Below are positions 1-64,000 of a stretch of DNA of 64,000 nucleotides, piece after piece. The notes beneath the pieces are model-generated. The model saw nothing but the letters and a program-made list of their open reading frames with translations. It had not been told where the DNA came from and ran no database searches. Source of the stretch: an uncultured Rhodospirillales bacterium (GTDB lineage Bacteria; Pseudomonadota; Alphaproteobacteria; RF32; CAG-239); NCBI GenBank assembly GCA_902778645.1, contig CACYYO010000001.1, forward strand, positions 2,951 through 66,950, written 5' to 3'. Positions within the stretch are counted from its first letter, which is position 1, and each line of letters opens with the position of its first letter. Made by a program: the position numbers and the translations under genes.

Positions 1-1254
1 CTTGAACGCCTGACTGAGAATGTAAAGGTTGAGAAGGGATATCTCTTCCTTATTTAAGGCTCTGTTTAAGGCATTGTTCAGCAAATAATCCGCGATATTC
101 TCGGATTTTGTGTCAATCCACTCACTCTTAAGCAGAAGGTCCATCATTGTAGTGAGCTTTTCCTGAATGTAGGGAGCCAGATTATGCTCCTTTAAGTTAT
201 TACAGGACAGAGCTAAAATCACCGTGCTTGCATTTGAAAAATGGCGACCATCAAAAATGAAGTCGATGATTTCACTACTCAAGAAACCATAGCGGAAACT
301 TGTAGCAATAAAGCGGTAGGTGATCTCTTTCAGCTCGGTAAAATCAGCAATTCCGCCCTTTAGCAGATATTTGCTGATAAGTGTCACTTGCTTATCCCAT
401 ATCTCACGTACTTCCGTGAGGGTGAGCGCATTTTGCCATTTTGAGAGATCTTCGTATCCATTCTTGTTGCAGTATGCAATGGCGCTTTCAATCTCGGCGA
501 TGTCTTTCGTATGAGAGGACGGAATTGCATAGGGCTTTTTCTTGGTATCAATCATGTCCCATGAGTAAATTTGCATGAGGGCATAGATGATAAGCATAGA
601 TGCCTCCTCTTTGTATAGAGGACGCTTAAGGGCAAGATGGAAGATGTGCATGGCAATGTCTTCAGCACTTTCTGCTATAATTTGCTCTTTTTGAGCTAAT
701 ATCATGAGCATGGTGTTGAGTTTCATGCGGCAGTAGCTGCTGATTGGGTACAGCACATCATTGTACTTTGCCAGCAAAACGCCTGTTTCTGCGGAAAAGA
801 AATCTCCGGCAAAGAGGTAGGTCAGCATATTTCCGGTGAACAGGCCTGCTTTTTCAGCCAATTCATCTATGAAATGGTAACTGATGCGCTTGAACTCTTT
901 TTCATAGTTTTCCGGTTTCCTTTCATAAAAAAGAGGAACAATTAGATTTATTTGTCGCTCGTACACATCTCTTTCGGCAAGAGGGGATACTTGAAGTGCT
1001 TGCCTGAGCATTGATGTTTCCGGCAACTTGCTGCGTTCGCAAACGATGAGAGCTTCAAGAATTTCTTCATAAAGGTCAACTTCGTGTTCTTGTTCTGTCA
1101 TTTTTTGCTTTGCCCAAGCGATAACTTCTTCGCTATTCTCACCGGCCATGAGGCGGGCATAAAACTTTTTGCGTGCGTACGGATAGAGCTTCTTACTGAT
1201 CGCGCACTCCTCTTTTGTCAGGGGTCTTGTTTTTTTGATTTTTTCTTTTTTCAT
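1..1254 (-). CDS. hypothetical protein; 3' end runs off the window (at least 418 codons open)
   Basis: Hand translation of the minus strand from the ATG (revcomp of cat at 1252-1254) gives MKKEKIKKTRPLTKEECAISKKLYPYARKKF... There is no stop codon down to position 1. It is absent from the ORF track because it has no in-window stop. No family recognised. Confidence 0.6.
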   Translation of the reverse strand, partial: MKKEKIKKTRPLTKEECAISKKLYPYARKKFYARLMAGENSEEVIAWAKQKMTEQEHEVDLYEEILEALIVCERSKLPETSMLRQALQVSPLAERDVYERQINLIVPLFYERKPENYEKEFKRISYHFIDELAEKAGLFTGNMLTYLFAGDFFSAETGVLLAKYNDVLYPISSYCRMKLNTMLMILAQKEQIIAESAEDIAMHIFHLALKRPLYKEEASMLIIYALMQIYSWDMIDTKKKPYAIPSSHTKDIAEIESAIAYCNKNGYEDLSKWQNALTLTEVREIWDKQVTLISKYLLKGGIADFTELKEITYRFIATSFRYGFLSSEIIDFIFDGRHFSNASTVILALSCNNLKEHNLAPYIQEKLTTMMDLLLKSEWIDTKSENIADYLLNNALNRALNKEEISLLNLYILSQAFK

Positions 1255-1321
1255 AATTATATTTTTAATTAATAATTCTGTTTAACTCGCCTAAGATAGC
1301 CGAAAAACGATTTTTTGTCAA

Positions 1322-1352
1322 ACAAAAAATCCCTTCCTTGAGGGAAGGGATT
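1322..1352 (-). terminator. Rho-independent terminator downstream of the fadL-like gene
   Basis: Stem atcccttcc (1329-1337) pairs with ggaagggat (1343-1351), loop ttgag. The A-tract at 1323-1329 becomes a U-tract on the minus strand. Confidence 0.7.
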
Positions 1353-1372
1353 TAACAAATTAATCAGTATGG

Positions 1373-2677
1373 TTAGAAATTATAGACAGCGCCTAAGCCA
1401 AAGAGGTGAATATTGCCTTTGTATTTTGCATATAATCCACCGCGTTCAGCATCGTTGCCTGTTCCGAGTAAATTAACCGTACTGTTTTCGGCATGAATAA
1501 ATGAATAACCGGCATTGATGGTCAGCTTGTCATTGTATTTGTATTCAAAACCTGTCGAGAACCAATATCTGTCAGAGTCCGGAATACGCGGGGTACGATT
1601 AAAGTCGCTGACCGGGGTTTGGTCAAAGGCAAGACCAAAACGCAATTTCCATTGTTCATTGACTTGGTAGTTAGCACCGATAGAATAGAACCATGCATTT
1701 TGCCAATTTTCGTTGGTAACGCTCAGAGGCTTTTCCGGTTTCAGGTGACCTTTAATGGTTAAGTCATCAAAGGTTGACCAGTAGGTTTTTTGGGCCTCAG
1801 CCATGACCGACCATTTGGAATTGATATCGTGATAAACACCCATCGTCCATAAAGCCGGCGTGGTTAATTTGGCCGTAATGTCTTGGTTAATGGCTTTCAT
1901 CATTGTCATGACGCTGGTGTTGGTGGCAAATGAGATTTTGCCATCAAGTTTTTGATTGATTTTACTGCGGTATGCCATACCGAATCTGGTATCAGCCGAA
2001 TATTCGTACAAACCACCGATGATGTAACCTAAATCAGCTGCCGTTCCATGCATGGTTGAGTTTGATGTCAGCATATTGAGAGGGGCTTGAGGACTCAAAT
2101 ATTGTCCTCCATGAAATACGCCATTTTTTAAGGTTGCGTCGGCATATTGAGCAACAAGACCGGCACCGATTGTTAAATCGCAAGTCAGACGGTGTGCGTA
2201 CATTGCGGTTAAGTTATAAATAGACAATTCGGAAAGAGTACCGTGATTTGCACCTGCCCACAAAGGTGAGTAGTCTGTTACTAAGCCGAATGGGGCACTT
2301 AAAGAGATACCTATAGAATTTCGGGAATCAAGAGCCTTGGCTGCAGCAACTGAGGGAAGGATGATTTTATTAACCGGGTGGTTCATCTTAGGATTGTAGG
2401 CATAAGGCTGACCTGTCAGAGGTCTTGTGCTTAATGCGCCTTCTCCTTTGACGTGTCCGACAATGGCGGTCGCATTAAAAGAAACTTGATCTTGCTGGCG
2501 GATAATTGCAGCAGGGTTATAAAATGCATAAGAAGCATCTTCAGCACCGGCAGTGGCGCCGGCAAAAGCATTTCCCATACCGGCAATTGACTGTTCACGC
2601 AGTAAGAAACCGGCAGCGTTAGCATGAGAGGCGATTAATATTGTCCCTAATGCCGTTAAAGTGATAAGTTTTTTCAT
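1373..2677 (-). CDS. fadL: FadL/TodX-family outer-membrane long-chain fatty acid/hydrophobic compound transporter
   Basis: Signal peptide MKKLITLTALGTILIASHANA followed by the typical N-terminal hatch AGFLLREQSIAGMGNAFAGATAGAEDASYAFYNPAAI, and a C-terminal aromatic residue (..GAVYNF). The start is moved to the internal ATG at 2677 (track start 2716). Confidence 0.85.
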   Translation of the reverse strand: MKKLITLTALGTILIASHANAAGFLLREQSIAGMGNAFAGATAGAEDASYAFYNPAAIIRQQDQVSFNATAIVGHVKGEGALSTRPLTGQPYAYNPKMNHPVNKIILPSVAAAKALDSRNSIGISLSAPFGLVTDYSPLWAGANHGTLSELSIYNLTAMYAHRLTCDLTIGAGLVAQYADATLKNGVFHGGQYLSPQAPLNMLTSNSTMHGTAADLGYIIGGLYEYSADTRFGMAYRSKINQKLDGKISFATNTSVMTMMKAINQDITAKLTTPALWTMGVYHDINSKWSVMAEAQKTYWSTFDDLTIKGHLKPEKPLSVTNENWQNAWFYSIGANYQVNEQWKLRFGLAFDQTPVSDFNRTPRIPDSDRYWFSTGFEYKYNDKLTINAGYSFIHAENSTVNLLGTGNDAERGGLYAKYKGNIHLFGLGAVYNF

Positions 2678-2893
2678 ATTTAATAGTCTTTTGTAGTTAA
2701 TCCAAAAACATTCCATTTATAAAAGAATTCTTCTCAAAAATCAATAAACAATGCAAGACGTTGCATAGATGTATTTTTTTATTGTAAAAACAAAAGGATA
2801 ATGTGCTTTTTAACTTCTCTCTTTTTAGGGGCTTTACAAAAGGCTTTCTTTTGATTTAAAGTAGGTGCAAGTTTAACTCTCGGGAGACTATAT

Positions 2894-5071
2894 TTGCAAA
2901 ATTTCGTTCGTTTTTGCCTGCGTTGTATTTTCAGGCTGTTTAAAGTTCGTTTTCGTCTTCAATTTAAGGAAAGTAAAATACCGGGGCGAGGTGTGTATGT
3001 TTCTAACCATGTTTCTTATTTGGATCCGATCCTCTTGTTTGCCTTTTTGCCCGGTAATCCGATTTTTGCGCTGAATGGTCATTTGTACCGCAGTCGTCTC
3101 ATCCGGTTGTTGATGAAAACGGCTGATATTATGTATTTTAATCCGATTGAACCGGGGGATATTAAAACTTTAATTAATAAGGTGAGCGAAGGTCGGTTGT
3201 GTGTTATTTTTGCTGAAGGAAGAATTACGGAAAACGGCAGCTTGATGAAAATATACGAAGCACCGGGGTTGGTCGCCGATAAATCCAAGTCGCCGTTAAT
3301 TCCAATTTGGATTACCGGTCCGCAATATGGTTATTTTTCTAAAACCAAGGGGAAGTTACCGCATCGTCCGTTGCCGAAGGTTTTGATTACGGTCGGTAAG
3401 CCGCGTAGTTTTAAGTTAAAAGATGAATTAAGACGTCAGCGTGATCACATCAGTAATGAAGTTTATCAAATTCTTCGAGAAATGTGTTTTGAGGTTAATT
3501 ATAATCCGAATATTTCTTTGTTTGCGCAATTGATGAAAACAGCCAAGGTTCATTCAAAGAAGCATGTGATTATGCGTCCGGCATTTGTTGAGGATATACA
3601 ACGTGTACCGAACTCTTATAAAGATATCATTATCAAATCTTTTGTTTTAGGTAAATATTTTAAGAAAAGGACTCGTCGTGGAGAGCACGTTGCTTTGATG
3701 TTACCGAATTCTGTTGCTGCAGTTTGTACATTTTTCGGGCTGTCGGCTTATGAGAGGATTCCGGTTATGCTTAACTTCTCTGTCGGGGCTAAGAATATTG
3801 CTTCTATGTGTAATACAGCACAAGTTAAGATGATTATTACGTCGCTGACTTTTATTAAAACAGCTAAGTTAGAGGCGGCTGTTGAGGTATTGAAGGCGGC
3901 AGGCTATAATGTTGTTTATTTGGAGTCTTTGCGTAAACATGTTGGTCTTATTACTAAAATAAATGCCTTTTTACGTTATAAGATCAAGCGTGTTCCACAC
4001 CGTTCGGGTGGAAATAAAAAAGCATGTATTTTATTTACGTCAGGTTCAGAAGGAGCCCCAAAAGCAGTTGTTTTGAGCCATGCTAATATCATGTCTAACA
4101 TTAAGCAAATTGCTTCTATTGAGACAATTAATATTACCGATACAGTGTTTAATGCTTTACCGATGTTTCATAGTTTTGGATTGACAGTCGGGACACTCTT
4201 TCCGATTTTAGAGGGGGCAAAGCTGTTTTTATATCCTTCTCCTCTTCATTATCGTGTCGTTGCCGAGATTGTTTATGAAATCGGTGCGACAGTTATGTTT
4301 GGAACAGATACTTTCTTTCGCGGTTATGCAAAGATTGCGCATCCGTTTGATTTCCACAACGTTCGGTTTATGTTTGGCGGAGCGGAAGCCATTAAACCGG
4401 ATACAAGAGATATTTGGATGGAACGTTTGGGTATACGTGTTTTGGAAGGGTATGGTGCAACAGAGTGTTCTCCGGTTATTACCGCGAATAACCTTATTTT
4501 TAATCGCTTTGGTTCTATCGGAAAATTGTTACCTGCCATACAGTACAAGATTGAACCGGTTGATGGTATTGCAAAAGGCGGTGAATTAGTTATTAAAGGT
4601 CCGAATATCATGCTCGGCTATATTATGCCTGATAATCCCGGTGTGCTTGTTCCTTTAGAAGATGGGTGGTATCATACCGGTGATGTGGTAGAAATTGATG
4701 AAATCGGATTCTTGTACATTAAAGACCGTATTAAACGTTTTGCAAAAATCGGCGGAGAAATGGTTTCTCTTAATGCGGTTGATGAAATGGTTCACAAGGC
4801 TTATGAATGGATGGGACCGAGTTTTGAGTATGGCGTTGTTGCAATTCCTCATGAAAGCAAAGGTGAACAAATTGTTTTGGTTACCAATAACAGAAGTGTT
4901 CAGCAAGATGCTTTGCAAAATTATATTAAAAATAACGGGATGTCAGAGTTATTTTTGCCTCGCATTATTTTGTATAAAGACCACTTACCTGTTTTCGCAA
5001 CCGGCAAGGCAGACAATGTTACATTGAAAAAAGAAGTTTTGGAAGAACTAAATAAGAAACAAGCTGCATAG
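2894..5071 (+). CDS. aas: bifunctional PlsC-type acyltransferase / acyl-ACP (AMP-forming) synthetase, Aas-like
   Basis: N-terminal HxxxxD acyltransferase motif (SNHVSYLDP). C-terminal adenylate-forming domain (ILFTSGSEGAPKAVVLSH, GYGATECSP, YHTGD..DRIKRFAKIGGEMVS). At 725 aa it has the same two-domain layout as E. coli Aas. TTG start. Confidence 0.8.
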   Translation: MQNFVRFCLRCIFRLFKVRFRLQFKESKIPGRGVYVSNHVSYLDPILLFAFLPGNPIFALNGHLYRSRLIRLLMKTADIMYFNPIEPGDIKTLINKVSEGRLCVIFAEGRITENGSLMKIYEAPGLVADKSKSPLIPIWITGPQYGYFSKTKGKLPHRPLPKVLITVGKPRSFKLKDELRRQRDHISNEVYQILREMCFEVNYNPNISLFAQLMKTAKVHSKKHVIMRPAFVEDIQRVPNSYKDIIIKSFVLGKYFKKRTRRGEHVALMLPNSVAAVCTFFGLSAYERIPVMLNFSVGAKNIASMCNTAQVKMIITSLTFIKTAKLEAAVEVLKAAGYNVVYLESLRKHVGLITKINAFLRYKIKRVPHRSGGNKKACILFTSGSEGAPKAVVLSHANIMSNIKQIASIETINITDTVFNALPMFHSFGLTVGTLFPILEGAKLFLYPSPLHYRVVAEIVYEIGATVMFGTDTFFRGYAKIAHPFDFHNVRFMFGGAEAIKPDTRDIWMERLGIRVLEGYGATECSPVITANNLIFNRFGSIGKLLPAIQYKIEPVDGIAKGGELVIKGPNIMLGYIMPDNPGVLVPLEDGWYHTGDVVEIDEIGFLYIKDRIKRFAKIGGEMVSLNAVDEMVHKAYEWMGPSFEYGVVAIPHESKGEQIVLVTNNRSVQQDALQNYIKNNGMSELFLPRIILYKDHLPVFATGKADNVTLKKEVLEELNKKQAA

Positions 5072-5072
5072 T

Positions 5073-5101
5073 AAAAAATCCCTCTGAGAAGAGGGATTTT
5101 T
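5073..5101. terminator. bidirectional Rho-independent terminator between convergent genes
   Basis: Stem atccctct (5078-5085) pairs with agagggat (5090-5097), loop gaga, flanked by an A-tract and a T-tract. Confidence 0.75.
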
Positions 5102-5102
5102 G

Positions 5103-6407
5103 CTATCGGTGTTTGCGGTTTAATTCTTTTTGAACGTATCGTCCTTGATAGAGATTTATACCAAGGGAGTTGCCTATTTCAATAGCTTTAGGGTCGTCGA
5201 CACGACAGAGAATCATCTTAGCTCGTTCAGCTTTATTAACATAATCACGAAAATGGCTGTCTTCATTGATAATATCTAAAAAAGACGGGTGCCAAATAAT
5301 TTTCATTAAATCTGAATTGAGATTCGCTCGGTTAATGTATTGCAATTTGTCAACCGTGATGCCGTCGATGCAAATTTTGTAACCACGATATTGAGCAAAG
5401 GCCTTTGCGAGGAGGTAAGCTTTTACATCGTTAAAAATATCAACAAGCTGCAGTTCTAAGATAATACTTGAGCGTAATGGCGGCGGAATACTTTCATCAA
5501 AGGCCAGAAATTCATCAGACAGAATGGTTGATACATTTAGGTTTAGACTGAAATTACTTACAAGAGAGCCGTCATCATGTTGACTGACGTGTGCCAAAAC
5601 CCGCTTGTCTAAAGTTTCTGTCAGGTGTAAAAACAGCCAAGGATCAGATGTTAAATCAATCTCAGGCATTAATGTGTCGCGTAAATCAGGAATAGAAACA
5701 AATACTTCTTCAAAAATCATTTGCGGGGCAGACTTTCCTATAATTGCGCAGACAGCCTGTCGTCGAATTAGGTTTGAGAAATCAACCTGTTGAAGGCTTT
5801 TTTGTACTTTATCAAGAATGAGCGGTGTCAGTTTGCGTAAAGGCTTTTTGTTTCCTCCCAGAACACTGACAAACTTTGTTGTTATATTTACTTTTGGTTC
5901 TGAGGGGGCTTGCGTTGTAAAAGGTGCCATATGTGTGATTTTATCACACAAATTAAGTAATGATGCAGGGGTTTCATATAATTTAAAAAACGGGGTTTCC
6001 AAAATGTTACTTTTTTGAGCTAAAGACATTTCCTCGTCAAAGGTAAAAGATAAGCGAATTAAAAGCGCTTGTAATTCATCATCCTTTTGTGCAGGAAAGG
6101 CTACTAAGACACTACTGTTGGCAAGTTCAAATATTTTGCCGCCGATTTGTTGCGCAAAATCTCGTAAAAAGGAGGTCGCAGCATTATTAAGTATGGAGAT
6201 GCTTTTGCTGTTTTTGAAAGCCGTCGTATCAATGAGCATTGCTTTAAGCGGTGTTTGAGCATCTATAGACTGTTGCAAATATTCGACAGGACCAAGTTCC
6301 TTGAAGGAAGGCGGAAGAGTTTCTTCTATTGTTTCTTCCGGATGGGTCTCAATTTTTTCTTGAGGTAAAGGCGTATTTTTTTTTGATTTAAAGAAAAACA
6401 TGGTCAC
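5103..6407 (-). CDS. degenerate EAL-like domain protein (paralog 1)
   Basis: The C-terminal half aligns by eye to the EAL motif series: FEEVFV (EAL), SLNLNVS (N), IILELQL (E), ICIDGITV (DDFG-like), MKIIW (KxD-like), LYQGRYV (QG). It shares the block DPWLFLHLTETLDKRVL with the upstream paralog. The track start is GTG at 6407, with an alternative ATG at 6401. Confidence 0.55.
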   Translation of the reverse strand: MTMFFFKSKKNTPLPQEKIETHPEETIEETLPPSFKELGPVEYLQQSIDAQTPLKAMLIDTTAFKNSKSISILNNAATSFLRDFAQQIGGKIFELANSSVLVAFPAQKDDELQALLIRLSFTFDEEMSLAQKSNILETPFFKLYETPASLLNLCDKITHMAPFTTQAPSEPKVNITTKFVSVLGGNKKPLRKLTPLILDKVQKSLQQVDFSNLIRRQAVCAIIGKSAPQMIFEEVFVSIPDLRDTLMPEIDLTSDPWLFLHLTETLDKRVLAHVSQHDDGSLVSNFSLNLNVSTILSDEFLAFDESIPPPLRSSIILELQLVDIFNDVKAYLLAKAFAQYRGYKICIDGITVDKLQYINRANLNSDLMKIIWHPSFLDIINEDSHFRDYVNKAERAKMILCRVDDPKAIEIGNSLGINLYQGRYVQKELNRKHR

Positions 6408-6408
6408 C

Positions 6409-7692
6409 TCACAGTAATTTTTCTAAAACTTGGTGTTGTGTACAAAACTGACGTTCACGACCAGATAATAATCTCTTGCGCTTGAGACAGTCCTTAGCGG
6501 TACATTTGTCAGCATCGGGGCATTGACGCCGTATCATCGCTACTTCTAAGTCGTCCATAAACGGACCTTGAAATGAGTTGATTCCGTGCCGGAGCCCCCA
6601 GGATAGGGCTTGAGTAGAATCGCACTTTGCTAAGATAACGTTATCTACACCCAGTTGATTAACAGTTGTTTTGACATCTTCGTTATCAGGGCCAAATTCA
6701 AGTAAAGGTTCCCAGAAAAGTTTAATCATATCAGGTTCAAATGTGGTGAGATTAAGCATTTTTAAGGCAGCCGTGTTGACACCGTCAAGTAAAATTTTAT
6801 GTCCGCCTTTATGCAAAAGTTCCTTAACTTCAAAGTATAAAGGTAGATTGTTGAATACGTCAATCATCTGTACTTCGACAACAATTTTATGTCCTTGTTG
6901 TAAAAATTCTTTGGCAAATGTAACAAACTCGTGAGAGTAAACGGATTGCATATTTAAGTTTATACCAATCGATTCCGGCCATTGGCTTAAGTTTGCCGCA
7001 AAAAAAGCCTGAAGAACACGCTTGTCAAGATGCTGTAAAATATAAAAATATAACCAGTGGTTTTCCTGCAAATCAAGGTTGTCAAAAAGCATATTTAAAT
7101 CTTTAACGGCTACGAAAAATTCTTGGAAATTTACGCCAAATTGGTTGGCTCCTTTTATTTTAACAATGCTTTGGCGTTTAACCAGTTCGGAGATATCTAC
7201 TTGCTCCAATATTTCAAGAATTTGGTCAACTTCCCCTGCGTTCAGAGGTCGTTTTTCCGGCTCTGAAAGGGCTTGTTTTTGTGCGGTAGCTCCGTTTTCT
7301 AAAAGTTGTAATACGTAGTTGTAAAACAGTGCATAGGTCTCAGGAAAAACAAAGACGGTTGCAAAATCTTTACTGTTTTTTCCGTGCAATATGGGGTCGT
7401 TTGATATTCCTTCTTTGAGTTTATTGACTGCTTCATCGACGGCCGATTGTGAAAAATCTCTTCCTAAAATGGCAAAATCGCCATTGCTAAGCGGAAAAGA
7501 GACACCCGTTGACAAGCCGACAACCCCATCAAAAAATTTTTCGAGTATTTTTAAGAATTTCGGGTGGCGGTGTTTGGGTTTTAATTTTGAGGCGCTAATG
7601 TACAAAACAGCATAGCCGCTCGGATTTTTGCCAATCCTGTCCAGTGCGCTCAATAAATATTTTTCAGAAAGAACAAGTTGCTGTTTTGCCAT
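6409..7692 (-). CDS. degenerate EAL-like domain protein (paralog 2) with C-terminal Cys cluster
   Basis: EAL-like series: FQEFFV, GINLNMQS, VVEVQMID, ILLDGVNT, MIKLFW, SFQGPFM. The N-terminal part resembles a decayed GGDEF domain (AVLYISASKLKP...FPLSNGDFAILG). The C-terminal tail is RRQCPDADKCTAKDCLKRK...FCTQH. Confidence 0.55.
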   Translation of the reverse strand: MAKQQLVLSEKYLLSALDRIGKNPSGYAVLYISASKLKPKHRHPKFLKILEKFFDGVVGLSTGVSFPLSNGDFAILGRDFSQSAVDEAVNKLKEGISNDPILHGKNSKDFATVFVFPETYALFYNYVLQLLENGATAQKQALSEPEKRPLNAGEVDQILEILEQVDISELVKRQSIVKIKGANQFGVNFQEFFVAVKDLNMLFDNLDLQENHWLYFYILQHLDKRVLQAFFAANLSQWPESIGINLNMQSVYSHEFVTFAKEFLQQGHKIVVEVQMIDVFNNLPLYFEVKELLHKGGHKILLDGVNTAALKMLNLTTFEPDMIKLFWEPLLEFGPDNEDVKTTVNQLGVDNVILAKCDSTQALSWGLRHGINSFQGPFMDDLEVAMIRRQCPDADKCTAKDCLKRKRLLSGRERQFCTQHQVLEKLL

Positions 7693-7783
7693 CTATTTTA
7701 GTGTTTCCATGTCTGTATAATTTTCTTTGAGAAGAGTTTATCGCAAATATCTTACATATTTGCTAACAAAATTAAAATAAGTC

Positions 7784-7817
7784 AAAAAAAATCCTACCCT
7801 GATAGGGTAGGATTTTT
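7784..7817 (-). terminator. Rho-independent terminator after recA
   Basis: Stem tcctaccct (7792-7800) pairs with agggtagga (7804-7812), loop gat. The A-tract at 7784-7791 gives a U-tract on the minus strand. Confidence 0.8.
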
Positions 7818-7831
7818 GGGAGTGAAAAGGA

Positions 7832-8860
7832 CTAGTCTTCCTCTGCCGGGGGTTCATCGTCGCCAAGCATTTCGCTGGTCAAATGACCGGCATCAGCGCG
7901 AATCTTCTTTTCAATTTCATCGGCAATATCTTGATGTTCTTTCAGGTAGGTTTTGGCATTTTCACGACCTTGACCGATTTTATCGCCTTTATAAGAGAAC
8001 CAAGCGCCGGCTTTCTCAATAATACCGGATTTAACGCCTAAATCAATCAGCTCACCGGTTTTAGAAATACCTTCACCGTACATAATGTCGAAGTCAACAA
8101 CTTTGAACGGTGGCGCAACTTTGTTTTTAACAATCTTAACGCGGGTTTGGCTGCCAATGACATCATCTTTGTCTTTAATGGCGCCGATGCGGCGAATATC
8201 GATACGAACGGAAGCATAAAACTTGAGGGCATTACCGCCGGTTGTAGTCTCCGGATTACCAAACATAACACCGATTTTCATACGAATTTGGTTGATGAAA
8301 ATAATCAGTGTGTTGGAGCGGGCGACGGTAGCAGTCAGTTTGCGCAAAGCTTGAGACATCAGGCGAGCCTGTAACCCCATGTGGGAATCGCCCATTTCAC
8401 CTTCTAATTCGGCCTTGGGAACAAGGGCAGCAACCGAATCGACAACCAACACGTCAATAGCGCCGGAGCGTACTAATGTATCGGCAATTTCAAGAGCTTG
8501 TTCGCCGGCATCAGGTTGAGAAATCAAAAGGTTTTCAATATCAACGCCGATCTTTTTGGCGTAAGAAGGGTCAAGGGCGTGTTCGGCATCGATGAATGCA
8601 CAAGTTCCGCCTTTTTTCTGAGCTTGAGCAATCACACTCAGGGCAAGGGTCGTTTTACCTGAACTCTCAGGACCATAAATCTCAATAATACGGCCTTTGG
8701 GCATACCACCGATACCTAAGGCGATATCAATGCCTAGCGAACCGGTTGAGATTGCCTCAATATCAACGTTGGCGCTTTGTCCCATTCGCATAATCGAGCC
8801 TTTACCAAAGGAGCGCTCAATTTGCGATATGGCAGCATCAAGGGCTTTATCTTTTTCCAT
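7832..8860 (-). CDS. recA: recombinase RecA
   Basis: Canonical RecA sequence, including Walker A ([12 protein letters not shown]) and the [32 protein letters not shown] block. Confidence 0.98.
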
Positions 8861-8961
8861 CTGATTCTCTCTTTCGAAGTTAGTTATTATTATGGCGTAT
8901 TTTCTAACTTATTGCGGTAAATTACAATTTACCGAGCAAAGTTATCCAATGAATTTAATTT

Positions 8962-8989
8962 GTACTACTTTTGTTCTTTTTGCAAGAAC
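8962..8989. promoter_or_regulatory. candidate operator upstream of recA (near-match to the alphaproteobacterial SOS box, plus an overlapping palindrome)
   Basis: GTACtacttttGTTC (8962-8976) is one mismatch from GTTC-N7-GTTC. The overlapping palindrome is gttctt-tttgc-aagaac (8973-8989). It lies about 100 nt upstream of the recA start. Confidence 0.3.
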
Positions 8990-9037
8990 TTTTTTCAGTG
9001 TTTTTCAAGAAAAATTTTAATGCCTTGAAAATAATGA

Positions 9038-9967
9038 TTATTTTTTTTGTAAGTGGCGATTGTCCGGGCGTCCGTTGATGAGAATTTTTTTGAGTTGAAC
9101 TTTATTCAGGGTGCGAAATTCATCAAGAGCGGCGGTGATAACGGCTCCTAAAATAACGACGGCCCAAGCCAAATACATCCAAACCAAAAGAATCGGCAAC
9201 ATCGCTAAAGCCCCATAGAGAATGCGATAGGTTGCACTTTTGAGAATGATGAATGTGAAAGTTTTCCTTAGGAAACTGAAAATAATGACAGAGACAAGAG
9301 CGCCGACACAGGCACTGGAAATGTTGACTTTTTTGTTCGGAACCAACACGTATACCAAAACCAGCATGAACATTGTCATTATGGATGGCATGAGGATTAA
9401 AATGGTCGGGTTGTCAACTAAACTTTCAGGCATGAGCTGTTGCAGGGTGTAGAAATAGCCACGCATGGAAAAGGCTGTTCCTAAAAGGAGCGGGCCGAGG
9501 GTGATGACTGTCCAGTACAATGTTAATTTTGTGGTAAAACGGCGTGGACGTGTGACCTTAAAAATGAAGTTTAGGCTGTTTTCTATGGTTGAGAGCATCA
9601 GAATCGAGGTTATTGCCAAACCGATAATACCGACAGTTGTGAATTCACCGGAGGCGATGGTCAGTTCTGTAAAATATTTGTTAAACTCAGCCTCTGCCGT
9701 CGGGGCAAAAGTTTGAGCCAAGAAGTTTTGTATCGGTTCTTTCAAATTTTCAAATACGGGAAAAAAGGAAAAAACAGAAATCATAATCACAAACATCGGT
9801 ACTAATGCCAGCAGAGAGGTGTAACTCAGTGATGAAGCAACACGTAAAATCGTGTCATTTTGCGCACGTTTCGTCAGGAAAATCAAAAATTCATGAACTT
9901 TGGTCATAATTTGTCGTAAATGACTTATTACACGAGAATAAATTTTGGCAGCATTATACATACGCAC
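9038..9967 (-). CDS. YihY/BrkB-family inner-membrane protein
   Basis: Typical family N-terminus (RVASSLSYTSLLALVPMFVIMISVFSFFP) and multiple predicted TM segments. The start may be an internal Met. Confidence 0.75.
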   Translation of the reverse strand: MRMYNAAKIYSRVISHLRQIMTKVHEFLIFLTKRAQNDTILRVASSLSYTSLLALVPMFVIMISVFSFFPVFENLKEPIQNFLAQTFAPTAEAEFNKYFTELTIASGEFTTVGIIGLAITSILMLSTIENSLNFIFKVTRPRRFTTKLTLYWTVITLGPLLLGTAFSMRGYFYTLQQLMPESLVDNPTILILMPSIMTMFMLVLVYVLVPNKKVNISSACVGALVSVIIFSFLRKTFTFIILKSATYRILYGALAMLPILLVWMYLAWAVVILGAVITAALDEFRTLNKVQLKKILINGRPDNRHLQKK

Positions 9968-10067
9968 CTCTTAAAAAAAATAGTTTACATCAGATATAAA
10001 ATTTTATAAAAGTTCAATGTAATTTATTACTTACAATATTTTATTTAAGAATGCAAAGGAAAATATA

Positions 10068-10898
10068 ATGACTTCTACTACTCCGTTAATGGCAGGCAAA
10101 AAAGGTTTAATTATGGGGTTGGCTAATGACCATTCAATTGCGTGGGGAATTGCGCAAGCTCTCAATTCTCAGGGTGCGCAGATTGCTTTCTCTTATCAAA
10201 ATGAGGCGTTGGAAAAAAGGGTTCGTCCTTTAGCTGAGCAACTTGATTTTGAGCCGACATTGATTCAGTGTGATGTTTCTAATTCCGAGAGTGTTGAAAA
10301 TTGTTTTAAAACATTGGGTGAAAAATGGGGTAAGATTGATTTTGTCGTTCATGCTATTGCTTTTTCCGATAAAAATGAGTTGAAGGGACGCACAATTGAT
10401 ACGACGTTGGCAAATTTTACCAATACGATGCATATCTCTTGTTATTCGTTTTTGGAGACTTGTCGCTGTGCTTCTCCTTATATGAGTGAGGGTGGGGCTT
10501 TGTTGACTTTGACTTATTTAGGGGGAGAAAGAACTTTGCCTAACTATAATATTATGGGTGTTGCAAAAGCAGCATTAGATGCAGCCGTTCGGTATGCCGC
10601 CGTTGATTTGGGGGCGCAAGGTGTGCGGGTTAATGCTATTTCTGCCGGACCGATTAAGACATTGGCAGCGTCCGGTGTCGGTGATTTCAGAAAAATTTTG
10701 CGTTGGAATGAACTGAATGCGCCTTTACAGCATAATGTCACACAAGAAGAAGTCGGTAATATGGCTTTAGCTTTGTTGTCGCCTTTAGGTTCGGCTGTGA
10801 CCGGGGAAGTTGTGCATGTCGATGCCGGTTATAATGTCATCGGTATGGTTTCTTTGCATAATGCCCACGAATCCGGCACGGTTTTGCAAGAATTTTAG
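10068..10898 (+). CDS. fabI: enoyl-[acyl-carrier-protein] reductase (NADH) FabI
   Basis: MAGKKGLIMGLANDHSIAWGIAQAL at the N-terminus, the Y..MGVAKAALDA catalytic block, and NAISAGPIKTLAASG. Confidence 0.95.
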   Translation: MTSTTPLMAGKKGLIMGLANDHSIAWGIAQALNSQGAQIAFSYQNEALEKRVRPLAEQLDFEPTLIQCDVSNSESVENCFKTLGEKWGKIDFVVHAIAFSDKNELKGRTIDTTLANFTNTMHISCYSFLETCRCASPYMSEGGALLTLTYLGGERTLPNYNIMGVAKAALDAAVRYAAVDLGAQGVRVNAISAGPIKTLAASGVGDFRKILRWNELNAPLQHNVTQEEVGNMALALLSPLGSAVTGEVVHVDAGYNVIGMVSLHNAHESGTVLQEF

Positions 10899-10912
10899 TC
10901 TTTATAGACAGC

Positions 10913-10946
10913 AAAAAACAGGAAGCATAAAGCTTCCTGTTTTTTG
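10913..10946. terminator. bidirectional Rho-independent terminator (fabI / small acidic ORF)
   Basis: Stem acaggaagc (10918-10926) pairs with gcttcctgt (10932-10940). A-tract upstream, T-tract downstream. Confidence 0.75.
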
Positions 10947-10968
10947 TTGTCTAATGGATTACTTGATC

Positions 10969-11286
10969 CTAAAAATCAATATCTGCTTCATAGGCTCTGA
11001 TAATTGCGTTGTCGCCATCTTTATCGGTTTCACGGCTCAGCTCACAGATGAGCAATTTATCAGCATCTTGAATACTGTCGAAAATATTCGGCTCGATATC
11101 GTTTAATTCCAAAATGTCGTCTTCATTTCGGTACAGCAGAGCTGATTTTTCTTCTAAATTAAATTCAATGCGTGGTGTGCTGACAGGATCATTTTCTCTT
11201 TCATACAGCAAGAGCATAACTTCATCTTCATCATTAACCAGAAAATCAAAGGTATCGAAATTTTCTTCCATGGGTTTATTCCTCAA
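10969..11286 (-). CDS. small acidic hypothetical protein
   Basis: 105-codon ORF (or a start at MEENFD) at the end of the ldcA operon. It is strongly acidic (runs of D/E). No family recognised. Confidence 0.45.
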   Translation of the reverse strand: MRNKPMEENFDTFDFLVNDEDEVMLLLYERENDPVSTPRIEFNLEEKSALLYRNEDDILELNDIEPNIFDSIQDADKLLICELSRETDKDGDNAIIRAYEADIDF

Positions 11287-11331
11287 AAGATTAATTTGAG
11301 ATGAGTGTAGCGAAGTTTGTTTAATTATCCG

Positions 11332-12213
11332 TTAAAATGAAACCGTACACTTATCGGCGTCAAGGTTGATCTTTTGACCGATGGGGAGAATATGCCGTTC
11401 TTTGATATGTCCGTAAGCAAAATTTTTGATGACGGGAATCTTGAGGTCTGCACAAAAATAATTAATATTATCGTCAATTGTGCCGTCGCATTCATCAACA
11501 ATTCGGATATCAGAAAATTGTCCGAAAATAATACCTCTGATTTTATCAAAGCCTTTTTGCATTTTAAGTTGTTGGAGCATAATATCTAATTGGTAACTTT
11601 TGATGCCGATATCTTCCAAGAGTAAAATTTTGTTTTTCAGATCCGGAAAATAAGGTGTGCCGCACAGACTGTTGAGCGCGTAAATATTTCCACCGATGAG
11701 AATTCCGCTTGTTTGCCCGCTAATGACGCAATTACCGCTTTGATAAAATTGTTTCTGTCCGGTAAAAATTCTTTTTAAGTCATTGTCTTGCATAGGGGCA
11801 ATCGGGCCATTACGGAAATCATAAAGGAGGAGGAAGCCGCTGTAAGAAACATTTTTGCTCCGGCTGTAAATACCGTTTTGCAAGGCAGTTGAGTCGCTCA
11901 AACCGAAAATCGGTTTCGGGTTATTTTTTATTAATTCATAATCCAAATAAGGTAAAACTCTTAAGCTCCCGGCGCCGCCGCGCGTGCAAAACAGTGCTTT
12001 AATTTTTTTATCACGAAAAAAATTTATGATGTCTTCCGCGCGTTGCTGATCTGTTCCTCCCATGTAACGGTACTGATTATGAACGTGTTTCCCGAGAATT
12101 GGGGTTAATCCGCACTGACGCAGGTATGCAAGCGCTGGTGAGATGTCATTGTCTTCTAAGCATGATGAGGGAGAAATAATTCCGACTTTATCGCCTTTTG
12201 AGAGTTTAAACAT
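11332..12213 (-). CDS. ldcA: LD-carboxypeptidase (muramoyltetrapeptide carboxypeptidase, peptidase S66)
   Basis: KGDKVGIISPSS, GGTDQQRAEDIINFF, and KALFCTRGGAGSLRVLPYLDY, the S66 signature region. Confidence 0.85.
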   Translation of the reverse strand: MFKLSKGDKVGIISPSSCLEDNDISPALAYLRQCGLTPILGKHVHNQYRYMGGTDQQRAEDIINFFRDKKIKALFCTRGGAGSLRVLPYLDYELIKNNPKPIFGLSDSTALQNGIYSRSKNVSYSGFLLLYDFRNGPIAPMQDNDLKRIFTGQKQFYQSGNCVISGQTSGILIGGNIYALNSLCGTPYFPDLKNKILLLEDIGIKSYQLDIMLQQLKMQKGFDKIRGIIFGQFSDIRIVDECDGTIDDNINYFCADLKIPVIKNFAYGHIKERHILPIGQKINLDADKCTVSF

Positions 12214-12216
12214 GGA

Positions 12217-13584
12217 TTATAGTCCTTTTAGGATTTCTCGGCAAAAATCAGGAAGGGTATTGTCTCTGGCGCCCATGATGATAATGCGGTCACCGGGTTG
12301 GGCGTGTTTGCAGATAAAGTCTTTGATTTCTGCGCGTGTCGGAAAGAAAAACGCCTGTTTTCCCTGTTCTTTAGCTTGATTAACAAAATCTGCCGAAGAA
12401 ATGTCTTTGGTTACTGTTCCGCCGGCAAAATAAATTTCCGGCATTAGCAAGATATCAGTGTTATCCATGGTTTGGCAAAACGAATCAATGATTTCTTTTC
12501 CCATAAAGCGCATCGGAGAAAAGCCGTGCGGTTGAAACATAACCAATAATCGTCCGGGGTAATTTTTGAGTGCTTGCATAGAAGCTGAGATTTTGTCAGG
12601 ATTATGAGCAAAATCATCTATTACGGTTACACCGTTTTGGCGTCCGATAACTTCCAATCGTCGGTGAGTACCCATGAAATTTTGTAATACGGTTGCGGCT
12701 TCCTCTTTATCAATTCCAAGCAAAGAACAAGCGGCGATGGCTGCCAACGCATTGGCAACGTTGAAAGCGCCGATTAGTTTCAGGGTGAAAGTTTTATCCC
12801 CTAATTTATAACTTATGCCATCAGGAAGATTGGTTAAGTCTGATGCATAAAAATCAGCCTGAGTGTCTTTGAGTGAAAAAGTAACTTTTTGGCATGGTGC
12901 GGTTATGCTCTTACAGGCTTCACAGTCGAGATTAACCACGACACCATGAGATGTGCGATGCGCAAAATTTTGAAATAATTCTTGTAATTCTGCGAGTGAT
13001 TTATGGTCTAAGCCAATGTTGTTAATGACAGAAATATACGGGTGATAGCTCTCAATAGACCCGTTACTTTCATCGGCTTCAATGACGCAAATATCCCCTT
13101 TGTTATAAATATAGTTAGGGATTCCTTTTTGTTTATCATAGTTGAGCAGTAAGCCACCATTAATGACACAAGGCTTTTTTTGAAGTTGATCTAAAATATA
13201 ACCGATCATGGCGGTGGTTGTGGTTTTACCACTTGTTCCGCCGACGGCAATACCTTTTTTGTAACTATGGAAAAGTTCTGCCAAAAGGTCAAAACGTTGC
13301 TTGATCGGAATATTATGTTCATGGGCGGCCTTAACATCAGGGATTGTGTCTTCAACGGCGGTTGAGGTATATAAACAGGTGACGTCAGAGTTAATTGCCG
13401 AGCCGTCTTGTGGAAAAATTTTAATTCCTAAGCTTTGCAGAGCCTCTTTTTGAAAGATGTCATGTCCTTGATCAAAACTACGGTCACTGCCGCGAACCTC
13501 ATATCCTGAGAGTTTCATGATTTGAGCTAAAGCGCTCATGCCGCTACCGGAAATGCCGCAGAAACTGACGGTTTTTTTAGTCAT
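12217..13584 (-). CDS. Mur ligase family protein (MurC/Mpl-like; context suggests a murein-peptide recycling ligase)
   Basis: FCGISGSGMSALAQIMKLSGYEVRGSD (N-terminal Rossmann), GGTSGKTTTTAMIGY (P-loop), EADESNGS, DDFAHNPDKI, FQPHG. It ends 3 nt upstream of ldcA and is not in a dcw-type context. Confidence 0.65.
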   Translation of the reverse strand: MTKKTVSFCGISGSGMSALAQIMKLSGYEVRGSDRSFDQGHDIFQKEALQSLGIKIFPQDGSAINSDVTCLYTSTAVEDTIPDVKAAHEHNIPIKQRFDLLAELFHSYKKGIAVGGTSGKTTTTAMIGYILDQLQKKPCVINGGLLLNYDKQKGIPNYIYNKGDICVIEADESNGSIESYHPYISVINNIGLDHKSLAELQELFQNFAHRTSHGVVVNLDCEACKSITAPCQKVTFSLKDTQADFYASDLTNLPDGISYKLGDKTFTLKLIGAFNVANALAAIAACSLLGIDKEEAATVLQNFMGTHRRLEVIGRQNGVTVIDDFAHNPDKISASMQALKNYPGRLLVMFQPHGFSPMRFMGKEIIDSFCQTMDNTDILLMPEIYFAGGTVTKDISSADFVNQAKEQGKQAFFFPTRAEIKDFICKHAQPGDRIIIMGARDNTLPDFCREILKGL

Positions 13585-13599
13585 TGTTTTTTATCCTTT

Positions 13600-14469
13600 C
13601 TATAGTGCGTCCAGGGTTTTATCTTGTTGCCCTTGGAATAGTTTAAGGTTTTTGTATTCTAGAATTAAATAGCTGTTACCGTTACCATCGACATTAACGC
13701 TTAAAGCAGCACCGACTTCGTTGTTATAAAAGGTTGCATACAAATCTGCCTCTCCGCTTTGCAGTTGTGATAAGAAATTGTCGTTACCAATCGGTTCTTC
13801 GACGGTTTCGGTTTCTTCTTTGGTTTGATGGTTTTCCAGCTCAACTGTTTTGGTTATTTGCGTCAGTTTCGGGGTATATGTTTCTTCCGCATGACCGTAT
13901 TTTTTGTTGAGCAAGTCGTAGAAACGGTGGTATTCCTTCAGAATAAGAGAGGCGGAAGGCGTGTCCTTGATGAATTTACCATAAGATATAATCCGCCACA
14001 AAGTGTTTTCTTCTCCGAAAGTTACGACAACATAGCGCATATCACTGAGCGGTTTAGGAAGTTGGGTGGCAATAAAGCTGTTGACGTAGTCTTTTTCTTC
14101 CGTTCTGGTGAGTAAAACACCACTGCTTAAGGTTTCTTCATAAGTTGCTCCCCACAATAAGCCAAACGGTGCAGAGGCAAGCTTACTGACTCGTTCCATA
14201 TTTTGACGCGTTTGGGCTTGATTTTTGTTTTCTTTTTGTTGTTTTTGGATAATTTGCTTCAGTTTAGCATCTTCTCCGATATCAATTTTCTTTTTTTGCT
14301 GTTGCAATTTGGCACGTGCATCGAGGGAGGCTTCTTTTCCCTCATCCTTGGCTGCATACTCTTCAGATATCAGCAAAGTATCGAAAAATTCATTTTGTTG
14401 TTGAGCGTGAACTGCCAAGCTGATGCCGACAATGGTTATGATAAGCAAAAAATTTTTTAATATGCGCAT
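13600..14469 (-). CDS. secreted hypothetical protein
   Basis: Signal peptide MRILKNFLLIITIVGISLAVHA, followed by a Q/K-rich region. It is the first gene of the apparent operon with the Mur ligase and ldcA. Confidence 0.6.
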   Translation of the reverse strand: MRILKNFLLIITIVGISLAVHAQQQNEFFDTLLISEEYAAKDEGKEASLDARAKLQQQKKKIDIGEDAKLKQIIQKQQKENKNQAQTRQNMERVSKLASAPFGLLWGATYEETLSSGVLLTRTEEKDYVNSFIATQLPKPLSDMRYVVVTFGEENTLWRIISYGKFIKDTPSASLILKEYHRFYDLLNKKYGHAEETYTPKLTQITKTVELENHQTKEETETVEEPIGNDNFLSQLQSGEADLYATFYNNEVGAALSVNVDGNGNSYLILEYKNLKLFQGQQDKTLDAL

Positions 14470-14496
14470 TTTATCCTCTGATGGTAAGAAAAAAAT

Positions 14497-14509
14497 TGAA
14501 CACTGTTCA
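14497..14509. promoter_or_regulatory. perfect 13-bp palindrome; candidate TetR operator in a divergent promoter region
   Basis: TGAACAcTGTTCA lies 48 nt upstream of the TetR start and 28 nt from the divergent gene start. Confidence 0.45.
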
Positions 14510-14557
14510 GATTTATTTTATGATAATCCTAAATTACAAATATTAAGTTAATATAAG

Positions 14558-15160
14558 ATGATTGGTACAAAAGACAATATTCGTAAATTACTCCTCAAAA
14601 CAGGGCGCCGGTTGGTTAAAGAAAAAGGTGCAGAATTTTTGACTGCACGCAAATTGTCAGATGCTTCGGGGTATTCTATCGGTACAATTTATAATCAATT
14701 CGGGACGATGGATAATTTTGTGATGGAGCAGAATCGGCAGACGATGGATGAATTGCTCCATTATATGCGTGATATTTTTGCCGAAGATGATGCTTATATG
14801 ATGCTCAATCGTTATTTGGATACGTTTGTTGCTTTTGTGTTGGCTAACCCGAATCTGTGGTTTTTGCTATATAATTTTCATCTTAATGCGGTTTATAAAA
14901 AATTACCGAAAGATTATCTGCGCAAAATGGTCGAGGTTACATCAATTTGGCAGCCCTATTTTGATAAGGTATATCCTAATCTGCGTCCCAGAGAGAGGCA
15001 ATTGTCTCTGCATGTGTTGTGGTTGGCTATCTTTTCAGTCAGTTCGTTTTTGACAACGCAGGTACTCGATAATTTCAGTCGTGTTAATAAAAAGAATCTG
15101 TGTAAGTTGCTTTTAAATACCTATTTGGCCGGTTTGACGGTGCTGAATGAGAAACATTAA
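14558..15160 (+). CDS. TetR/AcrR-family transcriptional regulator
   Basis: N-terminal HTH: LLKTGRRLVKEKGAEFLTARKLSDASGYSIGTIYNQFGTMDNF. Confidence 0.85.
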   Translation: MIGTKDNIRKLLLKTGRRLVKEKGAEFLTARKLSDASGYSIGTIYNQFGTMDNFVMEQNRQTMDELLHYMRDIFAEDDAYMMLNRYLDTFVAFVLANPNLWFLLYNFHLNAVYKKLPKDYLRKMVEVTSIWQPYFDKVYPNLRPRERQLSLHVLWLAIFSVSSFLTTQVLDNFSRVNKKNLCKLLLNTYLAGLTVLNEKH

Positions 15161-15717
15161 TGGAAGTTATTGCGGAAATATATGCAAAAGTATCGGCATT
15201 TTTGAGTTCACAAGAGTTTATCCAATCTTTTGTTCATAATCGGTTTTATCTTATTTTATTGGTGGTCTTTCTGACACGGCTTAAATATGCGACTTATCAG
15301 AGTATGTGGATGAGTGCGTTGGTCAATATTCCGGGAACGTTGTTGCATGAGCTGATGCATTTTTTGGTCGGTGCTTTCCTGAATGCCAGACCTTGTAATT
15401 TTACGCTTTTACCACGGCGCAATTTGGAAGGTGATTATGTGATGGGGAGTGTCGGCTTCCAGAATATTACGTTTTATAATGCGGTGCCGGCGGCTTTGGC
15501 TCCGTTGCTGTTGTTACCTATCGGTTTTTATTTGAATCGTTATTTTTTGCCACATATGCCGGTCACGTTAGTGAACTATGTCTTATATGTTTTTTTACAA
15601 ACCATTATTGTTGAAAATGCTATTCCGTCACGGACAGATTTTAATGTTGCCGGAAAATATTTTTCGGGGGTTGTCTTGTATCTGATTCTGTTCGGAGCGT
15701 TGTTGTTAATGCTCTAG
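15160..15717 (+). CDS. polytopic membrane protein with HExxH motif (putative zincin-like metallopeptidase)
   Basis: LLHELMHFLVG lies between predicted TM helices. Its start overlaps the TetR stop by 1 nt (TAATG). Confidence 0.55.
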   Translation: MEVIAEIYAKVSAFLSSQEFIQSFVHNRFYLILLVVFLTRLKYATYQSMWMSALVNIPGTLLHELMHFLVGAFLNARPCNFTLLPRRNLEGDYVMGSVGFQNITFYNAVPAALAPLLLLPIGFYLNRYFLPHMPVTLVNYVLYVFLQTIIVENAIPSRTDFNVAGKYFSGVVLYLILFGALLLML

Positions 15718-17049
15718 TGCTTTAACAATTTCGGCAGTTACTTTTTGGGCATCTCCGAACAGCATAATTGTGTTGTCGGCATAAAAGAGAGGGTTATCAA
15801 TGCCGGAGTAGCCTGTTGCCAGCGAGCGTTTAACAACCAAAACCGTTTTAGCCAATGCGACATCGAGAATCGGCATTCCATATAATGGAGAAGTGTTGTC
15901 CGTTTTGGCCAGAGGGTTGGTAATGTCATTTGCGCCAATAACGTAAGCGACATCGGCGCTTGGGAATTCGTTGTTAATATCGTTGAGGCTGAAAATATTT
16001 TCAAAAGGGACATCAGCTTCTGCCAGTAAAACATTCATGTGTCCGGGCATGCGTCCGGCAACGGGATGAATGGCAAATTTGACGTCAACATGATATTTTT
16101 CCTGCAAGATTTTTGCCATTTGTTTGAGGGCATGTTGTGCCTGAGAAACGGCCATGCCATAGCCGGGAACAATGATTGCTTTGCGTGCGTTTTCAAGCAA
16201 AAAGGCAGCTTCAGGCGGGGTGCCGGTTTTGATAGGTTGAGAGATATCAGTTGAAATAGTGATTGAAGGTGAAGTAACAGGTGAAAATAAAACATTGATT
16301 AAGGAGCGATTCATTGCTCGACACATAATAAAAGACAGAATCGCACCACTCATACCTATTAGAGCGCCGGTAATAATCAGAAGTTGGTTGCTCAGGACAA
16401 AGCCAATAACGGCGGAATCAATGCCGGAAGCGGCGTTTAACAACGAAATAACTATCGGCATATCGGCACCACCGATTTTGAGTGTCATGCTGAGGCTAAG
16501 TACTCCGGCTAATACTGATAAAGTGATGAACTCGGTAGTGTTCGGATGCAAAGCATAATCAATAAGCGAAAGTATCATAATTACGCATAGCAAGGCGTTG
16601 AGACGGTTGCTGAAACATTTGAACGTTCCGTTTATTCTGCCTTGAAGCTTGGCAAAGGCAACAAAAGATCCTATAAATGTGAAAATCCCGAGGGCAGAAC
16701 CGATAGGGGTATCAAAAGGGTCTATTTTGTCTTCCAAAACCGCACAACAGGCTACCAGAAAAGCGGCTAATCCGCCCAGGCCGTTAAAGGCCGCCACCGT
16801 TTGCGGCAGACCGGTCATTTGCAAGTGTTGGGCAATGAAAATGCCAATCGCGGTGCCGATGACAATTCCAAGCAAGATGAGGAATCGGTGTTTTCCTAAA
16901 ATAAGAGCCAAGGTTAATGCCAAACATATCCCTAAAATTCCCAGTAAATTGCTTCGGTAAGCTGTGCGCGGAAAAGCTAATCCTCTTAAAGATAAAATGA
17001 ATAAAAGAGAAATGCCGAGATTAATTAAGGTCAAAAAGCTATTACTCAT
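15706..17049 (-). CDS. pntB: NAD(P) transhydrogenase subunit beta
   Basis: C-terminal dIII domain: PGYGMAVSQAQHAL...HPVAGRMPGHMNVLLAEADVP...GANDITNP. Confidence 0.95.
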   Translation of the reverse strand: MSNSFLTLINLGISLLFILSLRGLAFPRTAYRSNLLGILGICLALTLALILGKHRFLILLGIVIGTAIGIFIAQHLQMTGLPQTVAAFNGLGGLAAFLVACCAVLEDKIDPFDTPIGSALGIFTFIGSFVAFAKLQGRINGTFKCFSNRLNALLCVIMILSLIDYALHPNTTEFITLSVLAGVLSLSMTLKIGGADMPIVISLLNAASGIDSAVIGFVLSNQLLIITGALIGMSGAILSFIMCRAMNRSLINVLFSPVTSPSITISTDISQPIKTGTPPEAAFLLENARKAIIVPGYGMAVSQAQHALKQMAKILQEKYHVDVKFAIHPVAGRMPGHMNVLLAEADVPFENIFSLNDINNEFPSADVAYVIGANDITNPLAKTDNTSPLYGMPILDVALAKTVLVVKRSLATGYSGIDNPLFYADNTIMLFGDAQKVTAEIVKALEH

Positions 17050-17345
17050 TGTTGTTTATCCTTGGGTGTTTCTTTGGGTTTGAACATTTGTAACATTTTT
17101 TGCGAAATTGCGAATCCTCCGAAAATGTTAATTGAAGCAATGACAACGGCAATAAACCCAATGGTGTTGATACAAGCATCTGTCGAATCGTTTAGGACTT
17201 CAATCGCTCCTAAAATAATAATGCCGGAAATAGCATTGGAGACACTCATCAAGGGGGCATGCAGAGATGGTGTTATTCCCCAAACAATGAAATATCCGAT
17301 GAAGCCTGAAAGTGTAAAAATTAGAAGTTCGGTACTGAAATCCAT
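17046..17345 (-). CDS. pntAB: NAD(P) transhydrogenase subunit alpha part 2
   Basis: 99-aa membrane protein (SGFIGYFIVWGITPSLHAPLMSVSNAISGIIILGA) with a 4-nt overlap with pntB. Confidence 0.9.
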   Translation of the reverse strand: MDFSTELLIFTLSGFIGYFIVWGITPSLHAPLMSVSNAISGIIILGAIEVLNDSTDACINTIGFIAVVIASINIFGGFAISQKMLQMFKPKETPKDKQQ

Positions 17346-17357
17346 TTTTTTCTCTTT

Positions 17358-18377
17358 CTATAAATAGGGGTGATGTGATTGTGTGTGGCAACAAATCATT
17401 GTTTGAATGATGATTTCGTCGCTAAAATCGATATTGAGCTGGTTATCTTTGATAAGCAGTTGGCAAAAATTATAGATATTTCCGGAATACATGGTGCTCG
17501 CAGCAAAAGGAATACGACGTGCCATGTGGCTGTCACGAATGAGGGTTGTGCCTTGCGGCAGGTGTTCTTGTATAATATTACCGCCACTGTCGGCGGCCAA
17601 ATCAATAATGACACATAAGGGTGAAAGAGCGTGTAATTGCTGTTTGGAAAGAAGCTTAGGGGCCGGTTTTCCTTTGATTTGAGCACTGGTGATGATGAGT
17701 TGTACAGAACTCAGTAAATCGGTTGTCAGTTCTTTAATAAAAGTTGCTCCAAGTGATTGGGCTTGTTCTTGTGTTTCCGGACGCGTGTCGTAGCCGTAAA
17801 CTTGAGCACCAAGCCGACGAGCCGTGGCAATTGCCTGCAGACCGGCAACACCAAGTCCCATGACTAACGTTTTGAGAGGCGGCAGAGAACCGGCAGAAGT
17901 TATGAGAAGCGGTATGGTGTTTTTGAGGTTGGCAGCACCGATAATTACGGCTTCATAGCCATCCAGATTGTTTTGTGAAGATAAAATATCAAGGCTTTGT
18001 GTACGGGAAAGGCGAGGAATGAGATCAAGCGCAAATAGGTTGATACAGGCCTGCGAAAATTTTTTGATTGTTTTTCCTGAGCTGATATTACGTGTGTTGC
18101 ATAGTATGGTTTGTCCTAAGGATAAATGCTCAATTTCCTTTTCTTGCGGTGCCCAGATCTTGGTAATAATATCGGCAGATGCATATGTGTCTGCTGCCGT
18201 TGCACAAATTTTAGCACCGGCTTGTTGGTATTCTTTATCGCTAAAACCGGCATTTATTCCGGCGTGGTGCTCGATTTGGACATTGATGCCTTGAGACGTG
18301 AGTTCGGCAATGTGTTTGGGAACAAGCGCGACTCTGGTCTCAAGGGGGATTGATTCTTTAGGAACAGCGATTAACAT
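17358..18377 (-). CDS. pntAA: NAD(P) transhydrogenase subunit alpha part 1
   Basis: MLIAVPKESIPLETRVALVP and GLGVAGLQAIATARRLGAQVYGYDTR (NAD-binding fold). Confidence 0.9.
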   Translation of the reverse strand: MLIAVPKESIPLETRVALVPKHIAELTSQGINVQIEHHAGINAGFSDKEYQQAGAKICATAADTYASADIITKIWAPQEKEIEHLSLGQTILCNTRNISSGKTIKKFSQACINLFALDLIPRLSRTQSLDILSSQNNLDGYEAVIIGAANLKNTIPLLITSAGSLPPLKTLVMGLGVAGLQAIATARRLGAQVYGYDTRPETQEQAQSLGATFIKELTTDLLSSVQLIITSAQIKGKPAPKLLSKQQLHALSPLCVIIDLAADSGGNIIQEHLPQGTTLIRDSHMARRIPFAASTMYSGNIYNFCQLLIKDNQLNIDFSDEIIIQTMICCHTQSHHPYL

Positions 18378-18451
18378 TATAAAAAAACTCCTTGCCTTAT
18401 GTGCGTGCTATTGATTTAATAAACAGGTCTGGTTTTTCAATGTGAGGAAAT

Positions 18452-18988
18452 ATGAAAAGTTTGTGGGAGCTGGCGATTATTTTTTTTCGGATAGGGTGTT
18501 TTATGTTCGGCGGTGGTTCGGCAATGCTTCCTTTGTTGGAGGAAGAGTTGGTCGTGCGTCGTCAGTGGCTGAACCGAGAGCAATTAATGGATTATTATAC
18601 GATAGGACAATCAACTCCGGGAATTATTGCCGTTAATGTGGCTACTTTTACAGGGTATACAAAAGCCGGTATTAAAGGGGCGCTGGTTGCAACGTTAGCG
18701 TTAGTCTTGGCTCCGATGTGTGTTATTTTATGTTTAGCGAATGTTTTGACTTATTATATGGAGAATCCTTATGTCATGCGGGCATTTACCGGTATTCGCA
18801 TTGTTGTGATTGCACTGATTGCCGAGGCAGTATGCCGGTTATGGAATGCTGCGGTTAAAAATAAAACAGATATTTTGTTTTTTTTAATCGCTTTCGGATT
18901 GGCGGTCGGCGGGGTATCGGTGATTATGATTATGTTGCTTTTTGTGGCAGGGAATGTCCTTTATTTTTGGCGAAGAGGCTGGAAATGA
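18452..18988 (+). CDS. chromate-transporter (CHR) family short protein, half 1
   Basis: FFRIGCFMFGGGSAMLPLLEEELV..WL...QLMDYYTIGQSTPGIIAVNVATFTGY. Confidence 0.8.
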   Translation: MKSLWELAIIFFRIGCFMFGGGSAMLPLLEEELVVRRQWLNREQLMDYYTIGQSTPGIIAVNVATFTGYTKAGIKGALVATLALVLAPMCVILCLANVLTYYMENPYVMRAFTGIRIVVIALIAEAVCRLWNAAVKNKTDILFFLIAFGLAVGGVSVIMIMLLFVAGNVLYFWRRGWK

Positions 18989-19500
18989 TTTATATAACGC
19001 TGTTTTGGGAATTTTTTAAGATTGGGGCTCTGGCTGTCGGCGGCGGGTTGGTGACGGTTCCTTTTTTGTATGATTTGTCAGCACTGCATGGTTGGTTTAG
19101 CCCGCAAGAGTTGACGGATATGATTGCCGTTTCCGAATCGACACCGGGACCGATCGGGGTTAATATGGCCACCTTTGCCGGTTTCCGAGCTGCCGGTATC
19201 AGTGGTGGAATTATAGCAACGCTCGGTTTACTGACCCCGTCATTTCTTATTATTTTGTTTTTGGCGCGCTATTTGAAGACTCATGCTCATGATTTTAAGT
19301 TTGCTTTAGTCCTTAAGAATATCCGTCCTGTCTCTATGGCCTTAATTGCCTTCGGGGGCTTTTTTATCGCTAAGGCCTTGGTGCATACTTGGGAAACGGG
19401 AGCTGTGGCGGGAATCGTTTTCCTTTTTATTCACTTTGTCAAAATACATCCGATACTCTACATTTGTTTAGGGGTTATCGGAGGATTGTTATTGGCATAA
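18985..19500 (+). CDS. chromate-transporter (CHR) family short protein, half 2
   Basis: FFKIGALAVGGGLVTVPFL....GWFSPQELTDMIAVSESTPGPIGVNMATFAGF. I prefer the ATG at 18985, which forms an ATGA overlap with the upstream stop (the track TTG start is at 18967). Confidence 0.8.
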   Translation: MIYITLFWEFFKIGALAVGGGLVTVPFLYDLSALHGWFSPQELTDMIAVSESTPGPIGVNMATFAGFRAAGISGGIIATLGLLTPSFLIILFLARYLKTHAHDFKFALVLKNIRPVSMALIAFGGFFIAKALVHTWETGAVAGIVFLFIHFVKIHPILYICLGVIGGLLLA

Positions 19501-19524
19501 AAAAACCGCCCGAAGGCGGTTTTT
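19501..19524. terminator. bidirectional Rho-independent terminator
   Basis: Stem accgcc (19505-19510) pairs with ggcggt (19515-19520), loop cgaa, flanked by A- and T-tracts, between convergent genes. Confidence 0.75.
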
Positions 19525-19526
19525 AT

Positions 19527-19778
19527 TTATTTCATATCCAGCGCTTCTTTATAAGTATTAAGTAGTGCCTCTTGTTCATCACGGTCAGCATCATTCATTT
19601 TACGGAGTTTGAGAATCGTCCGCATAATTTTAACATCGAATCCGGCGCCTTTGGCTTCAGTAAAGATATCGCGGATATCCGATGCAATTCCTGATTTCTC
19701 TTCTTCTAAACGTTCGATACGTTCAATCAATGAGCGTAATCTGTCTGCGGCAATACCGCCAACTTCTGTTTCTGCCAT
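19527..19778 (-). CDS. gapR: GapR / UPF0335 (DUF2312) nucleoid-associated protein
   Basis: LRSLIERIERLEEEKSGIASDIRDIFTEAKGAGFDVKIMRTILKLRKM matches the GapR family core. Confidence 0.85.
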   Translation of the reverse strand: MAETEVGGIAADRLRSLIERIERLEEEKSGIASDIRDIFTEAKGAGFDVKIMRTILKLRKMNDADRDEQEALLNTYKEALDMK

Positions 19779-19916
19779 TTTTTATCTCCTCTTAACAGTT
19801 AATTTGATGGTCTCGGTTATAGCAAAGCTTGATTATTTTTACAAGAAATAAATAGCTTGTTAATCTATTTTGATTATATATAAGACAGTTATTTACATTT
19901 AGAAGGATCTTTTGTT

Positions 19917-21344
19917 ATGCCGCAGAATACTCGAACAAAAATTATCGCAACTATCGGACCGGCCACTGCCAGTAAAGAAAAATTGGAGCAGTTGATTGAT
20001 GCCGGTGTTGATGCTTTTCGTTTTAATTTCAGTCATGGGACGCATGCCGAACATAAAGCCCGCTTTAAGTTGGTACGGCAGTTATGCAAAGAAAAAAATG
20101 TTCGTATCTCTATTCTTGCCGATATGCAAGGGCCAAAGTTGAGAGTAGGGGAGTTTAAGGAAAAACAAGTTCTACTCGTTAAAGGGGCAAAGTTTGTATT
20201 AGATATGAAAAATGAGTTAGGCAGTGTGGACCGTGTTACGTTGCCTCATCCTGAAATTTTTAAGGCTCTGAAGAAAAATGATGTTTTGTTGCTCAATGAC
20301 GGTAATATTCGTTTGAGAGTCGATGAGTGTGATAAAAAGCATGCTGTGACAACCGTTTTGGTCGGTGGTTATTTATCAAGCCACAAGGGTGTTAACTTGC
20401 CGAACATTCATTTACCGATTTCAGCACTGACAGAGAAAGATAAAGATGATTTGGCGTTTGCTTTGAAACTCGGGGTAGATTGGGTTTGTTTGTCTTTTGT
20501 GCAAAAAGCCGAAGATGTGCGGTTGGCAAAGAAGTTGATTAACGGCAAAGCGTGGATTATTTCGAAGTTAGAAAAACCGAGTGCCGTTAAAGAATTGGAG
20601 GAAATTGTCAGCGAATCCGATGCCGTTATGGTAGCTCGCGGTGATTTGGGCGTTGAGTGTCCGTTGCCGACAGTTCCGGTCTTGCAAAAGAAAATTGTTT
20701 CGGTTTGTCGTCGCTATGCCAAGCCGGTGATTGTCGCAACACAAATGCTGGAATCAATGATAAATGCCCCGACACCAACGCGTGCGGAAGTTTCTGATGT
20801 CGCAGCAGCGGTTTATGATGGGGCGGATACGGTTATGTTGTCGGCAGAAACAGCTGTCGGGCAATATCCGATTGAGGCGGTCAAAATGATGCACCAAACC
20901 ATACAAGAGGTTGAGAAAGATCCGTTATTTTATCATTTTATGAGAAGTTCGCGCATTCGTGCCGAATTTATCAGTTCTGATGAGGCAGATGCGATTTCTT
21001 GTGCGGCCGGAGATATGACCTCTGAGTTAAAAAATGTTGCTGCGGTTATTACGTTTACAACTTCGGGTGCCACAACTTTGTTAACCGCCAGAGAACGTCC
21101 AGATTTACCGATTTTAGCCGTAACGCCTGATGAAGAGGTTGCTAATCGTATGGGTATTGTTTGGGGCGTACGCGGTTGTGTGAACAAAGGTGTCTTCAAA
21201 AATTTCAATAATGTTGAGACAATATCCCGTAAAATTGCTTTGGAGACCGGTATTGCAAAAGTAGGGCAATATATTGTCGTCACAGCTGGTTTTCCGCTTT
21301 TGAAAGGCGGTAAAACGAACCTGTTGCATATCATCAAATTATAG
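19917..21344 (+). CDS. pyk: pyruvate kinase
   Basis: TKIIATIGPA, FRFNFSHG, ADMQGPKLR, MVARGDLGVE and ATQMLESM motifs. Confidence 0.97.
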   Translation: MPQNTRTKIIATIGPATASKEKLEQLIDAGVDAFRFNFSHGTHAEHKARFKLVRQLCKEKNVRISILADMQGPKLRVGEFKEKQVLLVKGAKFVLDMKNELGSVDRVTLPHPEIFKALKKNDVLLLNDGNIRLRVDECDKKHAVTTVLVGGYLSSHKGVNLPNIHLPISALTEKDKDDLAFALKLGVDWVCLSFVQKAEDVRLAKKLINGKAWIISKLEKPSAVKELEEIVSESDAVMVARGDLGVECPLPTVPVLQKKIVSVCRRYAKPVIVATQMLESMINAPTPTRAEVSDVAAAVYDGADTVMLSAETAVGQYPIEAVKMMHQTIQEVEKDPLFYHFMRSSRIRAEFISSDEADAISCAAGDMTSELKNVAAVITFTTSGATTLLTARERPDLPILAVTPDEEVANRMGIVWGVRGCVNKGVFKNFNNVETISRKIALETGIAKVGQYIVVTAGFPLLKGGKTNLLHIIKL

Positions 21345-21365
21345 AAACAGAATTTTCTTTGATGC

Positions 21366-21396
21366 AAAAAAAACTCCCTAGAGAAGGGAGTTTTTT
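21366..21396 (+). terminator. Rho-independent terminator after pyk
   Basis: Stem actccct (21373-21379) pairs with agggagt (21385-21391), followed by tttttt. Confidence 0.75.
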
Positions 21397-21398
21397 GA

Positions 21399-21484
21399 TG
21401 GTGCGACCGAGAAGACTTGAACTTCCATGAACTTAGTTCATAACGACCTCAACGTTACGCGTCTACCAATTTCGCCACGGTCGC
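21399..21484 (-). tRNA. tRNA-Leu (anticodon GAG), class II with long variable arm, CCA encoded
   Basis: Hand-folded cloverleaf: acceptor GCGACCG/CGGTCGC; D-stem GCG/CGC; anticodon stem TAACG/CGTTA with loop TTGAGGT; variable arm GAAC-TAA-GTTC; T-arm GGAAG-TTCAAGT-CTTCT; then A-CCA. Confidence 0.9.
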
Positions 21485-21545
21485 ACTGACGTCTATTTAT
21501 GTAGCCTAAAAGTTTTAGAAAATCAAGCCTTTTTTTATACAAACA

Positions 21546-21569
21546 AACCGCTCTTAATAAAGAGCGGTT
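21546..21569 (-). terminator. Rho-independent terminator after the DUF2934 gene
   Basis: Stem aaccgctctt (21546-21555) pairs with aagagcggtt (21560-21569). A T-rich tract follows on the minus strand. Confidence 0.65.
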
Positions 21570-21590
21570 GTCATCTAACAAAAATCGCTA

Positions 21591-21860
21591 TTATTTAGAT
21601 TTTTTAGTTGATTTTTTTGCAGGGCTTTTCTTAGAAGCTGAAGCTGTTTTGCAAGCAGATGTTTTTTTGCTTGTTAAAGAAGATAATAAGCCTTTAGAGC
21701 TTAAAGATGTCTTCTTTGAGTTATACAAACTGTTCAACTGATTGATGGCTGCATACCAATCTTGAGTACTGGTGTTCATCGGGCAACCATTGTTCTTCCA
21801 GATGAAGTAAGCAGCTTCTGCGATAGCTTGTTCACTTAAATTGCAATTTAATTTGTTCAT
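21591..21860 (-). CDS. DUF2934-like small protein with Lys/Ser-rich basic tail
   Basis: The N-terminus (IAEAAYFIWKNNGCPMNTSTQDWYAAINQL) resembles DUF2934. The C-terminus is KKTSACKTASASKKSPAKKSTKKSK. Confidence 0.6.
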   Translation of the reverse strand: MNKLNCNLSEQAIAEAAYFIWKNNGCPMNTSTQDWYAAINQLNSLYNSKKTSLSSKGLLSSLTSKKTSACKTASASKKSPAKKSTKKSK

Positions 21861-21967
21861 TTTAGTTCTCCTTAGTCAATAAAATCAGTTTTTGTTATAA
21901 AGAGAAAGTATTAATAAAAGATTTATAAAATATATTAATTTGCAATTTTTATGGAATAGAGCGTTTT

Positions 21968-23044
21968 TTAATCTAACTCGGCTAATCTTTGAGCTTGATC
22001 TTCCATGATCAAGGCATCGATAATTTCACCCAAGGCATCGCCGGAGACGACCTCATCTAATTTGTATAAGGTCAAATTAATACGATGGTCGGTGACACGG
22101 CCTTGCGGATAGTTGTACGTACGAATTCGTTCACTACGATCACCGGAGCCGACTTGCAGTTTGCGGCGTTCTGAGTATTCGCTGTCAATCTGTGATTTTT
22201 GTAAATCGTACAATTTGGAGCGCAAGTGGTTCATTGCCTTTTCTTTGTTTTTAAATTGAGAACGATCATCTTGGCATTGCACTACTGTTCCTGTCGGAAT
22301 GTGGGTAATGCGGACGGCAGATTCTGTTCTGTTAACGTGTTGTCCACCGGCACCGGAGGCACGATAAACATCGATTTTCAGGTCAGCCGGATTAATATAC
22401 ATATCAACTTCTTCAATTTCGGGTAATACAGCAACTGTTGCCGCAGAAGTGTGAACACGTCCCTGAGATTCCGTAATCGGCACACGTTGTACACGATGTG
22501 CGCCGGATTCAAATTTGAGGCGTGCAAATACATCTTTTCCGGTGATTTTTGCACTGGCTTGTTTATAGCCCCCTAAACCGTTTTCATCGACATCAAGAAC
22601 CTCAAATTTCCAGCCCATATTGGCGGAATATCTTTGATACATTTCGAACAAAACGGCACCAAACAGAGCGGCTTCATCGCCACCGGTCCCGGCGCGTACT
22701 TCAAGAATCGCGTTTTTCTCATCTTCCTCATCTTTAGGGAGAAGTAAGATTTTGATTTGTTTTTCCATTTCCGGAAGTTTTTCTTTGGTCTCAAAATATT
22801 CTGTTTCAGCCAGTTCCCGCATTTCCTTATCTAAGGAAGTATCCTCCATCATGGCTTTGGCGTCATTCATATTTTGTTCGGCAGCTTTATATTCTTTGAC
22901 AGCCTCAACAACGGGGGTTAGGGTTGAGAGTTCTTTGTTCATTTTTACCAAATCATCTGCACTGACGTTCGGGGAAGAAATCAAGGCTTGGATTTCTTCA
23001 AAACGGTTGACGACGTTGGCCAGTTTTTCTGCAAAAGCAACCAT
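21968..23044 (-). CDS. prfA: peptide chain release factor 1
   Basis: [20 protein letters not shown] (GGQ) and an RF1-type PxT tripeptide ([13 protein letters not shown]). Confidence 0.97.
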
Positions 23045-24279
23045 TAATTCAGCTCCTTTAATAAATCTGCAAGAGCAACCGTTTTTTGTTCCCCTTTATC
23101 TAAATCTTTGAGGGTGATTTTTTGCGCCGATAACTCGTCGCTTCCTATGATTACGGCTGTACAAGCATTAACTTTATTGGCCTTTATCATCCGCTTTTTC
23201 ATGTTCCCGGTGTAACTGTGCTCAACACGATAGCCGGCACGTCTTAATTTATAAGCAATTTTGATGGCTTCATCTTGTGTGTCTTCCCCAACAGGGATAA
23301 CAGCAATCGGACGAGGAAGAGTTGGCGCCGCATCTAAGAGCATGCTCAATCTTTCTACTCCACAAGCCCAGCCGATACCGGCTACGTGACCACCACCCAT
23401 TTGTTCGACCAAACCATCGTAGCGTCCGCCGGCAAGCACGGTTCCTTGAGCGCCTAATTTATCGGTTACTAATTCAAATACAGTATGAGAGTAGTAATCA
23501 AGACCACGTACCAGACGATTGTTAACACGATATTTAATGCCTAAATTATCTAACCCGCGCAAAACATCAGCAAAGAATTTTGCAGATGCCTCATTAAGGC
23601 TGTCAGCATAAAGAGGGGCATTCGCAACGACTTGCTTGTCGCATTCTTCTTTTGAATCCAAAACACGTAAAGGATTTTTTTCTAATCTGTTTTTAGAATC
23701 TTCTGACAGTTCATCAATGTGCTCTTTCAGGTATGTGACTAATTTGCTCCGATAAGCGTTGCGGCTTTCGGCATCGCCAAGGGAATTAATTTCGACTGTA
23801 ACCGTACCGGCTAAGCCCAAATTTTCGACAAACTCATAGGCCATGGAAATAACTTCAATATCTGCTTGAGGGGCTTCAACACCCAAGAGTTCACAGCCGA
23901 ATTGTGTGAATTGGCGTTGGCGGCCTTTTTGCGGGCGCTCATAGCGGAACATTGGTCCGGCATAATATAGCTTTACCGGAAGATTTTGTTGCATCCCTTC
24001 GGAAATAAAGGCCCTGACAACACCGGCGGTTCCTTCCGGTCTTAGCGTGAGGCTTTCGCCGCCGCGGTCCTCAAAGCAATACATTTCTTTCGTAACAATA
24101 TCAGAAGTGTCGCCTAAGTTGCGTGAAAAGACTTCCGTAAATTCAAAAATCGGTGTTTCAATTTCCTCAAAGCCATATTTTTCGACAATGCGGCTGCCGG
24201 TTGCGATGACTTGTTTTGCTTTTCTTTTAGCTTCACCGTATAAATCGTAAGTTCCGCGAACGCTTTGTAATTTTGCCAT
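23044..24279 (-). CDS. hisS: histidine--tRNA ligase
   Basis: Class II motifs: [40 protein letters not shown]. Its stop overlaps the prfA start by 1 nt. Confidence 0.95.
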
Positions 24280-24326
24280 AGTTGTTCCTTTTTATCAGTT
24301 TAATAGTTCTGTTATATACAAACAAA

Positions 24327-24358
24327 AAGAAATAGCAAGAGTTAACTTGCTATTTCTT
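24327..24358 (-). terminator. Rho-independent terminator after rodZ
   Basis: 13-bp stem aagaaatagcaag (24327-24339) pairs with cttgctatttctt (24346-24358). A T-rich tract follows on the minus strand. Confidence 0.8.
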
Positions 24359-24372
24359 TGAAATTCAATTAG

Positions 24373-25461
24373 TTAATGGTTTCCTAAAAAAGCATCCATT
24401 TTGATGTTGGTCTTTTTGTTGTTGGAAATAATGGTGACAATTTTACCATCAATCACGACATCAACACCATCGGTATTCCCAAAGGATACTGTTTTGCCGA
24501 CACCATTTTCGGGAAGAACGTATTCATCGCCGGCGTTGAGAACTTTACTAATCCACAACTTGTCTTTGTCTTTAACTTCTACCCAAGTTTCTTTTTTGAT
24601 TTTTAGAACAACGCGACCTTTTTTCTTGGTTTCAACAGGTGTTTCAGAAAGCTGCGGTTCCGGTTCAGTTGCTGATGTCTGTTCTGTTGTTTCTTTTACT
24701 TCTTTTGTTTCTTTTGCTTCTTTTACTTCTTCTTCAGAGACCTCCGTTGCCGGCTCTGTTTCAGAAGAGATTGGATTTTCGCTATCAACGAAAGAATCTT
24801 CACTGATGTTGATTTGAGAATCGCTAGTCAGTTCTTCGACAGGTGTCTCTGTCATTTCTGTGTAGGTCTCAATTTGCATCGGGTATTCTTCATTATCTGA
24901 AGCAGATACAATTTCTTGAGATGAAGAGGCTTCATCAACGGATGATTCCGGAGCCAATCTATCCCATAGTCCATAGCAGAGGATGAGTAAAATCAGACTG
25001 ATTACAATATACTTTCGATTTGAAGTCGGTGCTTCTTCTTCCTCGGAGATAGGTTGTTCCGTGGGAAGTGTTGTCACAGGTATGGATGGTTCCCCCATTT
25101 CTTCCTTGAAAATTTGAACAATACGAGCACTGTTTAAACCGAGGAAATTGGCATAGCTCTGAACGAATCCTATTCCATATGGCGGTTGAGGAATACTGTC
25201 GTAGTCGCTGTTTTCAATGGCTGTCAGATATGCTGTTTTGATACGCAATTTGTCGGCGACATCTTCAATAGTCAGCTTTTTTTTGGTGCGAACGTCACGA
25301 AGCATTGTCCCGACTTTTCCTTCTTGCAGGATGCTTTCTTCTCTTACTTCTTTCTTTTCAATTTTTTCTTCTTTTTCGGTTTTCGCGATTTTGGTTTTCT
25401 CTTTATTCACTGTTTTGCCCTCTGTTTGTTCATAAGAATCGTCCGACGTGTATTGAAACAT
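24373..25461 (-). CDS. rodZ: RodZ-like cytoskeleton protein (HTH + TM + DUF4115)
   Basis: HTH region GTMLRDVRTKKKLTIEDVADKLRIKTAYLTAIENSDYD, one TM segment (YIVISLILLILCYGLW), an acidic linker, and a C-terminal VVLKIKKETWVEVKDKD...DGVDVVIDG. Confidence 0.8.
   Translation of the reverse strand: MFQYTSDDSYEQTEGKTVNKEKTKIAKTEKEEKIEKKEVREESILQEGKVGTMLRDVRTKKKLTIEDVADKLRIKTAYLTAIENSDYDSIPQPPYGIGFVQSYANFLGLNSARIVQIFKEEMGEPSIPVTTLPTEQPISEEEEAPTSNRKYIVISLILLILCYGLWDRLAPESSVDEASSSQEIVSASDNEEYPMQIETYTEMTETPVEELTSDSQINISEDSFVDSENPISSETEPATEVSEEEVKEAKETKEVKETTEQTSATEPEPQLSETPVETKKKGRVVLKIKKETWVEVKDKDKLWISKVLNAGDEYVLPENGVGKTVSFGNTDGVDVVIDGKIVTIISNNKKTNIKMDAFLGNH
24691..24735. repeat. 9-bp tandem repeat (5 units) inside the rodZ linker
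   Basis: ttcttttac ttcttttgt ttcttttgc ttcttttac ttcttcttc, encoding the KE-rich EEEVKEAKETKEVKE segment. Confidence 0.8.
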
Positions 25462-25466
25462 ATTTT

Positions 25467-27731
25467 TTAATAGATTTCAATACCATGATCATGTGCATAT
25501 GCCACAAGTTGTGGACGAAGGTTTTTTTGTTGTGTATTCAATAGATTATTGATGTAGTCACTCACTTTCTGTATGTCTGTACTGCGCAGCATTGTCTTTA
25601 TGCGGCCGTATGATGCGCCACTGGTGGATAAATTTCGGTAACCAAGCCCCAGTAACACCATGGCCTCTAAAGGATTACTTGCCATTTCACCGCAAACCGA
25701 GCAATAAGTATGATATTTGTCGGCTTTGTCAATGATTTTCTTCATTACTCTTAAAAAAGGAGAAGAAAGAACATCGTAACGATCGCTTAAGCGTGGATTG
25801 CCACGATCGCTGGCAAAAATAAACTGAGCCAAATCATTAGTTCCGACGGATATAAAATCTGTTTTAGGCAACAAATCATCCAGTTGAAACAAAAGCGACG
25901 GAACTTCAATCATCAATCCGATGTTAACTTTTGGGGGAATTTCCAGGCCATTACGTTTTTCTTTTTCCATTTCAAGAAGAAGTGTTTCTTTGGCATCTTC
26001 AAACTCATTAATATCAGAAATCATAGGGAACATAATATTGAGTTCTTTTCCTTCTGCAGCACGTAAAAACGCTTGCAGTTGCTTTCTCAATATGGCACGG
26101 CGATCAAGAGTAATACGAATTGAGCGCCAACCGATAGCCGGATTGTCTTCTCCCATTTTACCCCAGTAAGGGAGTAACTTGTCAGAACCAACGTCAAGTG
26201 TTCTAAATGTGACGCGACGTTTTCCGGCTCTCTCAAACGTATCTCTGTAATAATTTATCTGTTGCTCAACACCGGGCATCATCTCTGATGACATAAACGG
26301 AATCTCGGTTCTGTATAGGCCGACACCGTCGCACCCGGTTGTTTCCAGATAATCTAAATCGAAAGATAATCCGACATTGATATACAATCCGACCTTTTGC
26401 TTATCTAAGGATTGATTGGGCAGGTTTTTGAGCTTTGCCAGCTTGATTGCCAGTTGTGCTTTCTCAGCAATTTTAGCTTGAATTCTGGCCAGAATAATTT
26501 GTCCGGGATTGATATATATGTATCCTTCTTCGCCGTCCAGGGCAATTATTTGACCGTTTTTGACGCTATCAAATAATCCTTTTACTTTTGAAATAACCGG
26601 AATCCCCAGAGCCTTGGCTACGATGGCAACGTGCATCGTCGGGGTGCCGTCCTCGATGATCAGCCCGCGAATCTTGGTGTAATCATAGTCCATTAGGTCG
26701 GCAGGTCCCATCGTTTGGGAAATGATAATAAGATTTTGCTCTTTAAGAGCATTTTTTTCGTTGCCGGAATCTCCGTACAGGTAGTTTTGCAGTCTGTCAG
26801 AAATATCTCGTAAATCGTGCAAACGTTCTCTTAAATACTGGTCAGATGTTGCAGAAAGACGGTTCCACATATCTTCATATGTTCTTTCAATAGCCGTTTC
26901 TGCAGTTAGCCCGCCGTTAACATAATCGGCAATTTTTTTGTACCACCCTTTATCTTTGGCCAACATTCGGTAGGCGTCTAAGATTTCGATGTGTTCACCG
27001 ACTCCGAGTTTTGTGTTGGTGAATTTGACATCCAAATCTTTGTTCATTTTTTTATAGGCTTTTTCTAAGCGCTTTAGTTCAGCATCTTTGTCTTCGGCAA
27101 AAATTTTGTTAGCAGCTTGCCGACGCCGGTGTACAACGGCTTGTCCTATTCCGTAACCTTTACTCAAGCTGACACCTTTAATTCGATCGGTTGCTAATTC
27201 TCCTTTTTGACGCAACAGGGACTCTTTGTATTCTGACATATCATCTGAGTACAAAATGTCGCTGACAATCATCGCATAGGTTTCAAAGCAATTAATTTCA
27301 GCGGGAGTATATTCTTCTGCGGTACTTTTTTGTAGAACAAGTACGCCGAGCAGTCTTTTGTTGCGAATAACAGGTATGGCAGCAAAGGCAAGAAAATTGT
27401 TTTCAAGTTCCGGATAATTGAAAGAATGGGGGTGTTTATTGATATCTGCCAGGTTTATAATCCGGCGATTTTGCGCGGCCTCGCCGATTAACCCTTCTCC
27501 GATACGAATATTAGCCTGATGGATAGCTTCCTCGTAATGACCATCAGCAGCAAAAAGTTCCAAATTCTTTTTATCGACCAAAACAAAACAACTGACGGCA
27601 TCACTTTGACTGGATTGACGGATAACCTGAATAACTTGTCTCAATTTGCTTTGCGGTTCATCCGTACTTTCGTTAATTTGTCGCAATGTATTGAGGGTTT
27701 TTGCTGTATTTTTGTCGGTTTGTGCAACCAT
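25467..27731 (-). CDS. ptsP: phosphoenolpyruvate--protein phosphotransferase PtsP (EI-Ntr, GAF + EI)
   Basis: N-terminal GAF-like region, and an EI core with GGLTAETAI..., the phosphohistidine region EDGTPTMHVAIVAKALGIP, and GLYRTEIPF. Confidence 0.93.
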   Translation of the reverse strand: MVAQTDKNTAKTLNTLRQINESTDEPQSKLRQVIQVIRQSSQSDAVSCFVLVDKKNLELFAADGHYEEAIHQANIRIGEGLIGEAAQNRRIINLADINKHPHSFNYPELENNFLAFAAIPVIRNKRLLGVLVLQKSTAEEYTPAEINCFETYAMIVSDILYSDDMSEYKESLLRQKGELATDRIKGVSLSKGYGIGQAVVHRRRQAANKIFAEDKDAELKRLEKAYKKMNKDLDVKFTNTKLGVGEHIEILDAYRMLAKDKGWYKKIADYVNGGLTAETAIERTYEDMWNRLSATSDQYLRERLHDLRDISDRLQNYLYGDSGNEKNALKEQNLIIISQTMGPADLMDYDYTKIRGLIIEDGTPTMHVAIVAKALGIPVISKVKGLFDSVKNGQIIALDGEEGYIYINPGQIILARIQAKIAEKAQLAIKLAKLKNLPNQSLDKQKVGLYINVGLSFDLDYLETTGCDGVGLYRTEIPFMSSEMMPGVEQQINYYRDTFERAGKRRVTFRTLDVGSDKLLPYWGKMGEDNPAIGWRSIRITLDRRAILRKQLQAFLRAAEGKELNIMFPMISDINEFEDAKETLLLEMEKEKRNGLEIPPKVNIGLMIEVPSLLFQLDDLLPKTDFISVGTNDLAQFIFASDRGNPRLSDRYDVLSSPFLRVMKKIIDKADKYHTYCSVCGEMASNPLEAMVLLGLGYRNLSTSGASYGRIKTMLRSTDIQKVSDYINNLLNTQQKNLRPQLVAYAHDHGIEIY

Positions 27732-27829
27732 CTTTGTTCCCAGTTCGTAAAATTATTCTTGCGCTTTAAGTTATATTATCTATATTCTTTTTCATCAAGT
27801 ATTATGTTTAACTTATGGAGGATAATTTT

Positions 27830-28192
27830 ATGGCAAATACATACCAAAAAGGGGATCACGATACTCGCCCGTGGGGAACATGGGAGGTTTTAGATGCCGG
27901 TGAAGGTTTTTGCGTTAAACGAATTAAAGTTTTGCCTCATAGCATGCTTTCTTTACAATCTCATAATTTTCGTTCAGAGCACTGGATTATCATTAAAGGA
28001 AAAGCCGTTGTTACTCTGGGAGATGAAAAGTTAAATAAAAAAATTAATGATGCTATTTATATTCCGGTGAAAACAAAGCATCGTATTCAGAATGATACGG
28101 AAACTGATATGGAATTTATTGAAATCCAGGCCGGAGAGAATCTGGACGAGGGGGATATTGTCCGCTATGAGGACATCTACGGCAGAGCATAA
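27830..28192 (+). CDS. cupin-domain protein (type II phosphomannose isomerase C-terminal-like)
   Basis: RPWGTWEVL..G..F.VKRI.V.P...LSLQSHNFRSEHWIII.G. I prefer the second ATG (27830), preceded by GGAGGA (the track start is at 27815). Confidence 0.75.
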   Translation: MANTYQKGDHDTRPWGTWEVLDAGEGFCVKRIKVLPHSMLSLQSHNFRSEHWIIIKGKAVVTLGDEKLNKKINDAIYIPVKTKHRIQNDTETDMEFIEIQAGENLDEGDIVRYEDIYGRA

Positions 28193-28194
28193 AA

Positions 28195-28412
28195 AAATGC
28201 GCAAGGTGAGTTTCTAGTGCAGATATTTCATAAATTATTCGGTCATGTACCTTCAAGTACACTCCCTTCATAATTTATTCAATATCTTACTATAAACATC
28301 ATCTATCGCATTTTTTGTGAGTTGCGGTAATTTTTTTCTCGACGCCTACTATTAGCCTCATTCTCCGAATTTTTTTAGATTGAATTGAAAACCAGGGCAG
28401 GTTTTGCACAGT
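28195..28412. repeat. long palindromic intergenic repeat, copy A (GTAC-N6-GTAC apex)
   Basis: Collinear with 33667-33893. In a gap-free hand alignment, 69 of 89 positions are identical between 28210-28298 and 33684-33772. The internal arms agatatttcataaattat / ataatttattcaatatct are near-complementary. Confidence 0.8.
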
Positions 28413-28442
28413 AAAAAAAGCACGGTTTCCCGCGCTTTTTTT
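28413..28442 (-). terminator. Rho-independent terminator after lepA
   Basis: The minus-strand RNA folds as AGCGCGG-GAAA-CCGUGCU (one G-U pair) followed by a U-tract. Confidence 0.7.
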
Positions 28443-30246
28443 AATTATCACCAATTCTTAAGGCTTCAATGAAGGCAGATTGCGGAACTTCAACTTTACC
28501 AAATTGACGCATTCTTTGTTTGCCCTTCTTTTGTTTATCGAGAAGTTTACGTTTACGAGTAACGTCACCGCCATAGCATTTGGCAGTTACATCTTTACGC
28601 AAAGCTGAGATTGTCTCTCTGGCGACAATACGTCCGCCGATGGCGGCTTGAATCGGAATTTTAAACAAGTGCCTCGGGATTAAATCTTTTAAGCGTTCGC
28701 AGATTTGGCGTCCTCTGGCTTCTGCCTCTAAACGGTGGCAGAGAAAAGCAAGTGCATCGACAGGCTCTTCATTAATCAGAATTTGCACTTTGACTAAATC
28801 GGAGGCGGCGTAACCGGTAATCTCATAGTCAAAACTGGCATAACCGCTGGTGATAGATTTCAGACGGTCATAGAAGTCAAACACAATTTCATTGAGCGGA
28901 ATTTTATAAACGACCATGGCGCGATTGCCGACATAGGTTAATTCTTCCTGCTCGCCTCGGCGTTCATTGCATAATTTCAAAACAGCGCCGAGATAAGTGT
29001 CCGGTACCATAATGGTTGCTTTAACCCAAGGTTCTTCAATAGATTGAATAGTGGTGATTTCCGGCATATCGGCAGGATTATGCAACATTATCTGTGAACC
29101 GTTCGTCAGATTGATTTTATAGGCGACAGACGGGGCGGTCGTGATTAAATCCAAATCAAACTCGCGGTTCAATCTCTCCTGAATAATTTCCATGTGCAAG
29201 AGTCCTAGAAATCCGCAACGGAATCCTAACCCTAAAGCCGCAGAATTTTCATTTTGATAATCAATACTGGCATCGTTTAATTTCAGTTTAGCCAAGGCAT
29301 CTTTGAGGCTATCGTACTGACTGCTGTCGACAGGAAAGATAGAACAGAAGACAACCGGAACAGAGGGCTTAAAACCTTTTAGCGGTTCAGCACATGGTGC
29401 TTTGTTATCAGTTAATGTATCACCGATGTGGCAGTCACTGACGCTTTTAATGCTGGCGGTGATAAAACCGACTTCACCGGGATAAAGGGCGTCAACATCT
29501 TGCATTTTAGGTGTGAAAATGCCGACTTTATCAATTTGATAAGTCATATTGTTCGACATCATGCGGATTTGTTGTTTTTTCTTCAAAACCCCGTCATGAA
29601 TGCGCACTAAAATAATAACTCCTAAATACGAATCGTACCAACTGTCAATTAACAAGGCTTTGAGCGGGGCGTTTTGTTCTCCTTTAGGAGCCGGTAAATA
29701 TTTGACAATACCCTCTAATAAATCATCGATACCAAGACCGCTTTTGCCGGAGGTTTCAACAGCATTTGACGTATCTAAGCCGATAACATCTTCTATTTGT
29801 TGTTTGACTTTTTCCGGTTCGGCAGAAGGCAGGTCAATTTTATTTAAGACGGGTAAAATTTCGTGGTCGTTGTCAAGAGCCAGGTAAACATTAGCTAACG
29901 TTTGCGCTTCAACCCCTTGAGTGGCATCGACCACCAGAACAGAGCCTTCGCATGAAGCCAGTGAACGTGAAACCTCATAAGAAAAGTCAACGTGTCCGGG
30001 GGTGTCAATCAGGTTTAATTGGTATGTTTTGCCGTCTTTTGCCGTATAATTCAAGCGGACGGTTTGGGCTTTGATGGTTATGCCACGCTCGCGTTCAATA
30101 TCCATCGAATCGAGAACTTGTTCTTGCATTTCTCGTTGTTGTAAGCCGCCGCAGCGTTCGATAATGCGGTCAGCAAGCGTCGATTTGCCGTGGTCAATAT
30201 GGGCAATAATGGCGAAATTGCGGATTAAACTTAATTCTGTTGACAT
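28441..30246 (-). CDS. lepA: translation elongation factor 4 (LepA)
   Basis: [33 protein letters not shown], and the LepA-specific C-terminal region. Confidence 0.97.
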
Positions 30247-30377
30247 TGTTTACCTGTTTTAGTTTTTTGTTTGTCTCATAGATACAAGATAATTTAGGAT
30301 TTCGCAATATTTTATTGCTTATCTGATGAAAATTGATTATAATCAGCTTATTGATTTTATTATTGGGGAGTAGACAG

Positions 30378-30815
30378 ATGAAAAAATTTATTGATATTGA
30401 CTTCGGTTCAACTCGCTATGATGAACTTGTACAACTCCGTTATAAAATTCTGCTAGAACCTTTGGGATTGAAATTCTTGGATTCTTTTCGGGATAAAGAA
30501 TCGTCTTATTTACATTTGGGGTGTGTTGAAGGTTTGGATGATAAATTGGTGGGAGGATTAGTCTTGGCACCGGTTAATGATGAGGAAGTCAGAATGATGC
30601 AGGTTGCCGTTGATACACGCTATCAAGGAGAAGGAATCGGGCGAGATTTGGTTCGTTATGCAGAAAAGAGAGCTAAAGATTCCGGCTTTTCTAAAATTGT
30701 AATGCACGCGATGTTGTCTGTTGTAAATTTCTATGAAAAAATCGGCTATACTCAAGAGGGCGATATTTTCGAGGAAAACGGGATTACATTTGTCAAGATG
30801 GTGAAAAATATTTAA
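30378..30815 (+). CDS. GNAT-family N-acetyltransferase
   Basis: The acetyl-CoA site is QVAVDTRYQGEGIGRDLVRYAEKRA. The ATG at 30378 is preceded by ggggag, and the track TTG extension was rejected. Confidence 0.8.
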   Translation: MKKFIDIDFGSTRYDELVQLRYKILLEPLGLKFLDSFRDKESSYLHLGCVEGLDDKLVGGLVLAPVNDEEVRMMQVAVDTRYQGEGIGRDLVRYAEKRAKDSGFSKIVMHAMLSVVNFYEKIGYTQEGDIFEENGITFVKMVKNI

Positions 30816-30825
30816 GGGGGGGAAG

Positions 30826-31776
30826 ATGGCGATTTTCGACAACAAACAAGAGTTACAACAGTTGTGTCATTTGTATTTATGCGGGCGAGTTAGTGATGCA
30901 CGCCGGTTAATAGAGCAAAAGGCGCAAATTACGCCGGAAGAACGGGCTGGGATTCCTCAGGGAAAAACGGGAGATTTTATTTTACGGAACAGAGCTGATT
31001 CTGACTTACATAAAATGGTGGCGGTTGAGCGTACTTTTTACTATTCGGGACAGGTCTTGAATGCAAATGTTGAAACAGATTCTGATGATGCATTATTTGC
31101 AGCAGAGCGTTTAGGTGAAATTGTTTCTTATGCTTATCCACAGGAGCAGATTTATCTAAAATGTCGACAAGCTGAGTGCTATCGATATTCCGATATAACG
31201 GATGATGAACAAGATAATCAAGTTCGCTATCGGTTATATAGAGATGTCATGGAGAATTATCCGGTGTCTGAAGGGAAACGAGATGAATTTTTAATGAAGT
31301 GGGCAAAAGAAATAAAAGATTTGAAAATTTCTTCCATTGATAAGTATGAGGCATTAAAGTCAGCACAACTCCGAAGTTCTGATTATGGGCGCTATGCTTA
31401 TAAGCAAGATTTGAAAAAGTTGTCTGAATTTTATTTTTCATTTAATTTAGATAAGGTAAAAGAAAAAGGGGTTCCTGCTGAGGATAAAATCCTTGCGGCT
31501 CAAAAAGCCAAGAAAGCCATAGATGATATAGATGTTGCTGATGATGTTGTCTGTAAGTATCAAAACGATCCCCTAAAACTCCAAGAATTACGGGATTATA
31601 AAAAGCATAAGTATATGTTGGCGGCTCTCAATGGCTTGAAAAATGCTTATAAAGAATGCGGGCGTGTGTCTGATGTTAAGGCTGTCAATTTGCAAATAGG
31701 AAAAGCACAAAATACTTTTTATAAAAAATATCCGCAGTATCGCCGTCGAGGACCAGGAGACGGATTTTCTCGTTAA
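30826..31776 (+). CDS. hypothetical protein (316 aa)
   Basis: Long ORF with an SD-like gggggg/gaag upstream. No family recognised. Its 3' end overlaps the convergent ruvX by 4 nt. Confidence 0.55.
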   Translation: MAIFDNKQELQQLCHLYLCGRVSDARRLIEQKAQITPEERAGIPQGKTGDFILRNRADSDLHKMVAVERTFYYSGQVLNANVETDSDDALFAAERLGEIVSYAYPQEQIYLKCRQAECYRYSDITDDEQDNQVRYRLYRDVMENYPVSEGKRDEFLMKWAKEIKDLKISSIDKYEALKSAQLRSSDYGRYAYKQDLKKLSEFYFSFNLDKVKEKGVPAEDKILAAQKAKKAIDDIDVADDVVCKYQNDPLKLQELRDYKKHKYMLAALNGLKNAYKECGRVSDVKAVNLQIGKAQNTFYKKYPQYRRRGPGDGFSR

Positions 31777-32249
31777 AGGTATTTGAGCCTGTCGAGAGCT
31801 CCTTGCAGAATGTAGGCGGCCGCAGAGGCGTCAAGCTTTTGTTTGCGTTTGGTGCGCGACATGTCAACTTCTTGAATTAAAAATTTTTCCATTGCAGATG
31901 AAGATAATCTTTCGTCCCAAAATGTATAAGGTAAGGGAATTTCTTTGAATAATTTTTCAGCAAAAGCTCGTACTTCCTTGGCCGTTTCCCCTTCTTCTCC
32001 GTTCATTTGCAGAGGTAAACCATAGATGATGGCTTTAACTTCTTTTTCCGTGATTATTTTTTTGATGATGGCAACATCTTTTTTCCAACTCTCGCGAAAA
32101 ATAATGCTGTGTGCTGTGGCAATATTTTGCAGTAAGTCCGAGACGGCAATGCCCAAACGTTTGGAACCATAGTCAAAACCCAGAATTGCCGTATAAGGTT
32201 TGAGTTGTTGTTTGAATTCTTGTATGTCCATTTTTTCCTCTTTACCCAA
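31773..32249 (-). CDS. ruvX: Holliday junction resolvase-like RuvX (YqgF)
   Basis: ILGFDYGSKRLGIAVSD and GLPLQMNGEEGETA. The start could be the internal Met at 32231. Confidence 0.88.
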   Translation of the reverse strand: MGKEEKMDIQEFKQQLKPYTAILGFDYGSKRLGIAVSDLLQNIATAHSIIFRESWKKDVAIIKKIITEKEVKAIIYGLPLQMNGEEGETAKEVRAFAEKLFKEIPLPYTFWDERLSSSAMEKFLIQEVDMSRTKRKQKLDASAAAYILQGALDRLKYL

Positions 32250-32351
32250 AAGAGTAATCTAAAAAAAATATCTGTCAATTCTTATTTACTAAGTGATTTT
32301 TAATAAAATTTGATTATGATGTCGGCAAAGAGTTTTTTTTGTGAGGTTAAA

Positions 32352-33668
32352 ATGAAGAAATTTACCTATTTAATTGCTTTGGTTTTAGGTTTGTTTGTAA
32401 CACCTGCCCGAGCAGAATTACAAATTGATGTTAATGGTGCAATGCGTGATCCGATGCCGATTGCTTTTCCGGAAATTATCCATGACGGGTTTTGGATCGG
32501 ACAGCAGGCCTCTAAAATCAGGGATGTGGTTATTGCTGATTTGGAGCGTTCTGGTTTGTTCTCCATTTTGCCTGAAAACAGCTATATTCAAACCCTAAAA
32601 GATATTAATGAACAGCCGGCGTTTGTTGATTGGAAGGCAATTAATGCTCAGGCTTTGGTCCAAAGTGCCATTTCTGAGCCGGATGAAAATCATTTGAAAG
32701 TTGAGTTCCGCTTGTGGGACGTGTTTGCCGAAAATCAATTAGATGGTCGCTCTTTTACAACAACTAAGGCAAATTGGCGTCGGATTGCTCATATTATTGC
32801 CGATGCTATTTATGAGCGTTTAACCGGTGAAAAAGGGTATTTTGATACACGTGTTGTCTATGTTTCCGAAACAGGCTCGGCAACGAATCGTATTAAACGT
32901 TTGGCCATTATGGATCAAGATGGTGAGAATCACAGATATTTGACTTCGTCATCATCTATGGCTTTGACACCTCGTTTCTCGCCTAATATGCAAAAAGTTG
33001 TTTATATGTCTTATGCCGGGGAGACGCCGCGGGTTTATATCTTGGATATTGAATCCGGTCGTCAGGAATTGTTGGGTAATTTCCCGGGGATGACATTTGC
33101 ACCGCGTTTCTCTCCGGATGGTCGAAAGGTTGTTTTGAGTTATGAATCCGGTGGTAAGAGTAATATCTATGAAATGGATTTGGCAACACGGACGAAAAAG
33201 CAACTGACCTTTGGCAGTGCGATTGATACGTCACCGAGCTATTCTCCAGACGGATCGCAGATTGTCTTTAACTCTGACAGAGCCGGTTCTCAGCAGTTGT
33301 ATGTTATGAACCGTGACGGGTCGGATGTTAAACGTATTACTTATGGCGGTGGACGTTATGCAACACCGGTTTGGTCGCCGCGTGGTGATTATATTGCCTT
33401 TACAAAAATGGCAGGTGGTCAATTCTATATCGGTGTGATGTTCCCTGATGGCAGCGGTGAACGTTTGCTTGCCAGCGGTTGGCTGGTTGAAGGTCCGACA
33501 TGGTCGCCGAATGGTCGTGTCTTGATGTACTTCCGTCAAGAACCAGGAACTTCTCGCAGTAATGCTCCGGTAAAACTTTACTCTATTGATCTGACCGGGT
33601 ACAATGAGAGAATGATGGTGACACCGGGGGAGGGGTCGGATCCAGCATGGTCCCCACTACTCCCTTAA
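32352..33668 (+). CDS. tolB: Tol-Pal system beta-propeller protein TolB
   Basis: Signal peptide [21 protein letters not shown], a TolB N-terminal domain, and repeated P.FSPDG/..WSP propeller blades. The start is moved to 32352. Confidence 0.93.
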
Positions 33669-33893
33669 AGATGTGCAAGATGTGTTTCTAGTGCAGATAC
33701 TTGAAAAATTGCTAAGTCATGTACCTCTATGTACACTCCTGTCGCAATTTCTCAAGTATCCTGCTATAAACAACATCTATCCCATCTTTGTGAGAAGGGG
33801 TATTTTCTTGAGTTGTTTTTTTAGATTTATTTTCCGAATTTTTTATGAAAAAAATGCGCAAAATTGGAGATTAGGCAGATTTTTGCCAGTCTT
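33667..33893. repeat. long palindromic intergenic repeat, copy B (GTAC-N6-GTAC apex)
   Basis: It shares exact blocks with copy A: gtttctagtgcagata, gtcatgtacct, gtacactcc, ctataaaca, tttgtgag, tccgaatttttt. The arms agatacttgaaaaattgc / gcaatttctcaagtatc are near-complementary. Confidence 0.8.
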
Positions 33894-33897
33894 GTTT

Positions 33898-33934
33898 AAT
33901 AAAAAATCCTTGCTTTGTGAGCAAGGATTTTTTT
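33898..33934. terminator. bidirectional Rho-independent terminator (tolB / helicase-like gene)
   Basis: Stem atccttgct (33906-33914) pairs with agcaaggat (33920-33928), with flanking A- and T-tracts. Confidence 0.8.
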
Positions 33935-33935
33935 G

Positions 33936-34736
33936 TTATTCGTTGGCGATGATGCCGGCGTTTAATAAAAATCTCGGTGTTTTGCCATTGAATGAATTAT
34001 ATTTTTTCATCAAGGCAACAGCCTCTTTGTCTTCGACCTCAATGTGTTTGGCAGGGCGCGGACGTTTTTCTTTTTTCGTTTGGGATACCGGTTTGCTTTC
34101 GGTTGAGGCTTGTAACGCTTCCTGTTCTTTGTCTTTATTAACCTTGATTTCCTGCGGGGCTTTGAGAATCTTATCCAGGATATCCTGGGTTTCCTTGGAG
34201 CGACGATTGGTGTAAACAATATTTTGTTTATCAGATGGCAGCAATTCAAGAATCTTTTCGAGATTTTCAAGCTGCTTGTTCTTTTTAATCAGGTTAATGT
34301 CATCAACAACCAAGATGTTAATTTTAGATAAGTCAACACGTTCTTCCTTCACTAAGTCTACCAGCAGTTCGGGAGAACCGATGATGACGTTGGCCTCATT
34401 GTCAACATCTTCATCTTTGTCTTTGATCGTAGCCTCGTTGATTTCGTGATATTTGTTGAATATTGCCAACCGGTCCGAGACCACAACGGATTGATTGGAA
34501 TCCGGTGTGATAATAAGAATATTTTTTTTGTTGCTTTCCGGCGTTGAAATAATATCGATTAACGGAAAGACATAAGATGTTGTTTTTCCGCAACGTTGCG
34601 GGGCAATTGTGAAAACATCTTTTCCCTGTAAAATGGAAGGAATAACATCCGTTTGTACGGTGGTCGGCTCTTTAATACCGAACTCATCAATGGCTTGAAT
34701 GGTTTTAGCACTTAACCCTAATTCAGTAAAATTCAT
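33936..34736 (-). CDS. DEAD-box helicase-like protein, domain 1 only, with degenerate motifs
   Basis: A Q-motif region is present (FTELGL...PTTVQ). Motif I is APQRCGKTT, motif II is VVDD instead of DEAD, and motif III SAT is replaced. There is no domain 2 (no HRIGRTGR). The C-terminus is a basic tail. Confidence 0.6.
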   Translation of the reverse strand: MNFTELGLSAKTIQAIDEFGIKEPTTVQTDVIPSILQGKDVFTIAPQRCGKTTSYVFPLIDIISTPESNKKNILIITPDSNQSVVVSDRLAIFNKYHEINEATIKDKDEDVDNEANVIIGSPELLVDLVKEERVDLSKINILVVDDINLIKKNKQLENLEKILELLPSDKQNIVYTNRRSKETQDILDKILKAPQEIKVNKDKEQEALQASTESKPVSQTKKEKRPRPAKHIEVEDKEAVALMKKYNSFNGKTPRFLLNAGIIANE

Positions 34737-34797
34737 ATCTATTCTCTTAGTTTTGTTTATTAAATTTTTATAAATAATAGGGAATTTATTTGATTAG

Positions 34798-35517
34798 TCA
34801 AGGGTTAAAACGTACAAAGACAGCTTGAGCGGTTTTGATAAATTTTTTGTTTCGGCGGAAGTCGATATCAGGCGGATATACGTTCTCGACGAGGTGGTGA
34901 ATATCTTTGTCTTCGGGGATTAAGTCCGGTAAAAATCGGCGCGCGAACGCATATTGAGAGGCGGCAAAACTTTGCGGCGTGCGGGTGTCATAACCGATGC
35001 CTTTAAGAAGTTTTTTCAGGTCGTCGGTCGGTGCGAGCGGAGCTTCTTTTAAGTTGTACCACAAGCCGATATGGTTGCGTGCGAGCCTTTTCCAGGGGAA
35101 GGCTTTTCCGGGGTCAGGTTTGCGTGTCGGTGCAGAATCCGAGTGCCCGATGATATTTTGCGGCTTGATATGGTAGCGGTGAATAATTTCTTTGCTTAGT
35201 TTAATCAGGCTATCTATTTGTGGTTTCGGATATGTTTCCTGACCAAGGGATAAGGAACTCAATTCAATACCGATGGAATGGGAGTTGATGTCTGTTTTAA
35301 TGTGTCGCCAATAGCCAATTCCTCCGTGCCAAGCCCGTTTGTCTTCAGGGACAATCTTGGTGATTGTTCCGTCTGTATCGACGATGTAGTGGCAACTCAA
35401 TTCAAGGCGCTTTAAGGCGGCAATCATGTCGTGCGTGTGGTGAGCAGAGCAATGATACATTAAGGTATCGATTTTGGTGCGTCGATCGTTGTAAAACGGA
35501 AGAGGTCTTTCTTTCAT
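34798..35517 (-). CDS. N-acetylmuramoyl-L-alanine amidase, AmpD/AmiD family (amidase_2)
   Basis: HYIVDTDG....RAWHGG.G.W.......NSHSIGIEL and IGHSDSAPTRKPDPGKAFPW. Confidence 0.85.
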   Translation of the reverse strand: MKERPLPFYNDRRTKIDTLMYHCSAHHTHDMIAALKRLELSCHYIVDTDGTITKIVPEDKRAWHGGIGYWRHIKTDINSHSIGIELSSLSLGQETYPKPQIDSLIKLSKEIIHRYHIKPQNIIGHSDSAPTRKPDPGKAFPWKRLARNHIGLWYNLKEAPLAPTDDLKKLLKGIGYDTRTPQSFAASQYAFARRFLPDLIPEDKDIHHLVENVYPPDIDFRRNKKFIKTAQAVFVRFNP

Positions 35518-36671
35518 CAGCCGGCTTTCCTTTGCTTCATAATCCGCTCATAGGCGCTGTTAATAGCAGCCATTTTTTGCGTCGCGATTTCTATTTCTTT
35601 AGCATCACCGCCGGCAGCCTGGATACGATCGGGGTGATAAGTATTAATGAGCTCTACCCAATGGCGTTTGATTTCTTTTTCTGACGCGGTGAACGGAACG
35701 CCTAAGGTTTCATAATCTTGATTTATTTCGTGATCTTTGGGTTTGAGGATAAAACGATTTTTTATAAGCGTGTAATTGCCTTGCGGAATTTCAATGATAT
35801 CGGCAATATTGTCGAACATCATTAATTCTGTCTCGCCGAGTTCTCCGTCGGCAACGGCAATTTTGAAAAGATTTTCAATGATTGTCTCTTTCATATCGAG
35901 ATTATTTCGGGAGACCATTTTGAGTTGCTTGGCATAGTACTCATAGCCGTCGGTTGTTTTTTTGGCCTCATTAAAAGTGCGGGCAATTTGCGGATTTTTA
36001 TCGGCATTGAAGATTTTTTTGAAGATTTTAATTTCATTTTCACTGACAATACCGTCGGCTTTTGCTATTTTAGCTGATAAGCCGGCCATTGATTGGATAA
36101 AAGAAACATCTTTAGCCGTGTGTGAGCGCAGAGCTAATTTGATGACATTCATCTTAGACCAGAATTTTGTTTGGAAAACTTTGCGGAAACCGCCCTCTAA
36201 GCGGTATTCATCAATAAAAAAACCAATGATGACACCAATGAAAATAAAAATTTGATTTTTAAGACTGTAGCCGATAATGCCGCCGGCTAATTTTGCCAGA
36301 TGGCAGTTCCAGAAATCTTCCAATCCGTAACGGAGATCTTTGCCGGTGCGGTTCGTATGACTGTCAAACAGGTAGTGACCGAAGACGACAAATACAATCA
36401 GACCGCTCCAGCCGTATGTTAATCCCCCAAGAATTGCGCCCCAAATTTTGCCTAGACCATTATCATGAATTTGATTATATATGCGATAAATTTTGTATGG
36501 TAACAGAAGGCGAATATTGTCATCAAGTTCATTAAGACGCTTTTTGATGATGGCTTTAACCAGGCTGCGATCAATGATGATGTGCCCTAAAAGCATTCCC
36601 CATAGGAAGCCGGTTGCTCCGAACAGCCGCAGTCCAATAATTGCAAAAGTTAATTTTCCGATGGGTGTCAT
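35517..36671 (-). CDS. djlA: DjlA-like membrane co-chaperone (TM region + TerB-like domain + C-terminal J domain)
   Basis: The J domain is DYETLGVPFTASEKEIKRHWVELINTYHPDR. The TerB-like repeats are AKADGIVSENEIKIF / AVADGELGETELMMF. Its stop overlaps the amidase start by 1 nt. Confidence 0.75.
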   Translation of the reverse strand: MTPIGKLTFAIIGLRLFGATGFLWGMLLGHIIIDRSLVKAIIKKRLNELDDNIRLLLPYKIYRIYNQIHDNGLGKIWGAILGGLTYGWSGLIVFVVFGHYLFDSHTNRTGKDLRYGLEDFWNCHLAKLAGGIIGYSLKNQIFIFIGVIIGFFIDEYRLEGGFRKVFQTKFWSKMNVIKLALRSHTAKDVSFIQSMAGLSAKIAKADGIVSENEIKIFKKIFNADKNPQIARTFNEAKKTTDGYEYYAKQLKMVSRNNLDMKETIIENLFKIAVADGELGETELMMFDNIADIIEIPQGNYTLIKNRFILKPKDHEINQDYETLGVPFTASEKEIKRHWVELINTYHPDRIQAAGGDAKEIEIATQKMAAINSAYERIMKQRKAG

Positions 36672-36733
36672 TTGTTTAATTCTGTTTGTTACTCATTCTT
36701 TCAGTATAGAAGATATTTCAGAAAAATAAAGTC

Positions 36734-37489
36734 TTATAGTATGATGGTTGATAAATGTGTTGGATAGTCTCGAGGGGCAGAGATAAGATTTTGATGACAG
36801 TTACGACGGTAGCTGAAGTAGTCGCGGTTTGTGTAGGTATCAATATTGGAGGCGAAAATATCAGTAATGCCGCAGTTTTGCAGTCGATGAATACAAAATT
36901 CTTGCATATCAAACAGCCAATGCTGATTGTCTTGAGGTGTGAAAAAAAGCTCATAAGCCGGGTCTTGAGATAAAAATTCCTGCCGCATATCTTGTTGGCA
37001 AATGAAGGACTTTTTTTGTAAGCAAGGACCAATGGCGGCGGCAATAAATTTTTTTTGTGCTCCGAGCCGAAGCATTTGGGTTACCGTATTTTCTATAATT
37101 CCGCGCAAAGCCCCGCGCCAACCGGCATGAGCAGCCCCGATAACCTGATTTTGGGAATCATAAAACAGAATCGGCGCGCAGTCAGCAGTGCGGATGGCAA
37201 GAATGGTGTTTGCTTTATTGGTAGCCATACCATCGGCGGTTATTTGGTATTGCGATGGTTCATTGATGCAAACGGCATGGTTGCTGACACCTTGGGTTAA
37301 AATACAAAGATTTGTCAGCGGTTGGTTAAAGTGTCGGGCGGCGATGTTTAAGTTTTGACGAATGTTTTCAGGATTATCCAGACTGCGTTGACTGGCGTTA
37401 AGACTGGCATATTTTCCGCCAGAGATGCCCCCGTGACGATCAAAAAACAGGTGTTTTTCTGCGGGAAGATTAGAGGCTAAGCAGCTCAT
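36734..37489 (-). CDS. pgeF: YfiH/PgeF-family (DUF152, laccase-domain) protein
   Basis: GGISGGKYASLN and RTADCAPILFYD...GAAHAGWRGALRGIIE. It has a 4-nt overlap with deoB. Confidence 0.85.
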   Translation of the reverse strand: MSCLASNLPAEKHLFFDRHGGISGGKYASLNASQRSLDNPENIRQNLNIAARHFNQPLTNLCILTQGVSNHAVCINEPSQYQITADGMATNKANTILAIRTADCAPILFYDSQNQVIGAAHAGWRGALRGIIENTVTQMLRLGAQKKFIAAAIGPCLQKKSFICQQDMRQEFLSQDPAYELFFTPQDNQHWLFDMQEFCIHRLQNCGITDIFASNIDTYTNRDYFSYRRNCHQNLISAPRDYPTHLSTIIL

Positions 37490-38676
37490 AGAAAACTTTC
37501 TCCGTATTTAAGCGGGGGAATTCCTAAATGTGAAGCGACACTTTGTCCCAAGTCAGCGTAAGTCTTGCGATGTCCGAGAGGTGCTGTCGGGGCGTGCTTG
37601 CCAAAAACCAGCACGGGGACTTGCTCACGGGTATGGTCTGTTCCCTTATAGGTCGGATCGTTACCGTGGTCGGCTGTTATAAAAACAAGATCGTCATCTT
37701 TTAACAAAGGCAATAACTCAGGTAAACGGCTGTCAAAATATTCCAGAGCCTGAGCATAACCTTTGACATTGCGACGATGTCCGTAAAGCATGTCAAAGTC
37801 TTCAAAATTGGTGAAGATTAAAGAAAAATCTGGGGCAGATTTGACGGCCTCTACAGTTGCCCGCCAAAGGTTGGGGAGTTCGGCGGTGTGGATTTCTTTT
37901 GTTATGCCGCGGTGAGCATAAATGTCGTTGATAGCGCCGATTGCCCAAACATTACCGCCTGAGGCTTTGATCTCATCAAGCAAAGTCGGACCAAACGGTT
38001 GGGCTGTGTAATCGCGGCGGTTAGTGGTGCGGGTAAAGTCTCCGGCTTTTTCCCCAATAAAAGGTCGTGCAATAATTCGTCCGATGTTGTAGGGTTGAAC
38101 GTGTTTGTAGGCTATTTCGCACAGTTGATATAAATTTTGCAGGCCAAAATGTTGTTCGTGGGCGGCAATTTGCAAGTTGCTGTCGGCGGACGTATAAAAA
38201 ATCGGTAATTCTGATTGGATATGCTGTTCGCCGAGTTCTTGGATGATGATGGTTCCAGAAGCGGCTTTGTTGCCCAGGATGCCTTTAATACCGCTTTCTT
38301 GGCAGATTTTATCGATTAATTCTTGAGGGAAAGAGGGGTAGTCCGGTTTGAAGTGCCCCCAGCCTTTCAGATTTGGGAGCCCGGCCATTTCCCAATGTCC
38401 GGAGACAGTGTCTTTATCTCGGCTGATTTCTTGCATGTGACCGAAGGTATGCGGTACGGACATGAGGCTTGGTGGTGAGGGAAGAGAAATTTTGACTTGT
38501 GATGCTTCCGTGCAGGCTTGTGCCAGCCCCAAATACAACAAATTCGGGATTCGCAGAGAGGGATAATTTTCGGCAATGTGGGCAAAGGTATTAGCGCCAT
38601 CGTTGTCAAATTCTTTGGCATCCGGTGCTCCGCCGATACCGAAAGAATCCATCATGAGAATAATAGCTCTACTCAT
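37486..38676 (-). CDS. deoB: phosphopentomutase
   Basis: ILMMDSFGIGGAPDA at the N-terminus and ITADHGNDPTYKGTDHTRE near the C-terminus. Confidence 0.95.
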   Translation of the reverse strand: MSRAIILMMDSFGIGGAPDAKEFDNDGANTFAHIAENYPSLRIPNLLYLGLAQACTEASQVKISLPSPPSLMSVPHTFGHMQEISRDKDTVSGHWEMAGLPNLKGWGHFKPDYPSFPQELIDKICQESGIKGILGNKAASGTIIIQELGEQHIQSELPIFYTSADSNLQIAAHEQHFGLQNLYQLCEIAYKHVQPYNIGRIIARPFIGEKAGDFTRTTNRRDYTAQPFGPTLLDEIKASGGNVWAIGAINDIYAHRGITKEIHTAELPNLWRATVEAVKSAPDFSLIFTNFEDFDMLYGHRRNVKGYAQALEYFDSRLPELLPLLKDDDLVFITADHGNDPTYKGTDHTREQVPVLVFGKHAPTAPLGHRKTYADLGQSVASHLGIPPLKYGESFL

Positions 38677-38677
38677 G

Positions 38678-39991
38678 TCATGCTCCTATTTTTTCAATAA
38701 TTTCCGCAGATAAGGTCGGGACAGTTTCCGAAATAGTGATGTTATTCAATATATTTTCAGAAGCGCGGGCAAAATCAGCCTCTGATTGTGCATGGATAAA
38801 GCATAAAGGTGTTTTTTGATCAACCTTATCGCCGATTTGGCAAAACCGGCTGAAGCCGGTAGCAAGGTCTAATTTTTGGTCAGATCGTGTTCTGCCGCCT
38901 TTGAGTTCAATCAGGGCCAAGCCGATATTTCGGGTTTGCATGGCTGAGATGTAACCTGTTTTTTGAGCATATACGGGGCGAATGATTTTTGTTTGGGGCA
39001 AGTATTTTTCGGGCTTGTCGCAAAAATCAGTCGGACCACCTAAAGTTTTGGTCATGCGGGCAAATATTTCGAGAGCTTTACCGGAATCTAAAGCTTGTTG
39101 CAATTTTTGCAGAGCATTTTGCTTATCTGTTGCCAGGTGGGCGTTTATCAGAAGCTCGGCGCACAGTTCCATGGTTATTTTGTGTAATCGTGTATTTCTG
39201 TGATTGCCTTTCAGGTAATCAATTGATTCTTGTACTTCAAGGGCGTTACCGACAGTATGTCCCAGAACTTGGTTCATGTCTGTCAGCAAAGCTGTGGTTT
39301 TTGTGCCGGCGAGATTGGCAACACGGACAATAGATTGGGCAAGTGCGCGGGCATCTGCCAAATTATCCATAAAAGCGCCGTTTCCGCATTTGAGGTCCAT
39401 AACCAGATATTGCAAGCCGGCAGCCAGTTTTTTGGAAAGGATAGAAGCTGTAATAAGCTCAATTGATTCTACGGTTGCGCAGACGTCTCTGATGGCATAT
39501 ATTTTTTTGTCGGCAGGGGCAAGATTTCCGGTTTGACCGATAATGGCACATCCCACATCTTTGACGGTTTGATGAAAAAGGTGATTGTCCGGGGTTGTTT
39601 GGTAACCGGGGATAGAATCGAGTTTGTCAAGCGTGCCGCCGGTGTGTCCCAATCCGCGGCCGGAAATCATTGGAACGAAGGCGCCACATGCGGCCAGCAT
39701 CGGGGCTAACATCAGGCTTACTTTGTCGCCGACACCGCCGGAAGAATGCTTATCAACAACCGGTGCCTCAAGGTCACTCCAATTCATAATGTCACCGGAA
39801 TCGCGCATGGCTAACGTTAGGGCAGTTGTTTCTTCTGCGGTCATGCCGTTGAGTAAAATGGCCATAGTCATGGCTGCAGTTTGACTGTCCATGATGGTGC
39901 CGTCCGTTACACCGGCGATGAATTCTTTTATTTCTTCAGAACTGAGGATTTGTTTGTTGCGTTTTTTACGAATTATTTCTTGAGGAAGCAT
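38678..39991 (-). CDS. deoA: thymidine phosphorylase
   Basis: MLPQEIIRKKRN...L...EI..FI.G, DKHSSGGVGDKVSL, and SGRGLGHTGGTLDKL. Confidence 0.95.
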   Translation of the reverse strand: MLPQEIIRKKRNKQILSSEEIKEFIAGVTDGTIMDSQTAAMTMAILLNGMTAEETTALTLAMRDSGDIMNWSDLEAPVVDKHSSGGVGDKVSLMLAPMLAACGAFVPMISGRGLGHTGGTLDKLDSIPGYQTTPDNHLFHQTVKDVGCAIIGQTGNLAPADKKIYAIRDVCATVESIELITASILSKKLAAGLQYLVMDLKCGNGAFMDNLADARALAQSIVRVANLAGTKTTALLTDMNQVLGHTVGNALEVQESIDYLKGNHRNTRLHKITMELCAELLINAHLATDKQNALQKLQQALDSGKALEIFARMTKTLGGPTDFCDKPEKYLPQTKIIRPVYAQKTGYISAMQTRNIGLALIELKGGRTRSDQKLDLATGFSRFCQIGDKVDQKTPLCFIHAQSEADFARASENILNNITISETVPTLSAEIIEKIGA

Positions 39992-39992
39992 T

Positions 39993-40727
39993 TTAATATC
40001 CTTGTTTTATGGTTTGTAATAAGTCATCAAGCAGTGAACTGGCGCCAATGCGAAAATTTTGGGGAGTTAGCCAGTCGTTGCCCATAATTGATTTGGCCAG
40101 CAGGAGGTATTGTTTTGCATCCATGGTGGTTTTGATGCCGCCGCTGGCTTTGAATCCGCTTTGGTATTTTCCGTCGTGAATCGTCTCTAGCATTATATTG
40201 GCGGCTTCGTATGTGGCAGAAATTTTGGTTTTTCCGGTTGATGTTTTGATAAAATTAGCGCCGCTCATAAGCGCCATCAGAGAGGCTTCTCGTATGCGTG
40301 AGGCGAGTTTCAGTTCTCCGGTTTCTAAGATGATTTTGGTGGTTTTATTGAGGCAAGTTCGGCCGACTAACTGTAAAAAATCCGCACACAGGTTGAGGTT
40401 TCCCGCTAAAAAATCTTGGTATGGAAATACGGCATCAATTTCGTCTGCTCCGGCGGTTAATGCGTTTTCTATTTCTTTTTCGACTTTGGATAGGTCGGCA
40501 TTCCCGTGCGGAAAATTAACGACAGTTGCTATTTTAATACCACTATCGGCAAGTTCGTGTTTGGCCGTTGATATGAAGCGGCTGAGAATGCAAACGGCGG
40601 CCGTGTTGCCGTAGGGGGTTTGGGCGCGATGACATAACTCAGCAACGCTGTAACTGGTATCTTTATTGCTGAGCGAGGTTAGATCAAGAAGTCCTATGAG
40701 TTTTTTGGCGGCAGTGACGTTATCCAT
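39993..40727 (-). CDS. deoC: deoxyribose-phosphate aldolase
   Basis: IDLTSL, VCI....., VVNFPHG, FIKTSTGK (Schiff-base Lys) and KASGGI. Confidence 0.92.
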   Translation of the reverse strand: MDNVTAAKKLIGLLDLTSLSNKDTSYSVAELCHRAQTPYGNTAAVCILSRFISTAKHELADSGIKIATVVNFPHGNADLSKVEKEIENALTAGADEIDAVFPYQDFLAGNLNLCADFLQLVGRTCLNKTTKIILETGELKLASRIREASLMALMSGANFIKTSTGKTKISATYEAANIMLETIHDGKYQSGFKASGGIKTTMDAKQYLLLAKSIMGNDWLTPQNFRIGASSLLDDLLQTIKQGY

Positions 40728-40729
40728 AA

Positions 40730-41533
40730 TTACTCCTTCAGGTAAGACGTGATGAGTTTTGCTAAATCGGCACAGGCTCGTTGACCTTGTTCAAGTGTTT
40801 CGTGGTGGGAGGTTGTGCTTTGGGACATTCCGGTTCCGTAATTGGTGATGACGGATAATCCGAGGACTTTGATATTACAGCGTGCCGCACAAATAACCTC
40901 AGGAACGGTTGACATACCGACGGCATCGGCACCGAGAATCCGAAAGGCTTTAATTTCTGCGGCTGTTTCAAAATTTGGTCCGAGCACCATCAGATAAATA
41001 CCCTGACGCAGTTTGATGTTTATCTTATCGGCAATATTTTGCATTTTTTTTCGTAAATCAGCAGGGTACGCATTCGCTAGAGAAGGAAAGCGAGGACCAT
41101 ATTTTTCGTCATCTTTGCCGACGAGGGGATTGAGACCGCTGAAGTTAATGTGGTCGGTAATCATCATAATGCTACCGGGGGTTATATCCGGATTGAGTGA
41201 TCCGGCAGCGTTTGTAATGATAAGTTGTTTAATACCAAGGGTTTTGAAAACCTGGATAATGGTATTAATTATTTGTGGGTTGTGTCCTTCGTAGAGGTGG
41301 AATCGTCCCTGCATGCACAGTACTTGATGATTGTGGAGCTGGCCGACAATCAATTGTCCTTTGTGACCGGCAACTGTTGTTTGCGGGAAACCGGGAATAT
41401 CAGTATAGGGAAGAACAATCGGATTGTTGATTGTATCGGCAATGCTTCCTAATCCCGATCCCAAAATAATGGCTGTATCGGGATGATAGTCTCCAATGTG
41501 TTGTCGGATAAAGTCGGCAATTTTTTCTATCAT
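40730..41533 (-). CDS. punA: purine nucleoside phosphorylase (trimeric PNP/PunA type)
   Basis: AIILGSGLG, IPGFPQTTVAGHKGQL, MQGRFHLYEGH, TNAAGS and VGMSTVPE. Confidence 0.92.
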   Translation of the reverse strand: MIEKIADFIRQHIGDYHPDTAIILGSGLGSIADTINNPIVLPYTDIPGFPQTTVAGHKGQLIVGQLHNHQVLCMQGRFHLYEGHNPQIINTIIQVFKTLGIKQLIITNAAGSLNPDITPGSIMMITDHINFSGLNPLVGKDDEKYGPRFPSLANAYPADLRKKMQNIADKINIKLRQGIYLMVLGPNFETAAEIKAFRILGADAVGMSTVPEVICAARCNIKVLGLSVITNYGTGMSQSTTSHHETLEQGQRACADLAKLITSYLKE

Positions 41534-41931
41534 TTTTTCAGTTCCTCGGGGTTAAAAGAATAAGGGAGCAATTCGCTTATTGAAAGTGTTTTTTTGATTC
41601 CCTGAAAGTTTGCTAAATGAACTAAGGTTTCAGGTGTTGAAAATTCGGCTATTCTTTGTCTGCAGGCGCCACAAGGGGTGATGAGTTCTTGAGAATCGGC
41701 AATAACTAAAATTTCGCGAATTTGTGTTGCCCCGTTAGCAATCATAGAGGCAATAGCACCTGCTTCGGCGCATGTTCCGCAAGGGTAGGAGGCGTTTTCA
41801 ACATTGCAACCTGTGTATATTTTATTATCATCGGCTAAAATTGCAGCTCCAACCCTAAAGTGAGAGTAGGGGGCGTGGGCGTGAGAACAAGTTTCTTTCG
41901 CTCTCGAAAATAAATTCTTTACAATATCCAT
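41530..41931 (-). CDS. cdd: cytidine deaminase
   Basis: NVENASYPCGTCAEAGAI and PCGACRQ zinc-ligand motifs. Confidence 0.93.
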   Translation of the reverse strand: MDIVKNLFSRAKETCSHAHAPYSHFRVGAAILADDNKIYTGCNVENASYPCGTCAEAGAIASMIANGATQIREILVIADSQELITPCGACRQRIAEFSTPETLVHLANFQGIKKTLSISELLPYSFNPEELKK

Positions 41932-42041
41932 TTTTTGTGCTTTCCATTATTAAGAGTATGATTATGTATTAATTAATATTATATATAATAATTAATTTTC
42001 CGCAAATATTTTATTCCGTTTATCGGAACAGGAGAAAAGCT

Positions 42042-45000
42042 GTGAAAAAATTTATAATTATGGTTATCGGATTGGTTACTGTTGCCATTATTGCCGCTTC
42101 TATTTATGTGTCAACGATTGATTGGAACAAGCATAAAGGGGCGTTGTCTGCGCAGTTGGCAGAGATTACCGGTAAAAAAATATCCTTCAACGGACCGGTC
42201 AGTATGTCGGTATTTCCGATGCCGTATATCACAGCTAAAAATGTGGTTGTTTACAGCTCAACCAATCAGAATCCTGATAAACCTCTCATGAAAATAGATA
42301 ATTTAGTGGCCAGACTTTCTTTCTCGGCTTTGCTGGGGGGGAGTTTTGATGTCAAAATGATGTCGCTGGTTAAGCCTAAGGTTTTTATCGAGTATACAGA
42401 AAATGGTCTTAACTGGTTAGATGACGCTCAGACAAAAGACGATGTCGAGATGAAAGATGTTCATATTGCCTTGGATAGTGTTTTGCTTTCGGACGCCACA
42501 GTGCAAATTGTTGATGAACAACACAATATCAATACAACATTGGAAAATTTAAAAGCTGAGATTGTGGCAGATTCTTTGCACGGTCCATATCGTATTGATG
42601 GCAGCTATATGAAAGACAATAGTCCGCAGGGTTTTGCTATTTCGACCGGTAATTTATCTGATAGCTTTGCTTCGAATCTTAATTTTGTTTTGAGCCAGCC
42701 TTCTTCAGATACTTATATTCGTTTTGACGGAACCTTTTTGCTTAGTAATGAGGCCTTAAACGGTAATTTGATGATTGAGTCTAAGAAATTTAAGGAATTT
42801 TATGCCACAATGATTCCTTCGGCTCCTTTAGGGGATTACTGGGATGATAATTTAGAGGCTTCAATGGAACTCAAGGTTAATCAAACTCAGATGGAATTGG
42901 CTAACATTATCCTGAAGTATGGTAAAACGGCCGGTGCCGGCAATATCATTGTTCCGTTAAAGAGTAAAAGTTATGTTATCGGTGAAGATGATGACGCAAA
43001 AAGAGATATTACTCTTAAATTTGATATGACAGAGTGGGATTTGGAGCCTTTTGTTGCACTTATGAAAGAATATGTCAGAGAACAAATGGCAGAGGGGGCA
43101 ATCTATGATCCCCATATTCCGTTTGATATGAATGTTAATCTTACGGCATTAAAGGCTGAATATAATGATCAAATTATCAAAGATTTCAATCTCAAGATGA
43201 GCTTGCTTGATAATGTTTGGAATGTTACGGAGCTGAGCGGGCAATTCCCGGGAAATACACAAGTCAGCGGTGTCGGTAAAATATTTTCGGTAGAAGACGT
43301 CTTATCTTATACCGCAACTGTTGAAGCTGAAGCAGAAAACTTAAAAAAAGTGCTGGATTGGCTTGAAATTCCGGTAACGACAGTTGCTAATTCAACTTAT
43401 CAAAAATCGACATTAAATGCGTCAATTGTCGGTGATATGCGGGCTATTCAGGTTTCTCCGTTTACATTGTCTGTTGATAATACTGTTTTAAACGGACATT
43501 TTGGGGCTAAAAGAGGTCAGCCGAATCATTACGGTTTAGAGATTACAACGGATAATATCATTTTGGATAATTATCTGCCCAGAGTTTTGGTAGGGCATGA
43601 AGAGGATGCCTTGCAGATTATCTCTGATTTATGGGCAGCTACAGGATGGGCAAATGATGTTGATGTTGATTTTAAGCTGACAGCGGGGTTGTTGATTTAT
43701 GAAAAAATATCTTTTGAGAAATTGCAGCTGAGTGCGTCTTTGCAAAAAGGAATTTTGAATATTCAAAATTTAAATATAGAAGATGTTCTTAAGGCAAATG
43801 TGGCTGTTAATGGGGAAATCGGAGGCTTCGGTGATAAATTGAAGCTAAGCAACTTAAATTATAAAATAACAGTTGCGGATTTTGCACCTTGGATGGAAAA
43901 GTTTAAAATTGAGAATCCTGATATAAATCTTAATTTTTTCCAGCCATTTACATCAGAAGGTGTCGTCTCTATGAATACCGGAAGAATTTGGATTAAGGCA
44001 GATAATAGAAACGGAAATGTGGTGTCTTCTTATAATGGTCGTGTCAGTGAAGCCGATGCAACGTATAATCTGGAGGGCGATTTGCAGCTTAGGGCGCCGC
44101 AGATTTCTGATTTACTCAAAAACTTAAAAACGAAATATATCCCGCAAGATGATAAGCTTGGACGTTTGGCCTTAAAGGCGCATATTCTTGGCAGTTTAGA
44201 TAATTTTAAGCTTTCAGATATGGTTATGAGTATCGGTTCTAATATATTTCAGGGAACAATCGGAATTGATAAAATGAGGTCGGTTCCTTATATGGCGGCA
44301 AACTTAAAAATTAATCGATTTGAAGCAGATCGCTTTTTACCTAAAAATGAAAATAACGGAGTGTTGTTTGAAAAAGAGCAAACTGCCCAAAATGTTACTT
44401 TTTGGAGTAAGCCTTATTTAAGTGATAAGCCCTTTAATCTCTCTCAATTTGATAAGTTGCAATTTGCGTCTGATCTAGAAATTAATGAGTTATTGTTTAA
44501 AAATAAGTTGTTTAAAAATGTCAAAACAAAGTTTGAGAATCGGAATGGGGCGCTTTCTCTAATCGGTTTTAAGGCCGGCTATAATGATGGTGATGTTATG
44601 GCTAATTTAAAACTTAATCTTTCGGATGCGCCGCGCTTGAGTGGTGATGTCAGTATAACGAATCAAAAAATTTATGATATGGGATTAGTGGGTAGTGTAT
44701 ATGGGCTCAAATCCGGTGTCGTTGAAGTAAATGCTTCGCTAGACAGTTCGGCACATTCTCCTCGTGATATTATTGACCACTTTACAGGAACGGTCAATTT
44801 GAATATTAATAATCCTGTTGTGGTTGGTTGGGATTTTGACCCGATAGCAGATGATTTGCAGCTTAGAAAAATCAGTGATGGTCTGGTCTCTGTTTTGAAT
44901 GAGAATTTAAGAAAAGGAGAGACTACATTTAATAAGTTTAGCGGCAAAATCAGTTTTAAGGATGGTGAGTGGGCTATAGACAGAGCATCTTTCTTGTCTG

Positions 45001-46196
45001 ATGATGCGTATGTCGATATTTCCGGTCAAGGTGCTTTGGCTCCCTGGCAGATGAATAGTACGTTTTCTGTTCAGTTAACAGATATTAAGACGTTGCCCCC
45101 GTTTGCATTTGTTCTTAAAGGTGATATGGCTCGTCCGGAATTGGAAGTTGATCCCTCTCAAATTACGAAGGTTTATGATGAACAACAAGCAGCAGTAGCT
45201 GCGGAAAAGAAACGCAAGCAGGAAGAATATGAACGTGACTTGCGAGATCAGGTTGAATCGCAAAGAGTTTTGTTGGAAGAAGTTAAGGGACTGTTTAAGG
45301 AGTTTGTTGAAAATACATATCGTCCTTTGTCCAGCAAGTTTTCGGATGAAAAATATAAAGAAGCATTGTCTAAAATAGAAGATAAATTAAAGGGTCAAGA
45401 GAGGCAATTTGCTGAAGCGGATAGCATCTTATCTCAAACGGATATAAAGCCACAATATCCCGAGCAATTGGCACAGATTAATAAACAGGCAAAGGAATTG
45501 ATTGGTGCTGTCGATGAAGAGATCCATGCGTTGTATATGCAAAATTTAAAAGATCAAATTTCACGTCATTATCAGAGTATTGATAAACTTGTAGCAGAGA
45601 AAACGCAACTTATGCAGGATAGTTTGGCCGAAAAAGGACAGCAGTTGGCGAAGTTGGATGATATTCAAACAAGCTATAAATTCCAGTATGATTCTCAGTA
45701 TGAAACTTTGGCAAATGCTATTGCAGAGCAAATGAAAGCTTTTGATAATATTGTTCAAAATGCTGATGTTTATTATATTGATGTGGCAACAGAGGACGAT
45801 GTTACAGTACTTGAGAAATATGTTGTGGAAAGCTCTGAAATGCTTGTAAAAGCTCAAAAACAAAGTGAGCAATTGAAAGAGAAGGTAAATGAATATCTAA
45901 AATATATGAGGGACAAGGTTGCAAGAGAAGATGAAGCTTATAAAAAACGGCTGCAATCTGATGCAGCACTGAAGGCGCAAAAAGAGGCTTCTTCTGTTTC
46001 TTTGCCGCAAAATAAAAAAACAATTATTTTAGTACCCTCTTCTGTTGACGAGGGGGGAGACGGACAAGTCGTTGAAATACAGCCGCAAGCCGTACCTGTA
46101 ACAGAAGATGAAGTTTTATCGGAAGATTGGGAGGTTAATTTGTTTAATCCTAATGAATCTGCCGGGACAGCCAGCGGCGTTGTTCGCCGTAAATAA
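42042..46196 (+). CDS. AsmA-family envelope protein with long C-terminal coiled-coil/acidic extension
   Basis: N-terminal TM plus AsmA start (MKKFIIMVIGLVTVAIIAASIYVSTIDWNKHKGALSAQLAEITGKKISFNG), a beta-rich body, and a last ~340 aa that is E/K/Q-rich (EKKRKQEEYERDLRDQVESQR...). GTG start. Confidence 0.8.
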   Translation: MKKFIIMVIGLVTVAIIAASIYVSTIDWNKHKGALSAQLAEITGKKISFNGPVSMSVFPMPYITAKNVVVYSSTNQNPDKPLMKIDNLVARLSFSALLGGSFDVKMMSLVKPKVFIEYTENGLNWLDDAQTKDDVEMKDVHIALDSVLLSDATVQIVDEQHNINTTLENLKAEIVADSLHGPYRIDGSYMKDNSPQGFAISTGNLSDSFASNLNFVLSQPSSDTYIRFDGTFLLSNEALNGNLMIESKKFKEFYATMIPSAPLGDYWDDNLEASMELKVNQTQMELANIILKYGKTAGAGNIIVPLKSKSYVIGEDDDAKRDITLKFDMTEWDLEPFVALMKEYVREQMAEGAIYDPHIPFDMNVNLTALKAEYNDQIIKDFNLKMSLLDNVWNVTELSGQFPGNTQVSGVGKIFSVEDVLSYTATVEAEAENLKKVLDWLEIPVTTVANSTYQKSTLNASIVGDMRAIQVSPFTLSVDNTVLNGHFGAKRGQPNHYGLEITTDNIILDNYLPRVLVGHEEDALQIISDLWAATGWANDVDVDFKLTAGLLIYEKISFEKLQLSASLQKGILNIQNLNIEDVLKANVAVNGEIGGFGDKLKLSNLNYKITVADFAPWMEKFKIENPDINLNFFQPFTSEGVVSMNTGRIWIKADNRNGNVVSSYNGRVSEADATYNLEGDLQLRAPQISDLLKNLKTKYIPQDDKLGRLALKAHILGSLDNFKLSDMVMSIGSNIFQGTIGIDKMRSVPYMAANLKINRFEADRFLPKNENNGVLFEKEQTAQNVTFWSKPYLSDKPFNLSQFDKLQFASDLEINELLFKNKLFKNVKTKFENRNGALSLIGFKAGYNDGDVMANLKLNLSDAPRLSGDVSITNQKIYDMGLVGSVYGLKSGVVEVNASLDSSAHSPRDIIDHFTGTVNLNINNPVVVGWDFDPIADDLQLRKISDGLVSVLNENLRKGETTFNKFSGKISFKDGEWAIDRASFLSDDAYVDISGQGALAPWQMNSTFSVQLTDIKTLPPFAFVLKGDMARPELEVDPSQITKVYDEQQAAVAAEKKRKQEEYERDLRDQVESQRVLLEEVKGLFKEFVENTYRPLSSKFSDEKYKEALSKIEDKLKGQERQFAEADSILSQTDIKPQYPEQLAQINKQAKELIGAVDEEIHALYMQNLKDQISRHYQSIDKLVAEKTQLMQDSLAEKGQQLAKLDDIQTSYKFQYDSQYETLANAIAEQMKAFDNIVQNADVYYIDVATEDDVTVLEKYVVESSEMLVKAQKQSEQLKEKVNEYLKYMRDKVAREDEAYKKRLQSDAALKAQKEASSVSLPQNKKTIILVPSSVDEGGDGQVVEIQPQAVPVTEDEVLSEDWEVNLFNPNESAGTASGVVRRK

Positions 46197-46292
46197 TTAA
46201 GTTGTTTATGCTTTGTCTCAGGACTTGAGAACACGTTTTTTTGTGATATATTAAGCTCATTGAGTAATTATTTTATTTTTAGGAGTTTTAGT

Positions 46293-47183
46293 ATGTTCAA
46301 AAAGCCAGAAGTTTGTATACTTCCCGTTGCCGGTTTGTCGACCAGAAATCTTCCTTCTACAAAAGTTTTGCATAAAGGTTTTTTAACTTTGCACAGCCGT
46401 CCGATTATTCAATATGCGGTTGATGCTTGTGCCGAGATTGGCATTAAGGAAATTATTTTTATTTACAGCGATCAATCTTGCAAGCACCTGTATGAAAATT
46501 ATTTTGCGCCGTATCCTTGGTTGGAGAACCATTTGCGGGAAAAGAATAAATTAGATTTATTAAAAGTTGTGCAGGATATTATTCCTCATGGAATGAAGTT
46601 TTCTTTTGCTGCTCAGAATGAACCAAGAGGTAATGGGCATGCTGTTTTAATGGCAAAAGAATTGGTCGGTGACAGAGATTTTATCGTTATGTGGCCGGAT
46701 GATGTTTATGTTAATATCCGTGGAGAGGGTGTTTTGAAACAGCTGCTGGATGTTTATGAGCAGGAAGGCGGTATGGTGATTAACATCATGGAGTTTCCTC
46801 GAGAACAAATGGTTCGTTACGGAGCTTTGGTCAGTTGTGTACGCGATGGGCGTAAGGTGTTGGCTAAAGGTTTGGTAGAAAAGCCGTCACTGGAGAATGT
46901 TCCCTCAACTTATGCCAGTATGGGACCCTACATTATCCCGAATGAAGTGATGGATATTTTACCCGAAGTTCAAAAAGGAACTAATGGTGAGATTAATTTG
47001 ACAGATGCGCTTTCTTTAGCAGCACAGCGAGGGACGAAAATCACGGGCGTTTTGTGCGATACCATGCGTTTCGATTGCGGAACAAATAAAGATTTGGAAA
47101 AAGCAAACTTGAAGTTATCCCTGATGGAAGATCCGGAGTTGAGAAGGTATTGTCGCGATTTGCTCAACAATATGCTTGTTTAA
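46293..47183 (+). CDS. galU: UTP--glucose-1-phosphate uridylyltransferase-like nucleotidyltransferase
   Basis: ILPVAGLSTRNLPSTKV....L.....PIIQYAVDACAEIGIKEIIFI and EPRGNGHAVL. The start is moved to the ATG at 46293 (the track TTG is at 46260). Confidence 0.8.
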   Translation: MFKKPEVCILPVAGLSTRNLPSTKVLHKGFLTLHSRPIIQYAVDACAEIGIKEIIFIYSDQSCKHLYENYFAPYPWLENHLREKNKLDLLKVVQDIIPHGMKFSFAAQNEPRGNGHAVLMAKELVGDRDFIVMWPDDVYVNIRGEGVLKQLLDVYEQEGGMVINIMEFPREQMVRYGALVSCVRDGRKVLAKGLVEKPSLENVPSTYASMGPYIIPNEVMDILPEVQKGTNGEINLTDALSLAAQRGTKITGVLCDTMRFDCGTNKDLEKANLKLSLMEDPELRRYCRDLLNNMLV

Positions 47184-47187
47184 AAGA

Positions 47188-47278
47188 CGCTAAAGTCCCG
47201 TCATACTTGTAACTTTTCTCCTAATGTAGCTGGTTGTACATGTCGTCGAAAAGTTGCGGCGTAGCACGGGGCTTTACT
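47188..47278. repeat. long imperfect inverted repeat in the galU/ygjP convergent gap
   Basis: The left arm taaagtcccgtcatacttgtaacttttc (47191-47218) is set against the right arm gaaaagttgcggcgtagcacggggcttta (47248-47276). The outer blocks taaag/cccgt/aacttttc are complementary. The right arm covers the ygjP stop codon. Confidence 0.65.
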
Positions 47279-47984
47279 CAAATATATACAGTTCTTTGCC
47301 GTGTTGTTTGAGCCAAGTTTGCCCCTCTTCATAATTCGGGCAGAGAAAGGCAACGCATTGCCAAAAGTTGGCAGAGTGGTCTTGATGAGCTAGGTGACTG
47401 ACCTCGTGTGCAATAATGTAATCAATAACCTCTTTCGGGGCGAGGGCTAAGCGCCAGCTGTAATTGATGTTGTTAAGTGACGAACAACTTCCCCAGCGAG
47501 ATTTAGTGTCTTTGATGGTTACGTCGTGAACTTGGCAATTAATTTTAGCTGCCAATTTTTGTGACAGTTTGAGAAATTTTGTTTGAGCTTCTTTTTTGAT
47601 GAAATCTTTAACCCGTCGGTGTGTGAATTCGCTCCCGCCGGAAACATAGAGAATACCTTTTTCTATGCGCGCTCCCCAGCGTTTTTCCGGCGCATGCTGA
47701 ATTAGGATTTCTTTACCAAACAAGCAGATGTTTTGTCCTGAAGTAAAACGTTGTGTTTTAGGAAGATTACGCAAGCTCTCAATAATCCAGTCTTCATGCA
47801 CTTTTACGAAGCTAACGGCCTGTTTTTGGGTGCAACGAGGCGGAATAGAAAGAACGGGTTGGTGGTCTTTCGTATCTATTCTCAGGGTTAGGCGTTTGGC
47901 ACGAGGCGATTTGATAACCTTCAGCGGAAAATCAAATGCCTCCTGAATATTATAAATCTTGCCAGTCAACAATGTAATTTTCAT
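47274..47984 (-). CDS. YgjP-like (DUF45) metal-dependent hydrolase
   Basis: SPRAKRLTLRI near the N-terminus and the zincin motif IIAHEVSHLAHQDHSANFW. Confidence 0.8.
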   Translation of the reverse strand: MKITLLTGKIYNIQEAFDFPLKVIKSPRAKRLTLRIDTKDHQPVLSIPPRCTQKQAVSFVKVHEDWIIESLRNLPKTQRFTSGQNICLFGKEILIQHAPEKRWGARIEKGILYVSGGSEFTHRRVKDFIKKEAQTKFLKLSQKLAAKINCQVHDVTIKDTKSRWGSCSSLNNINYSWRLALAPKEVIDYIIAHEVSHLAHQDHSANFWQCVAFLCPNYEEGQTWLKQHGKELYIFE

Positions 47985-48450
47985 AATCTTCTATTCCTGT
48001 CTCGCATACTAAAGGTCGACCTTGCAGAGATTGTTTGGCTTGGTGGACACTTTCGGCAATCCCTGTTTTTAAGGGATGCCACTCCGGCAGATCGTATCCG
48101 TTATCCAGTAACCAGTAGGCACATGTTTTCGGAAGCCAACGCGGTTTTTCCCGAATAGCTTTGAGGTCAATATCTCGGCAATCCGGAACTTTTTCAAAAC
48201 GGTGCTCGTAAATTCGGCATAAACAATTATCGCAGTTTAAGAAACGGCAGTAAGTATTGGTGAATTTGATTTTTCCTTTTATCTCAAGTTTATTGAGACA
48301 ACATTTGCCGCAGCCGTCGCACAAAAGCTCCCACTCATGCTTGCTCATCTGCTCAAGTGTTTTATGTTTCCAAAATTCCGGCTCAAGGTTTTGCATATTG
48401 TCAAAACGGCTTTGCGGATTATAGTCTTTTTCCAGTTTATAATCTGTCAT
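47950..48450 (-). CDS. ycgN: UPF0260 (YcgN-like) cysteine-cluster protein, paralog 1
   Basis: FWKHKTLEQMSKHEWELLCDGCGKCCLNKLE, C.C..YE.RF..VPDC and WLPKTCAYWLL...DLPEWHPL all parallel E. coli YcgN. Confidence 0.8.
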   Translation of the reverse strand: MTDYKLEKDYNPQSRFDNMQNLEPEFWKHKTLEQMSKHEWELLCDGCGKCCLNKLEIKGKIKFTNTYCRFLNCDNCLCRIYEHRFEKVPDCRDIDLKAIREKPRWLPKTCAYWLLDNGYDLPEWHPLKTGIAESVHQAKQSLQGRPLVCETGIEDYENYIVDWQDL

Positions 48451-48534
48451 TTTATTTTAGCGAATCGTTGTTGTGTTTTTCTGTTTTATGATTATAATTT
48501 GTAAATATCAAGGAATATTTAAGGAAAAAAAGAA

Positions 48535-48798
48535 ATGTTTGGCTGGTTAGCTGATTTGTTGGTTAAATCTGCAGTTGTGGGTTCGAGTTGTCCTTGTTGC
48601 AACGGGCAAAAAGAACAACTCAAAAAAATGCAAAAAGCTGTTTTGAACGGACAACTTGAAGAAGAGGAAGAATCGGCGTGTCATTGTAGCGATGGCTGTC
48701 ATTGTTCGGGGCACGGGTGTTGTCAGGAAGGGGAAAGTTGCTCCTGTACTTCTCAGAATCGTTCAGATATGAGCATGAGTTATCATTATCAGTTATAA
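48535..48798 (+). CDS. small Cys/His-rich (metallothionein-like) protein
   Basis: 87 codons with 11 Cys and 4 His (SSCPCC, ACHCSDGCHCSGHGCCQEGESCSC). An aagga SD-like sequence lies upstream. No family assigned. Confidence 0.45.
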   Translation: MFGWLADLLVKSAVVGSSCPCCNGQKEQLKKMQKAVLNGQLEEEEESACHCSDGCHCSGHGCCQEGESCSCTSQNRSDMSMSYHYQL

Positions 48799-49188
48799 AT
48801 CCGGCCAGTTGATAATATGGTCCTCGAGCTCATCTTCTTTGACTTTTGTCTCTGAAATACAGCGACCGGAAACAGCCTTTCTGGGCGGTCGAGGGCGATT
48901 TTCAACCAAAGCACGATAGGCGCAGGACGGGGGCATCCATTCAATTTTATCAACATTTTGAGGTGTTAGTTTCAGGCATGTCGGTACAAGCTGACAACGG
49001 TCTTGGTAATGGGTGCAACGGCAGGTTTCGGGGTCCATGTATTGACAGACAACATCTGTATAATAAATATCGTCAGTGTCTTCATCTTGCAGTTTGATGA
49101 GGCAACATTTGCCGCATTGGTTGCACACTGCCTCCCATTCTTCCGCTGTGTAGTCAGAGAGTCTCTTTTTCATCTTTTTTTCTTTCAA
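48793..49188 (-). CDS. UPF0260 (YcgN-like) cysteine-cluster protein, paralog 2
   Basis: YTAEEWEAVCNQCGKCCLIKLQDEDTDDIYYTDVVCQYMDPETCRCTHYQDR and WMPPSCAYRAL. Confidence 0.75.
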   Translation of the reverse strand: MKEKKMKKRLSDYTAEEWEAVCNQCGKCCLIKLQDEDTDDIYYTDVVCQYMDPETCRCTHYQDRCQLVPTCLKLTPQNVDKIEWMPPSCAYRALVENRPRPPRKAVSGRCISETKVKEDELEDHIINWPDL

Positions 49189-49283
49189 AAAGATTGCAAA
49201 CAGATGATGCCGTGAGCATGAGAAGGGAGAAAATGCTTAGGGCGCAAAAACTCACACACATCATTGTATAGCGAATCGCTTTT

Positions 49284-50756
49284 TTAGCCAATTTGTTCAG
49301 GAATATATTCATCTTTCGCTAAGTTTCCGAATTGCGCATAATCACCGTTCCAAAAGAGTTTGGCTGTTCCGGTCGGACCATGACGTTGTTTACCGATAAT
49401 GACTTCTGCAATATTGGCGGTTGCACGGCAACGAGCCTGCCATTCTTCGATACGTGATTGCAAGTGTTCAGGTGTTTCGTTTGCTTTTTGTTTGGGCTCT
49501 TCGTTTTGGATATAATAGTTTTCTCGATAGACAAACATCACAATATCTGCGTCTTGTTCGATAGAGCCTGACTCACGCAAGTCTGACATGACCGGGCGTT
49601 TATCATCACGTTGTTCAACACCACGATTTAATTGTGACAGGGCAATTACCGGAACATTGAGTTCTTTGGCGAGAATTTTCAAGCCACGTGAAATTTCTGA
49701 TAATTCTTGAACACGGTTGCCTTCGTTCTTTTTGCTTCCGGATCCCATAATCAGTTGAATATAATCGATAACGATTAATCCTAATCCTTTATTGCGTTGA
49801 AGACGGCGGGCACGGGAACGAATCGTGTTAATGGTCAGTCCCGGGGTGTCGTCAATATACAAGGGAATTTTTTCTAACTCATGTGCGGCGGTAATAATGC
49901 GGTTGAATTCTGCCGGTTCTAATTTACCGGTACGCATATCTTTGCCGTTGGTTTGGGTAATAGTTGCTAAAATACGGCTTGCCAGTTGGTCTGCGGACAT
50001 TTCCAGCGAGAAAAAGGCAACGCCTTTGTTTTGCGGGTTTAAATTATTATCGTGTGACATATAGTCGGCAACATTGTAGGCAATATTGGTGGCAAGTGCG
50101 GTTTTTCCCATAGCCGGACGACCGGCAATAATAATCAGGTCTGAATTGTTCAGCCCGCCAATCTTGTTATCTAAATCGTCCAGTGCTGTCGGAAGACCGG
50201 AAATTTTACCGTCTTTTTGATAGGCGGCCTCAATGTATTTGACGGAGGAAGTCAATGCTTCTGCAAAGTTCACAAATCCGCCGCGGGAATCGCCTTGATT
50301 CGCAAGGTCATAAAGTTTTTTCTCGGCGCTTTCAATTTGTAGAGTTGCATCATTATCGATATCTTCTTTGATTGCATCATTAACAATTTCATAGCCGGTG
50401 TTGATGAGTTCACGGCGTAAAAATTTGTCGTAGATAAACTGTGCGTAGTATTCAACATTGGTTAACGGGGAAGACGAATCGGCAAGTTTGAGTAAATAAG
50501 GAAAACCGCCAACTTCCTGCAAAGTTCCTTCTTGTTCGAAGTAGTTTTTGAGGGTAATGACATCAGCAACGTGGCCTCGTTGTAAAAGTTTGCTGATAAC
50601 CTCAAAGATTTTGACATGAATTTTATCTGCAAAGTGCTGCGGTTTAAGAAATTCAGAAACTTTTTCGTATGCTTTGTTGTTGGCGAGCAACGCACCAATG
50701 AGAGCTTGCTCGGCTTCAAGATTTTGCGGTAAAACGGCGGGATCAATTTTTTCCAT
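49284..50756 (-). CDS. dnaB: replicative DNA helicase DnaB
   Basis: LPQNLEAEQALIGALL, GRPAMGKTALATNIA (Walker A), FSLEMS and IDYIQLI. Confidence 0.97.
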   Translation of the reverse strand: MEKIDPAVLPQNLEAEQALIGALLANNKAYEKVSEFLKPQHFADKIHVKIFEVISKLLQRGHVADVITLKNYFEQEGTLQEVGGFPYLLKLADSSSPLTNVEYYAQFIYDKFLRRELINTGYEIVNDAIKEDIDNDATLQIESAEKKLYDLANQGDSRGGFVNFAEALTSSVKYIEAAYQKDGKISGLPTALDDLDNKIGGLNNSDLIIIAGRPAMGKTALATNIAYNVADYMSHDNNLNPQNKGVAFFSLEMSADQLASRILATITQTNGKDMRTGKLEPAEFNRIITAAHELEKIPLYIDDTPGLTINTIRSRARRLQRNKGLGLIVIDYIQLIMGSGSKKNEGNRVQELSEISRGLKILAKELNVPVIALSQLNRGVEQRDDKRPVMSDLRESGSIEQDADIVMFVYRENYYIQNEEPKQKANETPEHLQSRIEEWQARCRATANIAEVIIGKQRHGPTGTAKLFWNGDYAQFGNLAKDEYIPEQIG

Positions 50757-50880
50757 AACGGCGACTCTGAGATGTTAAAATAAAGTTTGAGTTCTTATAG
50801 CCGATAGGGGAGGAGATGACAATTATATAAATCTTATTCACAAAGATATAAACAGAGCTATCAACAGGTTTATAAACATA

Positions 50881-50909
50881 AAAAAGCCCTCATCCTTGAG
50901 GGCTTTTTT
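50881..50909 (-). terminator. Rho-independent terminator after rpmB
   Basis: Stem agccctca (50885-50892) pairs with tgagggct (50897-50904). An A-tract lies upstream on the plus strand. Confidence 0.8.
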
Positions 50910-50932
50910 ATACCATGTCATATTCTTTAATC

Positions 50933-51217
50933 TTAAGCTTTTTTGTTTTTCAAAATAGCTTTTTTAATTTTCAGAGCTTCTAAAGATAATTTGTTGTTAG
51001 ATGTTTTTTCCAAATAAGCATCTAAGCCACCATTGTGCTCAATAGAACGTAAAGTTTTTGTACATACTCTGAGGTTGAAACTCTGGTTCAGAGATTCACT
51101 TAACAAAGAAACTACTTGTAAGTTAGGCAAAAAACGGCGACGTGTTTTATTATGAGCGTGGCTGACATTGTTGCCGCTCATAGCGCCGGTGCCTGTGATA
51201 TCGCATTTTTTAGACAT
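50933..51217 (-). CDS. rpmB: 50S ribosomal protein L28
   Basis: MSKKCDITGTGAMSGNNVSHAHNKTRRRFLPNLQ. The start is moved to the internal ATG (the track start is at 51280). Confidence 0.93.
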   Translation of the reverse strand: MSKKCDITGTGAMSGNNVSHAHNKTRRRFLPNLQVVSLLSESLNQSFNLRVCTKTLRSIEHNGGLDAYLEKTSNNKLSLEALKIKKAILKNKKA

Positions 51218-51436
51218 TGTTTGATTCCTTATAAATAAAATGTTTGTTGTGTTATTATACGCAAATTGAAGAGAAGTCAAGAAAAAACATTGATAATTTG
51301 TTATTTTCTAAAACTTGTGAGTCTTTTGAGTTATTTAATACATTCTTTAGAAAAAATGAAATATAGTGAGGGCATTATAATTTAGGCTTTGCTTAAATGT
51401 AATATATTTTTGTATTAACAGTAAAAGGGAAAAATT

Positions 51437-53863
51437 ATGTCAGCACTAAAATTAATGAGTAAAATGGCCGGTGCCGTTTTATTGGTTATGCTTGCAAGTT
51501 TGCAAGGTGCGGCAGCCTCTGAAATTGATTTGAATGTTCCTATGTTGAATGTTCCTTACAATATCTTTGGTATTGCCACCAATGGTGCGCAAATTCTGAC
51601 CTATGGTTTGGGTATTTGCGTGCTGGGTTTGATTTTTGGTCTTTATGAATTTATCAAAATCAAAAAAATGCCGGCTCATGAATCAATGTTGAAAATTTCT
51701 AATTTGATTTATGAGACCTGCAAAACATATATGAAACAACAAGCAAAATTATTGCTCGTTTTGGAATTGTTTATTGCTGTTTGCATCTTTTATTATTTCT
51801 TCTATTTGAACGGCACGCCGTTGCCAAAAGTTCTGACCGTTCTCGGTTGGTCTGTTTTGGGTATTCTGGGGTCATATCTCGTTGCCTGGTTCGGTATGAG
51901 AATTAATACTTATGCTAACTCTCGTACGGCTTTCTTGTCACTAAAAGCAAATCCGTATAGTGTTCAGAGTCTGCCTTTACGTTCAGGTATGTCAATCGGC
52001 GTTTTACTCATTTGCGTCGAATTGATTATGATGATTACTATTCTGTTGTTTGTTGACAGAGATAGTGCCGGTGCATGTTTTATCGGTTTTGCCATCGGTG
52101 AATCTTTAGGTGCTTCCGCCCTTCGTATTTGCGGTGGTATTTTTACCAAAATTGCCGATATCGGTGCTGACTTGATGAAGATTATCTTCAAAATCGATGA
52201 AGATGATGCGCGTAACCCGGGCGTGATTGCCGACTGTACCGGTGATAATGCCGGTGACTCTGTCGGGCCGACTGCTGATGGTTTTGAAACTTATGGCGTG
52301 ACCGGTGTGGCTTTGATTTCTTTCATCGTCTTGGCAGCGGGGATGCAATATGACTATAACGGTCATTTGTTCTTGGTAGCCGGTGGTATTGATATTCAGG
52401 CTCGTTTAATTGTTTGGATTTTCACTATGCGCGTTTTGATGATTTTAACATCAATGGTTGCTTATTGGTTGAACAATGCCGGTTGTAAAGCCGTTTTCGG
52501 CAAAGCCAAATCTTTTAATTTTGAAACCCCGTTGACAACTTTAGTTTGGGCGTCTTCAATTATTTCTATTTTGATGACCTTCGGTGTTTCTTATATTATG
52601 ATTGGTAATATGAGCCCTGATTTATGGTGGAAATTGTCGGTTATTATCAGCTGCGGTACATTTGCAGCAGCAATTATTCCTGAATTTACAAAGATTTTCA
52701 CATCTTCTAAATCTCAGCATGTTCAGGAAATTGTTAATGCCAGCCGTGAAGCCGGTGCGTCTCTGAATATTATTTCAGGTATCATTGCCGGTAACTTCTC
52801 TGCCTTTTGGAAAGGGTTGGTTATGGTCGGTTTGATGGCCGTTGCTTTCTTTACCTCTCGTGAAGGTTTGGACAGCTTTATGGTTTATCCGACAGTGTTT
52901 GCCTTCGGTTTGGTTGCTTTCGGTATGCTCGGTATGGGACCTGTTACCATTGCGGTTGACAGCTATGGTCCGGTAACCGATAATGCGCAATCTGTTTTTG
53001 AGTTGTCTCAGATTGAACAAATTAAGGGTATCGATAAAGAAATCAAAAAAGATTATGGTTTCAAACCTGACTTTGAGACCGGTAAACAGTTGTTGGAAGA
53101 GAACGACTCAGCCGGAAATACCTTTAAGGCGACAGCTAAGCCTGTTTTAATCGGGACAGCGGTTATCGGTGCAACGACAATGATTTTCTCGATTATCTTG
53201 TTGTTGAACTTGCAGTTGAATTTGCTTGATCCGTATGTTTTGTTCGGATTGATGCTCGGTGGTGCGGTTATTTACTGGTTCTCCGGTGCATCTATGCAAG
53301 CAGTTTCTACCGGTGCTTATCGTGCAGTTAACTATATTAAGAAGCATATTAAATTGGACGGCAAAAAAGCTGCTTCAATCGAAGATTCTAAGAATGTGGT
53401 TCGTATTTGCACGGTTTATGCGCAAAAAGGTATGTTCAATATCTTTATCGTTATTTTCTCGTTTACAATTGCGTTTGCTTGCTTCAATGCTAATTTGTTT
53501 GCAAGCTATTTGATTTCAATCGCAGTCTTTGGTTTGTACCAAGCTTTGTATATGGCTAATGCCGGCGGCGCTTGGGATAATGCCAAGAAAGTTGTTGAAG
53601 TTGATTTGCACGAGAAAGGGTCTGACTTGCACGCTGCCGCTGTGGTGGGCGATACGGTCGGTGACCCGTATAAAGATACTTCTTCAGTTGCGTTAAACCC
53701 GATTATTAAGTTTACGACATTGTTCGGATTACTCGCTGTTGAAATGGCAGCTTCTGCGCCGAGATGTGTTGCTTTATCATTGGGTGTTGCGTTCTTTGTT
53801 TTAGGTTTGTATTTCGTATGGCGGTCTTTCTATCGTATGCGAATCGAATCGACAAAGGACTAA
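51437..53863 (+). CDS. hppA: membrane-integral (V-type) pyrophosphatase, long divergent form
   Basis: Recognisable M-PPase blocks: ADIGADL, EDDARNPGVIADCTGDNAGDSVGPTADGFETY, GGAWDNAKK, GDTVGDPYKDTSSVALNPIIKF. At 808 aa it has an N-terminal signal-like extension. Confidence 0.85.
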   Translation: MSALKLMSKMAGAVLLVMLASLQGAAASEIDLNVPMLNVPYNIFGIATNGAQILTYGLGICVLGLIFGLYEFIKIKKMPAHESMLKISNLIYETCKTYMKQQAKLLLVLELFIAVCIFYYFFYLNGTPLPKVLTVLGWSVLGILGSYLVAWFGMRINTYANSRTAFLSLKANPYSVQSLPLRSGMSIGVLLICVELIMMITILLFVDRDSAGACFIGFAIGESLGASALRICGGIFTKIADIGADLMKIIFKIDEDDARNPGVIADCTGDNAGDSVGPTADGFETYGVTGVALISFIVLAAGMQYDYNGHLFLVAGGIDIQARLIVWIFTMRVLMILTSMVAYWLNNAGCKAVFGKAKSFNFETPLTTLVWASSIISILMTFGVSYIMIGNMSPDLWWKLSVIISCGTFAAAIIPEFTKIFTSSKSQHVQEIVNASREAGASLNIISGIIAGNFSAFWKGLVMVGLMAVAFFTSREGLDSFMVYPTVFAFGLVAFGMLGMGPVTIAVDSYGPVTDNAQSVFELSQIEQIKGIDKEIKKDYGFKPDFETGKQLLEENDSAGNTFKATAKPVLIGTAVIGATTMIFSIILLLNLQLNLLDPYVLFGLMLGGAVIYWFSGASMQAVSTGAYRAVNYIKKHIKLDGKKAASIEDSKNVVRICTVYAQKGMFNIFIVIFSFTIAFACFNANLFASYLISIAVFGLYQALYMANAGGAWDNAKKVVEVDLHEKGSDLHAAAVVGDTVGDPYKDTSSVALNPIIKFTTLFGLLAVEMAASAPRCVALSLGVAFFVLGLYFVWRSFYRMRIESTKD

Positions 53864-53880
53864 ACTGATTATCTCAAGTT

Positions 53881-53911
53881 AAAAGCGGAGGAATTTTCCT
53901 CCGCTTTTTTT
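53881..53911 (+). terminator. Rho-independent terminator after hppA
   Basis: Stem gcggagga (53885-53892) pairs with tcctccgc (53897-53904), followed by ttttttt. Confidence 0.85.
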
Positions 53912-53949
53912 GATTGATTATTCTGAAAATGTTGCTTATTATAAAAATG

Positions 53950-54160
53950 GTTTTGATACCGTATTATTATGAGTAAGTGTAGGGAATCCTGAACCTAACA
54001 GAATAACATTATCAAGTGGTTATGCACTTAAAAGACTTGATATTCCTCCGACGGAGGAGTGTCAGGTAATAGGGCTGTAGACTTTGTTTACAGCGGAATA
54101 ATGACTGTATTCTGTTATACAAGGAGCTCCTCCACACCTTAAAAAAGTGTGGATTTTTTT
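53950..54160 (+). ncRNA. candidate structured small RNA or 5' leader (unclassified)
   Basis: Promoter-like TTGATT-17nt-TATTAT (53914-53942). A closing helix pairs 53996-54005 with 54108-54117. Internal hairpins are atcaag/cttgat (54011-16/54036-41), tcctc/gagga (54044-48/54054-58) and gctgta/tacagc. It ends in a terminator hairpin tccacac/gtgtgga followed by T7 (54131-54160). Confidence 0.3.
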
Positions 54161-54178
54161 ATATTTTAGGAGTTCGGT

Positions 54179-54658
54179 ATGATTGAAGAAAAAGTACATA
54201 AGAGCCGTCAAAGATCAAGAGGAAAAAGAGATGACGGTACACCCAATCCGGTTGATATCTACGTTGGTGAACGCGTCAGGCTGCGTCGGCATTTACTGGG
54301 ATTGTCTCAGCAAGAACTTTCTCGGCACTTAGGAATTACTTTTCAACAAATTCAGAAATATGAAAAAGGATGTAATCGGTTGGGGGCCAGTCGACTTTGG
54401 GATATCAGTCGTGTGTTGAAAGTGGGCGTCGAATATTTTTTTCAAGATATGCCCGAAGATATTTTTCGCGAAAGCCCCCGAGCATTGTTTGGTCTGGATG
54501 ATGGTAAAGATGAACAACAAGGTGATTTTCCGCTCGAATACAGAACGGATGCTCAGCAACTTTTGCTTTATTATAACCGTATTCAAGATAAAGAGCATAA
54601 AAAGTTAGTTATTGATGTTGCTAAGGGATTATCTCACAGATTTTTTTCTTCTGAGTAA
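54179..54658 (+). CDS. XRE-family helix-turn-helix transcriptional regulator
   Basis: VGERVRLRRHLLGLSQQELSRHLGITFQQIQKYEKGCNRLGASRLWDISRVLKV. Confidence 0.85.
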   Translation: MIEEKVHKSRQRSRGKRDDGTPNPVDIYVGERVRLRRHLLGLSQQELSRHLGITFQQIQKYEKGCNRLGASRLWDISRVLKVGVEYFFQDMPEDIFRESPRALFGLDDGKDEQQGDFPLEYRTDAQQLLLYYNRIQDKEHKKLVIDVAKGLSHRFFSSE

Positions 54659-55180
54659 AATATACAAAGCGCCGGTGCCGCCCAAGTTTGGGGTAGGGTG
54701 AATGAAGCCCAGAATCAATGGACGAAGTTGCTCGGAATTGAGCCAGACAGGTGTACGTTCTTTCAGCTTTCCTTTCTCTGTAAAAATATCATCATCGGGG
54801 TTATGGTTCTGCCCTTTGCCGGTGATAATCAAAACACATCGTTTGTTGTGTAAATAAGATTGTTTGATAAATTTAAAAACAGATTCATAGGCAAGATTTT
54901 CTGTTTTGCCATGCAGGTCAAGGGTTGCCTCGATTTTGTATTCACAGCGTTTCATGCGGCGCGCCGTTTGTCCGTCCATGTTGCTCAAATCGCCGACATG
55001 CAAGTATGAGAGCTGATAAATATTCGGGATGTTTTTGTAGCTGATGGTCGGGGTTACTTCTTCTATATAAATTGGAGCAGAGGGCGGTTCTTCCGGTTGC
55101 GGGAGACGGTGAACTTTGGAGAGTTCTGCCGCCCATGTTTCAGAATCTTCCGGGGTTATCTCAGGCAACTGATTTTTCAT
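54629..55180 (-). CDS. Smr-domain protein
   Basis: LDLHGKTENLAYESVFKFI......NKRCVLIITGKG. Its 3' end overlaps the convergent XRE gene by 30 nt. Confidence 0.8.
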   Translation of the reverse strand: MKNQLPEITPEDSETWAAELSKVHRLPQPEEPPSAPIYIEEVTPTISYKNIPNIYQLSYLHVGDLSNMDGQTARRMKRCEYKIEATLDLHGKTENLAYESVFKFIKQSYLHNKRCVLIITGKGQNHNPDDDIFTEKGKLKERTPVWLNSEQLRPLILGFIHPTPNLGGTGALYILLRRKKSVR

Positions 55181-55655
55181 GAGAGAGGTCTTCTTCAGAA
55201 GTTTTTTTGTCTGTCATTAAATCAGCAAAGTTTTGAACAATAAACTCTTTCCAGTCTCCTTCGGGGGAGATACAGCCAAGTTTTTTGTTGGCGGCGGTTG
55301 CTATGATTAGCCCACCGAAATTCCACAGTTCCTGACAATGCTGAAAGTCGCGTGTGATGTATTTTTTTGTGCGTTCCAGCAGGCGTTTATCTATAAGGCG
55401 TTTTACGTAAAAATTATAAATCAAAACCATGCCTAAAATGAAGGCGACCCCAAATAAAATCCCGACAACAAAAATTAAAATGACACCGACAATCATCGGA
55501 ATCAACAAGGGCAGCAAATTCTCCCACGGGTTGTAGACAGGGGAATTAGGGCGGTTGATTTTGGTGGTGTCCAGATAAAGGCGCAACAAGTCTTGCTCAA
55601 GAGCCTTGTTGAAAGCCTTATATATCAAGAGTTCTGCTTTATTGGGCTTGACCAT
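55161..55655 (-). CDS. hypothetical membrane protein
   Basis: Two adjacent hydrophobic segments (LLPLLIPMIVGVILIFVVGILFGVAFILGMVLIY). It overlaps the mltA stop by 17 nt and the Smr start by 20 nt. Confidence 0.5.
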   Translation of the reverse strand: MVKPNKAELLIYKAFNKALEQDLLRLYLDTTKINRPNSPVYNPWENLLPLLIPMIVGVILIFVVGILFGVAFILGMVLIYNFYVKRLIDKRLLERTKKYITRDFQHCQELWNFGGLIIATAANKKLGCISPEGDWKEFIVQNFADLMTDKKTSEEDLSHEKSVA

Positions 55656-56871
55656 CTTTTACCTCTAGGGTTTTGGGGAGGAAAATGTAATATTGTCCTA
55701 CAGCATTCATTTTACCTGCTTGCTCCAAGACGTCATCCTTACCGGATCCCCAGTAGAAATCGCCGCGAACAATACCTTTGATGGCGCCGCCGACATCTTG
55801 TGCTACGACCAGTCTTTGGATTGGTGTCGAATCGGGCGCGGTCGTTTCAAGCCACAGGAGAGCTCCCAACGGAATATAACGGCGATCAACAGCTAAACTA
55901 CGCTGCGCTGTTAAAGGAACATTTTGGGCACCCACCGGGGCAAGCGAATCGGCAATGCGATGGAAAACGTAGCGGTCGTTTTTGCTCATTTCACGTGCAG
56001 CAATATCCGGATGTTTTTTCAGCCACTGGCGAATCGCCCCCATCGATGCTTGACTTTTATCAATCAGACCTTGTGATAAAAGGATACTGCCAATTCCGGT
56101 GAACGGGCGACCGTTGTGCGCTGCAAAGCCAAGTCTGACCTGTTCTCCACTCTCAAGGTAGGCGACGGCGGATCCTTGGATTTGCATAATATTCAAATCG
56201 ACCAAATCATTTGCCCAGAGAATAACCGGTGCCGGTAAATCCATTTTTTCTATTTCCGAGCGGGTATAGTAGGGGACAAGTTTTTGTTTTTCCTCATCAA
56301 TGCGGCCGAAAATCTTTTGATTAGGGTAACGGTCATCAAAATCACCAATGTTAACCTCAATTAAATCACGCGGCTTGCCGTATATCGGGTAGGGATAGCG
56401 GTCGCTTTGCGTGCGAGAGGCTTCGAGACTTGATTCATAATAAGCCGTGAATTTTCCCTCCGGATTGTTTTTATCCAAGACAAGGTAGGGGGTGAAATAC
56501 TTATCAATAAAGAATCGTAATTCGGCAGAAGTGTCAATTTCGGTGTTTAAAAACTTTTCACACACATCACGGTAGGCGGCGGTTGGAATTTTCATTTCGG
56601 TATTAGATAAGTAAGCGGTTTTTTCCTTGAGAATTTGCTCGCATGAATATTTTATTGCCGGATAGGCCTCCATCAGTTCGTCACGATACCAGTTTTTGAG
56701 TTCTTTGTATTCAACCGGCAACAAAGTCAGCTCAGATTGAGCTTGAGGTTCATTTTCCTGGTGCTCAACGGAAAGTTTAGGCTGTTGTTGGTCTTGTTGA
56801 TCATCTTTTTGTCCGCAGCCGCCAAACAAAAAAGCTAAGAGAGTTAAATATACTAAAGTTGTGTGACGCAT
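55639..56871 (-). CDS. mltA: membrane-bound lytic murein transglycosylase A (lipoprotein)
   Basis: MltA and 3D-domain blocks are present (VAQDVGGAIKGIVRGDFYWGSG). The likely start is MRHTTLVYLTLLAFLFGGC with a lipobox-like Cys, giving a 1-nt overlap with the upstream stop (the track start is at 56898). Confidence 0.85.
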   Translation of the reverse strand: MRHTTLVYLTLLAFLFGGCGQKDDQQDQQQPKLSVEHQENEPQAQSELTLLPVEYKELKNWYRDELMEAYPAIKYSCEQILKEKTAYLSNTEMKIPTAAYRDVCEKFLNTEIDTSAELRFFIDKYFTPYLVLDKNNPEGKFTAYYESSLEASRTQSDRYPYPIYGKPRDLIEVNIGDFDDRYPNQKIFGRIDEEKQKLVPYYTRSEIEKMDLPAPVILWANDLVDLNIMQIQGSAVAYLESGEQVRLGFAAHNGRPFTGIGSILLSQGLIDKSQASMGAIRQWLKKHPDIAAREMSKNDRYVFHRIADSLAPVGAQNVPLTAQRSLAVDRRYIPLGALLWLETTAPDSTPIQRLVVAQDVGGAIKGIVRGDFYWGSGKDDVLEQAGKMNAVGQYYIFLPKTLEVKDGQAQ

Positions 56872-57521
56872 TATTTTTTCGTTGAAGTTAGAAGCCAATT
56901 GGGGTTAGTTGAGGTGATACAACGCTCAAATGTCCAGATATCCGTGATGGTTTGAACGAAGTTTTCATCACCTTCGATGACGTTATCATCTTTGTCTTTG
57001 AGTAAATTTACCTGTTCGGTTACAAATTTAACAGAAATTTTAGCGGTGTCATTTTTGTTGAGCTTAACATCGGTAATTTCTGTCTCGTTAAAACCAATCA
57101 AATCTGTCTCGGCCGTGATGTTATCTTGTTGACGTTGAGAGATTATTTTTTTGAATTTTTTAATTAATTCAGGTGCAACTAAGCTTTCTAATGTTTCTAT
57201 ATCCTGCTTGGCAAAAGCGGTCAGAATAATCTCAAAGGCTCTTTTTGCTCCGGAGATAAAAGCCTCTTTGTTAAAGGAAGGAATTTTTTGTAATTCTAAA
57301 TCCAGCGGGGATAAATCTTCTTTTGGGGTAATATCAGTCGGTTGTTTTGGGGCGTTGCGCTCGTTTTCCTTCATGATGATATCAAAAATTTTGGCGGCGC
57401 TTTCTTCGCTTAAGGGTGTTGCTTTTGGTTCTTCGGGGCGTGTGCCTAAGATACTTTTCAGTTTGCTGAAGAGAAGCATCACCACCACTAAAAGAATAAC
57501 AATATCTAAAAATTGTGCCAT
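56871..57521 (-). CDS. Tim44-like domain protein
   Basis: N-terminal TM segment. The C-terminal Tim44-like fold region is FISGAKRAFEIILTAFAKQDIETLESLVAPEL...WTFER...NPNWLL. Confidence 0.8.
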   Translation of the reverse strand: MAQFLDIVILLVVVMLLFSKLKSILGTRPEEPKATPLSEESAAKIFDIIMKENERNAPKQPTDITPKEDLSPLDLELQKIPSFNKEAFISGAKRAFEIILTAFAKQDIETLESLVAPELIKKFKKIISQRQQDNITAETDLIGFNETEITDVKLNKNDTAKISVKFVTEQVNLLKDKDDNVIEGDENFVQTITDIWTFERCITSTNPNWLLTSTKK

Positions 57522-57678
57522 CGTAATAAAAATTCCTCGTTAGATTTAATTTGTTCTCTCCTTAATATAGCGGAAATAATGGGATTATCAACCAGAAATA
57601 TTTGACGTTGAATATAAAATATGATATGCGCATATTATATTATCAATGTCTGTTAATTTTAGATTTGAAAGGTGAATT

Positions 57679-58140
57679 ATGAGTAATCAAAAAAACAATC
57701 AAGAACAACAAAATAATATGCCGCCGGTTGTTATTCATGCACAGTACATTAAGGATTTTTCTTTGGAAGTTCCTCATGCTCCGGAAATTTTTACGGAATT
57801 GACTGTCGCGCCGAAGATTGATGTGCAGGTTCAGGTAAATGCTCGCCATCTGCATGATAATTTTCATAATGTCAGTTTGAGCTATACACTTAACGGTGAT
57901 TTAAATGGCAAGAAATTATTTATTTTGGAATTGGAGTATGATGCGGTCGTATCCTTGAATGTGCCGGAAGAGCATGTTAAGCCGGTTTTGATGGTGGAGA
58001 TTCCACGGATGTTGTTCCCGTTTGTTCGTGCGATTGTCGCCAATGCTATGATTGATGGCGGCTTACCTCCGGTTATGCTGAATCCGATTGATTTTGCGTC
58101 TGTTTTGCAAAAAAATGAACAGAATCAGAAAAAACAGTAG
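57679..58140 (+). CDS. secB: protein-export chaperone SecB
   Basis: VVIHAQYIKDFSLEVPHAPEIF and PRMLFPFVRAIVANAMIDGGLPPVMLNPIDF. Confidence 0.92.
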   Translation: MSNQKNNQEQQNNMPPVVIHAQYIKDFSLEVPHAPEIFTELTVAPKIDVQVQVNARHLHDNFHNVSLSYTLNGDLNGKKLFILELEYDAVVSLNVPEEHVKPVLMVEIPRMLFPFVRAIVANAMIDGGLPPVMLNPIDFASVLQKNEQNQKKQ

Positions 58141-58193
58141 ATTTTTTGGATTTTGTGTGTTATAGCATAGCTATTCTTTCATAAAATCAGTTG

Positions 58194-58222
58194 AAAGTGA
58201 GGTAAAAGCCTCACTTTTTTTT
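58194..58222 (+). terminator. Rho-independent terminator after secB
   Basis: Stem gtgagg (58197-58202) pairs with cctcac (58209-58214), followed by tttttttt. Confidence 0.75.
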
Positions 58223-58241
58223 ATAAAAGGAATCGTAAACA

Positions 58242-58754
58242 ATGCAAGTTAAACATTATTTGTCAGATATGTTGGAGCCGGCTATCGAAAAGCTCGGTTA
58301 TGAGTGTGTTCGAATCATGACTATCGGTCAGGCGAATCCGACATTGCAGATTATGATTGATAAGACAGATGATACGGAAATTACGGTTGATGACTGTGCA
58401 AAAGTCAGCAGAGCGTTGTCGGAGATCTTGGATGAAAAAGATCCGATCGCCGATAAGTATAATCTGGAGGTTAGTTCACCGGGGCTTGACAGACCTTTGA
58501 CTAAACCGATGCACTTTAAGAAGTTTGCCGGGAATGAGGTCAAAATCGAAACAGATGAGTTGGTTGACGGTCGTAAACGTTTTAAGGGCGAACTCAAAGG
58601 AATCGAAGGCAGTGATGTTTTGCTGGTGATGGATGAAAATGTTTATCAGATTCCGTTTGATGCCATTGCAAAAGCAAAAATTGTTTTGACTGATGAGTTG
58701 CTTGCCAAGTGGGCGGCAGATCATCCGGAAACAGAAGCATTTATTGAAGATTAG
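58242..58754 (+). CDS. rimP: ribosome maturation factor RimP
   Basis: LGYECVRI, LEVSSPGLDRPL and RFKGELKG, located immediately upstream of nusA. Confidence 0.9.
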   Translation: MQVKHYLSDMLEPAIEKLGYECVRIMTIGQANPTLQIMIDKTDDTEITVDDCAKVSRALSEILDEKDPIADKYNLEVSSPGLDRPLTKPMHFKKFAGNEVKIETDELVDGRKRFKGELKGIEGSDVLLVMDENVYQIPFDAIAKAKIVLTDELLAKWAADHPETEAFIED

Positions 58755-58785
58755 TTTTAACAAAATCAAACTTTAAGAGGATAAT

Positions 58786-60309
58786 ATGGAAAATATTGAA
58801 AATATGCCGAGACCTGAAATTGTGTTAGTTGCTGATACAGTTGCTCGTGAGAAAAATATTGATAAGGAAGATGTTTTTGTAGCAATGGAAGTTGCTATTC
58901 AGAAAGCTGCTCGCTCTAAATACGGCTTTGAGCATGATATCAGAGCCGTGATTGATCGTAAAACGGGGGCGATTAATTTGTCTCGGTATCGTGAGATTGT
59001 TGATGAAATTATTGAGGAAGATGATGAATCTCAGGCCTCTAAGATTTTGTTGGAAGATGCAAAAGCATATCGTAAAGATGCTAAAGTCGGTGAATATATT
59101 ATCGATACTCTTCCGCCGATTGATTTCGGACGTATTGCCGCTCAGACAGCTAAGCAGGTTATTATGCAAAAAGTTCGTGATGCAGAGCGTAATAAACAGT
59201 TTGAAGAATACCAAGAAAAAGTCGGCACCATCGTTAACGGAACGGTTAAAAGAATTGAGTTCGGTAATGTGGTTTTAGATATCGGCAAAGCCGAGGCTAT
59301 TTTGCGCCGTGATGAAATAATTCCGAGAGAGAAATTTAAGAATGGTGATCGTGTCCGTGCTTATGTTTTGGAAGTTCGTCGCGAAAACAAAGGTCCGCAA
59401 ATTTTCTTGTCTCGTACTTGTCCTGAATTTATGGCTAAGTTATTTACGCAAGAAGTTCCTGAGATTTATGATGGTATTGTTCAGATTATGGGTGTCGCTC
59501 GTGATCCGGGATCTAAGGCTAAGTTGGCCGTTAAGGCCAATGATATGACGGTTGATGCCGTCGGGGCTTGTGTCGGTTTGCGCGGTATTCGTGTTCAGGC
59601 CGTTGTTACCGAGTTGCAAGGTGAAAAAATTGATATCGTTCCTTATTCTGAAGATAAAGCTCAATATATCGTCAGTGCTTTGGCTCCCGCAGAGGTAACA
59701 AAAGTTGTTCTTGATGAAGAAAACAATCGTATTGAGGCGGTTGTTCCTCAGGAGCAATTTTCTATTGCAATCGGTCGTCGCGGTCAGAATGTTAAGTTGG
59801 CTTCTCAGTTGTTGGGGTGCGATATTGATGTTTTGACAGAAGAACAAGAGCAAGAACGTCGATCTAATGAAAATAAAGTTCGTTCACAGCGTTTCATCGA
59901 AGCATTAGACGTTGATGAAATGATTGCACATCTCCTGATTGCCGAAGGCTTTACGACTGTTGACGAAGTTGCCATGGTTGAGTTGTCTGAATTGGCAAGT
60001 ATTGAAGGTTTTGATGAAGATGTTGCAACGGAGTTACAGGCTCGTGCTAAGGCTTATGTTGAAAATCGCAACGCCGAGTTTGTTAAACAAAGTGAAACTT
60101 TGGGAATTGATGAACAGCTGAAAACAGTTGAGGGGTTGGATCAGGATATGATTTTAACTCTGGCTAATAAAGGTGTGAAAACTTTAGAAGATTTAGCTGA
60201 TTTGGCAGCTGATGAGTTAATGGAAATGTTAGGAGAGAATGTTCTTTCCGAAACAGAGGCGAATGCGGTTGTGATGAATGCGCGTCGTCAAGCCGGTTGG
60301 TTTGAGTAA
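58786..60309 (+). CDS. nusA: transcription termination/antitermination factor NusA
   Basis: S1 domain (GTIVNGTVKRIEFGNVVLDIG), KH domains (ACVGLRGIRVQAVVTELQGEKIDIV; IGRRGQNVKLASQL) and C-terminal HhH repeats. Confidence 0.97.
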   Translation: MENIENMPRPEIVLVADTVAREKNIDKEDVFVAMEVAIQKAARSKYGFEHDIRAVIDRKTGAINLSRYREIVDEIIEEDDESQASKILLEDAKAYRKDAKVGEYIIDTLPPIDFGRIAAQTAKQVIMQKVRDAERNKQFEEYQEKVGTIVNGTVKRIEFGNVVLDIGKAEAILRRDEIIPREKFKNGDRVRAYVLEVRRENKGPQIFLSRTCPEFMAKLFTQEVPEIYDGIVQIMGVARDPGSKAKLAVKANDMTVDAVGACVGLRGIRVQAVVTELQGEKIDIVPYSEDKAQYIVSALAPAEVTKVVLDEENNRIEAVVPQEQFSIAIGRRGQNVKLASQLLGCDIDVLTEEQEQERRSNENKVRSQRFIEALDVDEMIAHLLIAEGFTTVDEVAMVELSELASIEGFDEDVATELQARAKAYVENRNAEFVKQSETLGIDEQLKTVEGLDQDMILTLANKGVKTLEDLADLAADELMEMLGENVLSETEANAVVMNARRQAGWFE

Positions 60310-60332
60310 AATTTGCAAAAGAGACTTTATGT

Positions 60333-60438
60333 TGGCGCTTTTTTCGCTTAGGTACTTTTTTGTACACCGCGCTCAAAAAGCGCTCAACAGCAAGCCTCTT
60401 TATCAAATTTTATGAGGATATCTTTATCAAATTTTATG
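60333..60438. repeat. short palindromic repeat copy (GTAC-N6-GTAC apex) plus an 18-bp direct repeat in the nusA-ylxR spacer
   Basis: The sequence ttggcgcttttttcgcttagGTACttttttGTACaccgcgctcaaaaagcgctcaa has complementary outer arms. It is followed by tctttatcaaattttatg at 60397-60414 and again at 60421-60438. Confidence 0.7.
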
Positions 60439-60458
60439 GTGAGATAAGGTATTAGAGA

Positions 60459-61055
60459 TTGAAAAAGAATGAGGACATAACGCGGAAGTGCATTGTAACA
60501 GGCGAGATTAAGGATAAATCTCAGCTGTTGCGTTTTGTGCGGACGCCGGATAATCAGATTGTTCCGGATTTGAATAAAAAACTTCCGGGCAAGGGGATTT
60601 ATGTTTCAAATTCGTATGCACTTCTCAAACAAGCAATTGAGAAAAGTTTGTTTGCTAAGGTTTTGAAAAAAAATGTGAAAGCAAATAAGGATTTGTTGCA
60701 AACGGTTGAAAATGTCTTGCATAAAAATGCGGTGAGTGCTATTTCTTTAGCAAAGAAAGCCGGTGGGGTTGTGATTGGTTTGGATAAAGTGTTGGAGGCA
60801 CTGAAAGCTGATCAGGTTTCCTTTTTGTTGGAGGCTGCAGATGCCGGTCAGGATGGTATGAAAAAGTTGCAAAAATATACGGAAAGCATGCTGACATATC
60901 GTCTGTTTAGTATTGAGGAGTTGGATAAGGCATTAGATAAAGTTAATACGGTTTATTTGGCATTTTTGAAGAAAGAGATGTCAAAGATGGTTCAAGATAA
61001 TTTTGAAAAGCTATCGGTATTTTTAAAAGATAAAAAAGATGGAGATGAATTTTAA
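60459..61055 (+). CDS. YlxR (DUF448) RNA-binding protein fused to an L7Ae-like domain
   Basis: [41 protein letters not shown], with a C-terminal [25 protein letters not shown] start; located between nusA and infB. Confidence 0.85.
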
Positions 61056-63538
61056 TGACAGATGAAAAAGCAGGTAAAAAATTAACATTATCTACTAAGT
61101 CTACTCTGACACTCAAAAATTTGGGAGATCGGGCTGCTAAGTCTGACGGTAAAAAAGTTGTGCAGGTGGAAGTCCGCAAAAAAAGAGTTATTGCTCCGGT
61201 TGCCTCGGCAGAACCAAAGGTTCAAATAGATGAAGCAACAGCGCAAAAATTGAAATTGCTCGAAAAAGCTAAGGAGCACGAGGCTAAACGTCAAAAAGAA
61301 GAAGAAGAGAAAGAGCGTCTTCGTCAACAAGAAAGAGAACAAGAGGCTCTTGAGGCTAAAGAGAAAGCCGAGCGTGAGGAAGAAGTTCGGAGACAACAAG
61401 AGGCAAAGTCGCAAAAAGAATCTGCTCAAGTAGCTCAAAAGAGTCAAAAAACAGAAAAAGAAACCTCTTTCAGACAAGAAGAAAAAGTTTTTGTTAAGCC
61501 CAAAAAGTCAAAAGATTATGATGATGACGACGATGAAGATGAGGAGCGCTTCGATAAATCATCTAAAAAAGTTTTGAGTAAAGAAGAGACTTTTGAGCAA
61601 GAGCGCAAGAAAATTATGAAACGCAGCTTTGAGCCTCAGCGTCGCGGTGGTAAGCTCAACATGAACAGCCTGATGGGGAGCAGTGATGAAGATGATGATT
61701 ACGGGTTCGGTGCGCCTCGTCGTCGGTTTAAGAAAAAGCAACCTAAACCGGTTCAGGAGCAAGCGCCGCAAGAAAAAGTTATTAAAGAGGTTGTTATTCC
61801 TGAAATCATTACCGTTCAAGAGCTGGCAAATCGTATGGCAGAAAAGAGCGCCGTTGTTATCAAAAAATTAATGGCTCTCGGGGTTATGGCAACGATTAAT
61901 CAACCGATTGACGCGGATACCGCACAGATTGTCGTTGAGGAGTTAGGTCATAAGTTTAAGAGAATTGCCGATAGTGATGTTGAATTAACCTTAAAAGGTG
62001 ATGAGGATACAGAGAAAGATTTGTTGCCCCGCCCGCCGGTTGTTACGGTTATGGGACACGTTGACCATGGTAAAACCTCTTTGCTTGATGCTCTGCGTGA
62101 GACAAATGTTGCTGCACGTGAGGCCGGTGGTATTACCCAACATATCGGTGCTTATCAAATTGAAACTAAAGACGGGCAAAAGATTACCTTTATTGATACG
62201 CCGGGACACGAAGCGTTTTCAGAAATGCGTGCTCGTGGTGCAAAAGTAACAGATATTGTTGTTTTGGTCGTGGCCGCTAACGATGGTATTATGCCGCAAA
62301 CAGTTGAGGCTATTCGTCACGCACAAGCAGCTGAAGTTCCTATTGTGGTGGCTATTAACAAGATTGATTTGCCCGGTGCCGACCCGATGCGCGTCAAGAC
62401 AGAACTCCTTAATCATGGGATTGCCGTTGAGGAAATGGGTGGAGAATCCCTGTGTGCGGAAGTTTCTGCCAAGAAGCGTATCAATATTGATAAATTGCTT
62501 GAAGCTATTTTGTTGCAGGCAGAAATTTTGGATCTGAAAGCAAATCCGAATCGTATGGCAGAGGGTGCCGTTGTTGAGGCTAAGATGGAAAAAGGTCGCG
62601 GTTCGGTTGCAACAGTGTTGGTTCAGAAAGGAACATTACATGTCGGTGATATTATTATTGCCGGTAAAGAATGGGGGCATGTTCGTGCGCTTTTGAATGA
62701 GAATGGGCATAAAGTTCATGAAGCCGGTCCGGCAACACCTGTGGAAGTCTTGGGGTTGCAGGGAACGCCGGCGGCCGGTGATAATTTTGCGGTGGCCGTT
62801 GATGAAAACCAAGCGCGTGAAATTACAAGCTATCGTATTCGTAAAGAACGTGATGCTAAGTTGGTAAAAAGTGCTAAATCGGCGATGGAACAAATGCTCG
62901 ATAAAATTAAATCCGGTGAGATTAAACATTTGCCGATTATTATCAAAGCAGATGTTCAAGGTTCTATTGAGGCAATTGAGGGGACGCTGAATAAATTCTC
63001 GAATAATGAGGTCAGTGTGCAAATTTTGCACTCGGCGGTCGGTCCGATTTCCGAATCTGATGTGACGCTGGCTAAGGCATCTAATGCGTTTATTATCGGT
63101 TTTAATGTTCGCGCTATCCCGCAGGCTCGTGATATGGCACGTCGAGATGGTATAGACATTCGCTATTATTCAATTATCTATGATGTTGCTGATGATGTGA
63201 AGAAAGCTTTGGAAGGTATGCTGTCTCCGGAACTGAAAGAAAAGATTTTAGGTTATGCAGAAATTCGTTCTGTCTTTAATATCACCGGTGTCGGTCGTGT
63301 GGCCGGCTGTATGGTGACAGAGGGTCTGGTTAAGCGCGGTTGTAAAGTTCGGTTGCTTCGTGACAACGTTGTTATTCATGACGGAAGTCTTGGACAACTA
63401 AAACGCTTTAAGGATGATGTTAAGGAAGTTAAAGACGGTTATGAGTGCGGTATGAGTTTTGAGAATTATAATGACATTCAGGTCGGAGATTCGATAGAGT
63501 GTTATGAGATTGAAACTATCGCCGCTAAGCTTGATTAA
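61055..63538 (+). CDS. infB: translation initiation factor IF-2
   Basis: E/K-rich N-terminal region, a G domain ([32 protein letters not shown]) and the C-terminal domains. Its start overlaps the upstream stop by 1 nt. Confidence 0.97.
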
Positions 63539-63661
63539 TGGATTATTAGGGCGTTGTCTGCAGGTCGAAAGTGTCCTCACGTACTTTTTTGTACGCTCCG
63601 GTACTTTCGCCTTTGACGCCTACTACTAATCTCATTAATCAAGATTAATGGATTATTAGGG
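63533..63661. repeat. short palindromic repeat copy (GTAC-N6-GTAC apex) bracketed by a 19-bp direct duplication in the infB-rbfA spacer
   Basis: gattaatggattattaggg occurs at 63533-63551 and at 63643-63661. Between the two copies lies ...gtcgaaagtgtcctcacGTACttttttGTACgctccggtactttcgcctttgacgcctactactaatctcatt... The gacgcctacta..ctcatt module recurs at 28341-28362. Confidence 0.8.
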
Positions 63662-63698
63662 TGTTTCGTATTTTCTTATTACAAAGAAAGATAAAAAA

Positions 63699-64000
63699 AT
63701 GGCTATTAAGGAACAATCGCAAAGACAACTTCGGGTCGGGCAAGAGATTAAGAAGATTATTGCCGCGGAGATTGATCATGAGGAAGTGCGTAATTTGGAA
63801 GGAATTAACACGATGGTGACGATCACTGAAGTGCAGATTTCTCCGGATTTGAAGTATGCTAATGTCTATTTTATTACTTCTCACAGCGACAAAAATGAGC
63901 AAGTACGCGAAGCTTTGCAATTGGCCGCAAGCCATTTTCGCAAAGTCGTCGGACGCCGGACAACCTTGCGCTATGTGCCGGAATTTGTGTTTAGAATAGA
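63699..64000 (+). CDS. rbfA: ribosome-binding factor A (3' end beyond the window)
   Basis: Hand translation gives MAIKEQSQRQLRVGQEIKKIIAAEIDHEEVRNLEGINTMVTITEVQISPDLKYANVYF..., which is typical RbfA, downstream of infB. It is not in the track because it has no in-window stop. Confidence 0.85.
   Translation, partial: MAIKEQSQRQLRVGQEIKKIIAAEIDHEEVRNLEGINTMVTITEVQISPDLKYANVYFITSHSDKNEQVREALQLAASHFRKVVGRRTTLRYVPEFVFRI

Follow-up and report, generated by a model that had tools for sequence, protein, structure and literature searches.

An uncultured Rhodospirillales bacterium (contig CACYYO010000001.1) carries, just downstream of recA, two adjacent minus-strand genes, here termed A and B, which a preliminary description had read as a tandem of degenerate EAL-like, possibly decayed GGDEF-EAL, proteins. 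The locus raises the question of whether the two proteins derive from c-di-GMP enzymes and, if so, which activities they could have retained. We analyzed it within a stretch of 64,000 nucleotides (the window); the features are listed in Table 1.

Table 1. Features of the A-B locus, with positions in the window.
Feature	Position	Strand	Description
Gene A	6409..7692	minus	ORF, 427 aa; degenerate GGDEF-like domain, degenerate EAL-like domain and Cys4 tail
N-terminal domain of A	7258..7692	minus	residues 1 to about 145; predicted palm fold, GGDEF-like
EAL-like domain of A	6553..7200	minus	residues about 165-380; from Pfam EAL, family profile, Foldseek and conservation
C-terminal four-cysteine motif of A	6442..6522	minus	C391-x5-C397-x4-C402-x14-C417, then basic KRKR
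Gene B	5103..6401	minus	432-aa paralogue of A, without Cys4 tail
N-terminal GGDEF-like domain of B	5928..6290	minus	residues about 40-160 (434-aa ORF numbering)
EAL-like domain of B	5124..5795	minus	residues about 205-428 (434-aa ORF numbering); from Pfam EAL, relatives and invariant columns
Intrinsic terminator of recA	7787..7817	minus	14-bp stem and T-run; upstream boundary of the A-B operon
Hairpin with flanking A and T runs	5072..5100		between the stops of B (5103) and of convergent aas (5071)

At its full extent the ORF of B spans 5103..6407 on the minus strand and encodes 434 aa from a GTG codon. The start codon is almost certainly the ATG at 6401, giving 432 aa: a GAGG sequence lies 5 nt upstream of this codon, and public gene calls carry B as exactly 432 aa. 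The GTG start at 6407 was rejected on these grounds. Because B starts at 6401, A and B are separated by 7 nt and not by the 1 nt given originally. The operon had been placed right after the recA terminator, and the hairpin and T-run were indeed found 3' of recA, at 7817..7787. At the other end, the hairpin at 5072..5100, which was read from the sequence and is absent from the list of the consensus terminator scan, is likely to be a bidirectional terminator forming the downstream boundary. By this layout, A and B form a two-gene operon with predicted terminators on both sides. No transmembrane segment was found in A or B (maximum Kyte-Doolittle score over 19 residues of 1.1-1.2; 1.12 for A), and by this measure both are soluble proteins.

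A and B are paralogues, as had been recognized by eye: they share 29% identity over 235 aa in BLASTP (E=2e-35). The blocks listed as shared, RQ...F.E.FV...DL, WL...LDKRVL and QG, all fall within this alignment, and the motif variants ILAKCDS / ILCRVDD and MIKLFW / MKIIW are both present as described. Pfam EAL (PF00563) matched A with 29.3 bits (E=6.8e-7) and B with 23.8 bits (E=3.3e-5), both under the family cut-off of 31.3 bits. The same model matched 40 of 40 A-type and 40 of 40 B-type relatives scanned. The Pfam scan found no other domain in A or B, and neither protein had a match in NCBIfam.

Searches of the PDB with A or B as single sequences returned BlrP1 at E of about 0.8 (A only) or nothing, and a narrow profile of A performed no better. 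A broad family profile matched the EAL domain of RbdA (E=2.6e-7, and 6.4e-7 for the PA0861 entry of the same protein), LapD of Vibrio cholerae (1.7e-4) and BlrP1 (5.5e-4). The AlphaFold model of A (pLDDT 83) had exclusively GGDEF-EAL tandems as top PDB matches in Foldseek (E~4e-12). Isolated EAL domains (FimX, MorA, RbdA, PdeA, YkuI) followed with E=1e-8 to 2e-6 and target-normalised TM scores of 0.5-0.65. The model of B was weaker (mean pLDDT 63) and poor in its EAL part; its top matches were the same as those of A. EAL kinship is thus borne out by significant similarity to solved EAL structures in both profile and fold, with sub-threshold Pfam scores. Judged by these profiles and models, the C-terminal halves of A and B are diverged EAL domains. 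No part of the pair is more conserved than the EAL-like domain of B, at 79% identity across the gut clade.

To map the catalytic residues we used alignments to the EAL domains of RbdA (PA0861 protein) and BlrP1, and conservation was scored in 137 family sequences of ≤50% mutual identity. A keeps Q174, E191, N245, E273, D303, D321, K324, D358 and Q375-G376; B keeps E234, N289, E318, D348, K369, D404 and Q421-G422 (B residues in 434-aa numbering here and below). The first-metal ligands (EAL Glu, Asn, ExxE Glu and the first Asp), the Lys and QG are retained family-wide. E191 and G376 are invariant among the 137 sequences, and Q174, N245, E273, D303, D321, K324 and Q375 are each at least 90% conserved. 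The second EGVE position is a conserved Asp (D358 in A, D404 in B).

The remainder of the set is gone. The catalytic Glu of EGVE is replaced by A355 in A and C401 in B, and the KxD Asp by F326 and I371, in agreement with the original view that the catalytic series is incomplete. To the losses then listed we add the second DDFGTG Asp, which is Gly (G304 in A, G349 in B), and the EALxR Arg, which is A195 in A, S238 in B and Ala or Ser throughout the family; in A the second Glu of ExxE is also replaced (M276). At the EGVE catalytic position, Ala was found in 40 of 40 A-type and Cys in 40 of 40 B-type relatives. Loss of this base is the criterion used in the field to predict an inactive EAL domain (PMC12900916). 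Without the catalytic Glu and the second-metal ligands, namely the second DDFGTG Asp and the KxD Asp, A and B are unlikely to carry out canonical two-metal hydrolysis of c-di-GMP. The EALxR Arg touches c-di-GMP in solved EAL complexes. Whether the pocket would bind c-di-GMP is uncertain, and the missing Arg lowers the prior for it. LapD and FimX are said to show the reverse of the present pattern, in which metal ligands are kept and the Arg is lost. Such a combination would be unusual for a receptor; an enzyme or a different ligand would also fit.

The N-terminal region of A had been proposed to be a decayed GGDEF domain. Pfam GGDEF (PF00990) gave no match at E≤10 in A, B, 80 full-length relatives or 41 isolated N-domains, and GGDEF_2 matched a single family member at 0.23. 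A profile of the N-domain likewise found no GGDEF domain in the PDB; its top match, the thioesterase PaaI (E=0.02), was not credible and was set aside. When the profile was aligned by hhalign with 12 plasmid-borne GGDEF domains, all verified with PF00990, a probability of 64.8% was obtained (E=6.2e-5, score 33.1, 121 columns). The score lay above those of all 100 column shuffles (12.0 ± 2.0, maximum 16.2) and of a reversed control (22.1). The register was the one proposed: FPLSNGDFAILG stood opposite xRxGGEEFvvvx, SNGDF opposite GGEEF, and SxS-L-K opposite DxD-F-K. Thus the register of the decayed-GGDEF proposal stood, above all shuffles, and a Pfam GGDEF match did not materialize. In A, the hairpin S69-N70-G71-D72-F73 occupies the place of GGDEF, and the model puts SNGD inside a beta-hairpin; S35, L37, D72 and D99 are conserved in the family.

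Foldseek with the A model gave GGDEF-EAL tandems as best matches and also aligned the N-domain to the BLUF domain of BlrP1. BlrP1 and BluF(YcgF) resemble A in having a small alpha/beta sensor domain ahead of an EAL domain, and BlrP1 is a good fold match and the only PDB sequence match for A alone. BlrP1 differs in being an active phosphodiesterase that is regulated by light and has a full catalytic set, and the N-domain of A aligns with GGDEF in register and is without a flavin-binding BLUF signature. The N-domain of B was modeled with a pLDDT of about 90 and follows the helix and strand order of the A domain; the B model weakly matched isolated domains of the GGDEF and adenylyl cyclase types. 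This domain is fast-evolving, with 25% identity to gut-clade relatives. Taken from profile alignment and models, homology of the N-domain to GGDEF is moderately supported. The active residues are absent: the hairpin reads S-N-G-D-F, S33 and S35 occupy the DxD positions, a gap of 6 residues in the hhalign alignment marks the deletion of the GHxxGD segment, and no RxxD I-site was found upstream of the hairpin. With every GTP-binding and catalytic residue of GGDEF lost, A and B are predicted to be unable to synthesise c-di-GMP.

A C-terminal cluster of Cys and His, present in A only, was the remaining element of the preliminary description. Its cysteines, CPDADKCTAKDC...C (C391, C397, C402 and C417), are found only in A and are invariant in 40 of 40 A relatives, and B is without the cluster. 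The His part did not hold: H421 varies among the 40 relatives, and a conserved His as fourth or fifth ligand was therefore rejected. The 5/4/14 spacing of the cysteines occurs in 126 of 129 tails of the wide family, including deeply diverged members; among the top 150 matches, the tail is present in 40 of 72 A-type representatives. It matched no Pfam family, and its likeness to TAZ and Nab2 CCCH zinc fingers in the PDB was weak and non-significant (E=0.05-0.3). The tail is most likely a putative Zn or Fe-S site, judging from its Cys pattern. Cysteines also occur on the CSS-domain EAL phosphodiesterases (E. coli PdeC), where they give redox or metal-type control. However, those are periplasmic disulfide cysteines on an active enzyme, whereas A has four cytoplasmic, C-terminal cysteines on an inactive-looking EAL domain.

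How widespread is the pair? A has 329 full-length relatives, and A and B each have hundreds; the family comprises about 440 clusters (about 442) at 50% identity and E≤1e-30. The order A then B was kept in 19 of 19 gut-clade genome loci, so that the tandem pairing goes beyond chance. The same order was found in Magnetospirillum gryphiswaldense and at five further Rhodospirillales-type loci, the two genes being spaced by -4 to +27 nt. In one natural fusion an A-type module is joined to a B-type EAL-like module, and single-gene relatives exist as well (loci L025, L042 and L043). The family persists in small-genome gut Alphaproteobacteria. By these counts, Rhodospirillales-type Alphaproteobacteria share a large, uncharacterised family of which A and B are members; they are not recently decayed and represent an old family under selection. 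We found no description of the family in the literature. An alphaproteobacterial census of c-di-GMP proteins (PMC9756655) depends on Pfam hits and would miss it.

The gene neighbourhood indicates no one output. A functional link to recA was discarded: recA lies upstream only in the window and in locus L005, is convergent downstream in L001-L003, and was not found at the other loci. A single conserved partner gene was likewise discarded, as the neighbours vary by lineage. In the gut clade they include a hybrid histidine kinase and an [FeFe]-hydrogenase-like gene, neither of which is in the window, and at the Rhodospirillales loci hldE, an epimerase, an ApaH-like phosphoesterase and an ABC-2 transporter. 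No ORF with a GG[DE]EF motif is present within the window, and Rfam detected no c-di-GMP riboswitch in the window or in six related loci.

From the domain identity, the residues lost and retained and the conservation of the pair, we infer a role as c-di-GMP sensor or scaffold, much as first suggested. Specifically, A and B may act jointly as a non-enzymatic sensor or scaffold, a reading to which we assign a probability of about 0.5. The conserved pocket (Glu, Asn, Glu, Asp, Lys and QG) would bind a metal and probably a phosphate-bearing ligand, because the first-metal ligands, the Lys and QG are conserved family-wide; the default candidate would be c-di-GMP or a related nucleotide. A and B would form a hetero-oligomer, probably via their EAL-like domains, and, like LapD or FimX, would relay the signal through protein contacts. 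B would provide the highly constrained EAL-like core. The tail of A, with Zn or Fe-S, could have a structural role, sense redox state or contact nucleic acid.

LapD (Pseudomonas fluorescens, Vibrio cholerae) is a degenerate GGDEF-EAL c-di-GMP receptor that signals by protein contacts, not by turnover. As in A and B, its GGDEF and EAL domains are non-catalytic and lie in tandem. No structure matched the A model better than LapD (6pwk, E=3.9e-12, over 412-419 aligned columns), which is also among the family-profile matches (E=1.7e-4). Unlike A and B, LapD sits in the membrane, carries periplasmic and HAMP modules and acts as a homodimer rather than as two paralogues conserved as a pair. The A/B family, in contrast, keeps the first-metal ligands, is without the EALxR Arg and adds the Cys4 tail. 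In FimX (Pseudomonas, Xanthomonas) a degenerate EAL domain likewise serves as high-affinity c-di-GMP receptor, and this domain is the best single-domain match of the A model (target-normalised TM 0.61-0.65; 4fok, 4foj and 4f3h). However, FimX has a REC-PAS-GGDEF-EAL architecture, whereas A and B are without REC or PAS and keep the metal ligands. No PilZ partner was seen for A and B.

The strict conservation of the pocket also bears on the alternatives. A and B might be ligand-independent adaptors for protein or RNA that use no nucleotide messenger, with the Cys4 knuckle and basic tail of A contacting nucleic acid. There is precedent for such a role: YdiV/STM1344 and CsrD of Enterobacteria do not bind c-di-GMP and target a protein (FlhD4C2) or RNA (CsrB/C). 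These proteins share degenerate EAL-like or GGDEF-EAL-like domains with A and B; however, no close sequence kinship was detected, CsrD is membrane-anchored, and neither a paralogue pair nor a Cys4 tail is present. The loss of the c-di-GMP-contacting Arg, the basic stretch behind the Cys4 tail with its weak CCCH/TAZ likeness, the absence of GGDEF-motif ORFs from the window and of c-di-GMP riboswitches from the window and six related loci, and persistence in small genomes of gut Alphaproteobacteria are consistent with adaptors. Unless a ligand or metal is bound, however, strict conservation of E191, N245, E273, D303, K324 and Q375 is difficult to account for; the zinc-finger likeness lacks statistical significance, and the tail is missing from many A-type representatives (present in 40 of 72). 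We regard adaptor function as possible, though on balance unlikely. The same conserved residues could instead point to an enzyme. The pair, or B alone, would then be a one-metal phosphodiesterase acting on c-di-GMP, pGpG or another phosphodiester. It would rely on the Glu-Asn-Glu-Asp site and the Lys, with a residue such as the conserved Asp of the second EGVE position (D358, D404) standing in for the base. A full first-metal site with Lys and Gln at least 90% conserved family-wide would fit this, as would the contrast in B between 79% identity of the EAL-like domain and 25% of the N-domain, a constraint typical of catalytic cores. But all members lack the catalytic Glu, the second-metal Asp and the KxD Asp, the substrate-binding Arg is missing too, and loss of the EGVE base leads to a prediction of inactivity in published practice (PMC12900916). 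We therefore consider an enzyme doubtful.

More speculative still, and in our estimate improbable, is that A-B constitutes an unrecognised Rhodospirillales-wide device. Its one-metal EAL-like pocket would sense or turn over a ligand other than c-di-GMP, the Fe-S or Zn tail would act as a redox gate, and envelope polysaccharide export would be the output. A dinucleoside polyphosphate is the example put forward for the ligand because an ApaH/PrpE-like phosphoesterase gene adjoins divergently in several lineages, and the output is suggested because hldE and ABC-2 transporter genes flank the pair in free-living relatives. Finally, degeneration of the catalytic motifs in both domains would be expected if A and B were decaying remnants of a GGDEF-EAL enzyme pair, with no present function. 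Against this stand intact full-length ORFs in hundreds of genomes, the about 442 clusters, invariant columns among members only about 25% identical, and the conserved tandem order; we give this possibility next to no weight.

The degenerate GGDEF-EAL proteins LapD, FimX and CsrD each revealed a new way to read or bypass c-di-GMP. The A/B family has been almost invisible to standard annotation, where its members appear as 'hypothetical protein' or as sub-cut-off EAL and the N-domain is not in Pfam; 'degenerate GGDEF-EAL domain protein' is supported over 'phosphodiesterase' as a name. Unusually, the family combines a retained first-metal site with loss of the catalytic base and of the substrate Arg, and it gains a rigid Cys4 motif. 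As a module of two paralogues it has been kept from small-genome gut Alphaproteobacteria to Magnetospirillum, and the homologues in the genetically tractable M. gryphiswaldense make its ligand, metal and output directly testable.

Comparison of A and B, the two neighbouring minus-strand genes, gave 29% identity over 235 residues (E=2e-35), and every shared sequence block quoted in the preliminary description was found; the two are paralogues. Both proteins lack any hydrophobic stretch of membrane-spanning length. Translation of B almost certainly begins with the ATG at position 6401. This codon is preceded, at a distance of 5 nt, by a GAGG that overlaps the TGA stop of A, and public gene calls carry the exact 432-aa product; the same observations disfavour the GTG at 6407. 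The A-B spacer is therefore 7 nt, rather than the 1 nt originally described. The terminator expected after recA is present as a hairpin with a T-run, and a further hairpin beyond the B stop codon is likely to act as a bidirectional terminator, although a consensus terminator scan of the window did not include it among its entries. With hairpins on both flanks, A and B thus constitute a self-contained two-gene operon. Elsewhere in the window, a strongly acidic ORF (MRNKPMEENFDTFDFLVNDEDEV...) without a Pfam match is kept in 11 related loci beside an LD-carboxypeptidase gene, a very long ORF begins with a hydrophobic stretch, and a tRNA gene is the sole Rfam match at gathering threshold.

Coordinates of the A-B operon, its flanks and other features of the window
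Feature	Position	Strand	Description
A	6409..7692	minus	427-aa ORF
B, longest ORF	5103..6407	minus	434 aa from GTG
B from ATG	5103..6401	minus	432 aa
recA	7832..8860		upstream of A
recA terminator	7817..7787		14-bp hairpin and T-run
Hairpin, likely bidirectional terminator	5072..5100		A-run on one side, T-run on the other; lies between the B stop codon and that of the aas-like gene
aas-like gene	2894..5071		convergent with B
Acidic ORF	10969..11286	minus	105 aa
Very long ORF	42042..46196	plus	1384 aa
tRNA gene	21402..21484	minus

We analyzed the C-terminal halves of A and B by profile and structure comparison. The Pfam EAL model scored 29.3 bits for A and 23.8 bits for B, both under the 31.3-bit cut-off, and NCBIfam returned no match for either protein. 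The EAL match was consistent, recurring in 40/40 A-type and 40/40 B-type relatives scanned. A family profile built from 137 representatives (≤50% identity) significantly matched the solved structures of RbdA (the PA0861 protein; two entries, E=2.6e-7 and 6.4e-7), V. cholerae LapD (E=1.7e-4) and BlrP1 (E=5.5e-4). With the AlphaFold model of A (pLDDT 83), Foldseek returned only GGDEF-EAL and EAL structures, including LapD, MorA, PA0861 and PA0575 (E ~4e-12 to 2e-11 over 412-436 columns) and the EAL domains of FimX (target-normalised TM 0.61-0.65). The model of B was poorer (pLDDT 63), with the same top matches. Thus, each C-terminal half is a diverged EAL domain, as had been proposed from the sequence. 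The family tests as a member of the EAL superfamily, and neither as an active phosphodiesterase nor as carrying a recognisable GGDEF domain.

Catalytic positions were mapped by HMMER alignments to RbdA and BlrP1, combined with the A/B alignment. The EAL motif series is only partly retained, in agreement with the earlier observation that the KxD aspartate and the EGVE base are replaced in both proteins. The kept residues other than D358/D404 are at least 90% conserved over the 137 representatives, with E191 and G376 invariant; the conservation of D358/D404 refers to the 40-member gut-clade alignments only. The lost positions are as fixed in the family as the kept ones.

Canonical EAL residues kept and lost in A and B (B numbered on the 434-aa ORF; numbers counted from the ATG are lower by 2)
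Position	A	B	Status
Glu of EAL	E191	E234	kept
Asn of NLS	N245	N289	kept
First Glu of ExxE	E273	E318	kept
First Asp of DDFGTG	D303	D348	kept
Lys of KxD	K324	K369	kept
Second acid of EGVE	D358	D404	kept
QG	Q375-G376	Q421-G422	kept
Arg of EALxR	A195	S238	lost
Second Glu of ExxE	M276	L321	lost
Second Asp of DDFGTG	G304	G349	lost
Asp of KxD	F326	I371	lost
Catalytic-base Glu of EGVE	A355	C401	lost

In EAL enzymes, the kept residues form the first metal site and include the catalytic Lys, while the lost ones supply the ligands of the second metal, the general base and the Arg that binds substrate. This pattern of retention and loss suggests a preserved pocket, probably metal-binding, that does not perform canonical c-di-GMP hydrolysis. 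In current practice, EAL domains without the EGVE base are predicted to lack activity (PMC12900916).

The N-terminal half of A had been likened to a decayed GGDEF domain. Pfam GGDEF found no match in A, B, 80 relatives or 41 isolated N-domains, and a PDB profile search with the N-domain likewise gave no GGDEF match. The modelled N-domain of A has the element order beta-alpha-beta-beta-alpha-beta-alpha, with S69-N70-G71-D72 in a hairpin between strands 64-67 and 73-78; the N-domain of B is modelled with high confidence and has the same order. For comparison, a GGDEF set was assembled by tblastn of plasmids using a PleD GGDEF sequence as bait only. Twelve diverse plasmid regions were fetched, all of them confirmed by PF00990 (12/12; best E=5.5e-53), and their alignment was compared with that of the N-domains by hhalign. 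The resulting probability of 64.8% is below the usual confidence level (E=6.2e-5, 121 columns); the score of 33.1 compares with 12.0 ± 2.0 for 100 column shuffles (maximum 16.2) and 22.1 for the reversed control. The register was exactly as initially proposed, with FPLSNGDFAILG opposite CRFGGEEFVVVM and ISASKLK opposite TDIDRFK, and a six-residue deletion takes out the GHxxGD segment in the N-domain. Conserved residues specific to the family are S35, L37, D72 and D99. Foldseek also aligned the N-domain of A with the BLUF domain of BlrP1. We read these results as a real but distant GGDEF ancestry, at a probability below usual confidence, with every catalytic, GTP-binding and I-site residue lost.

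A contains five cysteines, four of which (391, 397, 402 and 417) are invariant in 40 relatives. H421 varies, so that the C-terminal C..H cluster of the first description holds for its cysteines and not for its histidine. The spacing C-x5-C-x4-C-x14-C recurs in 126/129 tails of deeply diverged A-type proteins, with a consensus of roughly C-P-x4-C-T-L-x-Q-C-x2-R-R-x4-G-x2-R-x2-C. No Pfam family matched this Cys4 tail, and it resembled zinc fingers of the TAZ (HCCC) and Nab2 (CCCH) types only weakly and non-significantly. The obvious reading is a single putative metal site, compatible with Zn or Fe-S alike.

Next, we investigated the spread of the family. Word-indexed relatives numbered 329 for A and 629 for B, and all those with a named source were uncultured Alphaproteobacteria. 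A genome scan placed the family in gut- or rumen-derived Alphaproteobacteria MAGs, e.g. Candidatus Scatocola. An exhaustive profile search yielded 1427 representatives with E≤1e-3, of which 442 reached E≤1e-30; the best 150 comprised 40 A-type proteins with Cys4, 32 A-type proteins without it and 78 B-type proteins. Named members include Magnetospirillum gryphiswaldense, Paramagnetospirillum, Candidatus Terasakiella magnetica, Phaeospirillum and Caenispirillum, and are without exception annotated 'hypothetical' or 'EAL domain-containing'. Literature searches found no publication describing the family.

The order A-then-B was observed in 19/19 genomes of the gut clade. M. gryphiswaldense (CP027527.1, locus L020, 8001-10584) and five more loci of Rhodospirillales type have it as well, and here the gaps are -4 to +27 nt. 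Three distant relatives occur as single genes. In one instance, the 712-aa metagenomic protein P0245, residues 9-413 are an A-type module and residues 434-688 a fused B-type EAL-like module without the N-domain of B. The genetic coupling of A and B is tight and ancient. Across the gut clade the paralogues evolve very differently: identity is 58% and 59% for the two domains of A, and 25% for the N-domain but 79% for the EAL-like domain of B.

Adjacency to recA is restricted to the lineage of the window. In other gut-clade genomes (L006, L009-L019), a hybrid HisKA-HATPase_c-REC or HATPase_c-REC gene immediately precedes the A homologue on the same strand, and a [FeFe]-hydrogenase-like gene (Fe_hyd_lg_C and 4Fe-4S domains) is divergent from it; the 64-kb window contains no homologue of either. 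In free-living Rhodospirillales (L020-L024, L040, L041), hldE, an epimerase gene and an ApaH/PrpE-like metallophosphoesterase gene often lie divergently upstream of A, the last encoding proteins 45-49% identical between lineages. An ABC-2 transporter (ABC_tran and ABC2_membrane) directly follows B in four Rhodospirillales loci, and a FlaF gene lies near the pair in M. gryphiswaldense. The window contains no GGDEF-motif ORF, and a search of the window and of six related loci for c-di-GMP riboswitches found none. We regard the neighbouring genes as leads, not as evidence for one output.

In conclusion, A and B are a soluble paralogue pair of GGDEF-like plus EAL-like architecture that has lost the residues for c-di-GMP synthesis and canonical hydrolysis. 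Purifying selection acts on a putative partial metal and ligand pocket, and one partner, A, carries a rigid Cys4 motif that probably binds metal. Given that the two genes are coupled, that A- and B-type modules are fused in one natural protein and that EAL domains in general tend to dimerise, A and B are inferred to form a hetero-oligomer, which would be a receptor or scaffold and not an enzyme. Its default ligand would be c-di-GMP or a related nucleotide, and the degenerate GGDEF-EAL receptors LapD and FimX are the nearest known systems. Because the Arg is missing while metal ligands are retained, three alternatives to a c-di-GMP receptor stay live: the pocket may serve another ligand, the pair may be a residual one-metal enzyme, or it may act as a ligand-independent adaptor, for which YdiV and CsrD, as messenger-independent EAL-like adaptors, provide a precedent.

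Further precedents are BlrP1/BluF for sensor-EAL proteins and the CSS-EAL enzymes for cysteine control. In contrast to all of these systems, the A/B family is cytoplasmic without accessory domains, forms a conserved heterologous pair, differs in which EAL residues are kept and which are lost, and carries the Cys4 tail. The family also offers a practical advantage in having orthologues in a tractable model organism.

Follow-up and report, generated by a model that had tools for sequence, protein, structure and literature searches.

Two palindromic repeats in one alphaproteobacterial window

The stretch of DNA analyzed here (the window, 64,000 nucleotides), which carries genes for GapR, TolB, and PtsP and comes from an alphaproteobacterial MAG, raises the question of why two of its intergenic gaps, one behind a cupin gene and one behind tolB, hold closely similar palindromic sequences. 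The initial annotation had described these as copies A and B of a single ~220-nt element. A gap-free alignment of 28210–28298 with 33684–33772 gave the 69 of 89 identities that it had counted, where 2000 random 89-mers drawn from the window averaged 23.8 and never exceeded 38, and the six shared blocks and every arm string that it quoted were found where it had placed them. Region 28193–28412 is indeed collinear with 33667–33893, and each copy opens with a ~124-nt imperfect palindrome centered on GTAC-N6-GTAC. A repeat search matched 28193–28315 to 33667–33789 at 78%, copies A and B being 78.4% identical, and an nhmmer profile of the pair recovered only A and B as full copies in the window (E ~1e-67), plus a partial match at 63585. 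As a whole, these observations are best explained, with a probability that we put at roughly 0.85, by A and B being MITE copies that landed on the TA of stop codons and belong to a family of ~105–150-bp palindromes, probably kin to ERIC. The features on which the analysis is based are as follows.

27815–28192: cupin (ManC C-terminal-like) ORF, upstream of copy A
28190–28191, + strand: left TA of the copy A target duplication, within the cupin stop codon TAA (28190–28192)
28193–28316, + strand: copy A, complete element (covariance model R1, 112.2 bits, E 3e-26), consisting of left arm, apex GG-TCA-TGTAC-CTTCAA-GTACA-CTC-CC, and right arm; hairpin 28195–28313
28317–28375, + strand: second element, 3′ half only, fused to copy A at a T-run, with the 3′ half of a degenerate apex (GTGAGTTGC), a right arm (..GACGCCTACTATTAGCCTCATTCTCCGAATTTTTT), and the right terminus
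28376–28377, + strand: right TA of the copy A target duplication (sequence)
28378–28411, + strand: flank between the copy A element and the terminator, its first part native and common to relatives
28413–28442, no strand: bidirectional intrinsic-terminator-like hairpin with A-run, GC stem, and T-run (fold)
32310–33668: TolB ORF, upstream of copy B
33666–33667, + strand: left TA of the copy B target duplication, within the tolB stop codon TAA (33666–33668)
33667–33790, + strand: copy B, complete element (R1, 109.6 bits); hairpin 33669–33786
33791–33843, + strand: 3′ half of a second element behind copy B, homologous to 28317–28375 and ending ..TTTTCCGAATTTTTT (repeat, 71%)
33844–33845, + strand: right TA of the copy B target duplication (sequence)
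33846–33893, + strand: left arm from another element, truncated (TGAAAAAAATGCGCAAAATTGGAGATTAGGCAGATTTTTGCC..)
33901–33933, no strand: bidirectional terminator-like hairpin (terminator scan, fold), outside the element
60307–60413, + strand: fourth, degenerate member (R1, 41.1 bits, E 9e-8), beginning on the nusA stop codon at 60307–60309 (ORF 58786–60309), with apex AGGTAC-TTTTTT-GTACACCG
63525–63649, + strand: third member, of a different subfamily (R1, 89.2 bits, E 3e-20), with apex TCACGTAC-TTTTTT-GTACGCTCC, then a second copy of the left-arm start at 63636–63665 (direct repeat)

Boundaries and composite structure of copies A and B

Although the similarity over ~220 nt is real, the unit is not a single element. 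It is a composite of a complete ~124-nt element, part of a second, and a flank or left-arm remnant. The insertion boundaries are the TA pairs at 28190–28191 and 28376–28377 for copy A and at 33666–33667 and 33844–33845 for copy B. Placement of the left TA of copy A relies on the sequence itself, on an empty site in one relative (L122), where GTT TAG is followed by the terminator, and on a simple insertion in another (L121), whose copy at the same site is 88.7% identical to copy A. On the right, the flank beyond the TA (GATTGAATTGA..) matches the post-TA flank of L121 (TGATTGCTTAGTTGA..). The left boundary of copy B is supported by the tolB 3′ sites of L121 and L122, both of which are empty.

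L121 lacks the half-element at 28317–28375, its insertion at the orthologous site running straight into the flank GATTG.., and 28311–28362 is 73% identical to the right half of the third member (63585–63636). Beyond it, CCAGGGCAGGTTTTGCAC within 28378–28411 weakly resembles the left arm of the family. Behind copy B, the first ~16 nt of 33846–33893 match the L121 left arm exactly (AAAATGCGCAAAATGAG..) and are similar to that of a further locus (L041). The elements accumulate in tandem and are eroded by deletion, which accounts for the half-element tails of A and B. The terminator-like hairpin at 28413–28442 lies outside the element, is common to the cupin gene and lepA, whose stop codon it overlaps, and is found in relatives both with and without the element; that at 33901–33933 is common to tolB and a convergent DEAD-box ORF.

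Folding and covariation of the arms

Copies A and B each fold into a ~119-nt hairpin (28195–28313 and 33669–33786), and on both strands the z scores relative to dinucleotide-shuffled sequences lie between −7.3 and −10.1 (A, −9.5 to −9.8; B, −7.3 and −10.1). The compensatory arm changes reported between A and B are genuine and generalize across 31 related copies, in which double changes occur in 33 of 39 pairs. Paired cells amounted to 93.0% versus 38–49% when the partners were slid, and double-change cells numbered 289 versus 51–114 in the slid controls, values matched by none of 500 shuffles. The outermost helix is 89% paired and also covaries.

The initial annotation concluded that a hairpin, either RNA or cruciform DNA, is being maintained. 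The covariation is strong, and that conclusion is only partly decided: the wobble counts, 27 G-U-type cells against 35 of A-C type, reveal no strand preference. The arms therefore act as a strand-neutral DNA palindrome, and the strand-specific parts are the apex and the orientation of insertion only. Arm covariation alone is no proof of selection for a hairpin, to which symmetric transposase sites or intrastrand palindrome repair could contribute.

A structured stretch with a conserved unpaired motif, lying between a stop codon and a terminator, might also represent independent small-RNA genes or, alternatively, a conserved riboswitch-like or leader structure found twice by chance. We consider this highly improbable. 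At the gathering threshold, Rfam returned only a tRNA from the window and no match at the elements in 18 related loci, and a permissive search of 28100–28500 gave only a look-alike of a plant miRNA hairpin (30.8 bits, against a threshold of 96.2 bits). A promoter scan found no σ70 consensus promoter before copy A or copy B, orthologous sites in close relatives are without the stretch, and element copies number in the hundreds in unrelated contexts, as judged from the apex scan and the model matches described below. Two further candidates were discarded: a σ54-like GGCAG-N-TTGC noticed by eye 3′ of both copies, whose spacing is wrong, and a six-codon ORF (MRKVSF in A, MCKMCF in B), for which relatives such as L006 and L114 show no conservation.

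A dispersed and mobile family

Covariance model R1 identified four members in the window, all on the + strand, including two diverged copies of which the HMM of the pair had given no more than the partial match at 63585, as well as 85 matches, many in tandem, in 45 related stretches (438 kb). A 23.6-bit match at 44305–44403 was rejected as it lies inside a 1384-amino acid ORF. The units measure 107–126 nt in the window and ~120–150 nt in other lineages, and copies A and B have no coding capacity beyond chance mini-ORFs. Their terminal inverted repeats pair a left AAAAAATGCGCAAGG.. with a right ..CTATCGCATTTTTT, a second example being CAGTTTGCGGAAAAAC with GTTTTTCCGCAAACTG. TA is found on both sides of copy A, copy B, and the L121 copy, the duplication in the window copies being TA only, and TA also flanks members of the Brucella-group, Beta/Gamma, Holosporales, and ME2006 families. 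Within one genome and family (ND5), the best resolved and the one on which the 4-bp YTAR duplication rests, YTAR stands on both sides of the copies, and in 7 of 11 copies the two sides have the same Y and R bases.

Occupancy differs even among close relatives. L122, with 94% LepA identity, is empty both in the cupin–lepA gap and at the tolB 3′ end; of two relatives at 97–98%, L121 carries an insertion behind the cupin gene alone and L120 one behind tolB. The dispersed palindromic family proposed at the outset is thus borne out by the four window members, the 85 model matches, and the empty orthologous sites, which is the opposite of two lone copies held at orthologous positions in relatives. 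In its size and lack of coding capacity, terminal inverted repeats, target duplication, and dispersed polymorphic copies, this is a MITE family, and of the labels first suggested MITE fits, with TA/YTAR duplications and sharp ends. It is multi-copy in this gut-type alphaproteobacterium and its relatives and, apart from a probable link to ERIC, an ordinary one.

The label REP, in contrast, does not fit. Long intergenic multi-copy hairpins whose fold is stabler on one strand would be expected if paired short REPs formed a REPIN spread by a RAYT through single-stranded DNA, and the elements share with REP, BIME, and REPIN sequences an intergenic, palindromic, multi-copy character and a location within transcription units. 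REP units, however, are 20–40 nt long with a conserved head, make no target duplication, and have a tyrosine (HUH) transposase, none of which applies to the window family. Its unit is 120–180 nt, no GTAG-type short REP or head is present, TA/YTAR duplications flank the copies where REPINs produce none, the most conserved part is the apex rather than two arm-borne REP units, and no recurrent tyrosine-transposase-like ORF was found in the loci examined. An origin from REPs is accordingly scarcely credible. More generally, the search for a cognate transposase in the loci examined (~0.9 Mb) yielded no IS-sized autonomous insertion sequence with the family termini, and no recurrent transposase-like ORF emerged when the 885 long ORFs of all these loci were clustered. 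The apex motif was absent from viral contigs, which had been considered as phage vectors.

Position and orientation at stop codons

All four window members either start on the stop codon of their upstream gene (cupin, tolB, nusA, and infB, respectively, for A, B, the fourth, and the third) or overlap it. At infB the left arm of the third member encodes the last four codons and the stop, the ORF ending at 63538. Where a long ORF ends 30–80 nt ahead of the apex, the two are co-oriented in 53 cases and convergent in 6; in low-GC genomes the counts are 19 and 0, the stop codons being TAA (15), TAG (3), and TGA (1). The orientation of an element follows the gene whose stop codon it abuts.

This bias (53 versus 6, and 19 versus 0 in low-GC genomes), an apex that is invariant while arms and termini diverge, covariation of the whole stem, tolerance of copies within the nusA-infB-rbfA operon, and the published effects of ERIC on mRNA (PMC2229807) could be features of a domesticated cis-acting RNA in 3′ UTRs or operon spacers, whose apex hairpin regulates mRNA decay, processing, or termination and whose mobility is ancient or extinct. 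Such a domesticated RNA overlaps with the MITE explanation, the one point of difference being why the copies are kept. The sites empty in a 94% relative and differently occupied among relatives at 97–98% argue against it, as do truncated and half copies and tandem piles that resemble selfish turnover, the similar numbers of G-U-type (27) and A-C-type (35) cells, which favor neither RNA strand in the arms, and the separate canonical terminators 3′ of A and B. We regard it as unlikely, if still credible.

Those dedicated terminators also bear on the idea of a mobile intrinsic terminator (SPRITE-like), in which a palindrome with an A-run and a T-run spreads as a bidirectional Rho-independent terminator. 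The hairpin of the AT-rich subfamily is bracketed by TAAAAA.. and ..TTTTTA, and A and B occupy convergent gaps, as such an element might. Two window copies, however, lie inside nusA-infB-rbfA, an operon that strong termination would harm. In GC-rich subfamilies the stem has no terminal T-run beside it, and a simple terminator scan around A and B did not call the elements themselves. With terminators of their own standing 3′ of both copies, this alternative is improbable.

The conserved apex

Conservation in the family peaks at the apex, not in the termini or arms. The apex motif TCATGTACCT-N4-GTACACTC occurs at more than 116 sites in public genomes, where ~17 would be expected by chance; the scan was for the exact pattern, the count is a lower bound, and nearly all of the sites listed are at the centers of palindromes. 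Apex matches in Firmicutes coding regions (L049, L071, and L089, probably also L064, L069, and L095) were chance-like and were excluded. R1 matches without the exact motif retain TCA-yGTAC..GTACr-CTC, with stem variants that are compensatory. Palindromes from Alpha-, Beta-, and Gammaproteobacteria repeatedly show the arrangement TCA-[5-bp stem]-loop-[stem]-CTC(C), which is kept even though their arms and termini have diverged. Read on the opposite strand, the apex is GAG..TGA, with a tandem G.A plus a G.U pair. Carriers of the apex family include Brucella, Ochrobactrum, Mesorhizobium, Rhizobiaceae, Sphingobium, Shinella, and Agrobacterium, and further members were found in Betaproteobacteria, Xanthomonadales, and Chlorobium MAGs.

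Relationship to ERIC

ERIC, also named IRU or RU-1, has an apex that reads, in the sense of the upstream gene, CCCCAG-TCA-CTTAC-TTAT-GTAAG-CTC-CTGGGG. That of the window family, GG-TCA-TGTAC-CTNNNN-GTACA-CTC-CC, is identical in layout; both outer pairs of the apex stem have changed relative to ERIC, each in a compensatory manner. The E. coli ERIC copy examined has TA flanks, abuts the ybhI stop codon, and is oriented as in the window family. In the 2005 work of De Gregorio, ERIC is said to lie often just past or overlapping stop codons, in a preferred orientation. ERIC is not known to have a transposase partner, and it and Correia are both classed as MITEs even so; the window family resembles ERIC in this respect, no partner having been found in the ~0.9 Mb of loci examined. 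As an element, ERIC is a 127-bp MITE, intergenic and co-transcribed, with terminal inverted repeats, TA termini, and target duplication, which at gene 3′ ends has orientation-dependent, RNase E-linked effects on the upstream mRNA (PMC2229807, PMC10969869, PMC3184786). The window elements match its structural description, being ~125-nt imperfect palindromes with TA termini and duplication in intergenic positions, putatively within transcription units. Their host ranges differ, ERIC belonging to Enterobacteriaceae and Vibrionaceae and the window family to Alphaproteobacteria and beyond.

When R1 was run on 50 kb of E. coli DNA (100 kb searched), ERIC was the top hit at 18.0 bits, the next scoring 12.8, with a marginal E value of 0.063. 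A gammaproteobacterial element (L111) used as an nhmmer query on the same 50 kb also ranked ERIC first (E 0.7), with a local score of 18.5 against 15.0 for the next, and it aligns with ERIC end to end, with the common termini ATATACTC..GAGTATA. Other comparisons did not detect a relationship. Model R2, built from Beta/Gamma/other members with 14 aligned pairs only, did not recover ERIC in 50 kb, a search of all loci with ERIC alone as the nhmmer query gave no significant match (E 6–9), and pairwise comparison of ERIC with copy A was at noise level (z −0.1), the arms not being recognizably similar. Against the ERIC consensus core (GTGAATCCCCAGGAGCTTACATAAGTAAGTGACTGGGGTGAGCG), the window family agrees in apex layout, with two compensatory pair changes.

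Collectively, these sequence comparisons suggest that the window family and enterobacterial ERIC probably belong to one Proteobacteria-wide superfamily. A broader version, plausible and put forward tentatively, would unite the gut alphaproteobacterial repeats, those of Holosporales, Rickettsiales, and Finniella, the Brucella and rhizobial repeats (possibly Bru-RS and RIME), those of Sideroxydans, Xanthomonadales, and Chlorobium, and E. coli ERIC in a single ancient MITE superfamily, in which a 20-nt asymmetric apex, TCA-[yKTAC]-loop-[GTAMr]-CTC(C), would have stayed fixed while arms and termini diverged beyond recognition. If true, this would imply that a conserved trans-acting partner or an RNA function recognizes the apex instead of the termini, which would explain the one-way orientation on stop codons.

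Comparison with other repeat families

Correia/NEMIS of Neisseria and RUP of pneumococci are, like the window family, 100–160 bp long with terminal inverted repeats and TA duplication, and clustering and nesting of copies are common to Correia, RUP, and the window family. Repeats of this class form long RNA hairpins, are co-transcribed with their neighbors, and have RNase-mediated effects (PMC2229807, PMC10969869). In Correia and RUP the terminal repeats are the conserved part, whereas in the window family it is the apex. Correia, compared here by description, has an IHF site and promoters, neither of which was seen in the window copies, and RUP has a candidate transposase (IS630-Spn1), whereas none was found for the window family in the loci examined.

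Among Alphaproteobacteria, Bru-RS1/Bru-RS2 represent dispersed palindromic repeats of Brucella, 103–106 bp long, which are hot spots for IS711, an insertion sequence that duplicates TA at YTAR (PMC3163539, PMC2266754). This is the type of target that flanks the window-family elements; the Brucella-group members found here measure ~145 bp between flanking TA against the 103–106 bp of Bru-RS, the two being compared by description. RIME, the Rhizobium-specific intergenic mosaic elements, can be likened to the family by host only, Rhizobiaceae carrying apex-family members. The Rickettsia palindromic elements (RPE) are 105–146 bp long, some with TA termini (PMC2229807), and the infB copy that supplies C-terminal codons recalls their in-frame insertions. 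By description, RPEs are typically intragenic, in frame, and Rickettsia-specific, whereas members of the window family lie almost all just past a stop codon.

Proposed mechanism and implications

Under the MITE explanation, a DDE-type transposase encoded elsewhere, IS630/Tc1-like or IS5-like (users of TA and YTAR), would cut at TA. Stop codons may be favored or tolerated as targets because duplication of the TA would regenerate the stop codon. Once inserted, the element would be co-transcribed as part of the 3′ UTR or, in nusA-infB-rbfA, as an operon spacer, and the transcribed long hairpin may modulate the stability or processing of the mRNA 3′ end, as has been reported for Yersinia ERIC. The asymmetric apex, which is invariant, could serve a trans-acting protein, either the transposase or a host factor, as its recognition site, or could act as an RNA motif, and its orientation may be selected relative to the upstream gene.

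For genome annotation, the elements account for the long “conserved” hairpins seen between genes of gut and endosymbiont-like Alphaproteobacteria. They risk being miscalled as genes, one public ORF of 199 amino acids being a run of tandem copies, and can rewrite protein C termini, as at the infB stop codon. If the apex truly ties the family to ERIC, the agent that moves ERIC, its conservation, and its orientation at stop codons are long-standing questions that become testable across many lineages by way of their natural sequence variation. The covariation also picks out nucleotides for mutation, namely the unpaired TCA and CTC and the 5-bp stem.

Anatomy of copies A and B

Comparison of two intergenic repeats in this alphaproteobacterial metagenome-assembled genome (G+C ~41%), copy A in the cupin/lepA gap and copy B 3′ of tolB, revealed 69 identical positions in a gap-free alignment of 89 (28210-28298 against 33684-33772), as the initial annotation had counted, where random 89-mers of the window share 23.8 on average and 38 at most. 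The sequence blocks and arm strings quoted in that annotation were all found in place. A repeat search returned 78% identity between 28193-28315 and 33667-33789, and a MAFFT alignment joins 28185-28420 to 33660-33900. Each copy starts 1-3 nt behind the stop codon of a gene on the + strand and is followed on its 3′ side by a separate bidirectional terminator, common to the convergent gene (lepA for copy A, a DEAD-box ORF for copy B). The first ~119 nt of the copies form an imperfect long hairpin, with z of -7.3 to -10.1 on either strand. The collinearity of the ~220-bp repeat stands, but it is not a single unit: a complete element is joined to the 3′ half of another.

Elements and upstream genes in the window (R1, covariance model; L121, a relative)
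27815-28192, + strand: cupin/ManC-C-like ORF, upstream of copy A
28190-91 to 28376-77, + strand: cupin-site insert, from TA (within the stop codon) to TA, from sequence and comparison with L121
28193-28316, + strand: copy A, complete element (R1, 112.2 bits; upstream gene cupin)
28317-28375, + strand: 3′ half of a second element behind copy A, from its match to 63585-63636
32310-33668, + strand: TolB, upstream of copy B
33667-33790 plus 33791-33843, + strand: copy B composite, TA at 33666-67 and 33844-45; 33667-33790 is a member (R1, 109.6 bits; upstream gene tolB)
33846-33893, + strand: truncated left arm 3′ of the copy B composite, from sequence and alignment
60307-60413, + strand: member (R1, 41.1 bits; upstream gene nusA)
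63525-63649, + strand: member (R1, 89.2 bits; upstream gene infB)

The flank following 28376-77 (GATTG..) continues as in L121. The half-element at 28317-28375 consists of a degenerate apex half and a right arm, which match 63585-63636, a member's right half, at 73% identity; it meets copy A at a T-run. Tandem arrays and truncated neighbouring elements are frequent in relatives. The composites may have formed by repeated insertion at a TA adjoining an existing end, with later deletions between T-runs or homologous ends; the A/B composite either moved as one unit or arose twice. The DEAD-box helicase ORF (33936-34736, − strand) encodes just 266 aa, a DEAD domain without the C-terminal helicase domain; the short form also occurs in L121 (268 aa), and the ORF could represent a gene that is split or truncated.

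Covariation of the hairpin and the invariant apex

The mirrored arm changes described for copies A and B recur throughout A2, an alignment of 31 gut-alphaproteobacterial copies, in which RNAalifold predicted 39 pairs, 33 of them with compensatory double changes. Under this structure 93.0% of cells were paired, compared with 69.7% after shuffling and 38-49% with partners slid by 1-3 columns; double-change cells numbered 289 against 51-114 in the slid controls, and the observed covariation values were reached by none of 500 shuffles. The covariation fits a maintained hairpin. No single RNA strand is favoured in its arms: G-U-type and A-C-type cells are about equal (27 and 35), so that the arms resemble a palindrome in DNA, or a hairpin formed by either strand. 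The apex is asymmetric and invariant, with a 5-bp stem between unpaired TCA and CTC(C). Its consensus TCA-nGTAC..GTACn-CT persists in 44 R1 matches lacking the exact search motif, and compensatory variants include TCAC-GTAC..GTAC-GCTC, CCTAC/GTAGG, and TTTAC/GTAAA. Read from the opposite strand, it is GAG..TGA, with tandem G.A and a G.U pair, and consequently that strand folds more stably. The apex may be recognised by a protein, or be active as an RNA motif.

Further members in the window

An unfiltered search of the window with R1, built from A2, revealed four members, always on the + strand, two of them beyond A and B. The member at 60307-60413 begins at the nusA stop codon, and the left arm of that at 63525-63649 holds the last four codons and stop of infB (ORF end 63538). 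Both palindromes lie inside the normally single operon nusA - small ORF - infB - rbfA, a position that speaks against strong termination by the hairpin; the two would have to be read through, or serve only as attenuators. The left-arm start of the infB member recurs directly 3′ of its right arm (63526-63555 vs 63636-63665; 87%, 21-30 nt), as either the displaced original infB end or a truncated neighbouring element. The window has a sole Rfam match at gathering threshold, a tRNA gene (21402-21484, − strand) that has a long variable arm.

Ends, duplications and empty sites

Aligned copies of one genome have sharp ends. In the MAG ND5_Bin_71 the unit CAGT..ACTG has YTAR at both sides, and for 7 of its 11 copies the left and right Y and R bases agree, indicating that 4 bp are duplicated. 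Two further genomes have units between TA and TA, and the Brucella-group and Beta/Gamma families likewise have TA flanks. Orthologous sites were compared across a graded series of LepA relatives.

Orthologous sites in the window and relatives L120, L121, and L122
L122 (LepA 94%): cupin/lepA gap empty, GTT-TAG and terminator, 76 nt; tolB 3′ site empty, 61-nt gap
L121 (LepA 97%): cupin/lepA gap filled by a simple element of 117 nt, on the stop codon of cupin; tolB 3′ site empty
L120 (LepA 98%): other genes after lepA, gap not comparable; different member at the tolB 3′ site
Window (LepA 100%): cupin/lepA gap filled, copy A; tolB 3′ site filled, copy B

The L121 element is flanked by TTAA and TTAT, and its 88.7% identity to copy A indicates that the two are orthologous; copy B and the L120 copy share 65% only. 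A fixed pair of copies at orthologous sites, the alternative raised initially, does not agree with the empty sites of L122 and the different filling of L121 and L120, from which it follows that the elements are dispersed and polymorphic. Together with the sharp ends and TA/YTAR flanks, the empty sites in close relatives support the MITE label, and the element is an ERIC-like MITE, with terminal repeats, duplications, polymorphism, and tandem piling. The original observation is confirmed and its interpretation supported by the four members, the covariation, and the polymorphic sites. The suggested search for a cognate transposase found no partner in ~0.9 Mb of loci; mobilisation could occur in trans, by a putative DDE transposase cutting at TA.

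Model matches per 21.8-kb relative locus numbered seven in L123, three in L120, one in L121, and zero in L122, with four in the 64-kb window; this uneven density suggests recent bursts or losses. In L123 (91% LepA identity, 1.88-Mb contig), a public 199-aa ORF between mreC and mreD (16163-16762), without a Pfam match, overlaps a tandem run of five R1 matches (16227-16735) and is probably a false gene call.

Spread of the family

A scan for the apex motif TCATGTACCT-N4-GTACACTC, with one genome per species, revealed more than 116 stretches among the matches listed, where ~17 are expected by chance (our estimate from collection size); with the four window members, this substantiates a dispersed family. 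Nearly all listed matches are the centre of a 100-180-nt palindrome whose arms are lineage-specific in sequence and keep complementarity. Carriers include gut-type Alphaproteobacteria MAGs, Holosporales, Rickettsiales, Finniella, Micavibrio, Brucella/Ochrobactrum, Mesorhizobium, Rhizobiaceae, Sideroxydans, Rhodanobacter/Lysobacterales, Halieaceae, and Chlorobium MAGs; Rhizobiales-type members also occur on replicons of Sphingobium, Shinella, Agrobacterium, and Phyllobacterium. An Rfam search of the elements returned no covering family, and the motif was not found in viral contigs. A few matches in coding regions of Firmicutes look like chance.

Across 32 plasmid records the Rhizobiales-type member gave 63 matches, all unannotated and most of them on large non-mobilizable replicons (plasmids or chromids of Sphingobium, Shinella, Agrobacterium/Allorhizobium, Phyllobacterium, Ensifer, and Bosea), so that cultured, tractable hosts exist for experiments. 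Several members lie immediately 3′ of a tRNA gene array in a 'Clostridia' MAG (BRZ_KS__bin88, L076 7101-7914). Either this contig is alphaproteobacterial, from the same project on gut samples, and was mis-binned, or it records a transfer beyond the Proteobacteria. Compared with its sister copies L010 and L058, a Sideroxydans member (L039 6371-6500) has ~45 nt inserted in the right arm.

Stop codons and orientation

For 121 apex matches, long ORFs ending 30-80 nt from the apex were counted. A co-oriented ORF ended upstream in 53, coinciding with the left foot of the element, with no symmetric counterpart: a convergent ORF alone was found in 6, both in 7, and neither in 55. Below 45% G+C, the count was 19 co-oriented against 0 convergent, with stops TAA (15), TAG (3), and TGA (1). 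The TAA/TAG preference and survival of the stop codon after insertion are explained by the TA/YTAR target; the orientation bias is left unexplained by it, since the termini are symmetric. De Gregorio et al. in 2005 reportedly found that ERICs adjoining stop codons favour one orientation. The element would be co-transcribed with the upstream gene and may affect the fate of its mRNA 3′ end.

Probable relation to ERIC

The MITE ERIC has TA termini and a target duplication, is co-transcribed with adjoining genes, and at gene 3′ ends influences upstream mRNA in an orientation-dependent manner linked to RNase E (PMC2229807, PMC10969869, PMC3184786). The E. coli copy examined (127 nt, TA..TA flanks) adjoins the ybhI stop codon, and its apex in the ybhI sense, CCCCAG-TCA-CTTAC-TTAT-GTAAG-CTC-CTGGGG, has the layout of the window family with two compensatory stem changes, within the family's own apex variation. 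When 50 kb of E. coli DNA was searched on both strands with R1, trained on alphaproteobacterial copies alone, ERIC ranked first at 18.0 bits (E 0.063; runner-up 12.8), matched over its full length on the gene-sense strand. When an element with the exact apex motif from an uncultured gammaproteobacterium (L111) was the query against this E. coli stretch, ERIC again came first (E 0.7 by nhmmer; local score 18.5, runner-up 15.0); the two align end to end with common termini ATATACTC..GAGTATA, at z 8 against mononucleotide shuffles. Direct comparison of ERIC with copy A stayed at noise level, ERIC as nhmmer query had no significant match among all loci, and a second, poorly aligned model failed to recover it. 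Common ancestry of the family with ERIC is rated as likely, at a probability of roughly 0.55.

A text search of incomplete literature found no paper on such a superfamily outside Gammaproteobacteria. MITEs are already known and this element is one more, ERIC-like; covariation of its hairpin, its place at stop codons, the bias in its orientation, and the conserved apex are observed features, and the sole part of possible specialist interest is the invariant apex across proteobacterial classes with the stop-codon-anchored orientation. The Rhizobiales members may be Bru-RS1/2 and RIME.

Follow-up and report, generated by a model that had tools for sequence, protein, structure and literature searches.

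A taxonomically restricted cysteine-rich small protein encoded head-to-head with ycgN in uncultured gut Alphaproteobacteria, a candidate metal-binding protein

INTRODUCTION

To our knowledge, few bacterial metallothionein-like proteins have been described, and these are not homologous to one another. Metal-rich disordered tails are also carried by metallochaperones and metal-storage proteins, such as the His-rich tails of HypB, SlyD, and UreE and that of Helicobacter Hpn. The YcgN (UPF0260) proteins are conserved across Proteobacteria. Full-text literature searches for proteobacterial YcgN/UPF0260 found no functional study, and the literature matches to "ycgN" concern an unrelated Bacillus gene. 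The family PF03692 is described as "zinc- or iron-chelating."

Here, we analyze a small gene located between two ycgN paralogs in a window of 64,000 nucleotides (the whole stretch of DNA analyzed) from an uncultured Rhodospirillales bacterium (contig CACYYO010000001.1). The SmtA/BmtA and MymT metallothioneins (PMC7387436) resemble its product in being small cytosolic proteins, and the tail of the small protein shares with them a high density of CxC, CC, and CHC motifs, among which His residues are scattered. Like smtA (PMC7387436), the small gene is transcribed divergently from its neighbor; however, this neighbor encodes a YcgN Cys-cluster protein instead of a metal-sensing repressor. Furthermore, SmtA/BmtA have a fixed Cys9His2 set and a zinc-finger-like fold, whereas the tail of the small protein holds from 0 to 16 Cys across the family and is modeled as coil by AlphaFold2 (AF2), and its conserved helical head with aromatics has no counterpart in metallothioneins. 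Membership in the SmtA/BmtA family (PF02069) was rejected, as there is no profile match and the fixed ligand set is absent, in line with the original prediction, which had not recognized either protein in the sequence. The operational traits of metallothioneins (low mass, high Cys, and CxC/CC/CxxC motifs) are present in the window protein but not in every member of its family.

With HypB, SlyD, UreE, and Hpn, the small protein shares a conserved module followed by a lineage-variable, ligand-rich tail that grows by short internal repeats. Their ligands are His, whereas those of the small protein are mainly Cys, and its module comprises only 38 aa without known activity. A further likeness is found in the DUF4379 treble-clef (PF14311), as residues 11-29 of the small protein (..GSSCPCCNGQKE..) resemble the second of the zinc knuckles of that domain, G-[ST]-G-C-P-x-C-x-G-x-K, located at a helix start. 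The small protein lacks the first CPxCG knuckle and the beta-hairpin, which makes this a likeness at the motif level and not domain membership; likewise, no Pfam match to the complete two-knuckle domain was obtained. Finally, the flanking paralogs align over their full length with YcgN/UPF0260 (PRK05170, PF03692) and keep CxxCxxCC and the further invariant Cys, but they differ in being old tandem duplicates that both fall below the curated cut-offs.

RESULTS

Both ycgN paralogs lie on the minus strand, and both match NCBIfam models for the "YcgN family cysteine cluster protein." For ycgN1 (47950-48450; 166 aa), the model is NF003501 (E 4e-49), with a score of 166.3 bits where the cut-off is 167. 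For ycgN2 (48793-49188), it is NF003507 (E 8e-42), with 142.5 bits where the cut-off is 170, and Pfam PF03692 also matches (E 1e-10). By these scores, both are clear YcgN homologs, slightly below the curated NCBI cut-offs. The maximal ORF of ycgN2 has 131 aa from a TTG, and homologs and gene callers favor an ATG at 49173, which gives 126 aa. The pair of minus-strand YcgN paralogs that had been proposed was thus recovered, although the gap separating them is 342 nt and not 343 bp. The ygjP-like gene (47274-47984, minus strand; PF01863, E 6e-52) encodes a zincin (HExxH) hydrolase and is the final gene of the ycgN-ygjP string; its predicted 35-nt overlap with ycgN1 is correct and is kept in all related loci.

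The small gene (48535-48798, plus strand) is divergent from ycgN1, from which it is separated by an intergenic region of 84 nt (48451-48534), and convergent with ycgN2. As anticipated, its 3' end overlaps ycgN2 by 6 nt, where the palindromic TTATAA (48793-48798) gives "Leu-stop" to both genes; an identical overlap exists in four congeners (L002, L003, L005, and L006). This junction leaves no space for a terminator, so the small-gene transcript must extend antisense into ycgN2. The expected Shine-Dalgarno (SD) sequence, AAGGA, is found at 48521-48525, 9 nt 5' of the ATG, where it forms a strong ribosome-binding site, and an SD is present in 41 of the 42 distinct homologous upstream regions, with the start codon conserved likewise. 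The intergenic region also holds promoter-like hexamers, TTGTGT (48471-48476) and TATAAT (48493-48498), separated by a 16-nt spacer. We infer that this pair could act as a promoter; a pair of this kind appears in 15/42 homologous upstream regions. A conserved palindromic operator was sought in the shared ycgN/small-gene intergenic regions and not found, only SD and -10-like elements being seen. Across the small-gene loci, the neighbors are dnaB, ycgN, ygjP, a Bax1-I gene, and rpmH, all of which also occur in genomes without the small gene.

Purifying selection acts on the 87-codon ORF, which is a real gene. Its 87-aa product contains 11 Cys (12.6%) and 4 His, with the SSCPCC motif, the EEEEE linker, and the block ACHCSDGCHCSGHGCCQEGESCSC, as the original prediction had described; against a Cys background of 1.0% in the long ORFs of the window, the probability of at least 11 Cys in 87 residues is ~1e-9. 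At least 129 homolog clusters were retrieved at E<=0.01, every one aligned from residue 1 and annotated as "hypothetical," and a search of 1.84 billion proteins yielded 33 representatives. Within one gut/rumen alphaproteobacterial family, 51 of the 282 species genomes, from seven genera, carry the gene as a single copy, and the frame is open in 51/51 despite large differences in length. The small protein belongs to an undescribed family found only in uncultured gut Alphaproteobacteria, and its gene is a taxonomically restricted gene of these abundant, uncultured bacteria. Searches of the small protein against Pfam and NCBIfam at E<=0.1 gave no match, those of ten other members at E<=1 gave none except for a sub-threshold hit to PF00131 (E 0.029), and nothing was found in PADLOC, PHROGs, or PDB sequences.

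The head of the small protein (codons 1-39; 48535-48651, plus strand), supported by the alignment, dN/dS, and AF2, is a conserved unit of 38 aa. It starts with the amphipathic helix MFGWLADLLVK, in agreement with the amphipathic N terminus described previously, followed by a loop, C19-x-C21-C22, and a second helix with L29 and M32. Over 63 sequences, the invariant columns are M1, W4, L5, C19, L29, and M32, and in the family alignment the three head Cys are nearly invariant, unlike those of the tail. The head dN/dS is 0.02-0.05 between close strains and ~0.14 family-wide. An AF2 model based on the 63-sequence alignment places helices at residues 3-11 and 20-37 and coil elsewhere, with low confidence (pLDDT 57). 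A lipoprotein or signal peptide was considered and discarded, since the alignment has no lipobox [LVI][ASTVI][GAS]C and C19 is preceded by G-S-S, G-S-G, or Q-S-S. A secreted peptide was likewise discarded, as D7 and K11 break up the N-terminal segment, which also lacks a basic n-region.

The tail (48652-48798, plus strand, stop codon included) is enriched in Cys and evolves faster, with a dN/dS of 0.10-0.43. Across the family, the tail varies from 7 to 117 aa and from 0 to 16 Cys, the Cys positions do not align, and the far C terminus carries conserved motifs of its own. The pooled tails contain 8.6% Cys, 4% His, 19% Asp+Glu, and 11% Gly, with 159 CxC, 81 CC, and 35 CHC motifs; in one member (P0119), GGECHC units are repeated. 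In the window, the tail has 8 Cys in 47 residues (17% versus a background of 1.0%, P ~2e-8) and consists of the acidic EEEEE linker, the Cys/His block C49-C71 (48679-48747), which includes an 18-nt internal repeat (TGTCATTGT; 48679-48687 and 48697-48705), and the genus-conserved C terminus SDMSMSYHYQL. The tail is free of Cys in five or more full-length members. Consequently, the head cannot depend on the tail for ligands, metal storage cannot be the core function of the family, and the metallothionein-like capacity looks like a lineage-variable add-on of a hypervariable tail. As judged by the alignment, the family-defining part is the N-terminal CxCC head and not the Cys-rich block. Hence, the metallothionein-like stretch of the original prediction is indeed of a soft-metal-binding type, but it is not the conserved part of the family.

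Linkage to ycgN was constant. Each of the 43 species loci examined has the small gene and a ycgN gene transcribed away from each other, 65-85 nt apart. In 39 of these loci, the small gene is flanked by dnaB and by ycgN2, the latter being its divergent neighbor, an arrangement in which it does not overlap ycgN. The ycgN2-dnaB site is ancestral, and the small gene came to lie between the paralogs by a rearrangement specific to this genus, which left it head-to-head with one of the ycgN genes. The ycgN pair is present in 217/282 family genomes, 51 of which carry the small gene, compared with 0/65 genomes with one or no ycgN (Fisher 5e-7, phylogeny ignored). The duplication that gave rise to the ycgN pair is old and unconnected with the small gene. 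Thus, the module of duplicated YcgN with an intercalated peptide stands as regards its tight linkage to the pair but not as regards the intercalation itself. Absence from close relatives that keep both ycgN genes, which the original prediction had named as its refutation, was found in part: the ORF is intact in the 51 carriers, but 6/13 congeneric species retain both ycgN genes without it, which makes it an accessory gene instead of an obligatory part of a YcgN module.

DISCUSSION

We consider the chances about even (roughly 0.5) that the small protein is a protein of the cytosol that binds metal through thiolates, perhaps in the service of YcgN. That it binds metal ions is probable from its sequence, and the composition of the tail is as expected for metal-thiolate clusters. 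The head pair C19/C22, together with C21, would form half of a metal site, similar to the part of a treble-clef zinc finger that caps the helix. The ligands still needed for this half-site may come in trans, from another copy of the small protein or from a partner. The tail would act as an expandable thiolate/imidazole "sponge" for soft metals such as Zn(II), Cu(I), Cd(II), or Ni(II). If so, a fixed head with an expanding and contracting ligand tail would show how individual lineages can adjust their capacity to buffer metals. The most speculative step concerns the partner, which could be the divergently encoded YcgN pair, with the small protein supplying or buffering its metal or Fe-S cofactor.

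A more specific version, which we hold to be doubtful, is that the CxCC head is a docking "handle" that would complete a metal or Fe-S site held in common with the YcgN proteins, above all with YcgN2, whose gene is the ancestral divergent neighbor, while the Cys/His tail feeds or buffers that site; the gene would then have arisen as an orphan where dnaB meets ycgN in a lineage of gut Alphaproteobacteria, an equally doubtful proposal. If true, it would give the first functional clue to the widespread UPF0260/YcgN family, and the small proteins would constitute a new class of bacterial metal handlers with a modular build. In any case, a small protein encoded always head-to-head with ycgN, and only where both paralogs exist, offers a concrete handle on YcgN.

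Among the other explanations, the one that survives best is that the small protein is a real, largely disordered orphan that landed or arose at the dnaB-ycgN junction, with a meaningless neighborhood and a role unrelated to YcgN. We regard this as possible but rather unlikely. Gene order in the dnaB-ycgN2-ycgN1-ygjP string is conserved throughout the family, so the constant adjacency could reflect inheritance and not function. The gene is dispensable, being missing from 166 of the 217 ycgN-pair genomes, and its losses (at least one in this genus and many family-wide) with both ycgN genes kept imply that YcgN does not need it. In addition, dnaB abuts ycgN2 without a spacer in sister genera (L031, L033, and L035), which suggests that the small gene was inserted there. 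On the contrary, it is never found away from ycgN in 51 species of seven genera, it never occurs in single-ycgN genomes, and its head-to-head orientation survived the one rearrangement seen, although all three observations are confounded by phylogeny.

A thiol or redox role seems improbable to us. The CxCC head would then hold an Fe-S cluster or a redox-switch disulfide, as in a scaffold, carrier, or sensor, and the tail would be a sacrificial thiol buffer. The near invariance of the head Cys but not of the tail Cys agrees with such a role, as does the adjacency of YcgN proteins from a family described as chelating zinc or iron. However, His, Asp, Glu, and Gly are enriched along with Cys, the CHC and CGC repeats resemble metal-ligand sets, and no Fe-S assembly genes are found near the small-gene loci.

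Far less credible is a ribosomally synthesized and posttranslationally modified peptide (RiPP) precursor with the head as leader and the Cys-rich tail as core, modified by YcgN and cleaved by the YgjP-like zincin. The conserved-leader/variable-core layout and the adjoining putative metallopeptidase and Cys-cluster proteins would fit, but YcgN and YgjP are housekeeping proteins retained in 231 family genomes and other Alphaproteobacteria without the small gene, which is itself divergent and outside the operon. Moreover, no transporter, immunity gene, or recognized maturase is located near these loci, a double-glycine or similar cleavage motif is absent, and the tails reach 117 aa with far-C-terminal conserved motifs of their own. 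A non-coding origin, as a chance ORF or a cis-antisense RNA interfering with ycgN2 or ycgN1 transcription, could draw on the convergent, terminator-less overlap that makes the transcript antisense to ycgN2, but it is effectively refuted by the large excess of synonymous over non-synonymous changes in the small-gene frame, and neither the start codon and SD conserved in 41/42 loci, nor the frame open in all carriers despite length differences, nor the lack of ycgN overlap in the ancestral arrangement fits it.

With respect to metal handling elsewhere in these genomes, a CopZ-like HMA gene is present in 42/51 small-gene genomes compared with 57/231 others, while the pattern within the genus is reversed. 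Since each of these patterns amounts to few events on the local gene tree, the co-occurrence is only a weak lead; the window's own genome has neither an HMA nor a CsoR gene.

Regarding the flanking YcgN proteins, the AF2 model of YcgN2 reaches a pLDDT of 90 and found no fold match in the PDB by Foldseek (best E 2.8), and YcgN1 has no relative among PDB sequences. They are 30% identical to each other and 43% and 46% identical to the single-copy YcgN of a larger alphaproteobacterium, values that do not mark either one as the "canonical" YcgN. As proposed initially, both keep CxxCGKCC and downstream Cys, which the alignment resolves into five further invariant Cys; in 50 sequences of both paralogs, C22, C25, C28, C29, C48, C58, C71, and C89 are invariant and C56 is conserved in at least 90%. 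The full-length form, with the DLPxWHPL..SVH motif, is that of ycgN1, a type retained in genera with a single ycgN (L043-L045), while ycgN2 of this genus has lost a 15-aa LPxWHPLxTG segment.

Genomic context and distribution of the Cys-rich gene

The plus-strand ORF at 48535-48798 (87 aa, 11 Cys and 4 His) is a genuine gene and belongs to an undescribed, lineage-restricted protein family. It lies inside the 342-nt gap separating two minus-strand ycgN (UPF0260) paralogs, ycgN1 (47950-48450, 166 aa) and ycgN2 (48793-49188 as a maximal ORF, with 48793-49173, 126 aa, as its probable extent), and ygjP (47274-47984) and dnaB (49284-50756) are found on the same minus strand. An AAGGA stands on the plus strand 9 nt upstream of the ATG, and the last 6 nt of the small gene, a TTATAA palindrome (48793-48798), are also the end of ycgN2 and read 'Leu-stop' on either strand. 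The original prediction had described the paralogs, ORF, AAGGA and 6-nt overlap exactly as they occur in the sequence. Cys represents 1.0% of residues in the window's long ORFs, and 11 Cys in 87 residues correspond to P ~1e-9.

At E<=0.01, a profile built from nine relatives recovered 129 protein clusters, each of which aligns from residue 1; the named ones are all 'hypothetical protein', nearly all assigned to an 'Alphaproteobacteria bacterium' MAG. Only 33 matches emerged when 1.84 billion representatives were searched exhaustively with phmmer. The host bacteria are uncultured; the MAGs that supplied the 43 GTDB species loci were recovered from human, rumen, deer and chicken gut. Furthermore, a Shine-Dalgarno sequence precedes the gene in 41 of 42 distinct upstream regions, mostly TAAGGAG at 7-8 nt ahead of the ATG. 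Conservation in relatives, proposed as a check on the ORF, was found in part: a single intact copy is present in 51 of the 282 species genomes (7 of 23 genera) of the taxonomic family to which the window belongs, but the gene is missing from 6 of the 13 congeners, all six of which keep both ycgN genes, and was absent from the relatives examined beyond this taxonomic family.

Gene order, loss and the association with ycgN

The small gene between the paralogs had been regarded as a possible module. That order (ygjP, ycgN1, small gene, ycgN2, dnaB) is seen in the window and in 4 of 43 species loci, but the other 39 have the small gene between ycgN2 and dnaB, alone in facing the opposite direction, with divergent start codons 65-85 nt apart. 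In the local-gene tree, both branches of the genus's basal split include loci with the window-type order; therefore, the move of the small gene is older than the genus. This order may have arisen by tandem duplication of ycgN2 plus the small gene, followed by reciprocal loss. In the six congeners without the gene, ycgN2 abuts ycgN1 with no trace of the ORF, and the gene was lost at least once inside the genus, after the move.

The genes flanking the ORF match NCBIfam YcgN models (E 4e-49 and 8e-42, both slightly below the curated cut-offs), and their products share 30% identity and eight invariant Cys. The ycgN duplication is old; 217 of the 282 family genomes have the pair, and it also occurs in two other families. 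Each of the 51 genomes in which the small gene occurs carries at least two ycgN copies, and the gene is absent from all 65 family genomes that have a single ycgN or none (Fisher 5e-7, uncorrected for phylogeny). The invariable head-to-head layout and the dependence on having both paralogs suggest a functional tie with YcgN, though shared ancestry confounds both observations; adjacency without functional meaning is a minority possibility, if a substantial one. Literature searches found no functional paper on YcgN, no PDB relative was found by sequence, and a confident AF2 model of YcgN2 (pLDDT 90) found no fold match in the PDB.

Conserved head and variable tail of the small protein

The family-defining part is the N-terminal head of 38 aa, MF(G/K)WLA(D/K)xL(V/I)K-TPVQGSG-CxCC-EGKKxxLxKMQxAI, in which M1, W4, L5, C19, L29 and M32 are invariant and F2, C21, C22 and Q33 nearly so. 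A low-confidence AF2 model (pLDDT 57) places helices at residues 3-11 and 20-37, joined by a loop, with coil elsewhere. The small protein has no match in Pfam, NCBIfam, PADLOC, PHROGs or PDB, in agreement with the earlier statement that it does not match SmtA/BmtA. Outside the family, the exhaustive search matched a single protein, which consists of seven DUF4379 treble-clef zinc-finger repeats. Because the second knuckle of these repeats (GSGCPCCSGQKV) matches head residues 11-29, a likeness at the motif level only, C19/C22 may be the helix-capping half of a tetrathiolate site needing completion in trans.

An acidic linker leads to the tail, which ranges from 7 to 117 aa in length and contains between 0 and 16 Cys. 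Across 128 clusters, tails average 8.6% Cys, 4% His, 19% Asp+Glu and 11% Gly, and are rich in CxC, CC, CHC and CGC motifs, although at least five full-length members have a Cys-free tail. Many tails contain FSSGSYSA, a Tyr-rich strand-like motif, whose counterpart in the window's genus is a C-terminal M(S/T)xSYHYxL. Within the window's Cys block, TGTCATTGT at 48679 and 48697 forms an internal 18-nt repeat that encodes CHCxxG twice. Since the number of tail Cys varies so widely and Cys are gained or lost even among strains 85-97% identical, the metallothionein-like capacity is a variable add-on. The observation behind the original prediction is confirmed and its interpretation partly supported; the window protein does have a Cys-dense tail, but it is the head that is conserved.

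The best-supported reading is a putative cytosolic thiolate metal-binding protein in which a conserved half-site head is joined to a ligand-rich tail that can expand. Of 282 family genomes, 99 contain a stand-alone HMA ORF, about 75-100 aa long. This CopZ-like gene accompanies the small gene in 42 of 51 genomes and occurs in 57 of the 231 others, which gives a weak metal context. The pattern is reversed inside the window's genus; HMA-domain (CopZ/CopA-type) and CsoR-family genes are absent from the window's genome (91% complete), and HMA is present in 13 of 14 control genomes. The family is best filed with the metallothionein/metallochaperone-tail kind, and a redox or Fe-S role instead of metal storage seems improbable. 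A RiPP precursor is a very improbable identity, as the supposed maturases are housekeeping genes that occur without the small gene too, and there is no exporter. Among close strains, dN/dS is 0.02-0.05 in the head (codons 1-40) and 0.10-0.43 in the tail, and about 0.14 for the head family-wide, where dS is saturated; this selection pattern contradicts a non-coding or antisense-only element, to which we give hardly any credence.

Other features of the locus

The small gene and ycgN2 converge at TTATAA (48793-48798), where a terminator has no space; consequently, each transcript must continue into its neighbour in antisense. Transcription that reads through ycgN2 toward ycgN1 would traverse the small gene in antisense. 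In one congener (G008, contig 48, about 13.5-16.4 kb), an insertion of some 3 kb carrying a 374-aa ORF, by eye possibly phosphofructokinase-like, separates the small gene from ycgN2, and the small gene remains head-to-head with ycgN1. A database entry, P0024 (ENA contig, 118 aa), joins the small-protein head and linker to C-terminal residues of DnaB, a fusion that most likely stems from misassembly or faulty gene calling where the two genes converge.

The 35-nt overlap of ycgN1 with ygjP (47950-47984) is kept across the family, and a ycgN gene is also paired with ygjP in a larger alphaproteobacterium, which suggests that YcgN and YgjP may be a conserved functional pair. Additionally, in most genera ycgN2 and ycgN1 either overlap or abut.

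A hydrophobic mini-ORF (49154-49312, minus strand, 36-52 aa, containing MMCVSFCALSIFSLLMLTASS) starts where dnaB ends and overlaps the start of ycgN2. Its peptide is kept genus-wide, with or without the Cys-rich gene, and is probably a real small membrane protein. In other genera, a related peptide (M.K....NTLLIF..M..) starts right after dnaB and is antisense to the Cys-rich gene at that gene's 3' end; this convergent overlap bears a loose likeness to type I toxin-antitoxin layouts.
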